A DNA stretch of 50,863 nucleotides, from assembly GCA_026706245.1 (NCBI GenBank), contig JAPOZD010000208.1, positions 1 through 50,863 on the forward strand, in the 5' to 3' direction. Shown here piece after piece: positions 1 through 50,863 of this stretch; positions within the stretch are counted from its first letter, which is position 1; each line of letters starts with the position of its first letter. A model generated the notes under the pieces. It was not told where the DNA came from. It worked only from the letters and a program-made list of their open reading frames with translations, and searched no databases. Source of the DNA: Alphaproteobacteria bacterium (GTDB lineage Bacteria; Pseudomonadota; Alphaproteobacteria; Bin95). The position numbers and the translations under genes were made by a program.

Positions 1-325
1 GAGCTACTGGGTGCGCGACAGGCAGGCCTTCACCCTGGAAGAGGCCGTCCGCAAGCTGACTTTCGAGAATGCGTCCGCCTGGAGCATCGCCGACCGGGGC
101 CTGCTCAGGACCGGCATGGCGGCCGACATCCTGGTGTTTGACGAGGCGGCGGTGAAGCCCTGCCTGCCGACGGTGGAACACGACCTGCCGGGCGGCGAGC
201 GCCGGCTGGTGCAGAAGGCCGAGGGCATCGACGCCACCATCGTCAATGGCGAGGTCACGCTGGAAGGCGGAGAGAGCACCGGCGCCGTTCCGGGCAGGGT
301 CATAAGGGGCCCGCTCGCAGCGTAG
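1..325 (+). CDS. amidohydrolase-family protein, C-terminal fragment (D-aminoacylase-like); the 5' end lies upstream of the window
   Basis: The frame is open from the window edge to the stop ending at 325 (ORF track 11..325). The tail ...AADILVFDEAAV...DLPGGERRLVQKAEGIDATIVNGEV resembles C-termini of N-acyl-D-amino-acid deacylase type amidohydrolases. Confidence 0.5.
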   Translation, partial: SYWVRDRQAFTLEEAVRKLTFENASAWSIADRGLLRTGMAADILVFDEAAVKPCLPTVEHDLPGGERRLVQKAEGIDATIVNGEVTLEGGESTGAVPGRVIRGPLAA

Positions 326-336
326 CGGCGGCCGCC

Positions 337-357
337 CCGGCGGGACTTCTCCGCCGG
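337..357 (+). terminator. weak hairpin downstream of the truncated amidohydrolase gene
   Basis: 7-bp stem ccggcgg (337-343) / ccgccgg (351-357) with a 7-nt loop. It is followed by cgaatgtttatg, so the T tract is poor. Confidence 0.25.
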
Positions 358-592
358 CGAATGTTTATGCCGCCCTGACATGAGATTTTCGCCAATAGCA
401 TGTCCCTTTGCGCGGCGGCGTAATGTTTCCTTCTCGATCCTGCCATAGCCAGAGGGTTTGACCGAAACCTGTAGGACCTGTTTGACAAATATTTCCAGGA
501 ACAGGGGGATTCCTGCTGGCAAGGAAAATCGTTCTTTCTTGAAAGCAAGGCTTGTTGTTCCCACGTCGGAATTCTGGCTACAGGAGGGTGAA

Positions 593-847
593 ATGCTGAC
601 GAAGATTGCCGGAATTCTGACGGTTGTCGCGATATTCGCAGCGTCCGCAGCACACGCCCATCCGGTTCACTACGCAATGGCGGTCGCCCATGCGATGCCC
701 GCCATGCAGCCGCTCCCGGGCAAGGTCTATACCGCGCTCGCGGGCGATGCTGCCGCGGCGAAGGCCGAGGCGCTGGCGCAGTGCCACGACGCCGGCCATG
801 ACGACTGCAATGTCATCAGCAGCGGCGCGCTCTCGCACAACCATTAG
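593..847 (+). CDS. small secreted His-rich protein (84 aa), function unknown
   Basis: Internal ATG at 593 of ORF 458..847, preceded by caggagggtgaa (SD). The N-terminus MLTKIAGILTVVAIFAASAAHA looks like a signal peptide. The mature part has two Cys and many His. Confidence 0.5.
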   Translation: MLTKIAGILTVVAIFAASAAHAHPVHYAMAVAHAMPAMQPLPGKVYTALAGDAAAAKAEALAQCHDAGHDDCNVISSGALSHNH

Positions 848-972
848 CCGACCCGCGCTGTCGAACCGGCCCGTCCCCGTCGGGTCGAAAAAGACTCCCC
901 TGGAGCCCCTTCCGACTGCCGCTGCCCCTCCCTCCCGGGGCGGCGGCCCCTTTTCCCGCTTCGTCGAACGGG

Positions 973-1150
973 CTAATCCTCATCCCCCTCCGCGATATCC
1001 GTCTTGAGGGCCCGTTTCACCCCGTCGCTACGGCTGTGGATCGGCGCGACCTGGCCGTCCAGGCGGAGGAGCCGGTTCAGCCGGCTGCTGAAATTGAGCG
1101 CGCCGTGCAGCACCATGTCCCCGGCCAGCGGTAGACGGTCCTGGTGCGCC
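973..1150 (-). pseudogene. orphan 3'-end fragment of an enoyl-CoA hydratase gene (a diverged duplicate of the end of 1933..2730)
   Basis: It translates to ...MVLHGALNFSSRLNRLLRLDGQVAPIHSRSDGVKRALKTDIAEGDED*, against ...MALHGALNFGNQLNQLLRLNGQIAPIHSRSEGVKQALKTDIADEEAVEGG* in the intact gene. At DNA level 992-1120 vs 1961-2089 match at 115/129 positions by hand count. No crotonase N-terminal body lies upstream. Confidence 0.75.
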
Positions 1151-1171
1151 GCCATCGCCTTGGCGAACCTG

Positions 1172-1192
1172 CTTGACCAAGCCTTGACCAAG
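1172..1192 (+). promoter_or_regulatory. tandem direct repeat cttgaccaag x2; candidate operator and -35 region of the phd/vapC operon
   Basis: cttgaccaag occurs at 1172-1181 and 1183-1192, and each copy contains TTGACC. The repeats lie about 57 nt upstream of the antitoxin ATG at 1249. Confidence 0.3.
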
Positions 1193-1248
1193 GCTGTAAC
1201 GGCGGTTATCTGTGGGCGGACACAGACACGCGGACAGGAACAGGGTCC

Positions 1249-1482
1249 ATGCCTCCCACCTTCAATATCGGCGATGCCAAGACGCGGTTGTCGCATCTGA
1301 TCGCCCAGGCCGAGGAAGGCCGGGATGTCGTCATCGCGCGCAACGGCGTGCCGGCGGCCCGCATTGTGCCGATACGGGAACCGGTCGCCCGCACCGTCGA
1401 ACTGTTGAGGCAGGAACGGAAGGAGCGCCCCGCCGTCTCCGCCGAAGAGATTCGCGCCGCCAGGGACGAGGGCCGCGCCTGA
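1249..1482 (+). CDS. type II antitoxin, Phd/YefM family
   Basis: 77 aa. The N-terminus MPPTFNIGDAKTRLSHLIAQAEEGRDVVIARNGVPAARIVP is the typical Phd/YefM fold signature. Its stop overlaps the start of the downstream PIN gene (TGATG). Confidence 0.85.
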   Translation: MPPTFNIGDAKTRLSHLIAQAEEGRDVVIARNGVPAARIVPIREPVARTVELLRQERKERPAVSAEEIRAARDEGRA

Positions 1483-1883
1483 TGGCTGTCGTTATCGACG
1501 CCTCCATCGCGGCGGCATGGTGTTTTCCCGACGAGCGGGCGCAGGCGGCCGAGCGCGTTCTGGACATCCTGCCGCAAACCGGAGGCGTCGTTCCCGGCCT
1601 TTTCCGGCATGAAATCCGCAATATACTGATCGTGACCGAACGCCGCGGCCGTATCGACCGCACCCAGAGCCTGCGGTTCCTGACACGTTTGCGGAACCTG
1701 CAACTGGCGCAGGACGATTCTCATGACGAAGACACGGTCCTCGCGCTCGCCCGCAATCGCCGCCTGTCCGCCTACGACGCTTCCTATCTGGAGACCGCGT
1801 TGCGCCGGGGCGACAGCCTTGCGACGCTCGACCGCGCCCTTGCCCGCGCCGCCTCCGCCGAGGGTGTAGCCGTCATCGCCTGA
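1482..1883 (+). CDS. vapC: type II toxin VapC (PIN-domain ribonuclease)
   Basis: 133 aa starting MAVVIDASIAAAW. PIN acidic residues are present (VIDAS, RHEIRN, SAYDASYLE). The ATG at 1482 shares one base with the antitoxin stop. Confidence 0.85.
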   Translation: MAVVIDASIAAAWCFPDERAQAAERVLDILPQTGGVVPGLFRHEIRNILIVTERRGRIDRTQSLRFLTRLRNLQLAQDDSHDEDTVLALARNRRLSAYDASYLETALRRGDSLATLDRALARAASAEGVAVIA

Positions 1884-1932
1884 ACGGGCCTCCCTCCGAC
1901 ACGGCACCGGGCGGCCTCCTTCCTGCGGCGGC

Positions 1933-2730
1933 TTATCCGCCTTCCACCGCCTCCTCATCCGCGATATCCGTCTTCAGCGCCTGTTTCACGCCCTCGCTGC
2001 GGCTGTGGATCGGCGCGATCTGGCCGTTCAGGCGAAGGAGCTGGTTCAGCTGGTTGCCGAAATTGAGCGCGCCGTGCAGCGCCATGTCCTCGGCGAGGCG
2101 GTAGGTCGTCTTGGTGCGCCGGACGGCCCAGGGCGCGCGGTCCGTGAGGGTCCCCACGAACGCCGCCGTTTCTGCCGCCAGCCCGCCCGGCTCCGCCAGC
2201 CGGTTGACCAGGCCGAAGTCGAAATACTGCTCGGCGGTGTAAAGGTCGCCGGTCATGGCGATCTCCAGCCCCCGGCGCCGCCCGACCTGGCGCGTGAGCA
2301 GCGCGACGTTCATGGCGGCCGGGAAGCCATAGACCATCTCCACATTGCCGAACCGCGCGCCGCGCTCGGCTACCAGGAAGTCGCAGGCGAGCGACATGGC
2401 CTGCCCGCCGCCGAGCGCCATGCCGTGCACGGCGGCGACGGTCGGCTTCGGCGATTCGATCAGCAGCGAGAGCGCCTCCAGAAAGATATCCACCGCCGCG
2501 TCCACGGACATGTCCTGGAGAATGGCGGCGTCCCCGAACTCGGAGGCGTCGCGCCCGGAGGTGAAGCAGTCGCCCGCGCCCCGGACGACGATGGCGCGCA
2601 CCTCGTCATCCGCATTGGCGCGCCTGACCGCCGCCACGAACGCCTCCAGCAGCGCGTCGTTCATCGCGTTCTTCTTCTCCGGGCGGTTGAGGGTCAGCAC
2701 GGCGGCGCGGTTCTCCTGCGCGACGAGCAC
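1933..2730 (-). CDS. enoyl-CoA hydratase/isomerase (crotonase) family protein
   Basis: 265 aa. Crotonase signatures: LTLNRPEKKNAM, VVRGAGDCFTSGRD, AAVHGMALGGGQAMSLACDF. Confidence 0.9.
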   Translation of the reverse strand: MLVAQENRAAVLTLNRPEKKNAMNDALLEAFVAAVRRANADDEVRAIVVRGAGDCFTSGRDASEFGDAAILQDMSVDAAVDIFLEALSLLIESPKPTVAAVHGMALGGGQAMSLACDFLVAERGARFGNVEMVYGFPAAMNVALLTRQVGRRRGLEIAMTGDLYTAEQYFDFGLVNRLAEPGGLAAETAAFVGTLTDRAPWAVRRTKTTYRLAEDMALHGALNFGNQLNQLLRLNGQIAPIHSRSEGVKQALKTDIADEEAVEGG

Positions 2731-2843
2731 GAGCGGTCGGTCCGTCCGATCCTAACCCGGAATCGGCGCCGGCGGTCGCAGCCCGGCATGCCCAGAGCCG
2801 CGCCGGCGCGCGGGACTGCCGGGATCCGGAACCAGGTGAGCGT

Positions 2844-3617
2844 TCACGTGGTCCAGATATCCCGGCGCTCGAACACCTCCTTCAGGAGCTCCGCCTCGTC
2901 GGTCATGATCCCGTCCACGCCGAGATCGAGAAGGCGGTTCATCTCCGCCTCCCCATTGATGGTCCATGCATGCACCGGCAGGCTGCGGGCGTGCGCTGCC
3001 GCCATGAACGCGCGGTCGATGACCGGAACGCCGTACCGATGCGTCGGGACCTGCACGCAATCGGCCGCAAATCCGCCGAGAGGCAGGCAATGGCCGGACA
3101 GCCAGAGTCGGACGACTTCGGCCGTGCCCATCGAGGTGCACAGCCGGTCGCCGGCTGCGGCCCGGATGCGGCGAAGGCGGGCGCTGGAAGCCGATCCCAC
3201 GCAAACCCGGTCCCAGGCATCGGTGTCCCGGAGAACATCGAGCAGGGGTCCGACGGCGCCGTCCTGCTTCGGGTCTATGTTGACCCTGAGCGAGTCCCAG
3301 GTCGTCAGCAGCTCCTCGAGGCGCGGAATCGGTTCCCGTCCGGCGACGCGGACGCGGCGAAGCTCCGGCCAGTCCATCTCCGAGAGGGCGCCCTGCCTGT
3401 CCGTGAGGCGGTCCAAGTGGCTGTCGTGAAACACGACAAGGACATTGTCGGCAGTGGCGTGAACGTCGGTCTCGACGATCCGGTAGCCGAGCTCGACCGC
3501 GGCGGCGAAGGCGGCCATCGTGTTCTCGGGATACCGTGCGGAGTAGCCGCGATGCGCGATGGCCGCCGGCAGCGGATAGCCGGGATGGCGCAGAAACGGA
3601 TGCAGGTCGCGCGTCAT
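2844..3617 (-). CDS. glycerophosphodiester phosphodiesterase family protein
   Basis: Internal start MTRDLHPF... of the 599-aa ORF, with ATG at 3617-3615 and GGGGTGAGG upstream. GDPD motifs AHRGYSARYPENT, ETDVHATADNVLVVFHD. The longer upstream extension overlaps the dapA-like gene on the other strand and is Arg/Ala-rich. Confidence 0.85.
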   Translation of the reverse strand: MTRDLHPFLRHPGYPLPAAIAHRGYSARYPENTMAAFAAAVELGYRIVETDVHATADNVLVVFHDSHLDRLTDRQGALSEMDWPELRRVRVAGREPIPRLEELLTTWDSLRVNIDPKQDGAVGPLLDVLRDTDAWDRVCVGSASSARLRRIRAAAGDRLCTSMGTAEVVRLWLSGHCLPLGGFAADCVQVPTHRYGVPVIDRAFMAAAHARSLPVHAWTINGEAEMNRLLDLGVDGIMTDEAELLKEVFERRDIWTT

Positions 3618-3731
3618 GTCCTCACCCCCGGACGGTCGGAGCGGCGCCGGCAAGGATAAGGCCCGATCCGGGTCCGGCGGAAATCGCGTAAGCTGGCGCG
3701 GGCCGGCATTCGCGGAGCGGGAGAGAACGGC

Positions 3732-4646
3732 ATGGCGAGACCCTGGCGCGGCGTGTGGCCGGTCGTCCCGACCGTCTTCACCGAAACCGGAGACCTCGAC
3801 CTCGAAGGCCAGAGGCGGGTCATCGACTGCATGGTGGACCAGGGCTCGGACGGGCTCTGCATCCTCGCCAACTATTCCGAGCAGTTCCTGATCTCGGACG
3901 AGGAGCGCGAGGTGCTTGCCCGGACCTGCCTGGAGCATGTCGCGAGCCGCCTGCCGGTGATCGTCGCGGCCTCGCATTTCTCGACTCGGATCGTGGTCGA
4001 GCGCTGCCGGCGGGCGGCGGAGCTGGGCGCGGCGATGGTCATGCTGATGCCGCCCTATCACGGCGCGGGGCTCCGGGGCACGGAAGCGCAGACATACGAG
4101 CAGTTCGCCCGCGCTGCCGAGGCGGGCCTGCCGATCATGGTGCAGGATGCGCCGCTCTCGGGCGTGGCGCTCTCCGTGCCGTTCCTCGTCCGGCTCGCAA
4201 AGGAGATCGGCGGGGTCGCCTATTTCAAGATCGAGACGCCGCAGGCCGCGGCGAAGCTGCGCGCGCTCATCCGGGCGGGCGGCGAGGCCATTGAGGGGCC
4301 GTTCGACGGCGAGGAAGCGATCACCCTGATGGCAGACCTCGACGCCGGCGCCACCGGCACCATGCCGAGCGCGCTGCTGCCGGACCTGCTGAAGCCCGTC
4401 GTGGACGCCCACCGCGAAGGCCGCCGCGAGGAAGCCGCCGCCGCTTATGCCCGCGCGCTGCCGCTCATCAACTACGAGAACCGCCAGTGCGGCCTGCGCG
4501 CCTGCAAGGCGGCGATGAAAGCCGGCGGCATCATCCGCTCCGACCACGTCCGCGCCCCGCTCGCCCCCCTGGAGCCGGAAGTGCTGGCGGGCCTCATGGA
4601 ACTCGCGCGGCCTCTGGACCTGCTCGCGCTGCGCTGGGGGCATTGA
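3732..4646 (+). CDS. dihydrodipicolinate synthase (DapA/NAL) family lyase
   Basis: 304 aa with a class I aldolase TIM-barrel pattern (VPTVFTETGDLDLEG..., LCILANYSE, MVMLMPPYH, YFKIETP with the candidate Schiff-base Lys). Confidence 0.8.
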   Translation: MARPWRGVWPVVPTVFTETGDLDLEGQRRVIDCMVDQGSDGLCILANYSEQFLISDEEREVLARTCLEHVASRLPVIVAASHFSTRIVVERCRRAAELGAAMVMLMPPYHGAGLRGTEAQTYEQFARAAEAGLPIMVQDAPLSGVALSVPFLVRLAKEIGGVAYFKIETPQAAAKLRALIRAGGEAIEGPFDGEEAITLMADLDAGATGTMPSALLPDLLKPVVDAHREGRREEAAAAYARALPLINYENRQCGLRACKAAMKAGGIIRSDHVRAPLAPLEPEVLAGLMELARPLDLLALRWGH

Positions 4647-4673
4647 GGGGCGTTGGCCGGAACGCTCGGACTC

Positions 4674-4702
4674 TTGAGTGATTGTAAACTATAGTTTACA
4701 TT
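4674..4702 (+). promoter_or_regulatory. candidate promoter (TTGAGT-17-TACATT) enclosing a perfect 18-bp palindromic operator
   Basis: tgtaaacta/tagtttaca is a perfect palindrome at 4683-4700. The -10-like TACATT ends 6 nt before the ATG at 4709, and no SD is visible. Confidence 0.5.
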
Positions 4703-4708
4703 CCGGGC

Positions 4709-5005
4709 ATGATCGAAGTCGTCGAAAGCTCTACCTTCAAGAGGTGGCTTCGCGATTTGCGGGACCGGGGCGCGGTCGCCCGGATCAATGCAAGACTGCG
4801 GAACATATCGCTTGGAAATTTTGGCGATGCGAGGAACCTGGGCGGCGGCATATCCGAGATGCGCATTCACCACGGGCCCGGCTACCGCCTCTATTTCATG
4901 CGCGACGGGACAACCGCAGTGATGCTTTGCGGTGGCGACAAGGACAGCCAACAGCGAGACATCCCGCGCGCCAGACGCTTGGCAATCGATTGGAGGCAGG
5001 CATGA
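4709..5005 (+). CDS. addiction-module killer protein (RelE/HigB superfamily)
   Basis: 98 aa. MIEVVESSTFKRWLRDLRD...ARINARLRNISLGNFGDARNLGGGISEMRIHHGPGYRLYF...CGGDKDSQQRDI matches the 'putative addiction module killer protein' family pattern. Confidence 0.85.
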   Translation: MIEVVESSTFKRWLRDLRDRGAVARINARLRNISLGNFGDARNLGGGISEMRIHHGPGYRLYFMRDGTTAVMLCGGDKDSQQRDIPRARRLAIDWRQA

Positions 5006-5289
5006 CCGAAACCTTCACGCGATGGGACGCCGCAGAGCATCTTCATAGCAAGGAGGATGTGCGTCTCTATCTCGAAGCCTGCGCGGAGGAAGACCCGGGC
5101 GATGGCAGCCTGGTCCGCGCTGCGTTGAACGACATCGCCCGCGCACAGAACATGAGCCGTCTTGCACGGGATGCCGGCATGACTCGCGAGGGGCTCTACA
5201 AGGCGTTATCGGAGAACGGAAACCCCACCTTCGCCACCGTCATGCGGATTACCCGCGCGCTGGGAATGCAGCTGCGCTTCACGACATAG
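5002..5289 (+). CDS. addiction-module antidote protein (HTH, HigA-like)
   Basis: 95 aa. The ATG at 5002 overlaps the toxin stop (ATGA). ...LNDIARAQNMSRLARDAGMTREGLYKALSENGNPTFATVMRITRALGMQL is the typical HTH antidote signature. Confidence 0.85.
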   Translation: MTETFTRWDAAEHLHSKEDVRLYLEACAEEDPGDGSLVRAALNDIARAQNMSRLARDAGMTREGLYKALSENGNPTFATVMRITRALGMQLRFTT

Positions 5290-5822
5290 TGCAAGCGTGG
5301 GAAACAACCGGCTATGGACCCCGCATTCAAGCGCATGCGGCCGGCTCCATCCGCCCGGAGACCGCCGATGATCGGGAAGCGGTAAGGCAGCTCCTGCTGG
5401 CGACCTTTCCGACTTCCGACGAGGCACGGCTGGTGGAGCGGCTGCGCGGGGACGGGGATGCGGTCCTATCACTGGTTGCCGTCGAGGCGGAGGCGGTCGT
5501 GGGGCATGTGCTGTTTTCGCGATTGCGCGCGCCCGCCGCCGCCCTTGCCCTTGCACCGCTTGCGGTCCGCGCGGACCGGCGGCGGCGCGGCATCGGCGCT
5601 GGGCTGGTTGCAGCGGGACTCCACCGGGCGAAGCGGGAGGGCTGGCGGGCGGTCGTCGTGCTGGGCGATCCGGCCTATTACAGCCGCTTCGGCTTCCGGC
5701 CGGAAGCGGTGCGCGGCATGGCCTCCCCCTATGCCGGCCCCGCCCTGATGGGGCTCGCGCTCGCGCCGGACGGTCTGAGCGGTCCGTGCATCGAGTACGC
5801 CCCCGCCTTCGCCTCCCTGTAG
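5289..5822 (+). CDS. GNAT family N-acetyltransferase (YhbS-like)
   Basis: Core IRPETADDREAVRQLL...LVAVEAEAVVGHVLFS...LAPLAVRADRRRRGIGAGLV...VVVLGDPAYYSRFGF. The start is uncertain: the only in-frame start before IRPE is GTG 5289, which overlaps the antidote stop (TAGTG). Confidence 0.75.
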   Translation: MQAWETTGYGPRIQAHAAGSIRPETADDREAVRQLLLATFPTSDEARLVERLRGDGDAVLSLVAVEAEAVVGHVLFSRLRAPAAALALAPLAVRADRRRRGIGAGLVAAGLHRAKREGWRAVVVLGDPAYYSRFGFRPEAVRGMASPYAGPALMGLALAPDGLSGPCIEYAPAFASL

Positions 5823-5832
5823 CGTTTCCGGG

Positions 5833-6951
5833 TCAGCCCGGCCGGTGCGCTGCGAGCGCGTCCCAGTCGAAGGCGATGCCGTGGCCGGGGCGGTCGGGGG
5901 CGCGGGCGTAGCCGTCCTCGACCGTCAGCGGGTCCGCCATGAACTTGTCGAGGCCGAAGGCGTGCCATTCCAGATAGGCCGCGTTCGGGGCCGCGGCGAG
6001 CAGGTGGATATGCAGGTCGTGCGCGCCGTGGCTCATCACCGGCAGGCCGTTCGCCTCGGCAAGATGCGCGATTTTCATGAAGGGCGTGATGCCGCCGCAG
6101 GTGGTGAGGTCGGGCTCCGGGAAATCGACCCCGCCGGCGCCGATCAGCGCCGCGAACTCGGCGAGCGTGTGGTGGTTCTCGCCCGCCGCCAGCGGCACCA
6201 GGCCCATTGCGCGCAGATGCGCGTAGCCGGCGGTGTTGTCGGGCGCAATCGGCTCCTCCAGCCAGACGAGGTCGAAGGGCTGCAGCAGCGTCATGGCGCG
6301 CATCGCCTGCTCCACCCGCCAGGCCTCATTCGCATCCGCCATCAGCTCGATCTCGTCCGGCAGGTGGTTGCGCATCGCCTCGACGCGCGCGATGTCCTCC
6401 CGCAAGGTCGGGCGGCCGAGCCGCATCTTGACCGACCGGAAGCCCGCCTCGACGCTCGCCATGCCGCCCGCCAGCAGCTCGTCCACCGGGAAGTTGAGGT
6501 CGATATTGCCGGCATAGGCGCGCACGCTGGGGTTCGCCCCGCCGAGCAGGCGCCAGAGCGGGGCGCCCAGCCTGTTGCCCTTCAGGTCCCAGAGCGCGAC
6601 GTCCACCGCCGCCATCGCGAAGCCGGTGGCGCCGCCGCGCCCGGCATAGTGGTGGCGCTTGTAGAGGTCCCGCCAGATCGCCTCGATCAGGTCCGGATCC
6701 CTGCCCTCGATGCTGGAGCGGAAGGAGCCGTCGCACATCGCCGCGATCGGGCCGCCCTGCCCTTCATGCATGACGGTGTAGCCCACCCCCGATGCGCCGT
6801 CGCTGTCGGTGATCCGCGCCGTCACCATGTCGAAGGCGGTCATCACGCCGGCGGCCGAGGCCTCCATCGCCACCGGCAGCGGCAGGCGGAACAGGTCGAT
6901 GTCCAGCTTGTCGATTGTCGCCACGGTCCCGGTCCCCCCTCTGGCGTGCAT
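5833..6951 (-). CDS. mandelate racemase/muconate lactonizing enzyme (enolase superfamily) protein
   Basis: 372 aa. AAVDVALWDLKGNRLGAPLWRLLGG, the metal-ligand region ELMADANEAW...WLEEP, and the C-terminal barrel pattern. Confidence 0.85.
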   Translation of the reverse strand: MHARGGTGTVATIDKLDIDLFRLPLPVAMEASAAGVMTAFDMVTARITDSDGASGVGYTVMHEGQGGPIAAMCDGSFRSSIEGRDPDLIEAIWRDLYKRHHYAGRGGATGFAMAAVDVALWDLKGNRLGAPLWRLLGGANPSVRAYAGNIDLNFPVDELLAGGMASVEAGFRSVKMRLGRPTLREDIARVEAMRNHLPDEIELMADANEAWRVEQAMRAMTLLQPFDLVWLEEPIAPDNTAGYAHLRAMGLVPLAAGENHHTLAEFAALIGAGGVDFPEPDLTTCGGITPFMKIAHLAEANGLPVMSHGAHDLHIHLLAAAPNAAYLEWHAFGLDKFMADPLTVEDGYARAPDRPGHGIAFDWDALAAHRPG

Positions 6952-7028
6952 GCGGCGGTGTTGTTGCCGGGATAATTCACCATGCGCTATAGGGAGGCAA
7001 CCGGAGGCCGAAGGGAGCCAGCGCGCCG

Positions 7029-8108
7029 ATGCCCTACGATGCCGAACGCCTGCATGAGGTTCCCGACGACCCGCTCGCCGCCATCGACTATTGCTACGAG
7101 CAGGGCTGGACCGACGGCCTGCCCGTGGTGCCGCCGGGCGCGGAGCGCGTGGAGGAGATGCTGGGCTATGAGGGCCGCCCGCCCGAGACGCCCATCGCCC
7201 GCCATCCCGCCACGGGGCTGGAATGCACCGTCCATGCTGCGGCAGTGAACGCGGTCATGGCCGGCTGCCGGCCCGAATATTTCCCGGTTCTGGTCGCGGC
7301 CTTCGAGGCCATGAACGAGCCCGGCTTCAACTTCCACGGCTCGACCGCCTCCACCGGCGGCTCCGCCCCGCTGCTGGTCGTCAGCGGCCCGGTCACCGAC
7401 GACATCCACATGAACGCGGACGTCAACCTGTTCGGCCCCGGCAACCGCGCCAACGCCACCATCGGCCGCGCCGTGCGCCTCATCCTGATGAACGTCTTCC
7501 GGATGGTCCCCGGCATTTCCGACAAATCGACCCAGGGCCATCCGGGCAAGTTCTCCTTCTGCATCGCGGAGCGCAGCCGCGGCAATCCCTGGCCGCTGCT
7601 GTGCGAGGAGCAGGGCTATCCGGAAGGTGTCAGCAGCGTCACGGTGTTCGCCGGCGGCGGCTTCTGCAATATCGAGAACCATGGCGGCAACACGCCGGAG
7701 CACATTCTGGCGACGGTGGCGGACGCCATGGCGAATTACGGCTGCATTACGCTCGGCCAGTCCGTCGTGGTGCTGGCGCCGGAGCATATGCGCATCCTCG
7801 CCGGCGCCGGCTGGACGCGCAGGCAGGCGCAGGAATACCTGTTCGCCCATGCCTGCCGCCCGGTCGAGGGCATGAAAGCCGTCGGCAAGCACCGCGACGT
7901 CGAATACGGCAGGCAGCATGGCGAGGAGGGCGCGCACCCGCTGGCGGGCGACGGCAGGTTCCACCGCGGCCTCGGCCCGGACGACATCCTGATCCTGATG
8001 GGCGGCGGCGACGCCGGCGGCCATTCAAGCTTCATCCCCTCCTGGAGCCGCGGCCGCGGCTCCCTCATGCAGTCGAAACCCATCGGCGTGTGCATCGATT
8101 GCGAATAG
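7029..8108 (+). CDS. conserved hypothetical protein (359 aa), upstream partner of the UGSC selenoprotein gene
   Basis: Long ORF with non-shadow composition ([36 protein letters not shown]...). It ends ...PIGVCIDCE, 33 nt before the next gene. I recognise no family. Confidence 0.7.
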   Translation: MPYDAERLHEVPDDPLAAIDYCYEQGWTDGLPVVPPGAERVEEMLGYEGRPPETPIARHPATGLECTVHAAAVNAVMAGCRPEYFPVLVAAFEAMNEPGFNFHGSTASTGGSAPLLVVSGPVTDDIHMNADVNLFGPGNRANATIGRAVRLILMNVFRMVPGISDKSTQGHPGKFSFCIAERSRGNPWPLLCEEQGYPEGVSSVTVFAGGGFCNIENHGGNTPEHILATVADAMANYGCITLGQSVVVLAPEHMRILAGAGWTRRQAQEYLFAHACRPVEGMKAVGKHRDVEYGRQHGEEGAHPLAGDGRFHRGLGPDDILILMGGGDAGGHSSFIPSWSRGRGSLMQSKPIGVCIDCE

Positions 8109-8141
8109 ACTGAAACCGGCAACGGACAGGAGACGACAGGC

Positions 8142-8666
8142 ATGCTTCTTTGCGACCCCACGGTTCCGGGGCCGGAGCGGAACCTCTCCCGCGCGGCGGC
8201 GCTGGCCGGGCTGGAGGGCCGGACTATCGGCCTCCTGGAGAACGGCAAGCTCAATGCGCAGCTCATGCTCCGCGAGACCGCCCGGCTCTTCGAGGAGCGG
8301 CACGGCTGCACGGTCGTGCCCGTCTGGTCCAAGTGGAACGCCAGCGCGCCCGCGCCCGAAGAGACGCTGAAGGCGGCGGCGGACAAGGTCGATTTCCTGA
8401 TAACGGGACTGGGCGACTGAGGCTCCTGTTCGACGTGCAGTTTGCATGACGGCATCAGCTTCGAGCAGCTCGGCAAGCGCGCGGCGGTCATCTGCACCGA
8501 ACCCTTCGAGGTGACGGCGCGGAACATCGCCCGGACGCTGGGCCTCCCGGACTATCCCTTCATCATGGTCGAGCATCCCATCGGCAGCCGCCGGCCGGAC
8601 GAGATCAGGGTGCTGGCCGAAGCGGCCTACCGGCAGGCCTTGCCGATCCTGACCGCGGCCGCCTGA
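8142..8666 (+). CDS. UGSC-motif selenoprotein candidate (174 codons; in-frame TGA at 8418-8420 read as selenocysteine)
   Basis: ORFs 8142..8420 and 8442..8666 share a frame, and 8421-8441 contains no stop. Read-through gives ...FLITGLGD-U-GSCSTCSLHDGISFEQLGK.... AGGAG SD lies before ATG 8142. The downstream half has only a TTG and no SD of its own. Confidence 0.7.
8431..8451 (+). promoter_or_regulatory. candidate bacterial SECIS hairpin
   Basis: 5'-cgacgugca guu ugcaugacg-3', imperfect stem (one G-U pair, one A-A mismatch). It starts 11 nt after the UGA, and the apical G/U-containing loop lies about 20-25 nt after the UGA, comparable to the fdhF-type SECIS spacing. Confidence 0.45.
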
Positions 8667-8703
8667 CCGGCCCGGCAATCTCCGCCAGACGGGAGTCCGG
8701 GGC

Positions 8704-10344
8704 GTGACCGCCACGATCTACCCTGCCCGCAAAGTCATCACCATGAACCCGGCCCGGGCGCACGCCACCCATGTGGCGGTGCGCGACGGCCGCATCCTCG
8801 GCGCCGGGACGCTGGACGAGCTGGCCGGCTGGGGCGAGTACCGGCTGGACGAGCGTTTCGCCGGCAAGGTGCTGATGCCGGGCCTTGTGGAAGGCCACAG
8901 CCATGTCATGGAAGGCTCGCTCTGGGCCTATGTCTATTGCGGCTTCTTCGACCGCATGGACCCGGAAGGCAGGGTCTGGGCGGGCCTCAAGTCCATCGAC
9001 GCGGTGGTCGAACGGCTCGCCGAAGCGGCGGCCGCGCTGGAGGACCCGGCCGCGCCGCTCGCCGGCTGGTCGCTCGACGCGATCTATTATGGCGGCCGGC
9101 GCGTGAACCGCCACGACCTCGACCGGGTCTCGACCGGGCGCGCCGTCGGCGTGCTGAACGCCTCCGGCCATATCCTGAATGTCAACACGAAGGCGCTGGA
9201 ACTCGCCGGGATGATGCGCACGGGCGTCAACCATCCGGGCATCCCGCTCGGTGCGGACGGCCTGCCGACCGGCGAGATGAAGGGGCCGGACGCGATGGCC
9301 CCGCTCGGCGTCCATACCGGCTTCGACCGCGACCTGCTGGCCTGTGACGAGCCGGGCCTGCGCCGCTTCGCCAAGCTCTGCGTGCGCACGGGCGTCACCA
9401 CCGCCGCCGACCTCGCCAACCTGCTGCCGGAAGACGCGGTGGAGATGATGCTGCGCGTGACAGGCGAGCCGGACTACCCGGCGCGCATCGTCTCGCTCAG
9501 GCGCTTCTACGGCCTGACGCCCGAGGAGCTGATCGACCGCGCGCTCGAACTCCGGGGCCGCAGCCGGGACCGGCTTCGCCTCGGCATCATCAAGGTGGTG
9601 GCGGACGGGTCGATCCAGGGCTTCTCCGCCCGGCTGCGCTGGCCCGGCTATTACAACGGCGCGCCGGAGGGGCTCTGGTACGTGCCGCCGGAGCACCTCC
9701 TGGAGATCTACGAACGCGCGCTCGCCGCCGGCCTCCAGGTCCACACCCACACCAATGGCGACGAGGCGACCGACCTCGCGCTCGACTGCATGGAATCCGC
9801 GCTCCGCAAGCATCCCGCGCCCGACCACCGCTTCACCCTCCAGCACTGCCAGCTTGCCGACGCCGCACAGTTCCGCCGTATCCGCGCGCTCGGCATGTGC
9901 GTCAACCTCTTCCCCAACCACCATTTCTACTGGGGCGACCAGCATTACGCCGTGACCGTGGGCCCCGAGCGCGCCGAGCGCATGAACGCCTGCGCGACCG
10001 CGCTCCGCGAGGGCGTGCCGCTCGCCATCCACTCCGATGCGCCGGTGACGCCCCTCGGGCCGCTCTTCACCGCCTGGTGCGCCGTCAACCGCCGCACGGC
10101 CTCCGGGCGCACCCTCGGCGAACAGGAGCGGATCGGCGCCGCCGACGCGCTCCGCACGATCACCCTGGGCGCGGCCTACACGCTCGGCCTCGACGGCGAG
10201 GTGGGCTCCATCGAGACCGGCAAGCGCGCTGATTTCGCCGTGCTGGAGGACGACCCGGAAACCGTCGGCGGCGAGCGGCTGAAGGATGTCGGCGTCTGGG
10301 GCACGGTGCAGGGCGGCCGCATCTTCCCGGCTGCGGACGCCTAG
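8704..10344 (+). CDS. amidohydrolase (Amidohydro_3 / YtcJ-like metal-dependent hydrolase)
   Basis: 546 aa. VAVRDGRILGAG, MPGLVEGHSHV, VADGSIQGFSA, VHTHTNGDEA, AIHSDAPV, GSIETGKRADFAVL. GTG start at 8704. Confidence 0.85.
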   Translation: MTATIYPARKVITMNPARAHATHVAVRDGRILGAGTLDELAGWGEYRLDERFAGKVLMPGLVEGHSHVMEGSLWAYVYCGFFDRMDPEGRVWAGLKSIDAVVERLAEAAAALEDPAAPLAGWSLDAIYYGGRRVNRHDLDRVSTGRAVGVLNASGHILNVNTKALELAGMMRTGVNHPGIPLGADGLPTGEMKGPDAMAPLGVHTGFDRDLLACDEPGLRRFAKLCVRTGVTTAADLANLLPEDAVEMMLRVTGEPDYPARIVSLRRFYGLTPEELIDRALELRGRSRDRLRLGIIKVVADGSIQGFSARLRWPGYYNGAPEGLWYVPPEHLLEIYERALAAGLQVHTHTNGDEATDLALDCMESALRKHPAPDHRFTLQHCQLADAAQFRRIRALGMCVNLFPNHHFYWGDQHYAVTVGPERAERMNACATALREGVPLAIHSDAPVTPLGPLFTAWCAVNRRTASGRTLGEQERIGAADALRTITLGAAYTLGLDGEVGSIETGKRADFAVLEDDPETVGGERLKDVGVWGTVQGGRIFPAADA

Positions 10345-10425
10345 TGCGGAAACCGGCCATGTTGCGCGGCAATCCGGGGCACAACCGTCTGACCGGGTGC
10401 GGCGGCATCGGGTATCGGGGATGGA

Positions 10426-10641
10426 CCCCCGCCTTCGCGGGGGTGACGAACGGGGCCTGGGCGCCGTGGCCGGAGTACAACCGTCACCCCGGCCTTGAGC
10501 CCCATCCGTCACCCCGGACGGAGCGAAGCGGAGATCCGGGGTCCAGCCCTGGCTCTCGCGGCAGCCTCGGTGGCTCCGCCTTCCTTCTAACGGCTGTAGC
10601 GATATCGCGAGTCATGGATGGCCCCCGGATCAAGTCCGGGG
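10426..10641. repeat. cluster of three short GC-rich palindromic (REP-like) hairpin units in an intergenic spacer
   Basis: cccccgc-cttc-gcggggg (10426-10443); accccgga-N16-tccggggt (10511-10542); ccccgga-tcaag-tccgggg (10623-10641). The units recur with a flanking 'gtgacg/gtcacc' word. The spacer 10345-10732 has no credible ORF. Confidence 0.6.
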
Positions 10642-10732
10642 TGACGAAAAGGGCGCGGACAGGCGGCGGCCGGGGCGACGGTATCGGCATTCTCACGGCC
10701 CCGGCACAATCCGGCCGTCGGCGGCTGCCGGC

Positions 10733-11638
10733 ATGACCGCCGCCGCCCCGTTGCCCGTCACCGTGGTCGGCGGCTATCTGGGCGCCGGCAAGACGACGCT
10801 CGTGAACAGCCTGCTCCGGCAGGCGGACGGCAGGCGGCTCGCCGTCATGGTCAACGAGTTCGGCGCGCTCCCCATCGACGCGAGCCTCGTCGAGGCGGCG
10901 GACGACCGGATCGTCAGCCTCACCGGCGGCTGCGTCTGCTGCAGCTACGGGGAGGACCTTGTGTCGTCGCTGGTCATGCTGGCCGCGCTGGAACCAAGGC
11001 CGGACCATGTGTTGCTGGAGGCGAGCGGCGTCGCCTTTCCGGGCGCCATCGCCGGCACGGTCGGCCTGCTGCAGGACTTCGCGCTGGACGGCGCGGTGGT
11101 GCTGGCCGACGCCGAGACCGTGCGCGGCCGCGCCGGGGACCGCTATCTCGGCAGCACCGTCCGCCGGCAGCTGGCGGAGGCGGACCTCATCCTGCTCAAC
11201 AAGTGCGACCTCGCGGGCGATGCCGTCGCGGTCGAAGCCTGGCTCGGCGAAACGGCGCCGGGCGCAAGGGTCGTGCGCACGGTGCGCTCCGAGGCACCCA
11301 TAGACATCGTGCTGGGCGCCTGGACCGGCCGCGCCGCCCTGCCCGCAGCCGGCGGTCCGTTCGACCACACCGACGGCTACGCAACGGCCATGCTCGACCC
11401 GCCCGAAGGCGCCGAACCGGAAGCCCTCGCCCGCATCCTCGCCGACCCCGCCCACGGCCTGCTGCGCGCCAAGGGCTTCCTGCGCCGCCCCGGCGGCGGC
11501 ACGGCCGCCATCCAGACTGTCGGCAACCGCTGGACGGTCTCGGACGCGCCCCCTGATGCGCCGACGGGCCTCGTCTGCATCGGCCTCGAAGCCCGCACGG
11601 ACTTCGAGGCACTACGGCGGGCGACCCGCAGCCTTTGA
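10733..11638 (+). CDS. CobW/COG0523-family G3E GTPase (metallochaperone-like)
   Basis: 301 aa. P-loop GGYLGAGKTTLVN, metal motif GGCVCCS, LLNKCDL, and the CobW C-terminal domain pattern (LRAKGFL...). Confidence 0.85.
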   Translation: MTAAAPLPVTVVGGYLGAGKTTLVNSLLRQADGRRLAVMVNEFGALPIDASLVEAADDRIVSLTGGCVCCSYGEDLVSSLVMLAALEPRPDHVLLEASGVAFPGAIAGTVGLLQDFALDGAVVLADAETVRGRAGDRYLGSTVRRQLAEADLILLNKCDLAGDAVAVEAWLGETAPGARVVRTVRSEAPIDIVLGAWTGRAALPAAGGPFDHTDGYATAMLDPPEGAEPEALARILADPAHGLLRAKGFLRRPGGGTAAIQTVGNRWTVSDAPPDAPTGLVCIGLEARTDFEALRRATRSL

Positions 11639-11697
11639 ACTGACGGTTCGGCCGGTTTGGGGCTGTCCCGGACGATGGCTGCCGCTATGGTCCCGCC

Positions 11698-14600
11698 ATG
11701 AGCGATTCGGATAGGCAGGCCGAACGGCCCGAGCACAGCATCGACGCCGCTGAAGTCGAGGCTTTCATCGCCCGCTGGGAGAAGTCCGGAGGCTCGGAAT
11801 CGGCGAATTTCCAGATGTTCGCCGCCGAGTTCTGCGGCCTGCTCGGCCTGCCGAATCCCGACCCCTCGGAGGAGCGGAACGAATATAACGACTACACCTT
11901 CGAGCGGCGCATCGACTTCAAGCATGACGACAACACCACAAGCCCCGGAAGGATAGACCTTTACCGGCGCGACTGCTTCGTCATGGAGGCGAAGCAGTCC
12001 GCCAAGCGGAGAGCGAAGAAGGCCGCCGACCCCCGCCAGACGGACATACTTCCAGAAGACGCCATGCAGGCGAAGGCCGGCGCGGCGGTGCGCGGCACGC
12101 GCGGCTGGGACCGGACGATGCGCGCCGCCAAGCGGCAGGCGGAAGATTACGCCCGCGCCCTGCCGGCGGAGCACGGTTGGCCGCCTTTCATCGTGGTTAT
12201 CGATGTCGGCCATGTCTTCGAGGTCTATGCGGACTTCTCCGGCCAAGGGAAGAACTACGCCCAATTCCCGGACCGGGAGGGCTATCGCATTCCCCTTTCG
12301 GGCCTGCGCGACCCGGAAGTCCGCGCCCGGCTTCGGGCGGTCTGGACCGACCCGCTCTCGCTCGACCCCGCCCGGCGGAGCGCCGAGGTCACGCGCGACA
12401 TCGCCGCACGCCTCGCCCGCATCGCCCGCAGCCTGGAAGACAGGGGACGCCACCCGGAGGAAGTCGCCGAATTCCTCATGCGCTGCCTGTTCACCATGTT
12501 CGCCGAGGATGTGGGCCTGCTGCCGGAGAAAGGCTTCGAGGACCTGCTGGGGCAGATGGTCGAGACGCCGCAGCATTTCGCCCCGGCGCTGGAGAATCTG
12601 TGGAAGGTTATGGACGAGGGCGGCTACGCCCCGAACCTGAACGCGGTGGTGAAACGCTTCAACGGCGCGCTGTTCCGCAACCGCAGGGCGATTCCGCTGG
12701 AAGCGGGCGAAATCCGTGAACTCCATATCGCCGCCGGACGCGACTGGCGCCATGTGGAGCCGGCCATTTTCGGCGCGCTATTGGAACGCGCGCTGGATGA
12801 CCGAAATCGCGCGGAACTAGGCGCGCATTACACGCCGCGCGCCTATGTGGAGCGGCTGGTCGTGCCGGTGATTATCGAGCCGCTGCGCGCCGACTGGGAA
12901 GCGGCGCTGGCCGAGGCCCATGCGCTGGACGAAGCGGGGGACCGCAGCGCCGCGCTCGGAAGGGTCAAGGACTTTCACCACAGGCTCTGCACGACGCGCG
13001 TGCTGGACCCGGCCTGCGGCACCGGCAATTTCCTCTATGTCTCGCTGGAATTGATGAAGCGGCTCGAAGGCGAGGTGCTGGACGCGCTGGAGGGGCTGGG
13101 CGAGGACGCGCCCCGCTTCGTGATGGAGGGGGAGACCGTCGGCCCGCGCCAATTCCACGGCCTCGAACTCAACCCCCGCGCCGTCGCCATCGCCGATCTG
13201 GTGCTGTGGATCGGCTATCTGAAATGGCAGCTCCGCACCCTGCCGCCCGACCGCCTCTCCGAACCGGTGCTGCACGCCTACGGCACGATCCGGGAGCAGG
13301 ATGCGGTTCTGGCCTGGGACAGGCAGGAGCTTCTTTGCGACGAAAACGGCAAGCCGCTTTCCCGCTGGGACGGCGTGACCGTGAAGCTGCATCCGATCAC
13401 CGGGGAGGAGGTTCCCGATCCCGACGCGCAAGTGGAACTCTACCGCTACGAGAACCCGCGCCCGGCCGCGTGGCCGGAGGCGGAATTCGTTGTCGGCAAC
13501 CCGCCTTTCATCGGCGGCAAGGACATGCGCAACAGGCTGGGCGACGGCTACGCCGAAGCCTGTTGGGAGGCTCGCAAGAAGGTTCCCGGCGGCGCGGACT
13601 TCGTCATGCACTTCTGGGACGAGGCCGCAACGCGCCTGCTGCGGAAGCCGAAGAAAGGGCAAACGAACCCGCTGCGCCGCTTCGGCTTCATCACCACCAA
13701 TTCGGTGACGCAGACCTTCTCCCGGCGCGTGATCGAGCGGCATATGGGGGCGAAGGAGCCGCTGGCGCTCGCTTACGCCGTGCCGGACCACCCGTGGCTG
13801 AAGGCGGCGGACAAGGCGGCGGTGCGCATCGCCATGACCGTCGCCGTGCGCGGCGACGGCGAAGGCAGGCTTGCGGCCGTCGAGCGGGAAGACGGGCTCG
13901 ACACCGATACGCCGCTCGTCGAACTGCGGGAGCGGACAGGCAAAATTGCCGGCAACCTGAAGGTGGGCGCGGACATAGTGGCCGTCCGGCCGCTGCTGGC
14001 GAACGATCTGATTGCTGGTCGGGGCGTACAGCTATTGGGGTCGGGCTTTATCGTCACGCCGCAACAGGCCGGGGCGCTCGGCCTTGGCGCGACGCTGGGG
14101 CTGGAAAAGCACATCCTGCCCTACCGCAACGGCCAGGACCTCGCCCGGCATCCACGCGGCGTCATGGTTATCGACCTGTACCCGCTGGCGGCGGACGAAG
14201 TGCGGGAGCGGTTCCCGAAGGTTTACCAGCATGTTCTCGACCGGGTGAAGCCGGAGCGGGACCAGAACAACCGCCAAACCTATCGCGATAACTGGTGGAT
14301 TTTCGGCGAACCGCGCTCGGATTTGAGGCCGGTTCTGGAGCCGTTGGACCGCTATATCGCGACGGTAGAAACATCGAAGCATCGATTCTTCCAGTTTCTC
14401 GATGCTAATGTTCGGCCGGACAACATGCTGGTTTGTTTTGGTTCGGATAACGGCGGTTTTCTGGCAGCTCTATCTTCCCGGCTGCATATATCGTGGATGT
14501 TGTCATTGGGCGGTACGCTTGAAGATCGTCCCCGCTACAACAAGACCAGAATCCTCGACACATTTCCCTTTCCCGCATTTACCGAAGGCTCGAAGTCCGG

Positions 14601-15330
14601 GCGACTGCTTGCCGACCTGGGCGAACGCCTCGACAGCTTTCGCAAGGAGCGGCTTGCCGAGCACGATTTCCTCACCATGACCTCGCTTTACAATGTGCTG
14701 GAGCGGGTGCGGGAGCTTGAGAACGGTTGCGAGGTTCGGGCTCTCACGCCGAAGGAACGGGACATCCACGAAGCCGGGCTGGTCTCGGTGCTCAAGGAAA
14801 TCCACGACGATATCGACCGCGCGGTCTTCGAGGCTTACGGCTGGGCCGACCTCGCGCCTGCGCTGGCGGGCCTGCCGGGCGCGACGACGCCCTCGCCGCA
14901 CAAGACGCCGGAACAGGAGGAGGCGGAGGAGGAATTGCTTGCCCGCCTCGTCGCGCTGAACCGGGAGCGGGCGGAAGAGGAGCAGGCCGGTACGGTCCGC
15001 TGGCTCAGGCCGGACTACCAGATACCGAAGCTCGCCCACAAGGCGAAAGGCCATCAGGAGATAGCGGATCTCGTCGCCCCGGAGGCCGCCGCCGCCAGGC
15101 CCGCATGGCCGAGGGAAGACCTGGACCGCATCCGTGCGCTGCGCTCCATGCTGGACCGCGCCGCCACCCCTGCTGGCGCGGCGGCGTTGAGCGCGGCGTT
15201 CAAGGGCCGCGATTCCGCCGCGCGCCGCAAGGCAGTGGAAAAGGCCCTCGAAACCCTCGCCGCCGCCGGCGCGGCCCAAAGGGCGGGCGACGGGTCGGAC
15301 GGCGAAAGCCGCTATTTCATCCCCCGGTAA
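11698..15330 (+). CDS. MmeI-like Type IIL/IIG restriction-modification fusion enzyme (N-terminal PD-ExK nuclease + N6-adenine DNA methyltransferase + TRD + long C-terminal tail)
   Basis: 1210 aa. GRIDLYRRDCFVMEAKQS has D-x9-E-x-K spacing as in MmeI. Also HYTPRAYV, motif I VLDPACGTGNFL, motif IV VVGNPPFIGG, and the C-terminal pattern ...RYNKTRILDTFPFP...LYNVLE. No separate R, M or S genes are adjacent. Confidence 0.8.
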   Translation: MSDSDRQAERPEHSIDAAEVEAFIARWEKSGGSESANFQMFAAEFCGLLGLPNPDPSEERNEYNDYTFERRIDFKHDDNTTSPGRIDLYRRDCFVMEAKQSAKRRAKKAADPRQTDILPEDAMQAKAGAAVRGTRGWDRTMRAAKRQAEDYARALPAEHGWPPFIVVIDVGHVFEVYADFSGQGKNYAQFPDREGYRIPLSGLRDPEVRARLRAVWTDPLSLDPARRSAEVTRDIAARLARIARSLEDRGRHPEEVAEFLMRCLFTMFAEDVGLLPEKGFEDLLGQMVETPQHFAPALENLWKVMDEGGYAPNLNAVVKRFNGALFRNRRAIPLEAGEIRELHIAAGRDWRHVEPAIFGALLERALDDRNRAELGAHYTPRAYVERLVVPVIIEPLRADWEAALAEAHALDEAGDRSAALGRVKDFHHRLCTTRVLDPACGTGNFLYVSLELMKRLEGEVLDALEGLGEDAPRFVMEGETVGPRQFHGLELNPRAVAIADLVLWIGYLKWQLRTLPPDRLSEPVLHAYGTIREQDAVLAWDRQELLCDENGKPLSRWDGVTVKLHPITGEEVPDPDAQVELYRYENPRPAAWPEAEFVVGNPPFIGGKDMRNRLGDGYAEACWEARKKVPGGADFVMHFWDEAATRLLRKPKKGQTNPLRRFGFITTNSVTQTFSRRVIERHMGAKEPLALAYAVPDHPWLKAADKAAVRIAMTVAVRGDGEGRLAAVEREDGLDTDTPLVELRERTGKIAGNLKVGADIVAVRPLLANDLIAGRGVQLLGSGFIVTPQQAGALGLGATLGLEKHILPYRNGQDLARHPRGVMVIDLYPLAADEVRERFPKVYQHVLDRVKPERDQNNRQTYRDNWWIFGEPRSDLRPVLEPLDRYIATVETSKHRFFQFLDANVRPDNMLVCFGSDNGGFLAALSSRLHISWMLSLGGTLEDRPRYNKTRILDTFPFPAFTEGSKSGRLLADLGERLDSFRKERLAEHDFLTMTSLYNVLERVRELENGCEVRALTPKERDIHEAGLVSVLKEIHDDIDRAVFEAYGWADLAPALAGLPGATTPSPHKTPEQEEAEEELLARLVALNRERAEEEQAGTVRWLRPDYQIPKLAHKAKGHQEIADLVAPEAAAARPAWPREDLDRIRALRSMLDRAATPAGAAALSAAFKGRDSAARRKAVEKALETLAAAGAAQRAGDGSDGESRYFIPR

Positions 15331-16042
15331 AGCACCGGCAGGCAGGTTTGTTCCATAAATCGGAAATAATTCTGAATTAAGGCTTGCGCTCCAGAACATC
15401 GATGCCTATATGGGTCGGGTCGAAGCGGCGTCCGGAGGCCGCTTCTGTGCGCGCCGGCGCCAAATAGCCCCTGTGGAGCCGAGGGGACAGGTGCGTCCTG
15501 CGTTCGGGCGTCGCGCGGGCGCGGGCAATCAGGCGCGCGAACCGCGCGGGCGCCGACACGCGCCCCCGCAGGCGCGGGCGCCCGCGCAGGATACGCGCGA
15601 ATCAGAGTCCCGCCGCACGGGACGAACCGGCGGCGGGGCGGACGGAACGGAGTGGAACGAAACGGGAGGAAGGAACGGCATGCGGGATGCGGAAGAACGG
15701 AGCTTCGGCGGGACGGGACAGCCGCCGGACAAGCTCCTCTCCCGCTTGCGGGAGAGGCTGGGTGAGGGCCCGCTTGCGCGCCAGCGGAAGCGGCGGGCGA
15801 AGCCCGGGAAACGCCCCGCTGCGCCGAAAGACGGCCTCCCACCCCAGCCCTCCCTCGCAAGCGAAGGAGGGGGATTCGAGGAAGGACGGACCTTATGCAC
15901 GAACCGGCTACAGGATATGAACTCCCGGCATGCGGATCATGACATTCCATGACGCATCCGGGGGGAGGCGCACGACGCCTCATGACAAAACATGACATCC
16001 CATGACACGCCGCGCAGCCTTGCGGGGCGGAGCGCGCGTTCG
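15331..16042. other. 712-bp non-coding spacer between convergent genes, rich in GC hairpins and short repeats
   Basis: Only Arg/Pro/Gly-rich junk ORFs occur here. Contents: an AT-rich patch at 15345-15385; hairpins gaagcggc-N8-gccgcttc (~15421-15444) and ctctcccgc-tt-gcgggagag (15737-15756); GGAAC(G) words at 15644, 15654 and 15672. Confidence 0.6.
15938..16010 (+). repeat. 10-bp-phased direct repeat array of the hexamer CATGAC
   Basis: CATGAC at 15938, 15948, 15981, 15991 and 16001, plus CACGAC at 15971. Four consecutive units have exact 10-bp spacing (15971-16010), and a second pair lies 23 bp upstream. Confidence 0.7.
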
Positions 16043-17488
16043 CTACTGCGCCCCCGCCGCGTGGCGGCCGGCGCGGCGGCCGAACACGGCGCCGCGCATG
16101 ACGGAGGTGGCGCCCGTATAGTCGCCGTAGAAGAGGCCGGCGGTCTCGCCCGCGGCGTAAAGGCCCTGGATCGGGTCGCCGTCGAGGTCGATCACGCGCC
16201 CGTTCGCGTCGATGCGCAGCCCGCCGAAGGTGAAGCAGTTGGCGCAGATCACCGGCCAGGCCCGGAAGGGCGGCCGGAGGAGCGGCCGCGCCCAATTGCT
16301 CTTTGGCGGCCGGAGGCCCCGCGTCGAGAGGCCGTCCAGCCCGTCCGGCCGGAACGCGGAGGTGTCCTCCGGGCAGGCGTCGTTGTAGGCGGCGAGCGTG
16401 GCCGCGAGCGCCGCCGGGTCGAGGCCGGCCGCCCCGGCCAGCCCCTCGACCGTCGGCGCTTCCAGCGGCTCGCGGTCGCTGCGCACCGTCACCCGCCAGT
16501 GCGGCGCATCGTCCAGCCCCGCGTCGAACACGGCCCAGGCAAGCCCCTCCGGCTGCTCCAGCACGGCGCGCGCCACCCGCTCATAGCCGGCATCGACCGG
16601 CCGGGCCGCCTCGTCCGTGAAGCGTGCGCCCTCGCGGTTGACCAGCACGCCATAGCCGTAATGCAGCACCACCGGCTCGATCGCGCCCGAGCGCGGATCG
16701 ACCGGCTGCGCGTGGAAGGCGCCGAACTCGCCGGCCGGCGCGGCGCCCGCCGCAAGCCCCATCGCCACGCCCTCGCCGCGATTGTAGTAGCCGCCGCGCG
16801 CGACCGGCCGCGTCCACTGCGCCTTCGGGCCGATATAGCGCGCGAGCATTTCGGGATTGCCCTCGAAGCCGCCCGACGCCAGCACCACCCGGCCCACGAA
16901 ATGGCAGAGCCGCCCGCGCTGCACGGCCTCGACGCCGACGATCTCGCCCTCGTCGCTGCGCACGAGGCCCCGCGCGGCGGTCTCGTAATAGATCGAGGCG
17001 GAGAGCCGCTCCGCTTCCGCCGCCAGCGCCTCCACCAGCGCCAGCCCGCCGCCGACCGGCGCGATGCGCGTGGTGGACTGGTAGGGGAAATATGTGGGCA
17101 GGAAGTCCCAGCGGACGCCGAACCCTTCCAGCCAGCGGAGCGCCAGACCGGCATCGTCCGCCCAGACGCGGATCAGCTCCGGGTCGGTGAAGCCGAAGGC
17201 GCGCAGCGGCCGCGGCCAGTCCTCATAGGGCCGTCCCGCGTCCTTCACGAACTCCGGATCGAAATGGCCGCCGGCATTGCCCGCCAGCCGCTCGTCGAAA
17301 TCGTGCGCGACCGTGTCATGGTCCCGCATCCGCCAGAAGCTCTCCGTGTAGCGCGTGTTGCCGCCGCGCTCCTCCTTGGCCGCGCGCTCCAGCACCGCCA
17401 CGGATGCGCCCGCCTCCAGCGCCGAAACGGCCGCCGACAAACCGGCAATGCCCGCCCCCACGACCACAACATCGAAAGATCCGTTCAT
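16043..17488 (-). CDS. FAD-dependent oxidoreductase (FrdA/TcuA-like flavoprotein)
   Basis: Internal start MNGSFDVVVVGAGIAGLSAA (ATG 17488-17486) of the 719-aa ORF. It has the GxGxxG dinucleotide fold and the C-terminal GLYAAGETAG motif. The upstream extension is Arg/Pro-rich and overlaps ubiA on the other strand. Confidence 0.85.
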   Translation of the reverse strand: MNGSFDVVVVGAGIAGLSAAVSALEAGASVAVLERAAKEERGGNTRYTESFWRMRDHDTVAHDFDERLAGNAGGHFDPEFVKDAGRPYEDWPRPLRAFGFTDPELIRVWADDAGLALRWLEGFGVRWDFLPTYFPYQSTTRIAPVGGGLALVEALAAEAERLSASIYYETAARGLVRSDEGEIVGVEAVQRGRLCHFVGRVVLASGGFEGNPEMLARYIGPKAQWTRPVARGGYYNRGEGVAMGLAAGAAPAGEFGAFHAQPVDPRSGAIEPVVLHYGYGVLVNREGARFTDEAARPVDAGYERVARAVLEQPEGLAWAVFDAGLDDAPHWRVTVRSDREPLEAPTVEGLAGAAGLDPAALAATLAAYNDACPEDTSAFRPDGLDGLSTRGLRPPKSNWARPLLRPPFRAWPVICANCFTFGGLRIDANGRVIDLDGDPIQGLYAAGETAGLFYGDYTGATSVMRGAVFGRRAGRHAAGAQ

Positions 17489-17533
17489 GGGCCGCGACCA
17501 TAGCCCGGACGGAGCCCGGCCGCACACCCGCTC

Positions 17534-18505
17534 TTGCCTCGCCTGCGGGCGGCGGCGAGAGTGCGGGCCATGACGGTGCGCGATCCCCTTGCCGCAACCG
17601 ATATCCGCATCCGGGGCGCCTGGGAGCGGGCGATCCCGCTCCGGCTCGTGCCCTATTCGCGGCTCGCGCGCTGGGACCGGCCGATCGGCGCCTGGCTGCT
17701 GCTGCTGCCCTGCTGGTGGGGGACGGCGCTGGCAGCGGCGGGCGCGCCCGGCTTCTCCGCGCTCGAAACGCTCACGCTGGTCGCGCTGTTCGCCGTCGGC
17801 GCCTTTGCGATGCGGGGCGCGGGCTGCACCTGGAACGACATCGTGGACCGGGACTTCGACGCCCGCGTCTCGCGCACCGCGATCCGTCCCCTGCCGGCCG
17901 GCCACACCACCGTCTTCCGCGCGTGGGCGTTCATTGTGCTGCAGTGTGCGGCGGGGCTCGCCGTGCTGCTGGCGCTGGAGCCGGGCGCGATCCTGGTGGG
18001 GCTCGGCTCGATCCCGCTGGTGCTGGCCTATCCCTTCATGAAGCGGGTAAGCCATTGGCCGCAGGCCTGGCTCGGCCTCACCTTCAACTGGGGCGCGCTG
18101 GTCGGCTGGGCCGCGGTCCAGGGCGAGGTCTCGGGGCCGGCCTACGCGCTCTACGCCGCCGGCATCGCCTGGACGCTCGGCTACGACACCGTCTATGCCC
18201 ACCAGGACAAGGAGGACGATGCGCTGGTGGGCGTCAAATCGACGGCGCTGCTGTTCGGCGCGCGCACCCGGCCCTGGGTCGCGGGCTTCTACGCCGCCGC
18301 GCTCGCCCTGCTGGCGCTGGCCGGCTGGCTGGCTGGCCTTGCCTGGCCCTTCTACGCCGGCCTAGCCGCTGTCGCAGCACAGTTCGCCTGGCAGGTCCAC
18401 AACCTCGACATCGACGACCCGGACCGCTGCCTCGCCATCTTCAAGTCCAACCGCCTCGTCGGCCTGCTCGTCCTAGCCGCCATCGCGCTTGGCATGGCCG
18501 CCTAG
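17534..18505 (+). CDS. ubiA: 4-hydroxybenzoate polyprenyltransferase
   Basis: UbiA motifs GCTWNDIVDRDFDARVSRTAIRPLPAG and YDTVYAHQDKEDD, with multiple TM segments. The start could instead be ATG 17570 (MTVRDPL...). Confidence 0.85.
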   Translation: MPRLRAAARVRAMTVRDPLAATDIRIRGAWERAIPLRLVPYSRLARWDRPIGAWLLLLPCWWGTALAAAGAPGFSALETLTLVALFAVGAFAMRGAGCTWNDIVDRDFDARVSRTAIRPLPAGHTTVFRAWAFIVLQCAAGLAVLLALEPGAILVGLGSIPLVLAYPFMKRVSHWPQAWLGLTFNWGALVGWAAVQGEVSGPAYALYAAGIAWTLGYDTVYAHQDKEDDALVGVKSTALLFGARTRPWVAGFYAAALALLALAGWLAGLAWPFYAGLAAVAAQFAWQVHNLDIDDPDRCLAIFKSNRLVGLLVLAAIALGMAA

Positions 18506-19243
18506 CCCGAGCGCCACCTCCAACGCATCCCCTATGCGCCGGGCCCAGAGGGCGGCGCCGGCTTCGTCGCGGATGAGGTCGTTGCGGATCTCGAGGCCGA
18601 GATGCGGGATGCCGCGCGGCTCGGCATGGCGGCGGGTGGTGTAGCCGCGCCGCGACCGGCCGGAATAGGGAAGGTTGTCGCCAACGAGGATGCCCGGTTC
18701 CGCCAGCGCCGCCATGAACGGCCGGGCGAGCGCTTCGCTCTCGTTCCAGAAGGTGCCGACATGCCAGGGGCGCGGGTCGCCGCCGGCCAGGCGCGGCGTG
18801 AAGCTGTGGACCGAGACGAAGGCCCGGAGCGCGCCGCAGCCGTCCAGCATGTCCTCGATCGCGGCATGGTAGGGCTCGAACAGCACGTCCCGCCGCCAGG
18901 CGCGCGCGGCAGCGTCGAGGCCCCGGTTGCCGGGCACGGGCACGCCGTCGCTCTCCTCCAGGATCGAGGTTGGATCCCCGGGGTCGCGGTTGCAGTCTAT
19001 GGCGAGGCGCGAATAGCCGGAGAAGGCCGCCGGGGCCTCGAAGCGCGCCGCCAGCAGCGCCGCGACGGCGGCCGCGCCCGGGTCCCAGCCGATATGGTCG
19101 CGACGCTCGGCTTCGGATATGCCGAGATCGCCGAGGCGGGCCGGCAGGGTGTGGCTTGCATGGTCGCAGACGAAGGCCAGGGGCGAGTCCGCCCGGCCGG
19201 GCCGCAATTCGAAAGGCGGCGGGTCTCCGGGGCCGAGCGTCAT
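18473..19243 (-). CDS. N-formylglutamate amidohydrolase family protein
   Basis: 256 aa. FVCDHASHTLP, RLAIDCNRDP, VSVHSFTP, and the HLGLEIRNDL pattern of the FGase family. Its 3' end overlaps the ubiA 3' end by 33 bp (convergent). Confidence 0.8.
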   Translation of the reverse strand: MTLGPGDPPPFELRPGRADSPLAFVCDHASHTLPARLGDLGISEAERRDHIGWDPGAAAVAALLAARFEAPAAFSGYSRLAIDCNRDPGDPTSILEESDGVPVPGNRGLDAAARAWRRDVLFEPYHAAIEDMLDGCGALRAFVSVHSFTPRLAGGDPRPWHVGTFWNESEALARPFMAALAEPGILVGDNLPYSGRSRRGYTTRRHAEPRGIPHLGLEIRNDLIRDEAGAALWARRIGDALEVALGLGGHAKRDGG

Positions 19244-19311
19244 GCGACGCGCCTGCCTTCCGGTCCGGGCTTCGTCGCGGCAGGATGCAGGCTCCCCGCC
19301 GGGAGACCGCC

Positions 19312-20229
19312 ATGACCGATGCCGACCTGCCGATCGTCGATGCCCACCACCATCTCTGGGACCTGGGCGCGCTTCGCTATCCCTGGCTCCACGACCCGGA
19401 GCTGCATGGCGGCTTCTTCCTCGGCGACTACGCGCCGCTCCGCCGGAACTACCTGCCGGCGGATTACCGCCGCGACGCCGCCGGCCACAATGTCGTCGCC
19501 ACCGTCCATGTCGAGGCGGAATGCGACCGGGGCCTCCAGGTCGAGGAGACCCTCTGGGTGGACCGCATCGCCGAAGAGCACGGCATGCCGGCCGCCATTG
19601 TCGGCCATGTCTGGTTCCACCGGGAGGACTGCGCGGAGGTGCTGGAGCGCCACATCGCGGCGTCCCGGCGCTTCCGGGGCGTGCGCTCCAAGCCCGTGAC
19701 TGCGGAGAGGCCGGGCCTTTCGGTGCAGGGCCGGCCCGGCACGATGCAGGACGAAGCCTGGCTCCGGGGCTTCGCGCTCATGGAGCGCTACGGCCTCTCC
19801 TGGGACCTGCGCGTGCCGGCCTGGCATCTGGAGGAGGCAGCGGAGGTGGCGCGCGCTTTCCCCGCCATTCCCGTCGTGCTGAACCACACGGGCTTTCCCT
19901 GGGACCGCTCGCCGGAAGGGCTCGATCTCTGGCGGCGCGGCATGGCGGCGCTCGCCGAATGCCCGAATGTCGCGGTCAAGCTTTCCTGCCTCTGCCTGCC
20001 CGACGGCCCCTGGCGCGAAGAGGAGAACGGCCGGCTGGTGCGCGAGACGATCCGGCTCTTCGGCGCGGAGCGCTGCATGTTCGCGAGCAACTTCCCCGTG
20101 GACGGGCTGAGGATCGGCTACGGCGACATGATGAACGCCTACAAGCGCATGGTCCGCGACCTGCCCGATGCGGACCGGCGCGCCCTCTTCCACGACACCG
20201 CCGCCCGCTTCTACCGCCTCGGTGCATGA
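19312..20229 (+). CDS. amidohydrolase-2 family protein (metal-dependent TIM-barrel hydrolase/lactonase-like)
   Basis: Internal ATG 19312 (MTDADLPIVDAHHHLWD...). VVLNHTGFPW, CMFASNFPVD. This is a paralogous pattern to 26345..27385. Confidence 0.8.
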   Translation: MTDADLPIVDAHHHLWDLGALRYPWLHDPELHGGFFLGDYAPLRRNYLPADYRRDAAGHNVVATVHVEAECDRGLQVEETLWVDRIAEEHGMPAAIVGHVWFHREDCAEVLERHIAASRRFRGVRSKPVTAERPGLSVQGRPGTMQDEAWLRGFALMERYGLSWDLRVPAWHLEEAAEVARAFPAIPVVLNHTGFPWDRSPEGLDLWRRGMAALAECPNVAVKLSCLCLPDGPWREEENGRLVRETIRLFGAERCMFASNFPVDGLRIGYGDMMNAYKRMVRDLPDADRRALFHDTAARFYRLGA

Positions 20230-20472
20230 CGGCCGGCGGGTTCGCGCATCGCTCTGGTGCTTTTCCATTGGCGGGACTGTATCCGGGGCCCGCCCGCAGG
20301 CCCCGCTGAGCCCCGACCGGCGCCCCGGCGGGCTACGATACGGCCGCGGATGTTACACCGAGTCGATTCCGGGCCGCCAGACCCGGAAAAGGAGTGCATG
20401 GGCGGCGCTGCGCGGTTGCGCCGCCCATGCAGCGGCGGGAAAGGCCGGAGGAGGACCTTCCTGCCGTTCGGC

Positions 20473-21480
20473 TCAGCCGTCGTAGTCCACCCGGTCCGCC
20501 ATCCGGCCGGCTTCCGCGCGCAATTCCGCCACGCGGGCGAGCGACAGCGTGTCGGCCTTGAAGGCGGCCAGCTTCTCGGGTCCGGCTATCTCGGGGCTGA
20601 CCGGATATTCGCCGTTCACGCGGGCATAGAGGCCCTGGCCTTCCCTGCTGGACAGGAACTCGAGCAGGGCGATGGCGTTGGCCCGGTTGGGCGCGCCCTT
20701 CACCAGCGCGGCGCCGGAAATGTTGACATGCGCGCCGCGCCCGTCCTGGTTCGGGAAGACGACCCGGACGGAGTCGGCCCAGGCTCTCTGCTTCGGGTCG
20801 TCCAGCATCTTCCGGTAGTAGTAGTGGTTGCCGATGGAGACGTCGCACTCGCCGGCATGGATGGCCTTGACCTGCGCGCGGTCATTGCCCTGCGGCCGGC
20901 GGGCGAGGTTCACCTTCAGGCCGGCCAGCCATGCCTCGGCCTTCTCCTTGCCGTGATGCGCGATCATCGAGGCGGTCAGAGCAACCATGTACACATGCTT
21001 GCCGCTGCGGGTGCAGATGCGCCCCTTCCATTCCGGGTCCGTGAGCTGCTCATAGGTCCCGATGCCGCCTCCCGGCACGCGGTCCTTCGACACGAAGAAG
21101 AGGCGCGCGCGGGTCGTCAGCCCGTACCAGTTACCGTCCGGGTCGCGCAGCGAAGCGGGAATGTTGGCGGCAAGCGCGTCGCTCTTGACCGGCTCGACCA
21201 CGCCGGCCTTCATGGCGTCGTGCAGCCGGCCGATATCCACGGTAAAGATCAGGTCCGCCGGGCTGGCGGCGCCTTCGCTCTTCAGCCGTTCGACCAGGCC
21301 CTTCTTGGCGAAGACGACATTGACCGCGATGCCGGTCTTGTCGGTGAACGCCTTGAACAACGGTTCGACCAGGAAGGGCTGGCGGTAGGAATAGACATTG
21401 ACCTCCGCTGCCTGCGCCGAGGCGGCTGCGAGGACGGCAAATCCGGTGGCCGCCGCGATTCCGAGGGTCCGGTTGCGCAT
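20473..21480 (-). CDS. Fe(3+) ABC transporter substrate-binding protein (FbpA/AfuA-like), no cognate permease or ATPase adjacent
   Basis: 335 aa. Signal peptide MRNRTLGIAAATGFAVLAAASAQA, then AEVNVYSYRQPFL... and ...GNHYYY, typical of ferric-binding SBPs. Confidence 0.8.
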   Translation of the reverse strand: MRNRTLGIAAATGFAVLAAASAQAAEVNVYSYRQPFLVEPLFKAFTDKTGIAVNVVFAKKGLVERLKSEGAASPADLIFTVDIGRLHDAMKAGVVEPVKSDALAANIPASLRDPDGNWYGLTTRARLFFVSKDRVPGGGIGTYEQLTDPEWKGRICTRSGKHVYMVALTASMIAHHGKEKAEAWLAGLKVNLARRPQGNDRAQVKAIHAGECDVSIGNHYYYRKMLDDPKQRAWADSVRVVFPNQDGRGAHVNISGAALVKGAPNRANAIALLEFLSSREGQGLYARVNGEYPVSPEIAGPEKLAAFKADTLSLARVAELRAEAGRMADRVDYDG

Positions 21481-21514
21481 GGGTTTTGCCTTTCTCTGTC
21501 ACGCGACTGATAGT

Positions 21515-21574
21515 CATTCGCAACTTATGCGCCTACAACAAACAGGTGCAAGATGCGAATGCGTCTCATTATCG
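21515..21574 (-). promoter_or_regulatory. candidate iron-responsive operator region upstream of the ferric SBP gene
   Basis: AT-rich 5' region. The minus strand reads gataatgagacgcattcgc (plus 21556-21574), matching the 19-bp Fur consensus GATAATGATAATCATTATC at 13/19 by hand count. There is also an 8-bp inverted repeat, cattcgca (21515-21522) / tgcgaatg (21554-21561). Confidence 0.3.
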
Positions 21575-21660
21575 CGACAAATTGGCGCGGATAATTTCGA
21601 GTGAACGGTCAGGCTGTCCGACTGTCCCGACGCAAGCCGGGTCCGGTCGGACGGAGCGCC

Positions 21661-22764
21661 TTATTCCGCCGCCGCGGCGGCGTCCGGCGTGAGGTGGCTT
21701 ACCCTCGGCAGCACCTCGTTCATCAGCAGGCCCATGGAGGTGCGCCAGGCTTCCGGCTTGTCGGCGTAGTCGAAGCAGAACAGCAGCAGCTGCCCGAAGC
21801 CGCCGACATCCTCATAGACCGCCTCCAGCTTCTCGGCGACGGTCGCCGGCGAACCGACCAGCCAGTTGTGCTTCGCGCAATATTCCGGCGTCACATCGCT
21901 GTCCGGCACGTTCTGGTCGTGCTTCAGGAATTCCAGGAAGCCGAAATTGGCGAGCAACGGCAGGAAGTAGTCCCCCATCATCCGGCCCATCATGTCGCCG
22001 ACCGAGAGCCGCCAGGCCTCCTCGTCCGTCTCGGCGACGAACACCTCGCGCACCATGCGCCACTCGCCGCGGTCGGCGGTGCGCCCGGCCCTCGCCGCGC
22101 CCTCCTCGACCGCATCCCAGTGGCTGCCGACATAGGCGGGGTTCAGGTTCAGGCTCATCGGCAGGAAGCCGCGCTCGCCGGCGAGCTTGAGCGTGTCGGA
22201 GTTCTTGGAGAGGCCTGCGACGCCGATGGGCGGATGCGGCTTCTGCAGGGGAAACAGGTGCGGGCGCAGGAAGCCGAACATCTCCGCGCCCTTGGTCACA
22301 TGCCAGAACCTGCCCTTGTAGTCGAACTCCGGCTCGTCCGACCAGAGCCGCAGGATAATGTCGAGCGCCTCGCGGGTCATGTCGCGGTTCTCGCCGGACA
22401 TGCCGTCCACGTTGAACATCTGCCAGTCGCTCGGCAGCCCGCTTGCAGCGACGCCGAAATTGAGCCGCCCCTGGCTCAGCCGGTCCATCATCGCAATCCG
22501 GTTGGCGAGCTCGGCCGGGTGGTGGTAGGGCAGCAGGAAGCCGCCGGGGCCGAGCCGGATGGTCTCCGTCTGCCGGAGGCCTTCTATCACCAGGAAATCG
22601 GGTGCGGGATGCGGCTCCCAGGGCGCGGTGTGGTGCTCGCCGATCCAGCCCTCGGTGAAGCCGAGTTCATCCGCCCAGCGAATATGCTGGAGGTCCCATT
22701 CGTGGCCCTCGCGCAGATCGCGCTCGGGCGGATGCGAAGGCATGCTGAAAAAGCCGATCTCCAT
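21661..22764 (-). CDS. LLM-class (luciferase-like) flavin-dependent monooxygenase
   Basis: Internal start MEIGFFSMPSHPP (ATG 22764-22762, GAGAGGA SD) of the 432-aa ORF. ...GWIGEHHT..., RLNFGVAASG, the luciferase-like TIM-barrel pattern. Confidence 0.8.
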   Translation of the reverse strand: MEIGFFSMPSHPPERDLREGHEWDLQHIRWADELGFTEGWIGEHHTAPWEPHPAPDFLVIEGLRQTETIRLGPGGFLLPYHHPAELANRIAMMDRLSQGRLNFGVAASGLPSDWQMFNVDGMSGENRDMTREALDIILRLWSDEPEFDYKGRFWHVTKGAEMFGFLRPHLFPLQKPHPPIGVAGLSKNSDTLKLAGERGFLPMSLNLNPAYVGSHWDAVEEGAARAGRTADRGEWRMVREVFVAETDEEAWRLSVGDMMGRMMGDYFLPLLANFGFLEFLKHDQNVPDSDVTPEYCAKHNWLVGSPATVAEKLEAVYEDVGGFGQLLLFCFDYADKPEAWRTSMGLLMNEVLPRVSHLTPDAAAAAE

Positions 22765-22840
22765 CGGGGCGTATCCTCTCGTCACCGCTCTGCCGGCGCC
22801 CGGCAGATGAACGAAACTTTCGAGTGCCGGGCGCGCGGAG

Positions 22841-24019
22841 TCAATCGGCCTCCGGCGCCCGCACCAGCCAGCGATGGGCGGAGAAGGACACCAGCCCGCA
22901 GACCGCCACCGTGAGCGCAAGCGGCAGCGCCGTGCCGTCATGGAACTGGCCGACCGCAAGGCCCGAAAGCGTGCCGAGGGCGAAATGCCCCGCGCCGATG
23001 AGCGCGATTACAGTGCCGGCGAGCTCCGCCTTGTCGGCCGTCGCGATCACGATGGTGTTGGCGGCGATCAGGTTGAGCGCAAACATGAAGCAGAGGAGCG
23101 CAGCGACAATGGCGGCAAGGCTCCCGGGAAGCAGCAGGACGACGAGGACCAGCGCAAGGCCGGCCGCCAGCAGCAGGCGCGTGCCGGCCGCCATCATGCC
23201 GGCGGGCCCGACGCGGCCGACCAGCCGGCGGTTCGTCCAGGCGCCGCCCATGATTGCCAGGATATGGACCGCGAACAGCAGCCCGTAGGTTTGCGGGGAG
23301 ACGCCGAAAACCTCCATGAACACGAAGGGCGTGCCGGAGATATAGGCGAACATGCCGGCGAAGGCGCCGCCGCTGGCGAGCGCGCAGCCGAGCGTCCGCC
23401 GCTCCGAGACGAGCCGGGCGTAATTTACGAAGATCGAGCCGAGACCCGCGCGGATGCGCGCCTCGGGAGGCCGCGTCTCCGGGAGCAGGAAGAGGACCGC
23501 CAGCAGCGCCAGCGCGCCCCAGCCGGCCAGGATCAGGAAGATCGCGCGCCAGTCGGCGAACAGCAGCACCTGCGCGCCGAGCGAGGGCGCCAGCAGGGGC
23601 GCGGCCGCCATGATGAGCATGAGCGTGGAGAGCATGCGCGCGGCTTCCGCGCCCGAATGGCGGTCGCGCACGCAGGCCCGCGCGATCACCGTCGCCGCCC
23701 CGCCGCCGAGCGCCTGAAGGAACCGCGCCAGGGCGAGCGCGGCGATGTCCGGCGCGAGGGCCGCGCCCGCGCTCGCCGCCAGATAGACCGAGACGCCAAC
23801 GAGCAGCATCGGCCGCCGCCCGTAACGGTCCGAAAGCGGACCGTAGAGAAGCTGCCCGATGCCGAAGCCGACGAAGAAAGCGGAGAGTGTGAGCTGCACG
23901 TCGCCGGCGGACGCGCCCAGTTCCCGCCCGATGGCCGGCAGGCTCGGCAGATACATGTCGATGGAAAGCGGCCCGAACGCCGCCAGCATGGCAAGCACGG
24001 GCAGGAAGAAAGCGGCCAA
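22841..24019 (-). CDS. MFS transporter, Bcr/CflA drug-resistance subfamily
   Basis: 392 aa. GPLSIDMYLPSLPAI, GPLSDRYGRRP, and 12-TM-like hydrophobic periodicity. Confidence 0.85.
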   Translation of the reverse strand: MAAFFLPVLAMLAAFGPLSIDMYLPSLPAIGRELGASAGDVQLTLSAFFVGFGIGQLLYGPLSDRYGRRPMLLVGVSVYLAASAGAALAPDIAALALARFLQALGGGAATVIARACVRDRHSGAEAARMLSTLMLIMAAAPLLAPSLGAQVLLFADWRAIFLILAGWGALALLAVLFLLPETRPPEARIRAGLGSIFVNYARLVSERRTLGCALASGGAFAGMFAYISGTPFVFMEVFGVSPQTYGLLFAVHILAIMGGAWTNRRLVGRVGPAGMMAAGTRLLLAAGLALVLVVLLLPGSLAAIVAALLCFMFALNLIAANTIVIATADKAELAGTVIALIGAGHFALGTLSGLAVGQFHDGTALPLALTVAVCGLVSFSAHRWLVRAPEAD

Positions 24020-24108
24020 GGCTGTCCGGAAGAGCTGCGGGAGACGGGGAAATTAGGCGGCGCTCGTGCGGCGGCAAGCAGGGTTCGGCGGAATCCTGCG
24101 CGTCCCGC

Positions 24109-24387
24109 CTACGCTGCAACCAGGGTTTCGATAGTGTCCACGTCGAGCAAGCTTCGGGCGCGGTCGAGGTCGTATATGCCTTGCAGGTTAAGCCAGAAGT
24201 CGGGCGTCGTTCCGAGAGCCTTGCCCACGCGCAAGGCCGTGTCCGCCGTTACCGACCTGCGGGCATGCACAATCTCGTTGATGCGCCGTGGCGGGACGCC
24301 GATGGCCTTTGCGAGGCGATACTGGCTGATTCCGAGTTCGTTCAGAATCTCCGCCAGATGCTCTCCCGGATGAAGTGCGTCGGCCAT
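24109..24387 (-). CDS. higA: HigA-family antitoxin (XRE HTH)
   Basis: 92 aa from MADALHPGEHLAEILNELGISQYRLAKAIGVPPRRINEIVHARRSVTADTALRVGKALGTTPDFWLNLQ. An alternative start lies 4 codons upstream (24399). Confidence 0.85.
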   Translation of the reverse strand: MADALHPGEHLAEILNELGISQYRLAKAIGVPPRRINEIVHARRSVTADTALRVGKALGTTPDFWLNLQGIYDLDRARSLLDVDTIETLVAA

Positions 24388-24457
24388 GGGTAACTCCATT
24401 GATGATTGACGGAAATGAGGGCCGGACGAAGGTGTGGAACTCCGGTCGAGCGCCGCT

Positions 24458-24738
24458 TCAGTGATAGTCAACAAATTCGATCTCAACGGCTCCCTGTCCT
24501 GTCCAGCGAAAGCAAACCCGCCATTGGTCGTTGATGCGTATGCTGTGCTGTCCCCTGCGGTTTCCGCTCAGTGCCTCGAGGCGGTGAGATGGCGGAAATC
24601 GAGAAGGTCCGACAACGCCCGCGCCGCCACGACTCGCTGCAGGCGCATGCGGGCGCGGCACAGAATCATCGGAGGTAGGTTTCGCACAATCTCGCCGGCA
24701 AAGACCTTCTCTGTGCTCCTGTTCTTGAATTGCGCCAT
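24458..24738 (-). pseudogene. higB: higB (RelE-like killer) toxin gene disrupted by a frameshift
   Basis: The N-terminal part MAQFKNRSTEKVFAGEI...ARALSDL is in one frame (stop at 24570-24568). The C-terminal part RFPPSHRLEALSGNRRGQHSIRINDQWRVCFRWTGQGAVEIEFVDYH* is in another frame (stop 24460-24458). The junction is at about 24598-24606 (ccttctcgattt). Confidence 0.7.
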
Positions 24739-24745
24739 CCCGCGA

Positions 24746-24768
24746 ATAATAACGTTGCGCGTTATTAT
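24746..24768 (-). promoter_or_regulatory. perfect 9-bp inverted repeat (ataataacg-ttgcg-cgttattat); candidate HigA operator overlapping a -10 box
   Basis: Arms at 24746-24754 and 24760-24768. The minus-strand TATTAT (plus 24746-24751) ends 7 nt before the higB ATG (24738), and no SD is visible. Confidence 0.55.
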
Positions 24769-24780
24769 ATGCAAGTGACA

Positions 24781-24865
24781 ATGGCCGCCGAACGGCCGGC
24801 AGGTCCGGCAGATACGCGTCAATGGAACGCGGCCCGAATGCTGCCAGCACGGCAAGCGCAGGCGG
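24781..24865 (-). pseudogene. orphan 5'-end fragment of a Bcr/CflA MFS transporter gene (a diverged duplicate of the start of 22841..24019)
   Basis: It encodes ...LAVLAAFGPRSIDAYLPDLPAV, against ...LAMLAAFGPLSIDMYLPSLPAI in the intact gene. 24791-24865 vs 23921-23995 match at 61/75 positions by hand count, colinear with an 870-bp offset. Confidence 0.7.
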
Positions 24866-24962
24866 GTGCAGGGACACCGATCCCGGACCAGCCTCGCCCC
24901 GGACACTGCCGGTCGTCAACTACCGATCAGCCGCCCTGGGACTGACGCGGACGGCGCTGCGC

Positions 24963-26339
24963 CTACAGTTCGCCGTCGGCTTTCAGCATGTCGAGGGAGC
25001 GGGCGAAGGCGGCGACGGTGGCGTCGATCTCGGCCTCGCCGTGGGTGGCGGAAATCGTGCCGCCCGGCCAGCCGGTCAGGTCCACGCCGTTCACATTCAT
25101 CGCCAGCCTCAGCTTGTGCGCCGCGCCGGGCGCATTGCCCCGGAGTTCCTCATAGCCGCAGGCGAAGGGGTCGAACGAGTCCGGCAAGACATCCTCCCGC
25201 CCGGCGGGGTTGGTGAAGATGTGGAACACCGAGAAGGTGCCGTAGGCGGCCCAAGGGATGCCGGCCGCCCGGATGGCGTCGTTCAGGCCGGCGCGTATCC
25301 TGTCGCCCATGGCGTTGGCGCGCGCGCAGGCGCCTGTCGCCTCCAGTTTGGTCAGCGCCGCAAGGCCTGCGGCCGCGGCCACCGGATTGGCGTTGTAGGT
25401 GCCCTGGTGGCCGACCTTCTCGATGCCCTTCTCCTTGGTGATGTCGAAGTCGAGCCGCTCGAAGAAGTCGGCGCGGCCGGCAAGCGCCCCGCCCGGCACG
25501 CCGCCGGAGACGATCTTGGCGAAGGCCGTGAGGTCCGGGCGGATGCCGTAATGGCCCTGCGCGCCGCCCGGCGAGACGCGGAAGCCGGTCACCACCTCGT
25601 CGAAGATGAGGGCCGTGCCGTTCTCGGCCGTCGCCTCGCGCAGCCCTTCGAGGAAAGCCGGGGAGGCCGGCACCATGCCGGTGGAGGAGCCCGTCGGCTC
25701 CAGGATGGCGGCGGCGACATCGCCGCCGGCCAGCCCGTCTCGCACAGCCTCCAGGTCCTCGGGATCGACCAGCACCGTGCTCTCGGCGATGCCGGGAACG
25801 AGGCCGATGGCCGAGGAGCCGTCGAAATGCGAGTTCTGGCCGGACGCCATATGGTCGTGCCAGCCGTGGAAATGGGTGCGCACGCGCATGATCTTCGTGC
25901 GCCCGGTCGCCGTCCGCGCAAGGCGGAGCGCAAGCAGCGTCGCTTCCGTGCCGGAGGAGGTGAAGCGCACCTTCTCCGCCGAAGGCACCAGGGCCTGGAT
26001 CTTCTGCGCCCAGCGCAGTTCGCCCTGATGGCTTGCGCCGAAATGCGTGCCGCAGGCGAGCGCCTCCGAGATCGCCGCGCCCACATCGGGGTCGTTGTGG
26101 CCCAGCAACAGCGCGCCGTGGCCGCCGAAATAGTCGATATATTCATTGCCATCGACATCCCATTTGCGCGGACCCTGGGCGCGCTCGACATAGATGCCGT
26201 AGGGCTCGATCCGCCGGCTGTCATGCGTGATGCCGGAGGGGAAGGTGCGGCAGGCCTCCTCGAACAGCTTCGCGCTGGTCGGCGTCTTTTCCCGGTAGGC
26301 GGCCAGGATGCCGGAATTGCTGAGCGGGGCTTCGGGCAT
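24963..26339 (-). CDS. class III (PLP-dependent) aminotransferase, glutamate-1-semialdehyde aminomutase-like
   Basis: Internal start MPEAPLSNSG (ATG 26339-26337). YIDYFGGHGALLLGH, TSSGTEAT, LIFDEVVTGFR, and FAKIVSGG with the PLP lysine. Confidence 0.85.
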   Translation of the reverse strand: MPEAPLSNSGILAAYREKTPTSAKLFEEACRTFPSGITHDSRRIEPYGIYVERAQGPRKWDVDGNEYIDYFGGHGALLLGHNDPDVGAAISEALACGTHFGASHQGELRWAQKIQALVPSAEKVRFTSSGTEATLLALRLARTATGRTKIMRVRTHFHGWHDHMASGQNSHFDGSSAIGLVPGIAESTVLVDPEDLEAVRDGLAGGDVAAAILEPTGSSTGMVPASPAFLEGLREATAENGTALIFDEVVTGFRVSPGGAQGHYGIRPDLTAFAKIVSGGVPGGALAGRADFFERLDFDITKEKGIEKVGHQGTYNANPVAAAAGLAALTKLEATGACARANAMGDRIRAGLNDAIRAAGIPWAAYGTFSVFHIFTNPAGREDVLPDSFDPFACGYEELRGNAPGAAHKLRLAMNVNGVDLTGWPGGTISATHGEAEIDATVAAFARSLDMLKADGEL

Positions 26340-26344
26340 GGGTT

Positions 26345-27385
26345 TCACTCTCCGTCGAGTTTGTAGAAGCGCCGCGCGGTGCCGGCGAACAGGTCGGCCT
26401 TCTCGCCCTCCGACGCGCCGGAGGCAAGCTTCTTGAAGGCGTTCCACATGACAGCATAGCTGCAGGACGCCTTGTCCACGGGAAAATTGCTTTCAAACAT
26501 GCAACGCGAGGGGCCGAACGCCTCGATGCAGGTCTCGATATAGGGCCGCCAGACCGCGGCAAGCCTGTCGGAACCGGGCGCCCGGTCCTGCTTGTGGAAG
26601 TCGAACCCATAGACCTTCATGCCGAGGCCGCCGAGCTTGACATGGACGTTCTCGCAGGCGGCGATGGCCCGGACGCTGTCCCGCCAGCCGGGGAAAATCT
26701 CCTCATGGCGCCCGGCATAGGGGCCGATGCCGAGCGGCCCGCCGACATGGTCCAGCACGATGCGCGCCTCCGGGAAGGCGCCGGCGAGGCCGACCACGTC
26801 CGCGAGCTGGGTGTGGTAGAGCCACGCCTCGAAGGTGAGGTCCAGCGCGGTGAGCCTGGCGAAGCCCTCGCGGAAGGCCGCATCTCCATAGAGGCCGGGC
26901 GGCGGATTGGTGTGGCTGTTGCGCACATCCGGGCTCGGATCGTATCCGGCGGCGTGCCGGATGCCGCGGAAGCGCCCGTTGCCGGCGGCGATCTCCGCCA
27001 GCAGCACGTCTTCGGCCGCGGCGCCCAGGGTCAGGTCCGCGAAGCCGACGATGCCGGCGCAGGTCTGCGTCTCGCCGTAGCGCCCGGACGCGCTCATCGC
27101 GGCCGTGCCGTTGACGAACTCGACCTCGCCGATCGGGGCTTCCGCTTCCGGCCCGGCCGACCGGTACATCGAGCCGCATTCGACGAAGACCGTCGCGCGC
27201 ACATTGTGGCCGCTGCCGGTGTCCTCCAGCAGCTCGTGCAGCAGGTAGCGGTGGAAGGGGAAGTCCCAGAGGTGATGGTGTGGATCGACGATCGGCAGGT
27301 CCGGCTCCAGGATTTCCTCCTGCGTCGTCGCCAGCCAAGCGTCATCGATGGCGGTCATCCGCGACTCGACGGAGTTTGCGGTCAT
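26345..27385 (-). CDS. amidohydrolase-2 family protein
   Basis: Start MTANSVESR... (ATG 27385-27383) overlaps the stop of the upstream GST-like gene (ATGA). LPIVDPHHHLWD, VLDHVGGP, CMFESNFPVD. Confidence 0.8.
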   Translation of the reverse strand: MTANSVESRMTAIDDAWLATTQEEILEPDLPIVDPHHHLWDFPFHRYLLHELLEDTGSGHNVRATVFVECGSMYRSAGPEAEAPIGEVEFVNGTAAMSASGRYGETQTCAGIVGFADLTLGAAAEDVLLAEIAAGNGRFRGIRHAAGYDPSPDVRNSHTNPPPGLYGDAAFREGFARLTALDLTFEAWLYHTQLADVVGLAGAFPEARIVLDHVGGPLGIGPYAGRHEEIFPGWRDSVRAIAACENVHVKLGGLGMKVYGFDFHKQDRAPGSDRLAAVWRPYIETCIEAFGPSRCMFESNFPVDKASCSYAVMWNAFKKLASGASEGEKADLFAGTARRFYKLDGE

Positions 27386-28347
27386 TCCAGTCCGATCTCC
27401 TCTCTCACCTCCGGCTCCAGCGCCGCATGGAGCTTCGCCAGCCGATCGTAGCACTTGGCCTGGTAACGGAAATGCGGCTGACGGAAGCGGTGCCCCGCCA
27501 GCACAATATCGACATTACCGGCGGCATTGGCCTTCAGGAACGGCCAGTAGAGCTCGCGCGCCATCTCCAGCAGCGCGGCGACGGCCGGTCCCGGCTCCTC
27601 CCATTCGCCATCCACGCCGGAAAGGTCGTCGGCGCGGCGGACCCAGGCGTCGGTGCGCGGCGCGCGGGCGCGCATGACCGCCATCGGCGTCGGGTCGATG
27701 CCGAGCGTCTTCAGCTGACCGAACAGCGCAAGGTCGGCGACCGACGGGCGCGTGCCGAACAGGAAGCGCCCGTTGGCGACCGTGCTTTCCAGCGCATCGA
27801 GCACGCGCAGATAGCTCGCCTCGAAGAGGGCTGCGGCTTCCGGCGGGCAGCCGACCTGCTCCTTGCGCCCTATCTGGCGCTCCACGAAAGGCGGAACGGA
27901 AGCGGCGTGATCGGCGGCGGAGAGGTCGCCCCGCGCGTCGTCCATCACCCAGCGCGCCGCGAACTCGGCGTCCTTCATCGTGCCGAACCGGTAGTGGTAG
28001 AGGCATTTGGTCAACCATTCGTCGGCCATGTCCTCGATCAGCCGGGCAAGGAAGCGGTCGCGCGGGCGCTCCGGCAGGAGAGAGCGGTCGGGCCCGTGGC
28101 GTTCATCCAGCTCGTCCAGAATCGGTGTGCTGTCCGTCCTGAGCTCGCCGTCCGGGAATTGGAGCACCGGCATCAGCTGCGGGCGCACATGGGCGAGCGG
28201 CTCGTACATCTGCACGAAGCGGCACACCCACCGATAGGGCAGCCGTCGGTAGCGCAGCGCCGCCCGGAGCTTGACCGTGTAGGGCGAGGCCTCGACGCCG
28301 TAAAGGACATAAGGGCTTCCGCCCGGCTCGCCGTCGGCGCGGGTCAA
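27382..28347 (-). CDS. glutathione S-transferase family protein
   Basis: C-terminal 321 codons of ORF 27382..29046: [22 protein letters not shown]..., with a thioredoxin-like N-domain and a helical C-domain. The proposed TTG start (28347-28345) overlaps the aapP stop (TTGA) and is uncertain. Confidence 0.65.
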
Positions 28348-29132
28348 TGGGACAGGATCTGGCTGAGGAACAGTTTCGTGCGCTCGGACTGCGGATTGTT
28401 GAAGAAGGCTTCCGGCTCGTTCTGCTCCACGATCTGGCCTTCGTCCATGAAGATGATGCGGTGGGCGACCTGGCGCGCGAAGCCCATCTCGTGGGAAACC
28501 ACCAGCATGGTCATGCCGCTTTCCGCCAGATCGACCATGACATCGAGCACTTCCTTGATCATTTCCGGGTCCAGGGCCGAGGTCGGCTCGTCGAACAGCA
28601 TGATGCGCGGCTGCATGCAGAGCGAGCGCGCAATCGCGACGCGCTGCTGCTGGCCGCCGGAAAGCTGGCCCGGATATTTCAGCGCCTGGTCGCCGATCTT
28701 CACGCGCTCGAGGAAATAGCGCGCGCGGTCCTCGGCCTCCTTCTTCGGTTCGCGGCGGACCCAGATCGGCGCCAGCGTGCAGTTTTCGATGACCGAGAGG
28801 TGGGGGAACAGGTTGAAGTGCTGGAAGCACATGCCGACCTCGGACCGGATCCGGTCGATGTTCTTGATGTCGGAAGACAGCTCCGTGCCTTCGACGACGA
28901 TCCTGCCGGCCTGGTGGTTCTCCAGCGCATTGATGCAGCGGATGAGCGTGGACTTGCCGGACCCGGACGGCCCGCAGACGACGATCCGCTCGCCGCGATA
29001 GACGGTAAGGTTTATGTCCCGAAGCACGTGGAAGTCGCCGAACCACTTGTTCATGCCGGCGATTTCGATCGCGACCTCACCGGAGGCCGTCATGGCGCGG
29101 CGTTCTTCGTCCCGTTCGGTGGCGGCGGTCAT
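28344..29132 (-). CDS. aapP: general L-amino acid ABC transporter ATP-binding protein
   Basis: 262 aa. Walker [10 protein letters not shown], signature [13 protein letters not shown], Walker [12 protein letters not shown]. Polar amino-acid family pattern. Confidence 0.9.
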
Positions 29133-29141
29133 GGCGCCTCC

Positions 29142-30458
29142 CTATCGGTGTCCGACATCGAGGTTGCGCTCCAGATACATGGAATAGCGCGACATGGCGA
29201 AACAGAAGATGAAGAAGAACAGCGCGATGAAACCGTAGAGCTCCCACACGATGCCGTTCCAGTTCTGGTCGGCGCGGATCGGCTGCAGCAGGCCCACCGG
29301 GTCCAGCAGCCCGATGATGATGACGAGGGTCGTGTCCTTGAACAGGCCGATGAAGGTGTTGACGATGCCGGGAATGGAAATCTTGAGCGCCTGCGGCAGG
29401 ACTATGAGGCGCATCGACTTCCAGTAGTCGAGCCCGAGGGAATCGGCGGCCTCGTACTGCCCTCTGGGCAGCCCGGCGAGCCCACCGCGGATGACCTCCG
29501 CCATATAGGCCGAGGCGAAGGCGGTCACCATGATGACCACGCGCAGGATCAGGTCGAATTCCGTGCCGGGCGGCAGGAAGTAGGAGAGCAGCAGCCAGGC
29601 GACGAACAGCAGCGTAATCAGCGGCACGCCGCGAATGAACTCGATGAAGCCGACGCAGACCCCCTTGATGAGGATGAGGTTCGACTGCCGCCCGAGCGCG
29701 AGCACGATCCCGATGGGCAGCGAGCCCGCGATGCCGGAGACGCCGATGATGGTGGACAGCAGGAAACCGCCGAGCCTGGCGGACTCCACCGGCTCGAGGC
29801 TGATCGCCAGCACGGTGCTCAGCGCCTCCTCGAAGGCGATGACGCAGAACAGCCACCAGAGCGCCGCCCCGAGGATGCCCGCGCCGACCGCCGCCAGGAA
29901 TGCGAGTCCCTCATCCAGCCTTCCGCGCGCAAGCAGCGGCGGCAGGAAGCGGATGCAGGCCCAGCCGATGGCGATGCCAACGACGGCGCCCACGGGCCCC
30001 CAGAGCGAGCCGCCCCAGATGAGCCAGTAAGCGAGCAGCGGGTAGAGCGCGCTGAAGATGAGCAGCTTGCGCGGCGCGGAACTGAACAGTGCGGGCCAGA
30101 TCGCGACGAACAGCAGCACGAAGGCCAGGATCGGCCGCCAGCGCAGCTCTTCCGGATAGAAGCCGAACACGAACTGCAGGAACCGTTCGTTGATGACGGC
30201 GAGACAGGCGCCGTCGTCCACTTCCCGGCACCCCTGCAGCGACGAGGCGTTCCAGACGGAATCGATGAACAGCCAGGGCACGACCATGGCGAGGATATAG
30301 GCGACGAACGCCAGCGACAGCAGGGTTGCGACCGAGTTGAAGACGCCGGAGAAGAGATTGTCGCGCGCCCAGCCTAGCGCGCCGCCCGTCCTGACCGGCG
30401 GCGGCGACGGCGGGATCTGCTGCTCCGCAACGAATGCGACGGATTTTTCGCCGGCCAC
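29142..30458 (-). CDS. aapM: general L-amino acid ABC transporter permease
   Basis: 438 aa, multi-TM. Contains the EAA-loop region GQYEAADSLGLDYWKSMRLIVLPQAL. Confidence 0.85.
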   Translation of the reverse strand: MAGEKSVAFVAEQQIPPSPPPVRTGGALGWARDNLFSGVFNSVATLLSLAFVAYILAMVVPWLFIDSVWNASSLQGCREVDDGACLAVINERFLQFVFGFYPEELRWRPILAFVLLFVAIWPALFSSAPRKLLIFSALYPLLAYWLIWGGSLWGPVGAVVGIAIGWACIRFLPPLLARGRLDEGLAFLAAVGAGILGAALWWLFCVIAFEEALSTVLAISLEPVESARLGGFLLSTIIGVSGIAGSLPIGIVLALGRQSNLILIKGVCVGFIEFIRGVPLITLLFVAWLLLSYFLPPGTEFDLILRVVIMVTAFASAYMAEVIRGGLAGLPRGQYEAADSLGLDYWKSMRLIVLPQALKISIPGIVNTFIGLFKDTTLVIIIGLLDPVGLLQPIRADQNWNGIVWELYGFIALFFFIFCFAMSRYSMYLERNLDVGHR

Positions 30459-30459
30459 C

Positions 30460-31674
30460 TTAGCGCTCCTTCAGCCTGACGCTTCTGTTGTAGGCGTTCA
30501 TGGCCCCGGAAATGGTCAGGGAGGCCGCCAGGTAGAACGCCATCAGGAGCAGGATGCACTCCATCTCGCGGCCCGTCTGGTTCAGCGTGATGCCGCCGAG
30601 CGTGCCCGTGGCGTCCATGTATCCGACGGCAATAGCGAGCGAGGAGTTCTTGGTGAGATTGAGGAACTGGCTGATGAGCGGCGGCACGATGACGCGAAGC
30701 GCCTGCGGCAACACGACGAGGCTCATGGTGCGCCCGGGCCTGATGCCGAGCGCATAGGCCGCTTCCGTCTGGCCCTTGCTGATGGCGAGGATGCCGGCGC
30801 GCACGATCTCGGCGATGAAGGCGCCGGTATAGACCGAAAGCGCCAGCCACAGGCCGATCAGGCTGTCGCGCATGTAGATTCCGCCCTTGAAGTTGAAACC
30901 CTTGAGGGCGGGAATCTCCAGCGAGATCGGCGAGCCGGCGGCGAAGAACGCGAGCAGGACTGGGATGACGAGAATGGCGAGCCGGCCCCAGAACACCGGC
31001 AGGATCTGCCCGGTCGCCGCCTGCCGGGCCCTGGCCCAGCGGCCGAAATACCAAGCAGCGGCCATCGACAGCAGCAGCACAACGCCGACCGCGGCCGAAC
31101 CCGCTTCGAAGACCGGAGCCGGAATGTAGAAGCCCCTGTTGGTGATGAAGACGCTGTCGAACAGGAGGCCGGTCATCGCATCCTCGCCCCGGAAGGACCT
31201 CACGCCCGGCAGGACTTCATTGACGATAGCGACCGTGAACAGGATCCAGATAAGGACCGGGATATTGCGGACCGTCTCGATATAGACCGTCATCAGCCGC
31301 GCAACGACCCAGTTCCGGGAAAGCCGGAGCACGCCCGCGAGGACGCCGATGACCGTGGCGGTGATGCAGCCCATGACCGCGATGAGGATGGTGTTGATAA
31401 TGCCGATCACGGCCGCGCGGCCGTGTGTCGAAGTCGAATCGTAGTCGAGCAGGTGCTGGTTGATGTCGTAGGCGGAGGTTTCGAAGATGAAACTGAAGTC
31501 GATGTCCTTGCCGAGCGCCTCCAGGTTCCTGACGGCGTTGTCTATCGCCCATGCGAAGGCCAGCATGAGGACGGCCAGCGCAAAGATCTGAATCGTGTAG
31601 GAACGGTATCGGGTGTCGTAGAGAAGCTGGCTGACGCGGAACGGTTCCGGAGGCGGCTGTCCTGAGCTGGACAT
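30460..31674 (-). CDS. aapQ: general L-amino acid ABC transporter permease
   Basis: 404 aa, multi-TM. Contains the EAA-loop region GQTEAAYALGIRPGRTMSLVVLPQAL. Confidence 0.85.
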   Translation of the reverse strand: MSSSGQPPPEPFRVSQLLYDTRYRSYTIQIFALAVLMLAFAWAIDNAVRNLEALGKDIDFSFIFETSAYDINQHLLDYDSTSTHGRAAVIGIINTILIAVMGCITATVIGVLAGVLRLSRNWVVARLMTVYIETVRNIPVLIWILFTVAIVNEVLPGVRSFRGEDAMTGLLFDSVFITNRGFYIPAPVFEAGSAAVGVVLLLSMAAAWYFGRWARARQAATGQILPVFWGRLAILVIPVLLAFFAAGSPISLEIPALKGFNFKGGIYMRDSLIGLWLALSVYTGAFIAEIVRAGILAISKGQTEAAYALGIRPGRTMSLVVLPQALRVIVPPLISQFLNLTKNSSLAIAVGYMDATGTLGGITLNQTGREMECILLLMAFYLAASLTISGAMNAYNRSVRLKER

Positions 31675-31741
31675 GCGTCACGGCTCCCCGTCGAACGCGG
31701 CCGGCGGCTTCACCGTTCGAAGGCCCCCGGCCCGGACAAAG

Positions 31742-31771
31742 AAAGGGCGCTTCCCCGGGGAAGCGCCCTTT
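31742..31771 (-). terminator. intercistronic stem-loop / intrinsic terminator-attenuator between aapJ and aapQ
   Basis: Perfect 13-bp stem aaagggcgcttcc / ggaagcgcccttt with a ccgg centre, 12 nt after the aapJ stop. On the transcript it is followed by CUUUGU. Confidence 0.6.
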
Positions 31772-31783
31772 GAGGTGTAGTGC

Positions 31784-32803
31784 TTACCGGAACGGCGGAG
31801 CGTAGAGGATGCCGCCCTCGGTCCAGAGCGCGTTCAGGCCCCGGGCGAGGCCGATTGCGGTGTTTTCGCCGATATGCTTCTCGAAGATCTCGCCGTAATT
31901 GCCGCCGGTCTTGATGGCGTTCACGGCCCAGTCGGCGGAGAGGCCGAGCATCTCGCCGTAATTGCCCTCGACGCCCAGCAGGCGCTTGATCTCCGGGTCC
32001 TTGGTGTCGGCAGAGGCCATGCTGTCCACATTCGCCGCCGTGATGCCCTTCTCCTCGGCGATGATGAGCGCGTTCAGCACCCAGCGCACGATGTCACCCC
32101 AGGCATTGTCGCCGTGGCGGACCAGCGGTCCGAGCGGCTCCTTGGAGATGATCTCGGGCAGGATGACGTGGTTCTCGGGATCCTCGAAGGTGGCGCGGGT
32201 CGCGGCCAGGCCGGAGGCGTCCGTGGTGTACACGTCGCAGGCGTTCGCCAGGTATTTCTGCTGCGCCTCGGCGTTGGTCTCGATCGGCACCGGCTCGTAG
32301 TTCATGTTGTTGGCGCGGAAGAAGTCGGCCAGGTTGAGCTCGGTGGTGGTGCCGGTCTGGATGCACACCGTCGCGCCGTCGAGCTCGGAGGCGGACGACA
32401 CGCCCATGTCCTTGCGGATCATGAAGCCCTGGCCGTCATAGTAGTTGACGCCCAGGAACGAGAATTTCAGATCGACGTCCCGGCTCAGCGTCCAGGTCGT
32501 GTTCCGGTAGAGCAGGTCGATCTCGCCGGAGGCGAGCGCCGTGAAGCGCGTCTTGCCGGTCGTCGGCGTGAACTTGATCGCATTCGGGTCGCCGAACACG
32601 GCTGCCGCCGTCGCGCGGCAGAAGACGACGTCGAACCCGTCCCAATTGCCGTCGGAGTCCGTGAACGCGAAGCCGGCGAGGCCGGTGGAAACGCCGCACT
32701 GGATGAAGCCCTTGGCCTTCACGTCATCCAGAGTCGCCCCGTGGGCCCCGACGGAGAACGCCGTAGCCGCGGCAGCGGCAATCAATGTCGTTTTGAGTCT
32801 CAT
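31784..32803 (-). CDS. aapJ: general L-amino acid ABC transporter substrate-binding protein
   Basis: Internal start MRLKTTLIAAAAATAFSVGAHG (signal peptide; ATG 32803-32801). GATLDDVKAKGFIQCGVSTGLAGF... is typical of AapJ/BztA. Confidence 0.85.
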   Translation of the reverse strand: MRLKTTLIAAAAATAFSVGAHGATLDDVKAKGFIQCGVSTGLAGFAFTDSDGNWDGFDVVFCRATAAAVFGDPNAIKFTPTTGKTRFTALASGEIDLLYRNTTWTLSRDVDLKFSFLGVNYYDGQGFMIRKDMGVSSASELDGATVCIQTGTTTELNLADFFRANNMNYEPVPIETNAEAQQKYLANACDVYTTDASGLAATRATFEDPENHVILPEIISKEPLGPLVRHGDNAWGDIVRWVLNALIIAEEKGITAANVDSMASADTKDPEIKRLLGVEGNYGEMLGLSADWAVNAIKTGGNYGEIFEKHIGENTAIGLARGLNALWTEGGILYAPPFR

Positions 32804-32992
32804 GGGTTTTCGATCTCCCGTTCGAGTGCTTTGCACAATTGTGCGGAATCGTGCTGCTTTGCCGCCCGGTTGAATTACCCCCAAACTACCGAACGCCACC
32901 TCCATGCTCATGTTACCAACCGGCGCGCCAAACGGCAACCGCGATCCCGCGGTCCGCGGCGCGGCGGGAGCGGCGCGGATTTGAGCCGGCGC

Positions 32993-33790
32993 TCAGGCGG
33001 CGGCGAAGTCCCGGAATGCCCTGGCACCTTCCTGTGCGTGACTGAGCGCGATGCCGTGCCTGGCGCCGGGGAAGACCTGGAGACGGGCGTCGGGCAGCAC
33101 CGTGAGCAGGTCCGCGGCGACGGTCATCGGCAGGAAGGGGCTCGAATCCGGGTGCAGCAGCAGCACCGGGCAGGCAGTTTGCCTAAAGGTGTCGGACAGT
33201 TCCGCGCCCATCAACAGGTCCGCGGCGTCGAGCAGCGACGAGGCGGCCGTGCGGCTCTGGACCTCGTGCATCCACTGCCGTTCGGCGGCGCCGACCTTGC
33301 CGTCGGCAAACCGGCGCGGGACCATCTCTTCCGACCAGCGTTCCATGCCGTCCGCCTCGACGGCCGCCCGCCAGGCGGCCACGTTCTGAATTGCAGGCCC
33401 GTAATGCCCGGTGGAGCAGGCGCAGACGCTTGCAATCCGCTCCGGTTCCCGGGCGGCGGTGAACAGGCAGGCCGTGCCGCCGAGCGATTCGCCGACGAGG
33501 TGGAAGCGCTCGAACCCGGCGGCGTTCGCGACCGCCAGTATGTCGTCCGCCAGCCCGTCGAAGGACCAGCGGTGGTCCGGCCCCGGCAGGGTCGAGCGCC
33601 CGAAGCCGCAAAGATCGAAGCGCGCGACACGGAACCGGTCGATTAGGCCGGGCAGCCAGCCGGACCAGATGTCGCAATCCACCGCGACGCCGTGGCAGAA
33701 TAGCACCGCTTCGCCGGGCGCGTTCCAGGGCGGCACGAGGTCCACGGTCTCCATGTGGAGGGCGTAGCCGGGTCGTTGGAGCATGGTCAT
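32993..33790 (-). CDS. alpha/beta hydrolase fold protein
   Basis: 265 aa. Nucleophile elbow HLVGESLGG, and a late HG (GARHGIAL) consistent with the catalytic His. Confidence 0.8.
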   Translation of the reverse strand: MTMLQRPGYALHMETVDLVPPWNAPGEAVLFCHGVAVDCDIWSGWLPGLIDRFRVARFDLCGFGRSTLPGPDHRWSFDGLADDILAVANAAGFERFHLVGESLGGTACLFTAAREPERIASVCACSTGHYGPAIQNVAAWRAAVEADGMERWSEEMVPRRFADGKVGAAERQWMHEVQSRTAASSLLDAADLLMGAELSDTFRQTACPVLLLHPDSSPFLPMTVAADLLTVLPDARLQVFPGARHGIALSHAQEGARAFRDFAAA

Positions 33791-34019
33791 GGGCGCGCAT
33801 GAAACGCACTTGCCCCCGGCTTGTCAAAACCGGCCGCTACCGCCGCGCGGCCGCCCTGCTCAAGATCAGGCAAGCGCCTCATCTATCCTCGCATTTCTGG
33901 AATTGCATCCCACGATTGCAAGGATGATGCCGGGCCGGCCGGGCAGGACCGCGCCGGCCGGACCGGGACAATCGGCCCCGTGAAACAGGCCTGCCACGCC
34001 TTCGCCGAAACCGGCTAGG

Positions 34020-34751
34020 ATGACGCCCGCCATGGCGATGCTCGAAGTCGAAATCTGGCGCGGGAGCGGCGCGGACGGGGCGTGGCAGCGCTATGCCGTG
34101 CCGCATGAGGCGAACCAGACCGTGCTCGATGTGGTGACGCATGTGCAGCGTTATCTCGACCCCTCGCTCGCCTACCGCTTCGCCTGCCGGGTCGGGATGT
34201 GCGGCTCCCGCGCGATGACCGTCAACGGCCGCCCGCGCTGGACCTGCCGCGCCGACTGCCCTCAGGCCGCGCGCAAGGGCCGGCTGCGCATCGGGCCGCT
34301 GCGCAACCTGCCGGTCATCAGGGACCTCGCGGTCGATATGGCGCCGTTCTTCGAGAAATGGCGCGACGCGGAGGCGCGCTTCGTCCCCTCCGCGGATCCC
34401 CCGGACGAGGCCGTCCGGCCCGACGAGCCGGAACGCATGGCCGCCGACGCCGGCATCGAGTGCATCAATTGCGCGGTCTGCTACGCCGCCTGCGACAGCG
34501 TGGCCTGGAACCCGGACTATCCCGGGCCGGCCGTGCTGAACCGCCTCTGGACGCTGGTGAACGACCGGCGCGACGGCGACCGGGACGGCCATCTGGACGC
34601 CGCCGGGGCGGGCTGCCACCTCTGCCGCAGCCACCAGGAATGCGCCGATGCCTGCCCCACGGGCCTCAACCCAACGGCGGCGATCGCGGGCCTGAAGCGA
34701 GAGACCCTGCGCCGCACGCTCGGCCGCCTGGCGCCAGGGCGCGGGCGATGA
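34020..34751 (+). CDS. succinate dehydrogenase/fumarate reductase-type iron-sulfur subunit (paralogue)
   Basis: 243 aa. CRVGMCGSRAMTVNGRPRWTC (2Fe-2S region), CINCAVCYAAC, CHLCRSHQECADACP. Confidence 0.8.
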   Translation: MTPAMAMLEVEIWRGSGADGAWQRYAVPHEANQTVLDVVTHVQRYLDPSLAYRFACRVGMCGSRAMTVNGRPRWTCRADCPQAARKGRLRIGPLRNLPVIRDLAVDMAPFFEKWRDAEARFVPSADPPDEAVRPDEPERMAADAGIECINCAVCYAACDSVAWNPDYPGPAVLNRLWTLVNDRRDGDRDGHLDAAGAGCHLCRSHQECADACPTGLNPTAAIAGLKRETLRRTLGRLAPGRGR

Positions 34752-35074
34752 AGGAGGCCTGGCTGTTCGCGGCGCAGCGCCTCTCGGCCCTGGTGATGGC
34801 GCCGCTGGTGCTGCTGCATCTGGGCGTCATTCTCTATGCGGTCCGCGGCGGGCTGTCCGCCGATGAAATCCTGGCGCGCACCGAGGGCAGCCTGTTCTGG
34901 GGCGCGGTTTACGGGCTGTTCGTGCTGGCCGCGGCCGTGCATGCGCCCATCGGCCTGCGCGCCGTCTTGCGGGAATGGTGCCGCTGGCGGGGCGCGGGGC
35001 TCGACATCGCCATGACGCTCTTCGGCCTCGTCCTGCTGGTGCTCGGCTTGCGCGCCATGGCGGCCGTGCTGTGA
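34748..35074 (+). CDS. complex-II-like membrane anchor subunit (small hydrophobic protein)
   Basis: 108 aa with three hydrophobic segments. The ATG at 34748 overlaps the upstream stop (ATGA). Confidence 0.6.
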   Translation: MKEAWLFAAQRLSALVMAPLVLLHLGVILYAVRGGLSADEILARTEGSLFWGAVYGLFVLAAAVHAPIGLRAVLREWCRWRGAGLDIAMTLFGLVLLVLGLRAMAAVL

Positions 35075-35397
35075 GACGCGGACCCTGGTGGGCGTTCCTG
35101 CTGCACCGGCTTTCCGGCGTGGCGCTCGCCGTCTTCCTGCCGTTCCACTTCCTCGTGCTCGGCCTCGCGGTGGAGCGGGCCGCGCTCGACGGCGTGCTCC
35201 GCTGGACGGACAACCCCTGGGTCAAGCTCGCCGAGGCGGGGCTGGTCGTGCTGCTGGCGCTCCACCTGACGGGCGGCCTGCGCGTGCTGCTGCTTGAGTT
35301 CGGGCGCTGGTCCGACCGCCAGCAGTCGCGGATTGCGCTGGCGGGCGGCCTCGCTCTGCTGGCGGGTTTCGGCTTCCTCGCGGCGGCCTTCGCATGA
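35071..35397 (+). CDS. complex-II-like membrane anchor subunit (small hydrophobic protein)
   Basis: 108 aa from GTG 35071, overlapping the upstream stop (GTGA). VRRGPWWAFLLHRLSGVALAVFLPFHF... resembles SdhC/FrdC N-termini. Confidence 0.6.
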   Translation: MRRGPWWAFLLHRLSGVALAVFLPFHFLVLGLAVERAALDGVLRWTDNPWVKLAEAGLVVLLALHLTGGLRVLLLEFGRWSDRQQSRIALAGGLALLAGFGFLAAAFA

Positions 35398-37139
35398 TCG
35401 AGCGGATGGACAGCGACATACTGATCCTCGGCTCCGGGGGTGCGGGGCTGTTCGCCGCATTGCACGCCTACCGCGCCGACCCTGCGCTCGATATCGCCAT
35501 CGCCGCCAAGGGCCTGCTCGGCAAGAGCGGCTGCACCCGCATGGTGCAGGGCGGCTACAATGTCGCGCTGGCGCCCGGCGACAGCCTCGAACGCCATTTC
35601 ATGGACACGATCGAGGGCGGGGCCTGGATCAACCACCAGGAGCTGGCCTGGACGCTGATCGAGGGAGCGGTCGAGCGTATCCGCGAGCTGGAAGACGAGA
35701 TCGGCTGCTATTTCGACCGCAATCCCGACGGCAGCATCCACCAGAAGGCGTTTGCCGGGCAGACCTTCGACCGTACCGTCCACAAGGGGGACCTCACCGG
35801 CATCGAGATCGTCAACCGGCTGATGGAGCAGGTCTGGGCGCGGGCGGTGACGCGGCTGGAGGAGCACCGGGCGGCGGCGTTGATCCCGTCCCGCGACGGC
35901 GCGCGGCTCGCCGGCGTGCTGCTGATCGACATCCGCACGGGCGCGCTCCGCTTCGTGCGCGCCAAGGCCGTGCTGCTCGCGACCGGCGGCGGCCCGACCA
36001 TGTACCGCTACCACACGCCGTCGGGCGACAAGACCTGCGACGGCATGGCGATGGCGCTGGAGGCGGGCCTGGCGCTCCGCGACATGGAGATGGTGCAGTT
36101 CCACCCGACCGGGCTCTATGCCGGCCCCGGCACGCGCATGACCGGCACGGTGCTGGAAGAGGGCCTGCGCGGCGCCGGCGGCCATCTGCTGGGCGGCGAC
36201 GGGACGCGCTTCATGGAGCGCTACGACCCGCGCCTGGAGCGCGCCACCCGCGACATCGTCAGCCGCGCCATGGCGAGCGAGATGCGGGCCGGCAATGTCA
36301 CCGGGAGCGGCGGGCTCTACATCTCCATGGCCCATCTGGGCCCGAAGTCGGTGGCGGCGCGTTTCAAGGGCATGGTCGAGCGCTGCCGGGACTGCGGCTT
36401 CGACCTCGCAGGCGGGCTGGTCGAGGTGGTGCCGACCGCGCATTACATGATGGGCGGCGTCGCCTTCGAGCCCGACACGACCACCGCCATGCCGGGGCTC
36501 TACGCCGCCGGCGAAGACACGGGCGGCGTCCACGGCGCGAACCGCCTCGGCGGCAACGGCGTCGCCAACTCCACCGTCTATGGCGGCATTGCCGGCGACC
36601 GGATGGCAACGGATGCGGGTCGCGAGCGCGCCTTTCCCGACCCCGACGAGGCGGTCCTGGAAGCCGCCGCCGCACGCTGCCTCCGGGTCTTCGACCGGCC
36701 GCCCGGCGATCTCGCCGGCATCCGTGAGCGCCTCTCGGACCTGATGTGGGACGAAGTCGGCATATTGCGCTCGGCCGAAAGCCTCGACCGCGCAGAGGCC
36801 GGGCTTGCCGACATCGCGGCGGAGGTGGAGGCGGCGGGCGCGGCCGGCGGCGGACGGGCCTTCAACCTCGCCTGGCACGATCGCCTGAACCTGGAGAGCC
36901 TTGTCACCGTCTCGCGCGCGATAACGGCGGCCGCTCGCGCCCGCGAGGATTCGCGCGGCGCGCACTACCGCGAGGATTTCCCGAAGACGGGCGACCTCGC
37001 CACGACGCGCTACACCGCCGTCCGCCTCAAGGGCGGCGATTTCATGTCGTCTTCGGAGCCCGTCGCCTTCACCCGCGTCAGGCCCGGCGAGTCGCTGCTG
37101 GATCGAAGCCCGGATTCGGTGGGCGGCGGGAGGCTTTGA
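35394..37139 (+). CDS. succinate dehydrogenase/fumarate reductase-type flavoprotein subunit (paralogue)
   Basis: 581 aa. ILILGSGGAGLFAA, MVQFHPTG, GLYAAGEDTGGVHGANRLGGN, SRGAHYREDFP. The ATG overlaps the upstream stop (ATGA). Confidence 0.85.
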   Translation: MIERMDSDILILGSGGAGLFAALHAYRADPALDIAIAAKGLLGKSGCTRMVQGGYNVALAPGDSLERHFMDTIEGGAWINHQELAWTLIEGAVERIRELEDEIGCYFDRNPDGSIHQKAFAGQTFDRTVHKGDLTGIEIVNRLMEQVWARAVTRLEEHRAAALIPSRDGARLAGVLLIDIRTGALRFVRAKAVLLATGGGPTMYRYHTPSGDKTCDGMAMALEAGLALRDMEMVQFHPTGLYAGPGTRMTGTVLEEGLRGAGGHLLGGDGTRFMERYDPRLERATRDIVSRAMASEMRAGNVTGSGGLYISMAHLGPKSVAARFKGMVERCRDCGFDLAGGLVEVVPTAHYMMGGVAFEPDTTTAMPGLYAAGEDTGGVHGANRLGGNGVANSTVYGGIAGDRMATDAGRERAFPDPDEAVLEAAAARCLRVFDRPPGDLAGIRERLSDLMWDEVGILRSAESLDRAEAGLADIAAEVEAAGAAGGGRAFNLAWHDRLNLESLVTVSRAITAAARAREDSRGAHYREDFPKTGDLATTRYTAVRLKGGDFMSSSEPVAFTRVRPGESLLDRSPDSVGGGRL

Positions 37140-37197
37140 GCAGCAAGTTCCGGGCCGCGCCGCGCTGCGGGCAGCCTTTCATCTTCGGGAGCCAGCC

Positions 37198-38013
37198 ATG
37201 AAAATTGTCCAGTTGACCGACCTCCACCTCACCCGGCCCGGAGAGACCGTCGGGGGACGGGACCCGAATGCGAATCTGGACCGCGCGCTGGCCCACGCGC
37301 TCGAGCAGCATCCCGACGCGGAGACGTTCGTCATCACCGGCGACCTGTCGGACCGGGGCGACCGCGGCGACTACGAACGGTTGAAGGGCCGCCTCGCGGG
37401 GCTGCCGATCCCGGCCCGCCTCGCCATCGGCAACCATGACGACAGGACGGCGTTCCTTGAGGTCTTCCCGGAGCTCGCGGACGAGGACGGGCATGTGCAG
37501 CAGGTCTTCGAGCTCAGCCGGGGCACGGGCCTCATACTCGACAGCTGGGGTCCGGACTCCCATGCCGGCTTCTATTGCGCGAGGCGCTGCGCCTGGCTGT
37601 GCCGGGCGCTGGCGGCGGCCGACGGACCGGCATACCTATTTATCCACCATCACCCGATTCCCACGCATATCGTCCCGATGGACCGGGTCATGCTCCGGGA
37701 CGCCGAGGCGTTCGGCGCCGTCGTGGCGGAACACCGGAGCAAGATCGCGCACATCTTCTTCGGGCATTGCCACATGCCCCTTGCCGGATCGTTCCACGGC
37801 GTGCCGGTGAGCGCGCCGCGCGGCACCAACCATGCGCTCTTCGCGGATTTCCTCGAAAAGGAGCGGCTTCTCTCATCGGACCTGCCCGAATCCTATGCGG
37901 TCATCACCGTCGAGGAGCCGTCCGTCACCGTGCTGATGCAGGAATATGGATATCAGGGCGAGGTGCGCGCAGGCGGCGCTCCCTACAATCCCGCCCGCGA
38001 CAGGGCTCAATAA
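37198..38013 (+). CDS. metallophosphoesterase (calcineurin-like phosphodiesterase, CpdA/GpdQ-like)
   Basis: 271 aa. QLTDLHL, ITGDLSDRG, IGNHD, IHHHP, FGHCH metal-ligand motifs. Confidence 0.8.
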   Translation: MKIVQLTDLHLTRPGETVGGRDPNANLDRALAHALEQHPDAETFVITGDLSDRGDRGDYERLKGRLAGLPIPARLAIGNHDDRTAFLEVFPELADEDGHVQQVFELSRGTGLILDSWGPDSHAGFYCARRCAWLCRALAAADGPAYLFIHHHPIPTHIVPMDRVMLRDAEAFGAVVAEHRSKIAHIFFGHCHMPLAGSFHGVPVSAPRGTNHALFADFLEKERLLSSDLPESYAVITVEEPSVTVLMQEYGYQGEVRAGGAPYNPARDRAQ

Positions 38014-38170
38014 GCCGTCAGAGGACAGGCCGCGCGACAGAATAGCGCGCCGTGCCTGGTAAATTTCTCGGCGTCTCGACGGAATAAGGGATTATCGGAT
38101 GAGGAGGAATTTCGTCGGTGACAAATCCGGGCAGGACTGCCGGGAAATGCTGCGATGCCGGAGCCGGCTG

Positions 38171-38242
38171 ATGAGGCTCCGTATCCACAGGGGCGCGAAG
38201 GAGATCGGCGGCACCTGCATCGAGGCGGAGGCCGGGGGCAGA
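38171..38242 (+). pseudogene. possible orphan N-terminal fragment of an MBL-fold hydrolase gene
   Basis: MRLRIHRGAKEIGGTCIEAEAGGR resembles the extreme N-terminus of a family of MBL-fold metallo-hydrolases (M.L.IHRG..EIGG.CIE...). Similarity ends after about 24 codons. It lies in a 336-bp convergent spacer. Confidence 0.25.
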
Positions 38243-38349
38243 TCACTACGAGGTGCTCGGTGTTATCAACGCCCACCTCCCATCGAATGCCCGGCCGGTC
38301 GAAACATGGAGTTACGACGAGAACGGCCCGCAGCGGCTTTATCCCGCCC

Positions 38350-39087
38350 CTACTCCAGCATCGCCGAACTGAGCCGTGCTCGCTCATCCCTGCCGAAGCC
38401 CACCGCTCTGTCGAGCCACCCCTCCAGACCGCCATGCTCCTTGTCCAGCGTCGCCCATGAAGCTGCCAGATATTCCTCCCGCGCCGAGAACACCGGCTCG
38501 TAGATTTCGCGCGGCAGGCCCTGTGGTTCGCGGTTGCCGCGGTCCCAGTGGCGGTTGGTGAGCAGGTAGTCCTCCATGATCGTCTCGCGGGGTACGCCCA
38601 GCGCCTCCAGCACCACGGCGGCGGCGAAGCCGGTGCGGTCCTTGCCCGCCGTGCAGTGGAAGAGCAGCGGCGGCGCGTCCTCCGCGACGAGCCGACGCAG
38701 GATCGCCCCGCAGGCGGGCGCATATTTCTCCGGATAGCCGGCATAGCTTCGGGTCAGCCAGTCCTTCGCCACGGCGGCGGAGGACACGCCGCCCAGGTTC
38801 ATCGTCTCCAGCAGCGAGGCGCCGGGGGCCGCGGCAAGGCCGATATGCACGCTCGCGACCGAGTCGGGCAGGCGGGCCGGCTCGCCGGCGCGTTCCGGCC
38901 CGTAGCGCATGTCCAGCGCCTCCTCGAGACCGAGCGCCGCCAGCGTCCCGCCGTCGCCGGGCGTCAGCCGGTGCAGCCCGTCGGCCCGGAACAGGCGGCG
39001 CCAGCGGACCCGGCGGCCGTCAAGCGCCTCGTAGCCGCCGAGGTCGCGGAAATTCGTGGCGCCCTCAAGCGCGATCAGCCGGTGCAT
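38350..39087 (-). CDS. tyrosine-protein phosphatase family protein
   Basis: 245 aa. NFRDLGG near the N-terminus and the C-x5-R P-loop HCTAGKDRTG. Confidence 0.8.
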   Translation of the reverse strand: MHRLIALEGATNFRDLGGYEALDGRRVRWRRLFRADGLHRLTPGDGGTLAALGLEEALDMRYGPERAGEPARLPDSVASVHIGLAAAPGASLLETMNLGGVSSAAVAKDWLTRSYAGYPEKYAPACGAILRRLVAEDAPPLLFHCTAGKDRTGFAAAVVLEALGVPRETIMEDYLLTNRHWDRGNREPQGLPREIYEPVFSAREEYLAASWATLDKEHGGLEGWLDRAVGFGRDERARLSSAMLE

Positions 39088-39160
39088 GGCGGCGGTTATC
39101 CCCCCTTTCCAGAATATCCCCAGAGACTCGACTATAGTGCCCCGGTCTAATGGCGCTCCG

Positions 39161-40678
39161 ATGACAGCACAAGCCGATCCCTGGTTCGCCGAAGAGCCGC
39201 CCTTCGAGGCCCCGCCCGACGACGGCCCCGCCTATCGCGAGCTTCCGGCCAATCTGGAGGTCGAGATGGCGCTGCTTGGCGCGATCCTGGTGGACAACCG
39301 CCTCCTGGAGCAGGTCGGCGACTTCCTGGAGCCGGACCATTTCTTCGACCCGAGCCACCGGCGCATCTACGAGGCCGTCCAGCGCGTGACCGAACGCGGC
39401 GCGCAGGCGAGCCCCGCGACGCTGAGGGACCATTTCCAGCAGCAGGACCGGCTGGCCGATGTCGGCGGGCCGCGTTACCTGGCGGAGCTGGCCGCGAGCG
39501 CCATCGGCGTCATCGACGCGGTCTCCTTCGGCCAGGCCATCCACGACCTGCATCTGCGCCGCGCGCTCATCTCCATCGGCGGCGAGGTGGTCAACGAGGC
39601 CTATGACAGCGACCTCGAACTGACCGCCGCCGGCCGGATCGAAAAGGCCGAGCACCGCCTGTTCGAGCTGGCCACGACCGGCGCGGAGCACACGGGCTTC
39701 CGGCCCTTCTCCGGCACGCTCGCCTCCGCCATCGACATGGCCGAAAGCGCCTTCCGCCGCGAAGGCAGCCTGACGGGCGTGACCACCGGCTTCCGGGACA
39801 TCGACGCCAAGCTGGGCGGCCTCCAGCGCTCCGACCTGCTGGTGCTGGCCGGGCGGCCCGGCATGGGCAAGACGGCGCTTGCGACCAATATCGCCTTCAA
39901 CGCCGCGCGGGCCCGCGTCCGGGAACGCGGCGAGGACGACGAGGTCCACGAGATCGACGGCTACGCGGTCGCCTTCTTCTCGCTGGAGATGTCGGCCGAG
40001 CAGCTGGCGCTGCGCATCCTCTCCGAACAGGCGCAGGTTTCCTCCGACGAGATCCGGCGCGGGCGCATCAGCCAGGCCGAGTTCGACGCGGTGTTCCGGG
40101 CGAGCCAGGAGCTGGAGCACCTGAAGCTCTTCATCGACGACACGCCGGCGATCAGCGTCTCGCAGCTTCGCACCCGCGCCCGGCGCCTGCTGCGCAGCCA
40201 GGGGCGCCTGGACCTGATCGTGGTGGACTATATCCAGCTCATGCAGCCGGGCGCCGGGCGGCGGCCGGAAAACCGCGTGCAGGAAGTCTCCGAGATCACC
40301 CGCGGCCTCAAGACCGTGGCCAAGGAGCTCGACCTGCCGATCCTCGCGCTGTCCCAGCTTTCCCGCGCCGTCGAGCAGCGCGAGGACAAGCGCCCCCACC
40401 TTGCGGACCTGCGCGAATCGGGCTCTATCGAGCAGGATTCCGACGTGGTGATGTTCATCTACCGCGAGGACTATTACCTCGCCCGCCAGGAGCCGCCGGC
40501 GGGCACCGACAAGCATATCGAGTGGCAAGAGCAGATGAACGAGGTCCACAATCTGGCCGATGTCATCGTCGCCAAGCAGCGCCACGGGCCGACCGGCAGG
40601 ATCAAGCTCTTTTTCGAGGGCCAGTTCACCCGCTTCGCCGACCTCGAAAAGCATCGAGATGACGAACCGCCAAGCTGA
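39161..40678 (+). CDS. dnaB: replicative DNA helicase
   Basis: 505 aa from ATG 39161. LPANLEVEMALLGAIL, Walker A GRPGMGKTALA, VVDYIQLM, LSQLSRAVEQR, IVAKQRHGPTG. Confidence 0.95.
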   Translation: MTAQADPWFAEEPPFEAPPDDGPAYRELPANLEVEMALLGAILVDNRLLEQVGDFLEPDHFFDPSHRRIYEAVQRVTERGAQASPATLRDHFQQQDRLADVGGPRYLAELAASAIGVIDAVSFGQAIHDLHLRRALISIGGEVVNEAYDSDLELTAAGRIEKAEHRLFELATTGAEHTGFRPFSGTLASAIDMAESAFRREGSLTGVTTGFRDIDAKLGGLQRSDLLVLAGRPGMGKTALATNIAFNAARARVRERGEDDEVHEIDGYAVAFFSLEMSAEQLALRILSEQAQVSSDEIRRGRISQAEFDAVFRASQELEHLKLFIDDTPAISVSQLRTRARRLLRSQGRLDLIVVDYIQLMQPGAGRRPENRVQEVSEITRGLKTVAKELDLPILALSQLSRAVEQREDKRPHLADLRESGSIEQDSDVVMFIYREDYYLARQEPPAGTDKHIEWQEQMNEVHNLADVIVAKQRHGPTGRIKLFFEGQFTRFADLEKHRDDEPPS

Positions 40679-41738
40679 GGCCCCGGCCTCGCCGGGCCGG
40701 CTCACCATCGACCTCGACGCCATCGCCGGCAATTGGCGCAAGCTTTGCGATCTGGCGGCGCCGGCAGCCGTTGCCGGCGTCGTCAAGGCGGACGCCTACG
40801 GGCTCGGCATGGACCGGGTGGCGCCCGCACTCCACCGGGTCGGCTGCTCCCTGTTCTTCGTGGCCGGGCTGGAGGAAGGGGCATCGCTCAGGACGTTGCT
40901 GCCCGATATCGAGATCGCTGTGCTGAGCGCGCCGGTGGAGGGCTTCCAGACGGCCTATCGCGACTACCGCCTGCTGCCGGTTCTGAACCATGCGGGCGAT
41001 CTCGCTGCCTGGCCGGGCGAGGACGCCGTGCTGCATATCGACACCGGCATGACGCGCCTCGGCCTCGACCCTGCCGATGCAGCGGCGCTCGACCGGCGGC
41101 GCTTCCGCCTGGTGATGAGCCACCTCGCCTGCGCCGACGAGCCGGACCATCCGCTGAACGAGGCCCAGCGCCGCCTGTTCGCGGAGCTTGCTGCCCGGTT
41201 CGACGCCCCTGCGAGCCTCGCCAACTCTTCCGGCATCTTCCTCGGCCCCGGCTACCGGTTCGACACGGCCCGGCCCGGCATGGCGCTGTACGGCCTCAAC
41301 CCCACGCCCGGCGAGGCCAACCCGATGCAGCCGGTCGTCCGCCTTGAAGGCCGCGTGCTGCAGGTCCGCGAGGTGGACCGGCCGCTCACCGTTGGCTACG
41401 GCGCGACGGCCGAAGTCCGCGCCGGCCAGCGGCTGGCCACGGTTGCCGCCGGCTATGCGGACGGCTATCTACGCGCCGCAAGCCCGAGGGCCGGCGCATT
41501 GCTGCACGGCCGGAGGGCGCCGTTGGTCGGGCGGGTGTCGATGGATTCGATCGTAGTGGATGTGACCGGGCTGCCGCCGGGCTCCGTGAAGCCCGGCGAC
41601 TGGGCCGTGCTGATCGGCGAGGGCATGGACGCCGGCGCGCTGGCGGAGGCCGCCGGCACCATCGGCTACGAAGTGCTGACATCGCTCGGCGCGCGCTATG
41701 CGCGGACCTGGACGGGCGGCGGGGGCTCCGGCGCTTGA
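40659..41738 (+). CDS. alr: alanine racemase
   Basis: 359 aa from ATG 40659, overlapping the dnaB 3' end by 20 nt. VVKADAYGLG (PLP lysine), RPGMALYG, GYADGY, the GRVSMD pattern. Confidence 0.9.
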   Translation: MTNRQAEAPASPGRLTIDLDAIAGNWRKLCDLAAPAAVAGVVKADAYGLGMDRVAPALHRVGCSLFFVAGLEEGASLRTLLPDIEIAVLSAPVEGFQTAYRDYRLLPVLNHAGDLAAWPGEDAVLHIDTGMTRLGLDPADAAALDRRRFRLVMSHLACADEPDHPLNEAQRRLFAELAARFDAPASLANSSGIFLGPGYRFDTARPGMALYGLNPTPGEANPMQPVVRLEGRVLQVREVDRPLTVGYGATAEVRAGQRLATVAAGYADGYLRAASPRAGALLHGRRAPLVGRVSMDSIVVDVTGLPPGSVKPGDWAVLIGEGMDAGALAEAAGTIGYEVLTSLGARYARTWTGGGGSGA

Positions 41739-42508
41739 ACCCGCTGGCCGCCATCGGCCGGGCCTTTCTCGCCCTGCTGGAGGCGATGGGGCGCCTGGTG
41801 CTGTTCGCGGGCGTCGCGGTGTCGCACATCGTCCGCCCGCCCTTCTATCCGCGCGTGCTGCTGCGCCAGATGGTCGATATCGGCTACTACTCGCTGCCGG
41901 TGGTCGCGCTGACGACGCTGTTCAGCGGCATGGTGCTGGCGCTCCAGAGCCATACGGGCTTTGCGCGCTTCTCGGCCGAGGGCGCGGTTGCGGGCGTGGT
42001 CTCGCTCGCGATCACGCGCGAGCTGGCGCCGGTGCTGGCGGGCCTCATGGTCGCCGGGCGGGTGGGCGCGTCCATGGCGGCGGAGCTCGGCACGATGCGC
42101 GTCACCGAGCAGATCGACGCGCTCTCGACCCTCTCGACCGACCCGATGAAATATCTCGTGGCGCCCCGCATCCTCGCGGGCTTCGCCATGCTGCCGCTGC
42201 TGGTGCTGGTCGGCGACATCATCGGCATATTCGGCGGCTATATCGTCGGCATCTACAAGCTCGACTTCGCGCCCGCCGCCTATATCGACCAGACATGGCA
42301 GTTCGTCGAAGTCCGCGATGTCGCGACGGGGCTGGTCAAGGCCGCGGTCTTCGGGTTCCTCGTCTCGCTGATGGGCTGCTATCACGGCTACCGCTCCGAG
42401 GGCGGCGCGCAGGGCGTCGGCCGGGCGGCGACGGATGCGGTGGTCTCCTCGGCCATCCTCATCCTGGTGTTCAACTACATCATCACCGAACTGTTCTTCG
42501 CCAAATGA
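41735..42508 (+). CDS. mlaE: MlaE-family ABC transporter permease
   Basis: 257 aa. The TTG start overlaps the alr stop (TTGA). ITRELAPVLAGLMVAGRVGASMAAELGTMRVTEQIDAL is the MlaE/Ttg2B signature. Confidence 0.85.
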   Translation: MNPLAAIGRAFLALLEAMGRLVLFAGVAVSHIVRPPFYPRVLLRQMVDIGYYSLPVVALTTLFSGMVLALQSHTGFARFSAEGAVAGVVSLAITRELAPVLAGLMVAGRVGASMAAELGTMRVTEQIDALSTLSTDPMKYLVAPRILAGFAMLPLLVLVGDIIGIFGGYIVGIYKLDFAPAAYIDQTWQFVEVRDVATGLVKAAVFGFLVSLMGCYHGYRSEGGAQGVGRAATDAVVSSAILILVFNYIITELFFAK

Positions 42509-43284
42509 GCGGCCCGGGCGAACCGAAGATCCGCATCCGGGGCCTGCACAAGGCCTTCGGCGCGAAAAACGTGCTGCGGGGCGTCGATCTCGATGTCGGC
42601 GCAGGCGAGTCGGTGGTCGTCATCGGCGGGTCGGGCACCGGCAAGTCGGTCACGGTCAAATGCGCGCTCGGCCTTGTCGAGCCCGACAGCGGCAGCATCC
42701 TGATCGACGGGGTGGAGTCGGTCGGGCTGAAGGGCGCGGCGCGCGAGGCGGTCAATGCGCGCATGGGCATGCTGTTCCAGGGCGGCGCGTTGTTCGACAG
42801 CCTCTCCGTGTGGGAGAACGTGGCCTTCGGGCTGGTGGCGGCCGGGCAGAAGACCCGCGGAGAGGCGAAGCCGGTCGCGCTGGACTCGCTTGCCCAGGTC
42901 GGTCTCGGCCCCGAAGTCGGCGAGCTGATGCCGGCGGAGCTTTCCGGCGGGATGCAGAAGCGCGTGGCGCTCGCCCGCGCCATCGCCGCCCGGCCGGACA
43001 TCATCTTTTTCGACGAGCCGACCACGGGCCTCGACCCGATCATGGCCGATGTCATCAACGACCTGATCGTCGAATGCGTGCGCGAACTGGGCGCGACGGC
43101 GCTCTCGATCACCCATGATATGGCGAGCGCGCGCAAGATCGCCGACCGCATCGCCATGCTGCATGAAGGGCGGATCGTCTGGTCGGGGCCGGTCTCGGAG
43201 ATCGACGGGAGCGGCGATCCCCATGTGGACCAGTTCATCCACGGCCGCGCGACGGGGCCGATCCGCATGGCGGTGCGCCGGTGA
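42505..43284 (+). CDS. mlaF: MlaF-like ABC transporter ATP-binding protein
   Basis: 259 aa. The ATG overlaps the mlaE stop (ATGA). GGSGTGKSV, LSGGMQKRVALARA, IFFDEPTTGLDP. Confidence 0.85.
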   Translation: MSGPGEPKIRIRGLHKAFGAKNVLRGVDLDVGAGESVVVIGGSGTGKSVTVKCALGLVEPDSGSILIDGVESVGLKGAAREAVNARMGMLFQGGALFDSLSVWENVAFGLVAAGQKTRGEAKPVALDSLAQVGLGPEVGELMPAELSGGMQKRVALARAIAARPDIIFFDEPTTGLDPIMADVINDLIVECVRELGATALSITHDMASARKIADRIAMLHEGRIVWSGPVSEIDGSGDPHVDQFIHGRATGPIRMAVRR

Positions 43285-44657
43285 GCCGCAAGGACCGCAG
43301 CTATGTCTGCCAGACCTGCGGGGCGGCGGCGCGCCAGTGGGCGGGGCGCTGCGGAAGCTGCGGAGCGTGGAACAGCCTTGTCGAGGAAGCGGCGGCGCCG
43401 GCAGCAGCCGGGCGGGCTGGCCGCAAGCTCGACCTGGTGGCGCTCGACGCCGCCCCGCCTCCCGTCGAGCGCCGTGCCACCGGCATCGCCGAGTTCGACC
43501 GGGTGCTGGGCGGCGGGCTGGTGCCGGGAAGCTGCGTGCTCATCGGCGGCGATCCCGGCATCGGCAAGTCCACCCTTTTGCTGCAGGCCGCTGCGAAGCT
43601 GGCGGCCCGGGGCCATGACTGCCTCTATGTCACCGGCGAGGAGGCCGTCTCGCAGATCGCCATGCGGGCGCGCCGCCTCGGCATGGCAGATGCGCCCGTT
43701 GCGCTCGCGGCCGCCACGGCGGCGGGCGACATCGCGGCCACACTTTCCGAGCGGGGCGAGGTGGCGGTGGTGGATTCGATCCAGACCGTGCATCTCGACG
43801 GCCTCGACTCGGCGGCCGGCTCGGTCGCGCAGGTGCGCGCCTCCGCCCAGGCGCTGATCGAGGTCGCCCGGCGGCGAAACGCGGCGCTGCTGCTGGTCGG
43901 CCATGTCACCAAGGACGGCGCCATAGCGGGCCCGCGCGTGCTGGAGCACATGGTCGATACAGTGCTCTATTTCGAGGGCGAGCGCGGCCACCATTTCCGC
44001 ATTCTGCGCGCCGTGAAGAACCGCTACGGGGCGACCGACGAGATCGGCGTGTTCGAGATGACGGACCGGGGTCTTGGCGAGGTCGCCAACCCGTCCGCGC
44101 TTTTCCTCGGGGACCGGCAGGACGGCGCCGCGCTCGCCGGCACGGCGGTGTTTGCGGGCGTGGAGGGCGCGCGCCCGCTTCTGGTCGAAATCCAGGCGCT
44201 GGTCGGCCCGCCCGCCGCCGGTTCGCCGCGCCGGGCCGTCGTCGGCTGGGACGCCGGACGGCTCGCCATGGTGCTGGCCGTGCTGGAGACGCGGGCCGGG
44301 ATCGCGCTCGGCGGGCGCGATATCTATCTCAATGTCGCGGGCGGGCTGCGCATTTCCGAGCCGGCGGCGGACCTCGCCGTGGCCGCCGCGCTCGTCTCTT
44401 CGCTGGAGGGCGCGGCCGCGCCGGCGGGGAGCGTGTGGTTCGGCGAAATCGGGCTTACCGGCGAGGTCCGCCCGGTCGCGCATGGCGACACGCGGCTCCG
44501 GGAAGCGCAGAAGCTCGGTTTCGAGACCGCGATAGTCCCCTCGGCCCGGCAGCCGGCCGGAAGCGGCGGGTTGCGCATCGAGACGGTCGGACACGTCGCG
44601 GAGGTTGCCGCCAGGCTCGGCGCGGGCGCCAGGTCAGAGCGGCGCGCCCGCGCATGA
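43281..44657 (+). CDS. radA: DNA repair protein RadA/Sms
   Basis: 458 aa. The GTG start overlaps the mlaF stop. Zinc finger YVCQTCGAAARQWAGRCGSCGAWNSL, Walker A GGDPGIGKST, KNRYG, and a Lon-like C-terminal domain. Confidence 0.95.
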   Translation: MSRKDRSYVCQTCGAAARQWAGRCGSCGAWNSLVEEAAAPAAAGRAGRKLDLVALDAAPPPVERRATGIAEFDRVLGGGLVPGSCVLIGGDPGIGKSTLLLQAAAKLAARGHDCLYVTGEEAVSQIAMRARRLGMADAPVALAAATAAGDIAATLSERGEVAVVDSIQTVHLDGLDSAAGSVAQVRASAQALIEVARRRNAALLLVGHVTKDGAIAGPRVLEHMVDTVLYFEGERGHHFRILRAVKNRYGATDEIGVFEMTDRGLGEVANPSALFLGDRQDGAALAGTAVFAGVEGARPLLVEIQALVGPPAAGSPRRAVVGWDAGRLAMVLAVLETRAGIALGGRDIYLNVAGGLRISEPAADLAVAAALVSSLEGAAAPAGSVWFGEIGLTGEVRPVAHGDTRLREAQKLGFETAIVPSARQPAGSGGLRIETVGHVAEVAARLGAGARSERRARA

Positions 44658-45322
44658 CTGACATCTACACGCTCGACCTCGCGCTTTTCGCCGTCGTCGT
44701 CGCCTCGGCCATCATTGCCTATCTGCGCGGTTTCGTGCGCGAGGTGTTTTCGCTCGCAAGCTGGATCGGCGCGGCGGTCATCGCCTGGCTGGCCTTCGCG
44801 CCACTCGCCGCGCTGCTGTCGCAATATCTGGAGCCTCCTGTGCTGGCGCGGATCGCGGCCGGCGCCGGCGGGTTTCTTGCCGCGCTGGTGCTTCTGTCCG
44901 TCATTGCAGGCCGAATTGCGGGCCGGGTGGAGCGCTCCAGCCACAGTGCGCTGGACCGTGCGCTCGGTTTCCTGTTCGGCATGGTCAGAGGCGCCGTCAT
45001 CATCTGCGCGCTCTACCTCGTGGGCACGCGGCTCGTGCCGCCCGACCACCAGCCGGGCTGGGTGCAGGACGCGCGCAGCATCCCCCTGGTGGCTGCGGGC
45101 GCGCGGGAGATCGAACAGCTCCTGCCCTCCGGCGTTGCCGATTACGGCACCACGGAGGCCGACCGCATCCAGCAGGAGATCGACCGGATCGAGGCAGGCA
45201 AGCGCCTCTACGAGAAGCTGGAGCGGCCCGAGGCGGAGCCGGAAGCGGCTGCAAAAACCCCGCCCAAGGGGTATAACGAACAGGAACGACGCCGCCTCGA
45301 CAGCCTGATCGAGCGCAACTAG
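44654..45322 (+). CDS. cvpA: CvpA family (colicin V production) membrane protein
   Basis: 222 aa. The ATG overlaps the radA stop (ATGA). TM-rich N-terminal part, and the conserved position upstream of purF. Confidence 0.8.
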   Translation: MTDIYTLDLALFAVVVASAIIAYLRGFVREVFSLASWIGAAVIAWLAFAPLAALLSQYLEPPVLARIAAGAGGFLAALVLLSVIAGRIAGRVERSSHSALDRALGFLFGMVRGAVIICALYLVGTRLVPPDHQPGWVQDARSIPLVAAGAREIEQLLPSGVADYGTTEADRIQQEIDRIEAGKRLYEKLERPEAEPEAAAKTPPKGYNEQERRRLDSLIERN

Positions 45323-45337
45323 CGAGGGGAGGCCCGT

Positions 45338-46792
45338 TTGCGAGCCGTCCACCCCTTCGACGACGACAAGCTGCATGAGGAATGCGGGGTGTTCGGCATC
45401 GCCGGCCACGCCGACGCGGCCGCGCATACCGCGCTCGGCCTGCATGCCCTCCAGCATCGCGGCCAGCAGTCCGCCGGCATCGTCTCCTCCGACGGCGAGC
45501 AATTCTACAGCCTGCGCGGGCCGGGCCAGGTCAGCGAGACCTTCGGCAATGAGGAGGCGATCGACCGCCTCCAGGGCGCCATCGCCATCGGCCACAACCG
45601 CTATTCGACCACGGGTGCGCCGGTGGCCCGCAACATCCAGCCGCTGTTCGCGGATTTCGCCTTCGGCGGCGTGGCGGTGGCGCATAACGGCAACCTGACC
45701 AACGCGCTCTCGATACGGCGCAGGCTGGCCGGCATGGGCGCTCTCTTCCAGAGCACCACCGATACCGAGGTCATCATCCACCTCATTGCCCGCAGCCGGA
45801 AGGGCAAGCTGGCGGACCGGCTCGTCGAGGCGCTCGGCGAGATCGAGGGCGCCTATTCGCTCGTCGCCATATCGCGCAGCAAGCTCTTTGGCGTCCGCGA
45901 TCCCCACGGCGTGCGCCCGCTGGTTCTCGGGCAGCTTGGCAAGTCCTGGATCCTCACTTCCGAGACCTGCGCGCTCGACATCATCGGAGCCGGTTATGTC
46001 CGCGATGTCGAGCCCGGCGAGATGGTGGTGGTGGACGGGGGCCGGATCGAATCGCATTTCCCCTTCGACCCCATCCGGCCCCGGCCCTGCATCTTCGAAC
46101 TCATCTATTTCGCCCGGCCCGACAGCGCCGTTTTCTGCCGGAGCGTCTATGAGGCGCGAATGGAAATCGGGCGCGAGCTGGCCCGCGAGGCGCCGGCCCC
46201 GGCGGATGTGGTCGTGCCCGTGCCCGATTCCGGCGTGCCCGCCGGCCTCGGCTATGCCCAGCAGGCCGACCTGCCCTTCAGCCTCGGCATCATCCGAAAC
46301 CACTATGTCGGGCGCACCTTCATCGAGCCGACGCAGCAGATCCGCCATCTCGGCGTGCGCCTGAAGCACAACGCCAACACGGCGGTACTGGCCGGCAAGC
46401 GCGTCGTGCTGGTGGATGACAGCATCGTGCGGGGCACGACCTCCACCAAGATCGTCGAGATGGTGCGCAATGCCGGCGCGGCGGAAGTGCATATGCGGAT
46501 ATCCAGCCCGCCCACGACTCATTCCTGCTTCTACGGCATCGACACGCCGCACCGCGACACGCTGCTCGCCGCCCGCTTCGACCTGGAGCGGATGCGCCGC
46601 GAGATCGGCGTCGATTCGCTGGCCTTCGTCAGCCTGGACGGCCTCTACCGCGCGCTTGGCGAAACCGGCGGTCGCGGCAGGGCGCCCGCCTTTTGCGACG
46701 CCTGCTTCACCGGCGACTACCCGATAGACCTGCTCGACCGGCGGGACGGATCCGCCGCCGGCCGGATGTCGCTGCTCGACGAACTGGCCTGA
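45338..46792 (+). CDS. purF: amidophosphoribosyltransferase
   Basis: 484 aa. Propeptide followed by CGVFGI, GHNRYSTTG, VPDSG, and the VLVDDSIVRGTT PRPP motif. Confidence 0.95.
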   Translation: MRAVHPFDDDKLHEECGVFGIAGHADAAAHTALGLHALQHRGQQSAGIVSSDGEQFYSLRGPGQVSETFGNEEAIDRLQGAIAIGHNRYSTTGAPVARNIQPLFADFAFGGVAVAHNGNLTNALSIRRRLAGMGALFQSTTDTEVIIHLIARSRKGKLADRLVEALGEIEGAYSLVAISRSKLFGVRDPHGVRPLVLGQLGKSWILTSETCALDIIGAGYVRDVEPGEMVVVDGGRIESHFPFDPIRPRPCIFELIYFARPDSAVFCRSVYEARMEIGRELAREAPAPADVVVPVPDSGVPAGLGYAQQADLPFSLGIIRNHYVGRTFIEPTQQIRHLGVRLKHNANTAVLAGKRVVLVDDSIVRGTTSTKIVEMVRNAGAAEVHMRISSPPTTHSCFYGIDTPHRDTLLAARFDLERMRREIGVDSLAFVSLDGLYRALGETGGRGRAPAFCDACFTGDYPIDLLDRRDGSAAGRMSLLDELA

Positions 46793-46801
46793 GCGCCGCC
46801 G

Positions 46802-47506
46802 GTGCCGGAGCCGAAGCCGCTTGCCGGCGCGGTTGCGCTCGTGACGGGCGCCTCCAGCGGTCTCGGCCGGGCGGTTGCGGTGCGGCTGGCCGCAGCGGGC
46901 GCGCATACCGTGCTGCTCGCCCGCACGGTCGGCGGCTTGGAAGAGACGGACGATGCGGTCCGTGCGGCGGGCGGGCCGGCCACGCTCTGCCCGCTCGACC
47001 TCACCGCGCCCGGCGACCTGGAGCGCGCCCTTGCCGCCCTTGGCGGCCGGTTCGGGCGGCTGGACATCCTCGTGTCCTCGGCCGCTGCGCTCGGTGCGCT
47101 CGGGCCGGCGCACCAGATAACCGACGAGGCCTGGCGGCGGGCGCTCGACACCAATCTCACCGCCGCGATGCGCCTCATCCGCGCCGTGGACCCGCTGCTT
47201 CGCAGCGCGCCGGCCGGCCGCGCCGTTTTCGCAACCGGCTATCCCGCCGCCCGCGCCTATTGGGGTGCTCACGCCGCCAGCAAGGCCGCGCTGGAGGCGC
47301 TGGTGCTGGCCTGGGCGGCGGAGACGGCGCGCACGGCGCTCCGGGTCAATCTCGTCGATCCGGGGCCGATGCGCACGCGGCTGCGCGCCGCCGCCTATCC
47401 GGGCGAGGACCCGGCGGACCTACCTTCACCCGACCGGGCGGCGGAATTCATCCTGAGCCTTGCCTCGCCCGATTGCACAGCGCACGGGCAGGTTCTCGGC
47501 CTGTAG
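46802..47506 (+). CDS. SDR family oxidoreductase
   Basis: 234 aa. TGASSGLGRAVA Rossmann motif, and the YWGAHAASKAAL (YxxxK-like) region. GTG start. Confidence 0.8.
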   Translation: MPEPKPLAGAVALVTGASSGLGRAVAVRLAAAGAHTVLLARTVGGLEETDDAVRAAGGPATLCPLDLTAPGDLERALAALGGRFGRLDILVSSAAALGALGPAHQITDEAWRRALDTNLTAAMRLIRAVDPLLRSAPAGRAVFATGYPAARAYWGAHAASKAALEALVLAWAAETARTALRVNLVDPGPMRTRLRAAAYPGEDPADLPSPDRAAEFILSLASPDCTAHGQVLGL

Positions 47507-47643
47507 TACCAACGGGCACAAGTAGTACCGGCAGCGATGATGCGCACTCGCCGGGATCGCTGTCGTCGTTATTCACGATGAAGCGCACCTTTGGCTGCCG
47601 AGCGCAAGTAGCGGAAAATCGGCGGCGGCACCGAATTCCAGCG

Positions 47644-47925
47644 TTATTCAGTGTGCGCCGACTGCCGGACGGCCTCCGGCAACCGGTCTTCGGGAGCCGG
47701 CGGCTGGCCGCCGTCACGGAACAGGATGCGCCGTGCTTCCTCGACGTCCGCCCTAGCGCGGCGTTCGGCGAAGAACTCGGCAGTTCGCATTGCGGAGAGT
47801 TTTTCCGCAACGGCCAGTGCGATGAACTGGTTGATGCTGGCGCCGTCCTTGCGGCTTGCCTCTGCAACGGCATCTTTCAGCGACACCGGCAGGCGCAACG
47901 CGAAATTGGCGGTTCGAGACTTCAT
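47644..47925 (-). CDS. ribbon-helix-helix (Arc/HicB-like) antitoxin
   Basis: 93 aa. MKSRTANFALRLPVSLKDAVAEASRKDGASINQFIALAVAEKLSAMRTAEFF is the typical RHH antitoxin N-terminus. The gene lies immediately downstream of a PIN gene. Confidence 0.75.
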   Translation of the reverse strand: MKSRTANFALRLPVSLKDAVAEASRKDGASINQFIALAVAEKLSAMRTAEFFAERRARADVEEARRILFRDGGQPPAPEDRLPEAVRQSAHTE

Positions 47926-48337
47926 GGCGGAATCTTTCCCAATGCTTCCGCGGGGTTACGCAGCTCAACGTTTCTACGCCGGGTTTGAAGTGACGCCGGT
48001 TGAACGTCACCAGCGCGTCGGCGCGGCCGTTGATCGCGGCTTCAAGGACCATCTCGTCGGCCGGATCGTGAAGCAGCGGACGCCACCGGAAATCGACGGT
48101 TACATGTTCCGCGACTGCGCATAGCGCATCGATGACCTTGAGAACCTCCGTTCGTGTGAGACCTGAAGCAGCCCGTTGTTGCGGGTCGCAGCAGACTGCC
48201 TCGTACTCCAGCGCCAGCGGCACCGAGAGTAGAGGCTTGCAGAGACCAGACAAAGCATTCCCGATTAGTTGCGCTGAAGCGCCGGTCGGGCTGCGAAGTC
48301 CGGAGACGACGATATTGGTATCCAGTACATAGCGCAT
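47753..48337 (-). CDS. PIN-domain toxin (TIGR00305/COG1569-like) with an abnormal 3' extension running about 170 nt into the antitoxin gene; likely frameshifted near 47961-47970
   Basis: Start MRYVLDTNIVVSGL (ATG 48337-48335, GGAGG SD). PIN acidic residues are present. After ...FNRRHFKPGVETL the current frame becomes Arg-rich, whereas the +1 frame reads RNPAEALGKIPP* with a TGA (47924-47922) overlapping the antitoxin ATG. Confidence 0.65.
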   Translation of the reverse strand: MRYVLDTNIVVSGLRSPTGASAQLIGNALSGLCKPLLSVPLALEYEAVCCDPQQRAASGLTRTEVLKVIDALCAVAEHVTVDFRWRPLLHDPADEMVLEAAINGRADALVTFNRRHFKPGVETLSCVTPRKHWERFRHEVSNRQFRVAPAGVAERCRCRGKPQGRRQHQPVHRTGRCGKTLRNANCRVLRRTPR

Positions 48338-48368
48338 GTTGTACCTCCGTTCATTAACAATATCGCCC

Positions 48369-48396
48369 ATGATACTATTTTTATCGCTTGAGTCAA
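48369..48396 (-). promoter_or_regulatory. sigma-70-like promoter of the PIN/RHH operon
   Basis: The minus strand reads TTGACT (plus 48391-48396), a 16-nt spacer, then TATCAT (plus 48369-48374). The -10 element ends 31 nt upstream of the ATG, in a locally AT-rich region. Confidence 0.5.
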
Positions 48397-48518
48397 CCCC
48401 TCCACGGTAGGTCTGTCATCCTGCGGTATCGCACGACCCTCAGAGGAGGCGGAGAGCGGGATCGGCTGGTAGGGTGTCGTTAAGCGCAACGCTTCAACCC
48501 TTCGGAATCCCGCTGAAA

Positions 48519-49418
48519 TCAGCGCGCACGGCCCAGGGCGTATTCGGCCCAGTCCGGCAGCCCGGCGCGGATATAGAGGCCGGCGGCGTCCCGGTAGAGC
48601 CGGCGCGCCCTGGCAGGGTCGGTTGCAATCCCCGCCCGCGCCAGCGTGACATTGGCCCGGCCGCGCACCGAGACCGCTTTGAGGTAGATCGCATGCGCCT
48701 CGTCCAGCAGGCGCGCGGCTGCCGCGCGGTCGCCGCTCCCCGCCTTCACTGAGGCGAGGCCGACCAGCGCATTCGCCTCCCCGACCCTGTTGGCGAGGCC
48801 GGCGAACAGCCGCCGGGCGTCGAGATAGCGCCGCTCCGCCCGCACCAAATCCCTGCCGGCAAGCGCCATGTCGCCGAGCCCGTGCAGCGCATCCGCCTCC
48901 CGCCTTGCATCACCCAGCATGGCGAAGGCGTCGCGCGCCTGCCCGTAGGCCCGCTCGGCGTCCTCCGCCCGTCCCGCGCTCCGGGCGGCGAGCGCTTCGC
49001 CGAACGCGGCTTCGGCGTCCGCAGCGGAAACGGCAGCGCGCATGTCCGCTTTCAGGCTCTCCTTCGCCGGCGCGACAGCGCCGCCTTTCGTAACGCTCGC
49101 CGCGTCCGGCGCGGCGGCGTCAACGCTGCCTGTCGTAACATTCGCCGCGTTCGGCGCGGCGGCGATAGCCGGCGCGGTATCGGGGCGGCCGGAAAGGCCG
49201 CGATGCGCCACCACCTGCATCAGCGCCGCGCCGAGCAGCAGCACCAGCGCCGCAGTGAAGGACCGCCGGCCCACCCAGTGACTCCAGCCGCGCTCCCGCC
49301 TGGCGAGCACCCCGGCATAAACCAGCAGCAGGTGGATGCAGCCGAGCGCGAGCAGGCCGAGGCCGCCCGCTACCGCCAGCCATGCGGCGTGCTGTAGCGT
49401 TTCAGCGGCTTCGAACAC
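48519..49418 (-). CDS. membrane-anchored TPR-like repeat protein
   Basis: 299 aa. It has two N-terminal hydrophobic segments, an Ala-rich linker, and repeated A-x-x-x-Y/L...G helical-pair motifs (AERAYGQARDAFAMLGD, ADALHGLGDMALAG, ...). Confidence 0.6.
   Translation of the reverse strand: MFEAAETLQHAAWLAVAGGLGLLALGCIHLLLVYAGVLARRERGWSHWVGRRSFTAALVLLLGAALMQVVAHRGLSGRPDTAPAIAAAPNAANVTTGSVDAAAPDAASVTKGGAVAPAKESLKADMRAAVSAADAEAAFGEALAARSAGRAEDAERAYGQARDAFAMLGDARREADALHGLGDMALAGRDLVRAERRYLDARRLFAGLANRVGEANALVGLASVKAGSGDRAAAARLLDEAHAIYLKAVSVRGRANVTLARAGIATDPARARRLYRDAAGLYIRAGLPDWAEYALGRAR
49088..49164. repeat. imperfect in-frame 45-nt tandem duplication inside the TPR-like gene
   Basis: tcgtaacgctcgccgcgtccggcgcggcggcg (49088-49119) vs tcgtaacattcgccgcgttcggcgcggcggcg (49133-49164), 29/32 identical by hand count. 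The protein shows AAAPNAANVTTGS / AAAPDAASVTKGG. Confidence 0.7.
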
Positions 49419-49613
49419 CGCGCTCTGCGCTTTCTGTTCTTGTCATGGGGCAGAGGGGCCTGCTTCCGCACAGGGGGCCGCGATTATGCCGCCCCGGCCG
49501 GGTCCGCCGCAACCGGACCGTCACGCGCCCGCCCCGGAACCGCCTGCCCCGCCCTTGCGTCCAGCCCCGCCCCGGATGAACATCAACACACGGAAAGAAG
49601 GAGGGCATGAGCC

Positions 49614-50609
49614 ATGCCGCGCATCGGAGTCGCATTCTCGGGCGGGTTGACCGCGACGGAGATCGCCGACTGCGCCGAGCGGGCCGAGACGCTGGGTTAT
49701 GAGTCGGTCTGGGTCGCGGAGGGGCATGGCGGCGACCAGTTCGCCGTCCTAGCGGCCTGCGCTCTGCGCACCAGGCGCGTGCGCCTCGGCACCGCCATCA
49801 CCAGCGTGTTCGTGCGCACCGCGCCGACGATCGCGATGGCCGCCGCGGCCGTGGACGAGCTTTCCGGCGGCCGGTTCGTGCTGGGCCTCGGGTCCAGCCA
49901 CAGGGTCCAGGTCGAGCCCGAGCACGGGGTGGCGTATTCCCGGCCCCTCGGCCGCGTGCGCGACACGACGGCAGTGGTGCGCGGGCTGCTCCGTGACGGC
50001 GAGGTTGCCCATGAGGGCGAGACGGTCCGGATCGAGCGCTTCGACCTCTGGTTCCGGCCGTTCCGGAACGACATCCCGATCTACCTCTCCGCGCTCTTCC
50101 CGAAAATGCTGGAGCTCTGCGGCGAAGCGGCGGACGGGCTGATCCTGACCCGGAGCACGCTCGCGACGGCGGAGGGCGCACGCGCCCATGTGGCCGCCGG
50201 GGCCGCCCGCGCCGGCCGCGACCCCGCAGAGGTAGAGATCACCTCGCTGCTGCCGACGAGCGTGGCGGCCGATCGGCGCGAAGCCTTCGCCGCCGCCCGC
50301 CCGGGCCTTGCCTTCTATGCGGGCTTCTTCCCCCGCTACAACCGCCTGATCGCCGAAAGCGGCTTTGCCGAAGAAGCGGCCGCCATCGCCGCGGCCTGGG
50401 CCGCGGGCGACCGGGAGGCGGCGGAGCGCGCCGTCACCGATGCGATGATTGCCGCAACGGGCGTCGCCGGCGAGCCGGACGAATGCCGGGACCGGCTCGA
50501 CGCCTACCGGGCCTCGGGCCTCGACCTCCCGATCATCAGCCCCTTCGCCCGCGGCCCCGGCGCGAAGGAGAAGTTCCTCGCCGCCATCGAGGCCTGCGCG
50601 CCCCGGTAG
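49614..50609 (+). CDS. LLM-class flavin/F420-dependent oxidoreductase
   Basis: 331 aa. GAAGGAGGG SD upstream. AERAETLGYESVWVAEGHGGD, FVLGLGSS, the luciferase-like TIM-barrel pattern. Confidence 0.8.
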   Translation: MPRIGVAFSGGLTATEIADCAERAETLGYESVWVAEGHGGDQFAVLAACALRTRRVRLGTAITSVFVRTAPTIAMAAAAVDELSGGRFVLGLGSSHRVQVEPEHGVAYSRPLGRVRDTTAVVRGLLRDGEVAHEGETVRIERFDLWFRPFRNDIPIYLSALFPKMLELCGEAADGLILTRSTLATAEGARAHVAAGAARAGRDPAEVEITSLLPTSVAADRREAFAAARPGLAFYAGFFPRYNRLIAESGFAEEAAAIAAAWAAGDREAAERAVTDAMIAATGVAGEPDECRDRLDAYRASGLDLPIISPFARGPGAKEKFLAAIEACAPR

Positions 50610-50863
50610 CGCAGAGGCCGACCGCACTCCGCCGCCCTGGACCCGACCCCGACGCCATGCGGCAATCGCAGACCGGAGTCCCGAAACATGGCGGAAATAC
50701 CTATATTGGAGGGAGCCGCCGCACCGCGGGTCCTCCCGCGGCCCGGTCCGCGACCGGGATATCGGGAGACAGCCCGCGGCAGCGCTCCGTTGCGCTCGCG
50801 CGGCATGCCGGCGCGGACGACGCGAAAGGATGTCTCCCATGGCGGTCCAGCCCGATACGCAAC

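Follow-up and report, generated by a model that had tools for sequence, protein, structure and literature searches.

The gene at 8142-8666 encodes, in our highly confident reading, a selenoprotein of the UGSC family that had been divided in two by an in-frame UGA codon. In the mechanism we propose, the UGA at 8418-8420 would be decoded as selenocysteine (Sec) during translation because the downstream mRNA folds into a bacterial SECIS hairpin; the hairpin at 8427-8454 would recruit SelB-GTP-Sec-tRNA(Sec), and after Sec insertion translation would run on to the true stop at 8664-8666. The initial annotation had described the locus as a probable selenoprotein gene split by the ORF caller, and profile HMMs, the Sec/Cys column of the homologues, selection on the downstream codons and constraint on the hairpin all support that description. 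The explanation as a whole, in which a 174-residue UGSC selenoprotein is made by SECIS-driven UGA decoding and forms a redox module with the partner protein encoded beside it, also appears likely. The features discussed lie as follows in the window, which is the whole 50,863-nt stretch of DNA that was analysed.

7029-8108, plus strand: partner gene, encoding a 359-aa uncharacterised protein (GC3 0.89), with its TAG stop at 8106-8108
8128-8132, plus strand: Shine-Dalgarno sequence AGGAG, with a 9-nt spacer to the ATG at 8142, read from the sequence
8142-8666, plus strand: predicted UGSC-family selenoprotein gene, 174 codons including Sec93, plus the stop TGA at 8664-8666, from translation and HMMs
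8418-8420, plus strand: in-frame UGA, predicted as U93 in the motif G-D-U-G-S-C-S-T-C, from the Sec/Cys column and downstream dN/dS
8427-8454, plus strand: SECIS-type hairpin, from fold, covariation, synonymous constraint and bSECIS criteria

The ORFs at 8142-8420 and 8421-8666 share one frame, broken only by the TGA at 8418-8420, and the frame is free of stops from 8421 to 8663, up to the terminator TGA at 8664-8666. It had been claimed that the two ORFs are in the same frame, that nothing between them stops translation and that reading through yields 174 codons, and each of these points held when the sequence was re-checked. The conceptual product of 174 sense codons contains ...GLGD-U-GSCSTCSLHD..., confirming by translation that U-G-S-C-S-T-C had been read correctly at the UGA; the fused product reads ...VDFLITGLGD-U-GSCSTCSLHDGISFEQ..., and the peptide spanning the UGA is VDFLITGLGD-U-GSCSTCSLHDGISFEQLGK. 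The G+C content of the window is 69%, a base composition at which we took GC3 as a strong coding indicator, and in this one frame GC3 is 0.87 before the TGA and 0.90 after it. When both strands of the whole 50.8-kb window were scanned for TGA codons with 40-50 codons of coding-like composition on each side, the TGA at 8418-8420 was the only one with a coding signature on both flanks. Together with the matching GC3, this indicates that the UGA observation is real and specific. As the 50.8 kb contain no second such codon, TGA is a normal stop in this DNA. The AGGAG reported ahead of 8142 is present, and the downstream half can start only at a TTG (8442), which has no Shine-Dalgarno sequence, as had been noted, and is located inside the hairpin.

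Family membership was assigned by profile searches with the fused 174-aa protein, in which U was replaced by C. The product scored 129.4 bits against NCBIfam NF041046 'UGSC family (seleno)protein', a narrow margin over the curated cut-off of 125, with a match spanning profile positions 1-146 of 147, and 162.2 bits against Pfam PF24696 'UGSC' (cut-off 25, profile positions 3-171 of 172). The initial annotation had connected the motif with this family and suggested such a search; with both curated cut-offs passed, the connection stands. The family has U (or C)-G-S-C at a conserved column, where the window protein reads D-U-G-S-C; residues G94, S95, C96 and S97 are invariant in the homologue alignment (A2), and the conserved core of the family crosses the TGA junction.

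A 'UGSC-containing protein' was first noted in 2007, in Hyphomonas neptunium among others (PMC1976440), and in the GOS metagenomes UGSC, with 255 Sec and 21 Cys forms and a UxxC motif, ranked near the top of the predicted selenoprotein families by abundance (PMC2398784). A 2026 review describes the family as functionally uncharacterised and known from bioinformatics alone (PMC13188914). Compared with the known family (Zhang & Gladyshev 2007/2008; example ABI76733.1 from Hyphomonas neptunium), the window protein has the same length and motif and the same alternation of Sec and Cys among its homologues, and nothing sets it apart; the misannotation of its gene as split or truncated ORFs also matches the literature on selenoprotein genes. 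The window protein is an ordinary alphaproteobacterial member of an already catalogued family, and as that family has been known since 2007, the finding itself is confirmatory.

Glycine-reductase selenoprotein B has a motif of the form UxxCxxC, and the U-G-S-C-S-T-C of the window protein had been linked to it on that ground. Taken further, UGSC would be a divergent relative of the GrdB/PrdB selenoprotein B, with the 359-aa partner in the role of the GrdE/PrdA pyruvoyl-proprotein, which we consider very improbable. The resemblance extends to the pairing with a larger protein, GrdB/PrdB being selenoproteins that act with a larger second protein in substrate reduction, and to a setting among metabolic genes, but it is one of functional analogy only. 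The GRDB profile PF07355 matched neither the window protein (E<=0.01) nor a Cys homologue (E<=1), no GrdB or PrdB chain was found among the Foldseek matches, and the partner matches no Pfam family, so that the searches revealed no similarity in sequence or in fold. Nor is the full U-x-x-C-x-x-C conserved, as its third Cys is missing from the actinobacterial homologues, which read U/C-G-S-C-S-A-S/A. The lifestyle of the organisms differs too, the carriers being mostly aerobic Alphaproteobacteria and Actinomycetota rather than Stickland fermenters. Membership in GrdB/PrdB was rejected at the HMM and fold levels, and the proposed link to selenoprotein B was dropped.

Among its own relatives, the UGSC gene shows a clear Sec/Cys pattern. 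A scan of genomes, with each species represented by one, gave 382 relatives. From these 80 loci were retained, and together with the window they comprise 43 sequences with TGA at the column and 38 with TGC (Cys), distributed as follows.

Window: TGA
37 alphaproteobacterial loci (uncultured Alphaproteobacteria, Reyranella, Hyphomicrobiaceae and Rhodospirillaceae; 66-97% identity): TGA in 37 of 37
5 actinobacterial loci (4 Solirubrobacterales and 1 Actinophytocola): TGA
38 actinobacterial loci: TGC (Cys)

Across all 174 codons, the alignment of the 37 alphaproteobacterial orthologues is gap-free, and their frame is open apart from the TGA. In ten divergent pairs, dN/dS downstream of the UGA was 0.11-0.24 at dS 0.4-1.1, equal to or below dN/dS upstream of it. 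In a search of 5.8 billion proteins, close homologues (60-70% identity) appeared as 95-100-aa fragments stopping exactly at ...GLGD, and two database homologues carried W at the Sec column, indicating that some pipelines assumed TGA to be Trp. Distant homologues (35-44% identity) were full-length, with GD-C-GSCS at the column and the NCBI name 'UGSC family (seleno)protein', and the Cys forms, of 179-201 aa, were each called as one gene. The homologues are thus single polypeptides with Cys or Sec at the column, neither consistently terminated there nor present as two genes, as expected of one gene that the ORF caller had divided. Selenoproteins are typically recognised in comparative data by just this pattern: a stop codon at a column that Cys occupies in homologues, with purifying selection acting on the codons beyond it, here 81 in number. 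Some related long-read MAG assemblies have indel errors in this gene, seen as frame-shifted calls (P0020 and P0021).

The second line of evidence is the hairpin that follows the UGA. It had been described as an imperfect hairpin at 8431-8451; the hairpin was found, but it is longer, extending from 8427 to 8454. The upper stem pairs 8434-8439 (CGUGCA) with 8443-8448 (UGCAUG) around an apical loop of GUU (8440-8442) located 19 nt after the UGA, while in the lower stem 8427-8429 and 8431-8432 pair with 8450-8454, with U8430 bulged and A8433 and A8449 unpaired. The minimum free energy (MFE) of 8427-8462 is -8.5 kcal/mol. The bSECIS consensus comprises a loop of 3-9 nt, an upper stem of 4-16 bp, a G in the first two loop positions, a UGA-to-loop distance of 16-37 nt and an MFE of <= -7.5 kcal/mol (PMC13188914), and the window hairpin agrees with it throughout, having a 3-nt loop, a 6-bp upper stem, G as the first loop base, 19-nt spacing and -8.5 kcal/mol. 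The folding check therefore recovered the hairpin and its geometry, but the energy was no better than that of shuffled sequences (z = 0.31 for 8412-8480, not significant), a comparison that is uninformative in a gene of 69% GC. No Rfam model covers the hairpin, the whole window giving no match at gathering thresholds. As folding energy alone is not significant, support for the hairpin rests on comparative data.

These data are of two kinds. Codons 98-100 (ACG TGC AGT, Thr-Cys-Ser), which are 4-, 2- and 6-fold degenerate, are invariant in 37 distinct alphaproteobacterial CDS, whereas adjacent conserved residues have a synonymous entropy of 1-1.9 bits in the same set, and the five-codon window TCSLH has the lowest synonymous entropy of the gene (0.32 vs a mean of 1.0). 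The hairpin retains AGT, TTG and CAT, all rare codons in a gene with GC3 of ~0.9, and changes within it are limited to the third loop base (U/C) and a switch from G.U to G-C. Hairpins of different sequence occur at the same offset: GGCCA-GUU-UGGCC in Actinophytocola, giving two compensatory pairs, CGUCGGC-GGUC-GCCGACG in Solirubrobacterales, and another in Reyranella. In a 15-sequence alignment, 92.9% of cells were paired, compared with 12-46% in slid-partner controls, and three pairs were changed on both sides, a number matched by 2 of 500 shuffles. At the level of nucleotide comparison, these results establish 8427-8454 as a constrained, covarying hairpin with SECIS geometry, bearing out the geometry that had been proposed for it. 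Many Cys-form actinobacterial genes form an equivalent hairpin, with energies that do not separate the two forms (mean -13.4 kcal/mol for TGC genes, -13.4 to -15.4 kcal/mol for TGA genes), and energy alone therefore cannot tell Sec from Cys forms. The Cys-form hairpins could reflect either the self-complementary high-GC codons of S-A-V-A-D or a fossil SECIS.

The hairpin also resembles the SECIS of E. coli fdhF, whose sequence was verified against 5,419 E. coli genomes. Both are coding-region hairpins directly 3′ of the UGA, with arms of the form ..UGCA / UGCA.., an apical loop that opens with G followed by U or G, and a bulged U in the lower part. The loops occupy nearly the same place (GGUC at +19-22 in fdhF, GUU at +20-22 in the window), and the 3′ arm is at +23-26 in both. 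The two differ in loop length, 3 nt (GUU) in the window and 4 nt (GGUC) in fdhF, and in the sequence of the lower stem.

Taken with the hairpin, the column and the selection results bear on three other accounts of the UGA. The first is that the codon is read through, but not as Sec, either because TGA is reassigned to Trp or Gly or by near-cognate suppression with Trp or Cys. The two database homologues translated with W at the column would fit this account, but the gene's own terminator is a TGA and no other TGA in 50.8 kb has coding sequence on both sides. The aligned residue is Cys, the sulfur analogue of Sec, a constrained hairpin of SECIS geometry follows the codon, and the family is catalogued as a selenoprotein; we therefore regard non-Sec read-through as highly improbable.

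That the UGA is a genuine stop, leaving a 92-aa protein followed by 81 codons that are either a separate gene starting at TTG 8442 or a decaying remnant, is hardly credible. Gene callers do produce that picture, and calls of 92 aa plus 59/64 aa, both matching PF24696, recur in many related assemblies. Against it, 37 orthologues of 66-97% identity keep both the TGA and the indel-free downstream frame, dN/dS being 0.11-0.24, the Cys homologues are single polypeptides with a family core that spans the junction, and TTG 8442 lies within the loop and stem of the hairpin with no Shine-Dalgarno sequence. That the TGA is a misread or misassembled TGC (Cys) is conceivable, the difference being a single base and related long-read MAGs having indel errors (P0020, P0021), but the probability is negligible, since 42 loci that were assembled independently, in different studies and with different technologies, have TGA at this very column. 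The conserved TGA, the selected downstream 81 codons and the Cys at the column thus leave practically no room for a sequencing error, a pseudogene or a split gene, and Sec remains the reading we adopt for the UGA.

As for the Sec machinery, none of selA, selB, selD and tRNA-Sec was found in the 50.8-kb window, which holds no tRNA of any kind, and no tRNA-Sec was found in 33 related 12-kb loci. Given the evolutionary evidence, it would be very unlikely for the source genome to be without selA, selB, selC and selD.

The fold of the protein was approached through a natural Cys-form homologue, 41% identical to the window protein, which was modelled with AlphaFold2 from an 11-sequence alignment. 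The model (pLDDT 87.9, pTM 0.82) consists of five beta-alpha units and places the Cys/Sec position at the N-terminal end of helix 3, just past strand 3. Foldseek against the PDB returned only generic flavodoxin-like or Rossmann-like domains (TM ~0.45), with neither thioredoxins nor GrdB/PrdB chains among the matches, and sequence and profile searches of the PDB with the UGSC protein gave nothing meaningful. From this we infer that the UGSC protein is a small flavodoxin/Rossmann-like alpha/beta domain. A U-x-x-C at the N-terminus of a helix is the typical layout of a redox-active site, which leads us to favour, with modest confidence, selenenylsulfide redox chemistry between Sec93 and Cys96 (U-G-S-C).

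Trx-fold selenoproteins with UxxC or CxxU motifs (Trx-like, Prx-like and SelW-like) are similar in that they are small, carry U-x-x-C at the N-terminus of a helix after a beta-strand and have Cys homologues, and the UGSC partner is fused once to a TrxR-like reductase. They differ in that the UGSC model has five parallel beta-alpha units and that UGSC is obligately coupled to its 359-aa partner. The suggestion of a 'likely Trx-like fold' for UGSC (PMC2398784) was not borne out by the predicted homologue model, with its five-unit beta-alpha architecture and no thioredoxin match.

The 359-aa partner gave no Pfam, NCBIfam or PDB sequence match, even at permissive thresholds, and its family numbers at least 7,983 clusters at 90% identity, every one of them named 'hypothetical protein', and 4,898 representatives at 50% identity. 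In the window, its TAG stop sits 33 nt ahead of the UGSC start codon. Of the 80 related loci, 79 have a partner homologue beside UGSC; it precedes UGSC in Alphaproteobacteria and follows it in Actinomycetota, and the stop codon of one gene often overlaps the start codon of the next. When the sampling began instead from partner genes, all five places had an adjacent UGSC gene, again split into 92-aa and 59/64-aa calls in the alphaproteobacterial cases.

Natural fusions join the two proteins as well. About 37 of 150 partner-family representatives (about 25%) carry UGSC sequence, in both orders. Some 10 of these are complete UGSC-partner fusions, about 22 start just past the Sec column, as would fit Sec-form fusions called from after the UGA, and 4 are partner-UGSC fusions that stop one residue short of the Sec column. 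The 2008 Zhang & Gladyshev paper mentions a 'UGSC/Unknown_1' fusion, and 'Unknown_1' is probably the same domain as the 359-aa partner. Adjacency and natural fusions together make a functional or physical partnership between UGSC and the 359-aa protein quite probable.

Three cysteines of the partner are invariant or nearly so in both phyla: Cys22, Cys80 (NAxMAGC; ..NAVMAGC.. in the window) and Cys178 (..FCIAE..). The AlphaFold model of the partner (pLDDT 81.8, pTM 0.85) had no convincing fold relative in the PDB by Foldseek. The best match, 7xky_A, had E = 4e-4 and suggested the alpha subunit of a class-I (Fe-S) fumarate hydratase, but with a TM of 0.23 and an rmsd of 12.5 this identity was rejected, and it also had no profile support, with 0 PDB-sequence matches and no Pfam match.

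Within the proposed module, UGSC would be the redox subunit, and catalysis or substrate binding would probably fall to the partner. Through a Sec93/Cys96 selenenylsulfide couple, the flavodoxin-like carrier would pass reducing equivalents to and from the partner's conserved cysteines, the partner acting as the substrate-handling subunit. The module would probably be recycled by a flavoprotein of the thioredoxin-reductase type; in one representative (P0334), the partner is fused to a flavoprotein that resembles thioredoxin reductase and has a CAVC motif. We would place its role in small-molecule metabolism rather than in general antioxidant defence. Whether the pair amounts to an undescribed two-component seleno-/thiol enzyme, with a flavodoxin-like Sec/Cys carrier and a three-cysteine catalytic subunit of novel fold, we judge to be about evenly balanced.

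If it does, such an enzyme would be common among Alphaproteobacteria and Actinomycetota of water and soil, with thousands of sequence clusters. Since UGSC ranks with the most abundant selenoproteins predicted in surface waters, a major biological sink of selenium would then gain a function. What is added here is the tie between an abundant orphan selenoprotein family and a very large family that has no annotation. The two-gene unit is genetically testable, with carriers including Amycolatopsis and Georgenia (Cys form, cultured) and Hyphomonas neptunium (Sec form). For annotation, the two short ORFs of the window should become a single CDS that includes Sec.

The catabolic enzyme genes that neighbour the UGSC loci are lineage-specific, and they therefore yielded no third gene common to the loci. 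In Alphaproteobacteria the neighbouring genes encode an enolase-superfamily enzyme (MR_MLE), Amidohydro_3 and TctC, with CobW in close relatives, and in the actinobacterial loci they encode Zn-ADH, aldehyde dehydrogenase, Amidohydro_2, SDR, a luciferase-like monooxygenase, CoA-transferase and amidase. In the closest relatives, a toxin-antitoxin-like insertion of ~820 bp separates the partner and UGSC genes, showing that tight co-transcription of the two is not universal.

The protein encoded directly upstream of the UGSC gene, which we refer to as the partner, had no detectable relative in Pfam, NCBIfam or PDB.

7029-8108, + strand: 359-aa partner protein

Its family is very large (4,898 representatives at 50% identity, annotated solely as "hypothetical") and has three conserved cysteines, C22, C80 and C178 in the partner. 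The partner adjoins UGSC in 79 of the 80 related loci, and about a quarter of the partner-family representatives are fused to UGSC. The partner-family search also recovered a natural fusion of another kind, the 695-aa protein P0334, in which the partner domain (residues 15-343) is joined to a low-molecular-weight thioredoxin-reductase-like Pyr_redox_2 domain with a CAVC motif. This fusion hints at an electron source for the UGSC-partner module.

Public gene calls divide UGSC in other alphaproteobacterial contigs sampled through partner homologues, where it is annotated as a 92-aa gene and a 59- or 64-aa gene, both matching PF24696; mis-annotation of the family by splitting is systematic.

L081, 5093-5614: split UGSC call
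L082, 1914-2435: split UGSC call
L083, 1484-2005: split UGSC call

In two close relatives, P0020 and P0021 (on ENA contigs 65 kb and 41 kb long), the UGSC calls begin in frame, shift to the overlapping +2 frame and terminate at the TGA within ..GCATGAC... This switch most likely reflects indel errors of long-read MAG assemblies instead of real frameshifts. The window contains an ORF that overlaps the UGSC gene.

8150-8449, + strand: ORF overlapping the UGSC gene

In many UGSC genes of the Cys form in Actinomycetota (L038-L080), the stretch that corresponds to the SECIS can fold into the same hairpin, as exemplified by GUCGGC-GGUC-GCCGAC in L053 and L054. Either it is a fossil SECIS that has persisted since Sec was replaced by Cys, or it arises incidentally from the high-GC codons that encode S-A-V-A-D.

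L038-L080, about +13 to +31 nt past the TGC codon: hairpin of Cys-form genes

Two genes downstream of UGSC, a GTPase gene gave a weak, sub-threshold match to the NCBIfam "CobW-related selenoprotein" (46.9 bits, cut-off 180). It has no in-frame TGA and is therefore not a selenoprotein gene in the source genome.

10733-11638, + strand: CobW/ZigA-type metallochaperone GTPase

The closest relatives (L001, L002, L003, L005, L007, L008, L010 and L015) carry a ~820-bp insert between partner and UGSC genes, whose two small ORFs resemble a toxin-antitoxin pair of VapB (RHH) and VapC (PIN). This insert is missing from the window, where the intergenic gap is 33 nt. Another small variable insert is the HigA-like and GNAT gene pair, as each gene occurs in only a few close relatives. 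An MmeI-like gene is absent from the syntenic region of close relatives L001 and L006, and so looks like a strain-specific island.

L001, 5117-6000: ~820-bp insert
4678-5289, + strand: HigA-like "addiction module antidote" HTH protein
5289-5822, + strand: GNAT acetyltransferase, directly after the HigA-like gene
11698-15330, + strand: MmeI-like type IIL restriction-modification protein, 1,210 aa (Pfam MmeI_N, MmeI_hel, MmeI_Mtase, MmeI_TRD)
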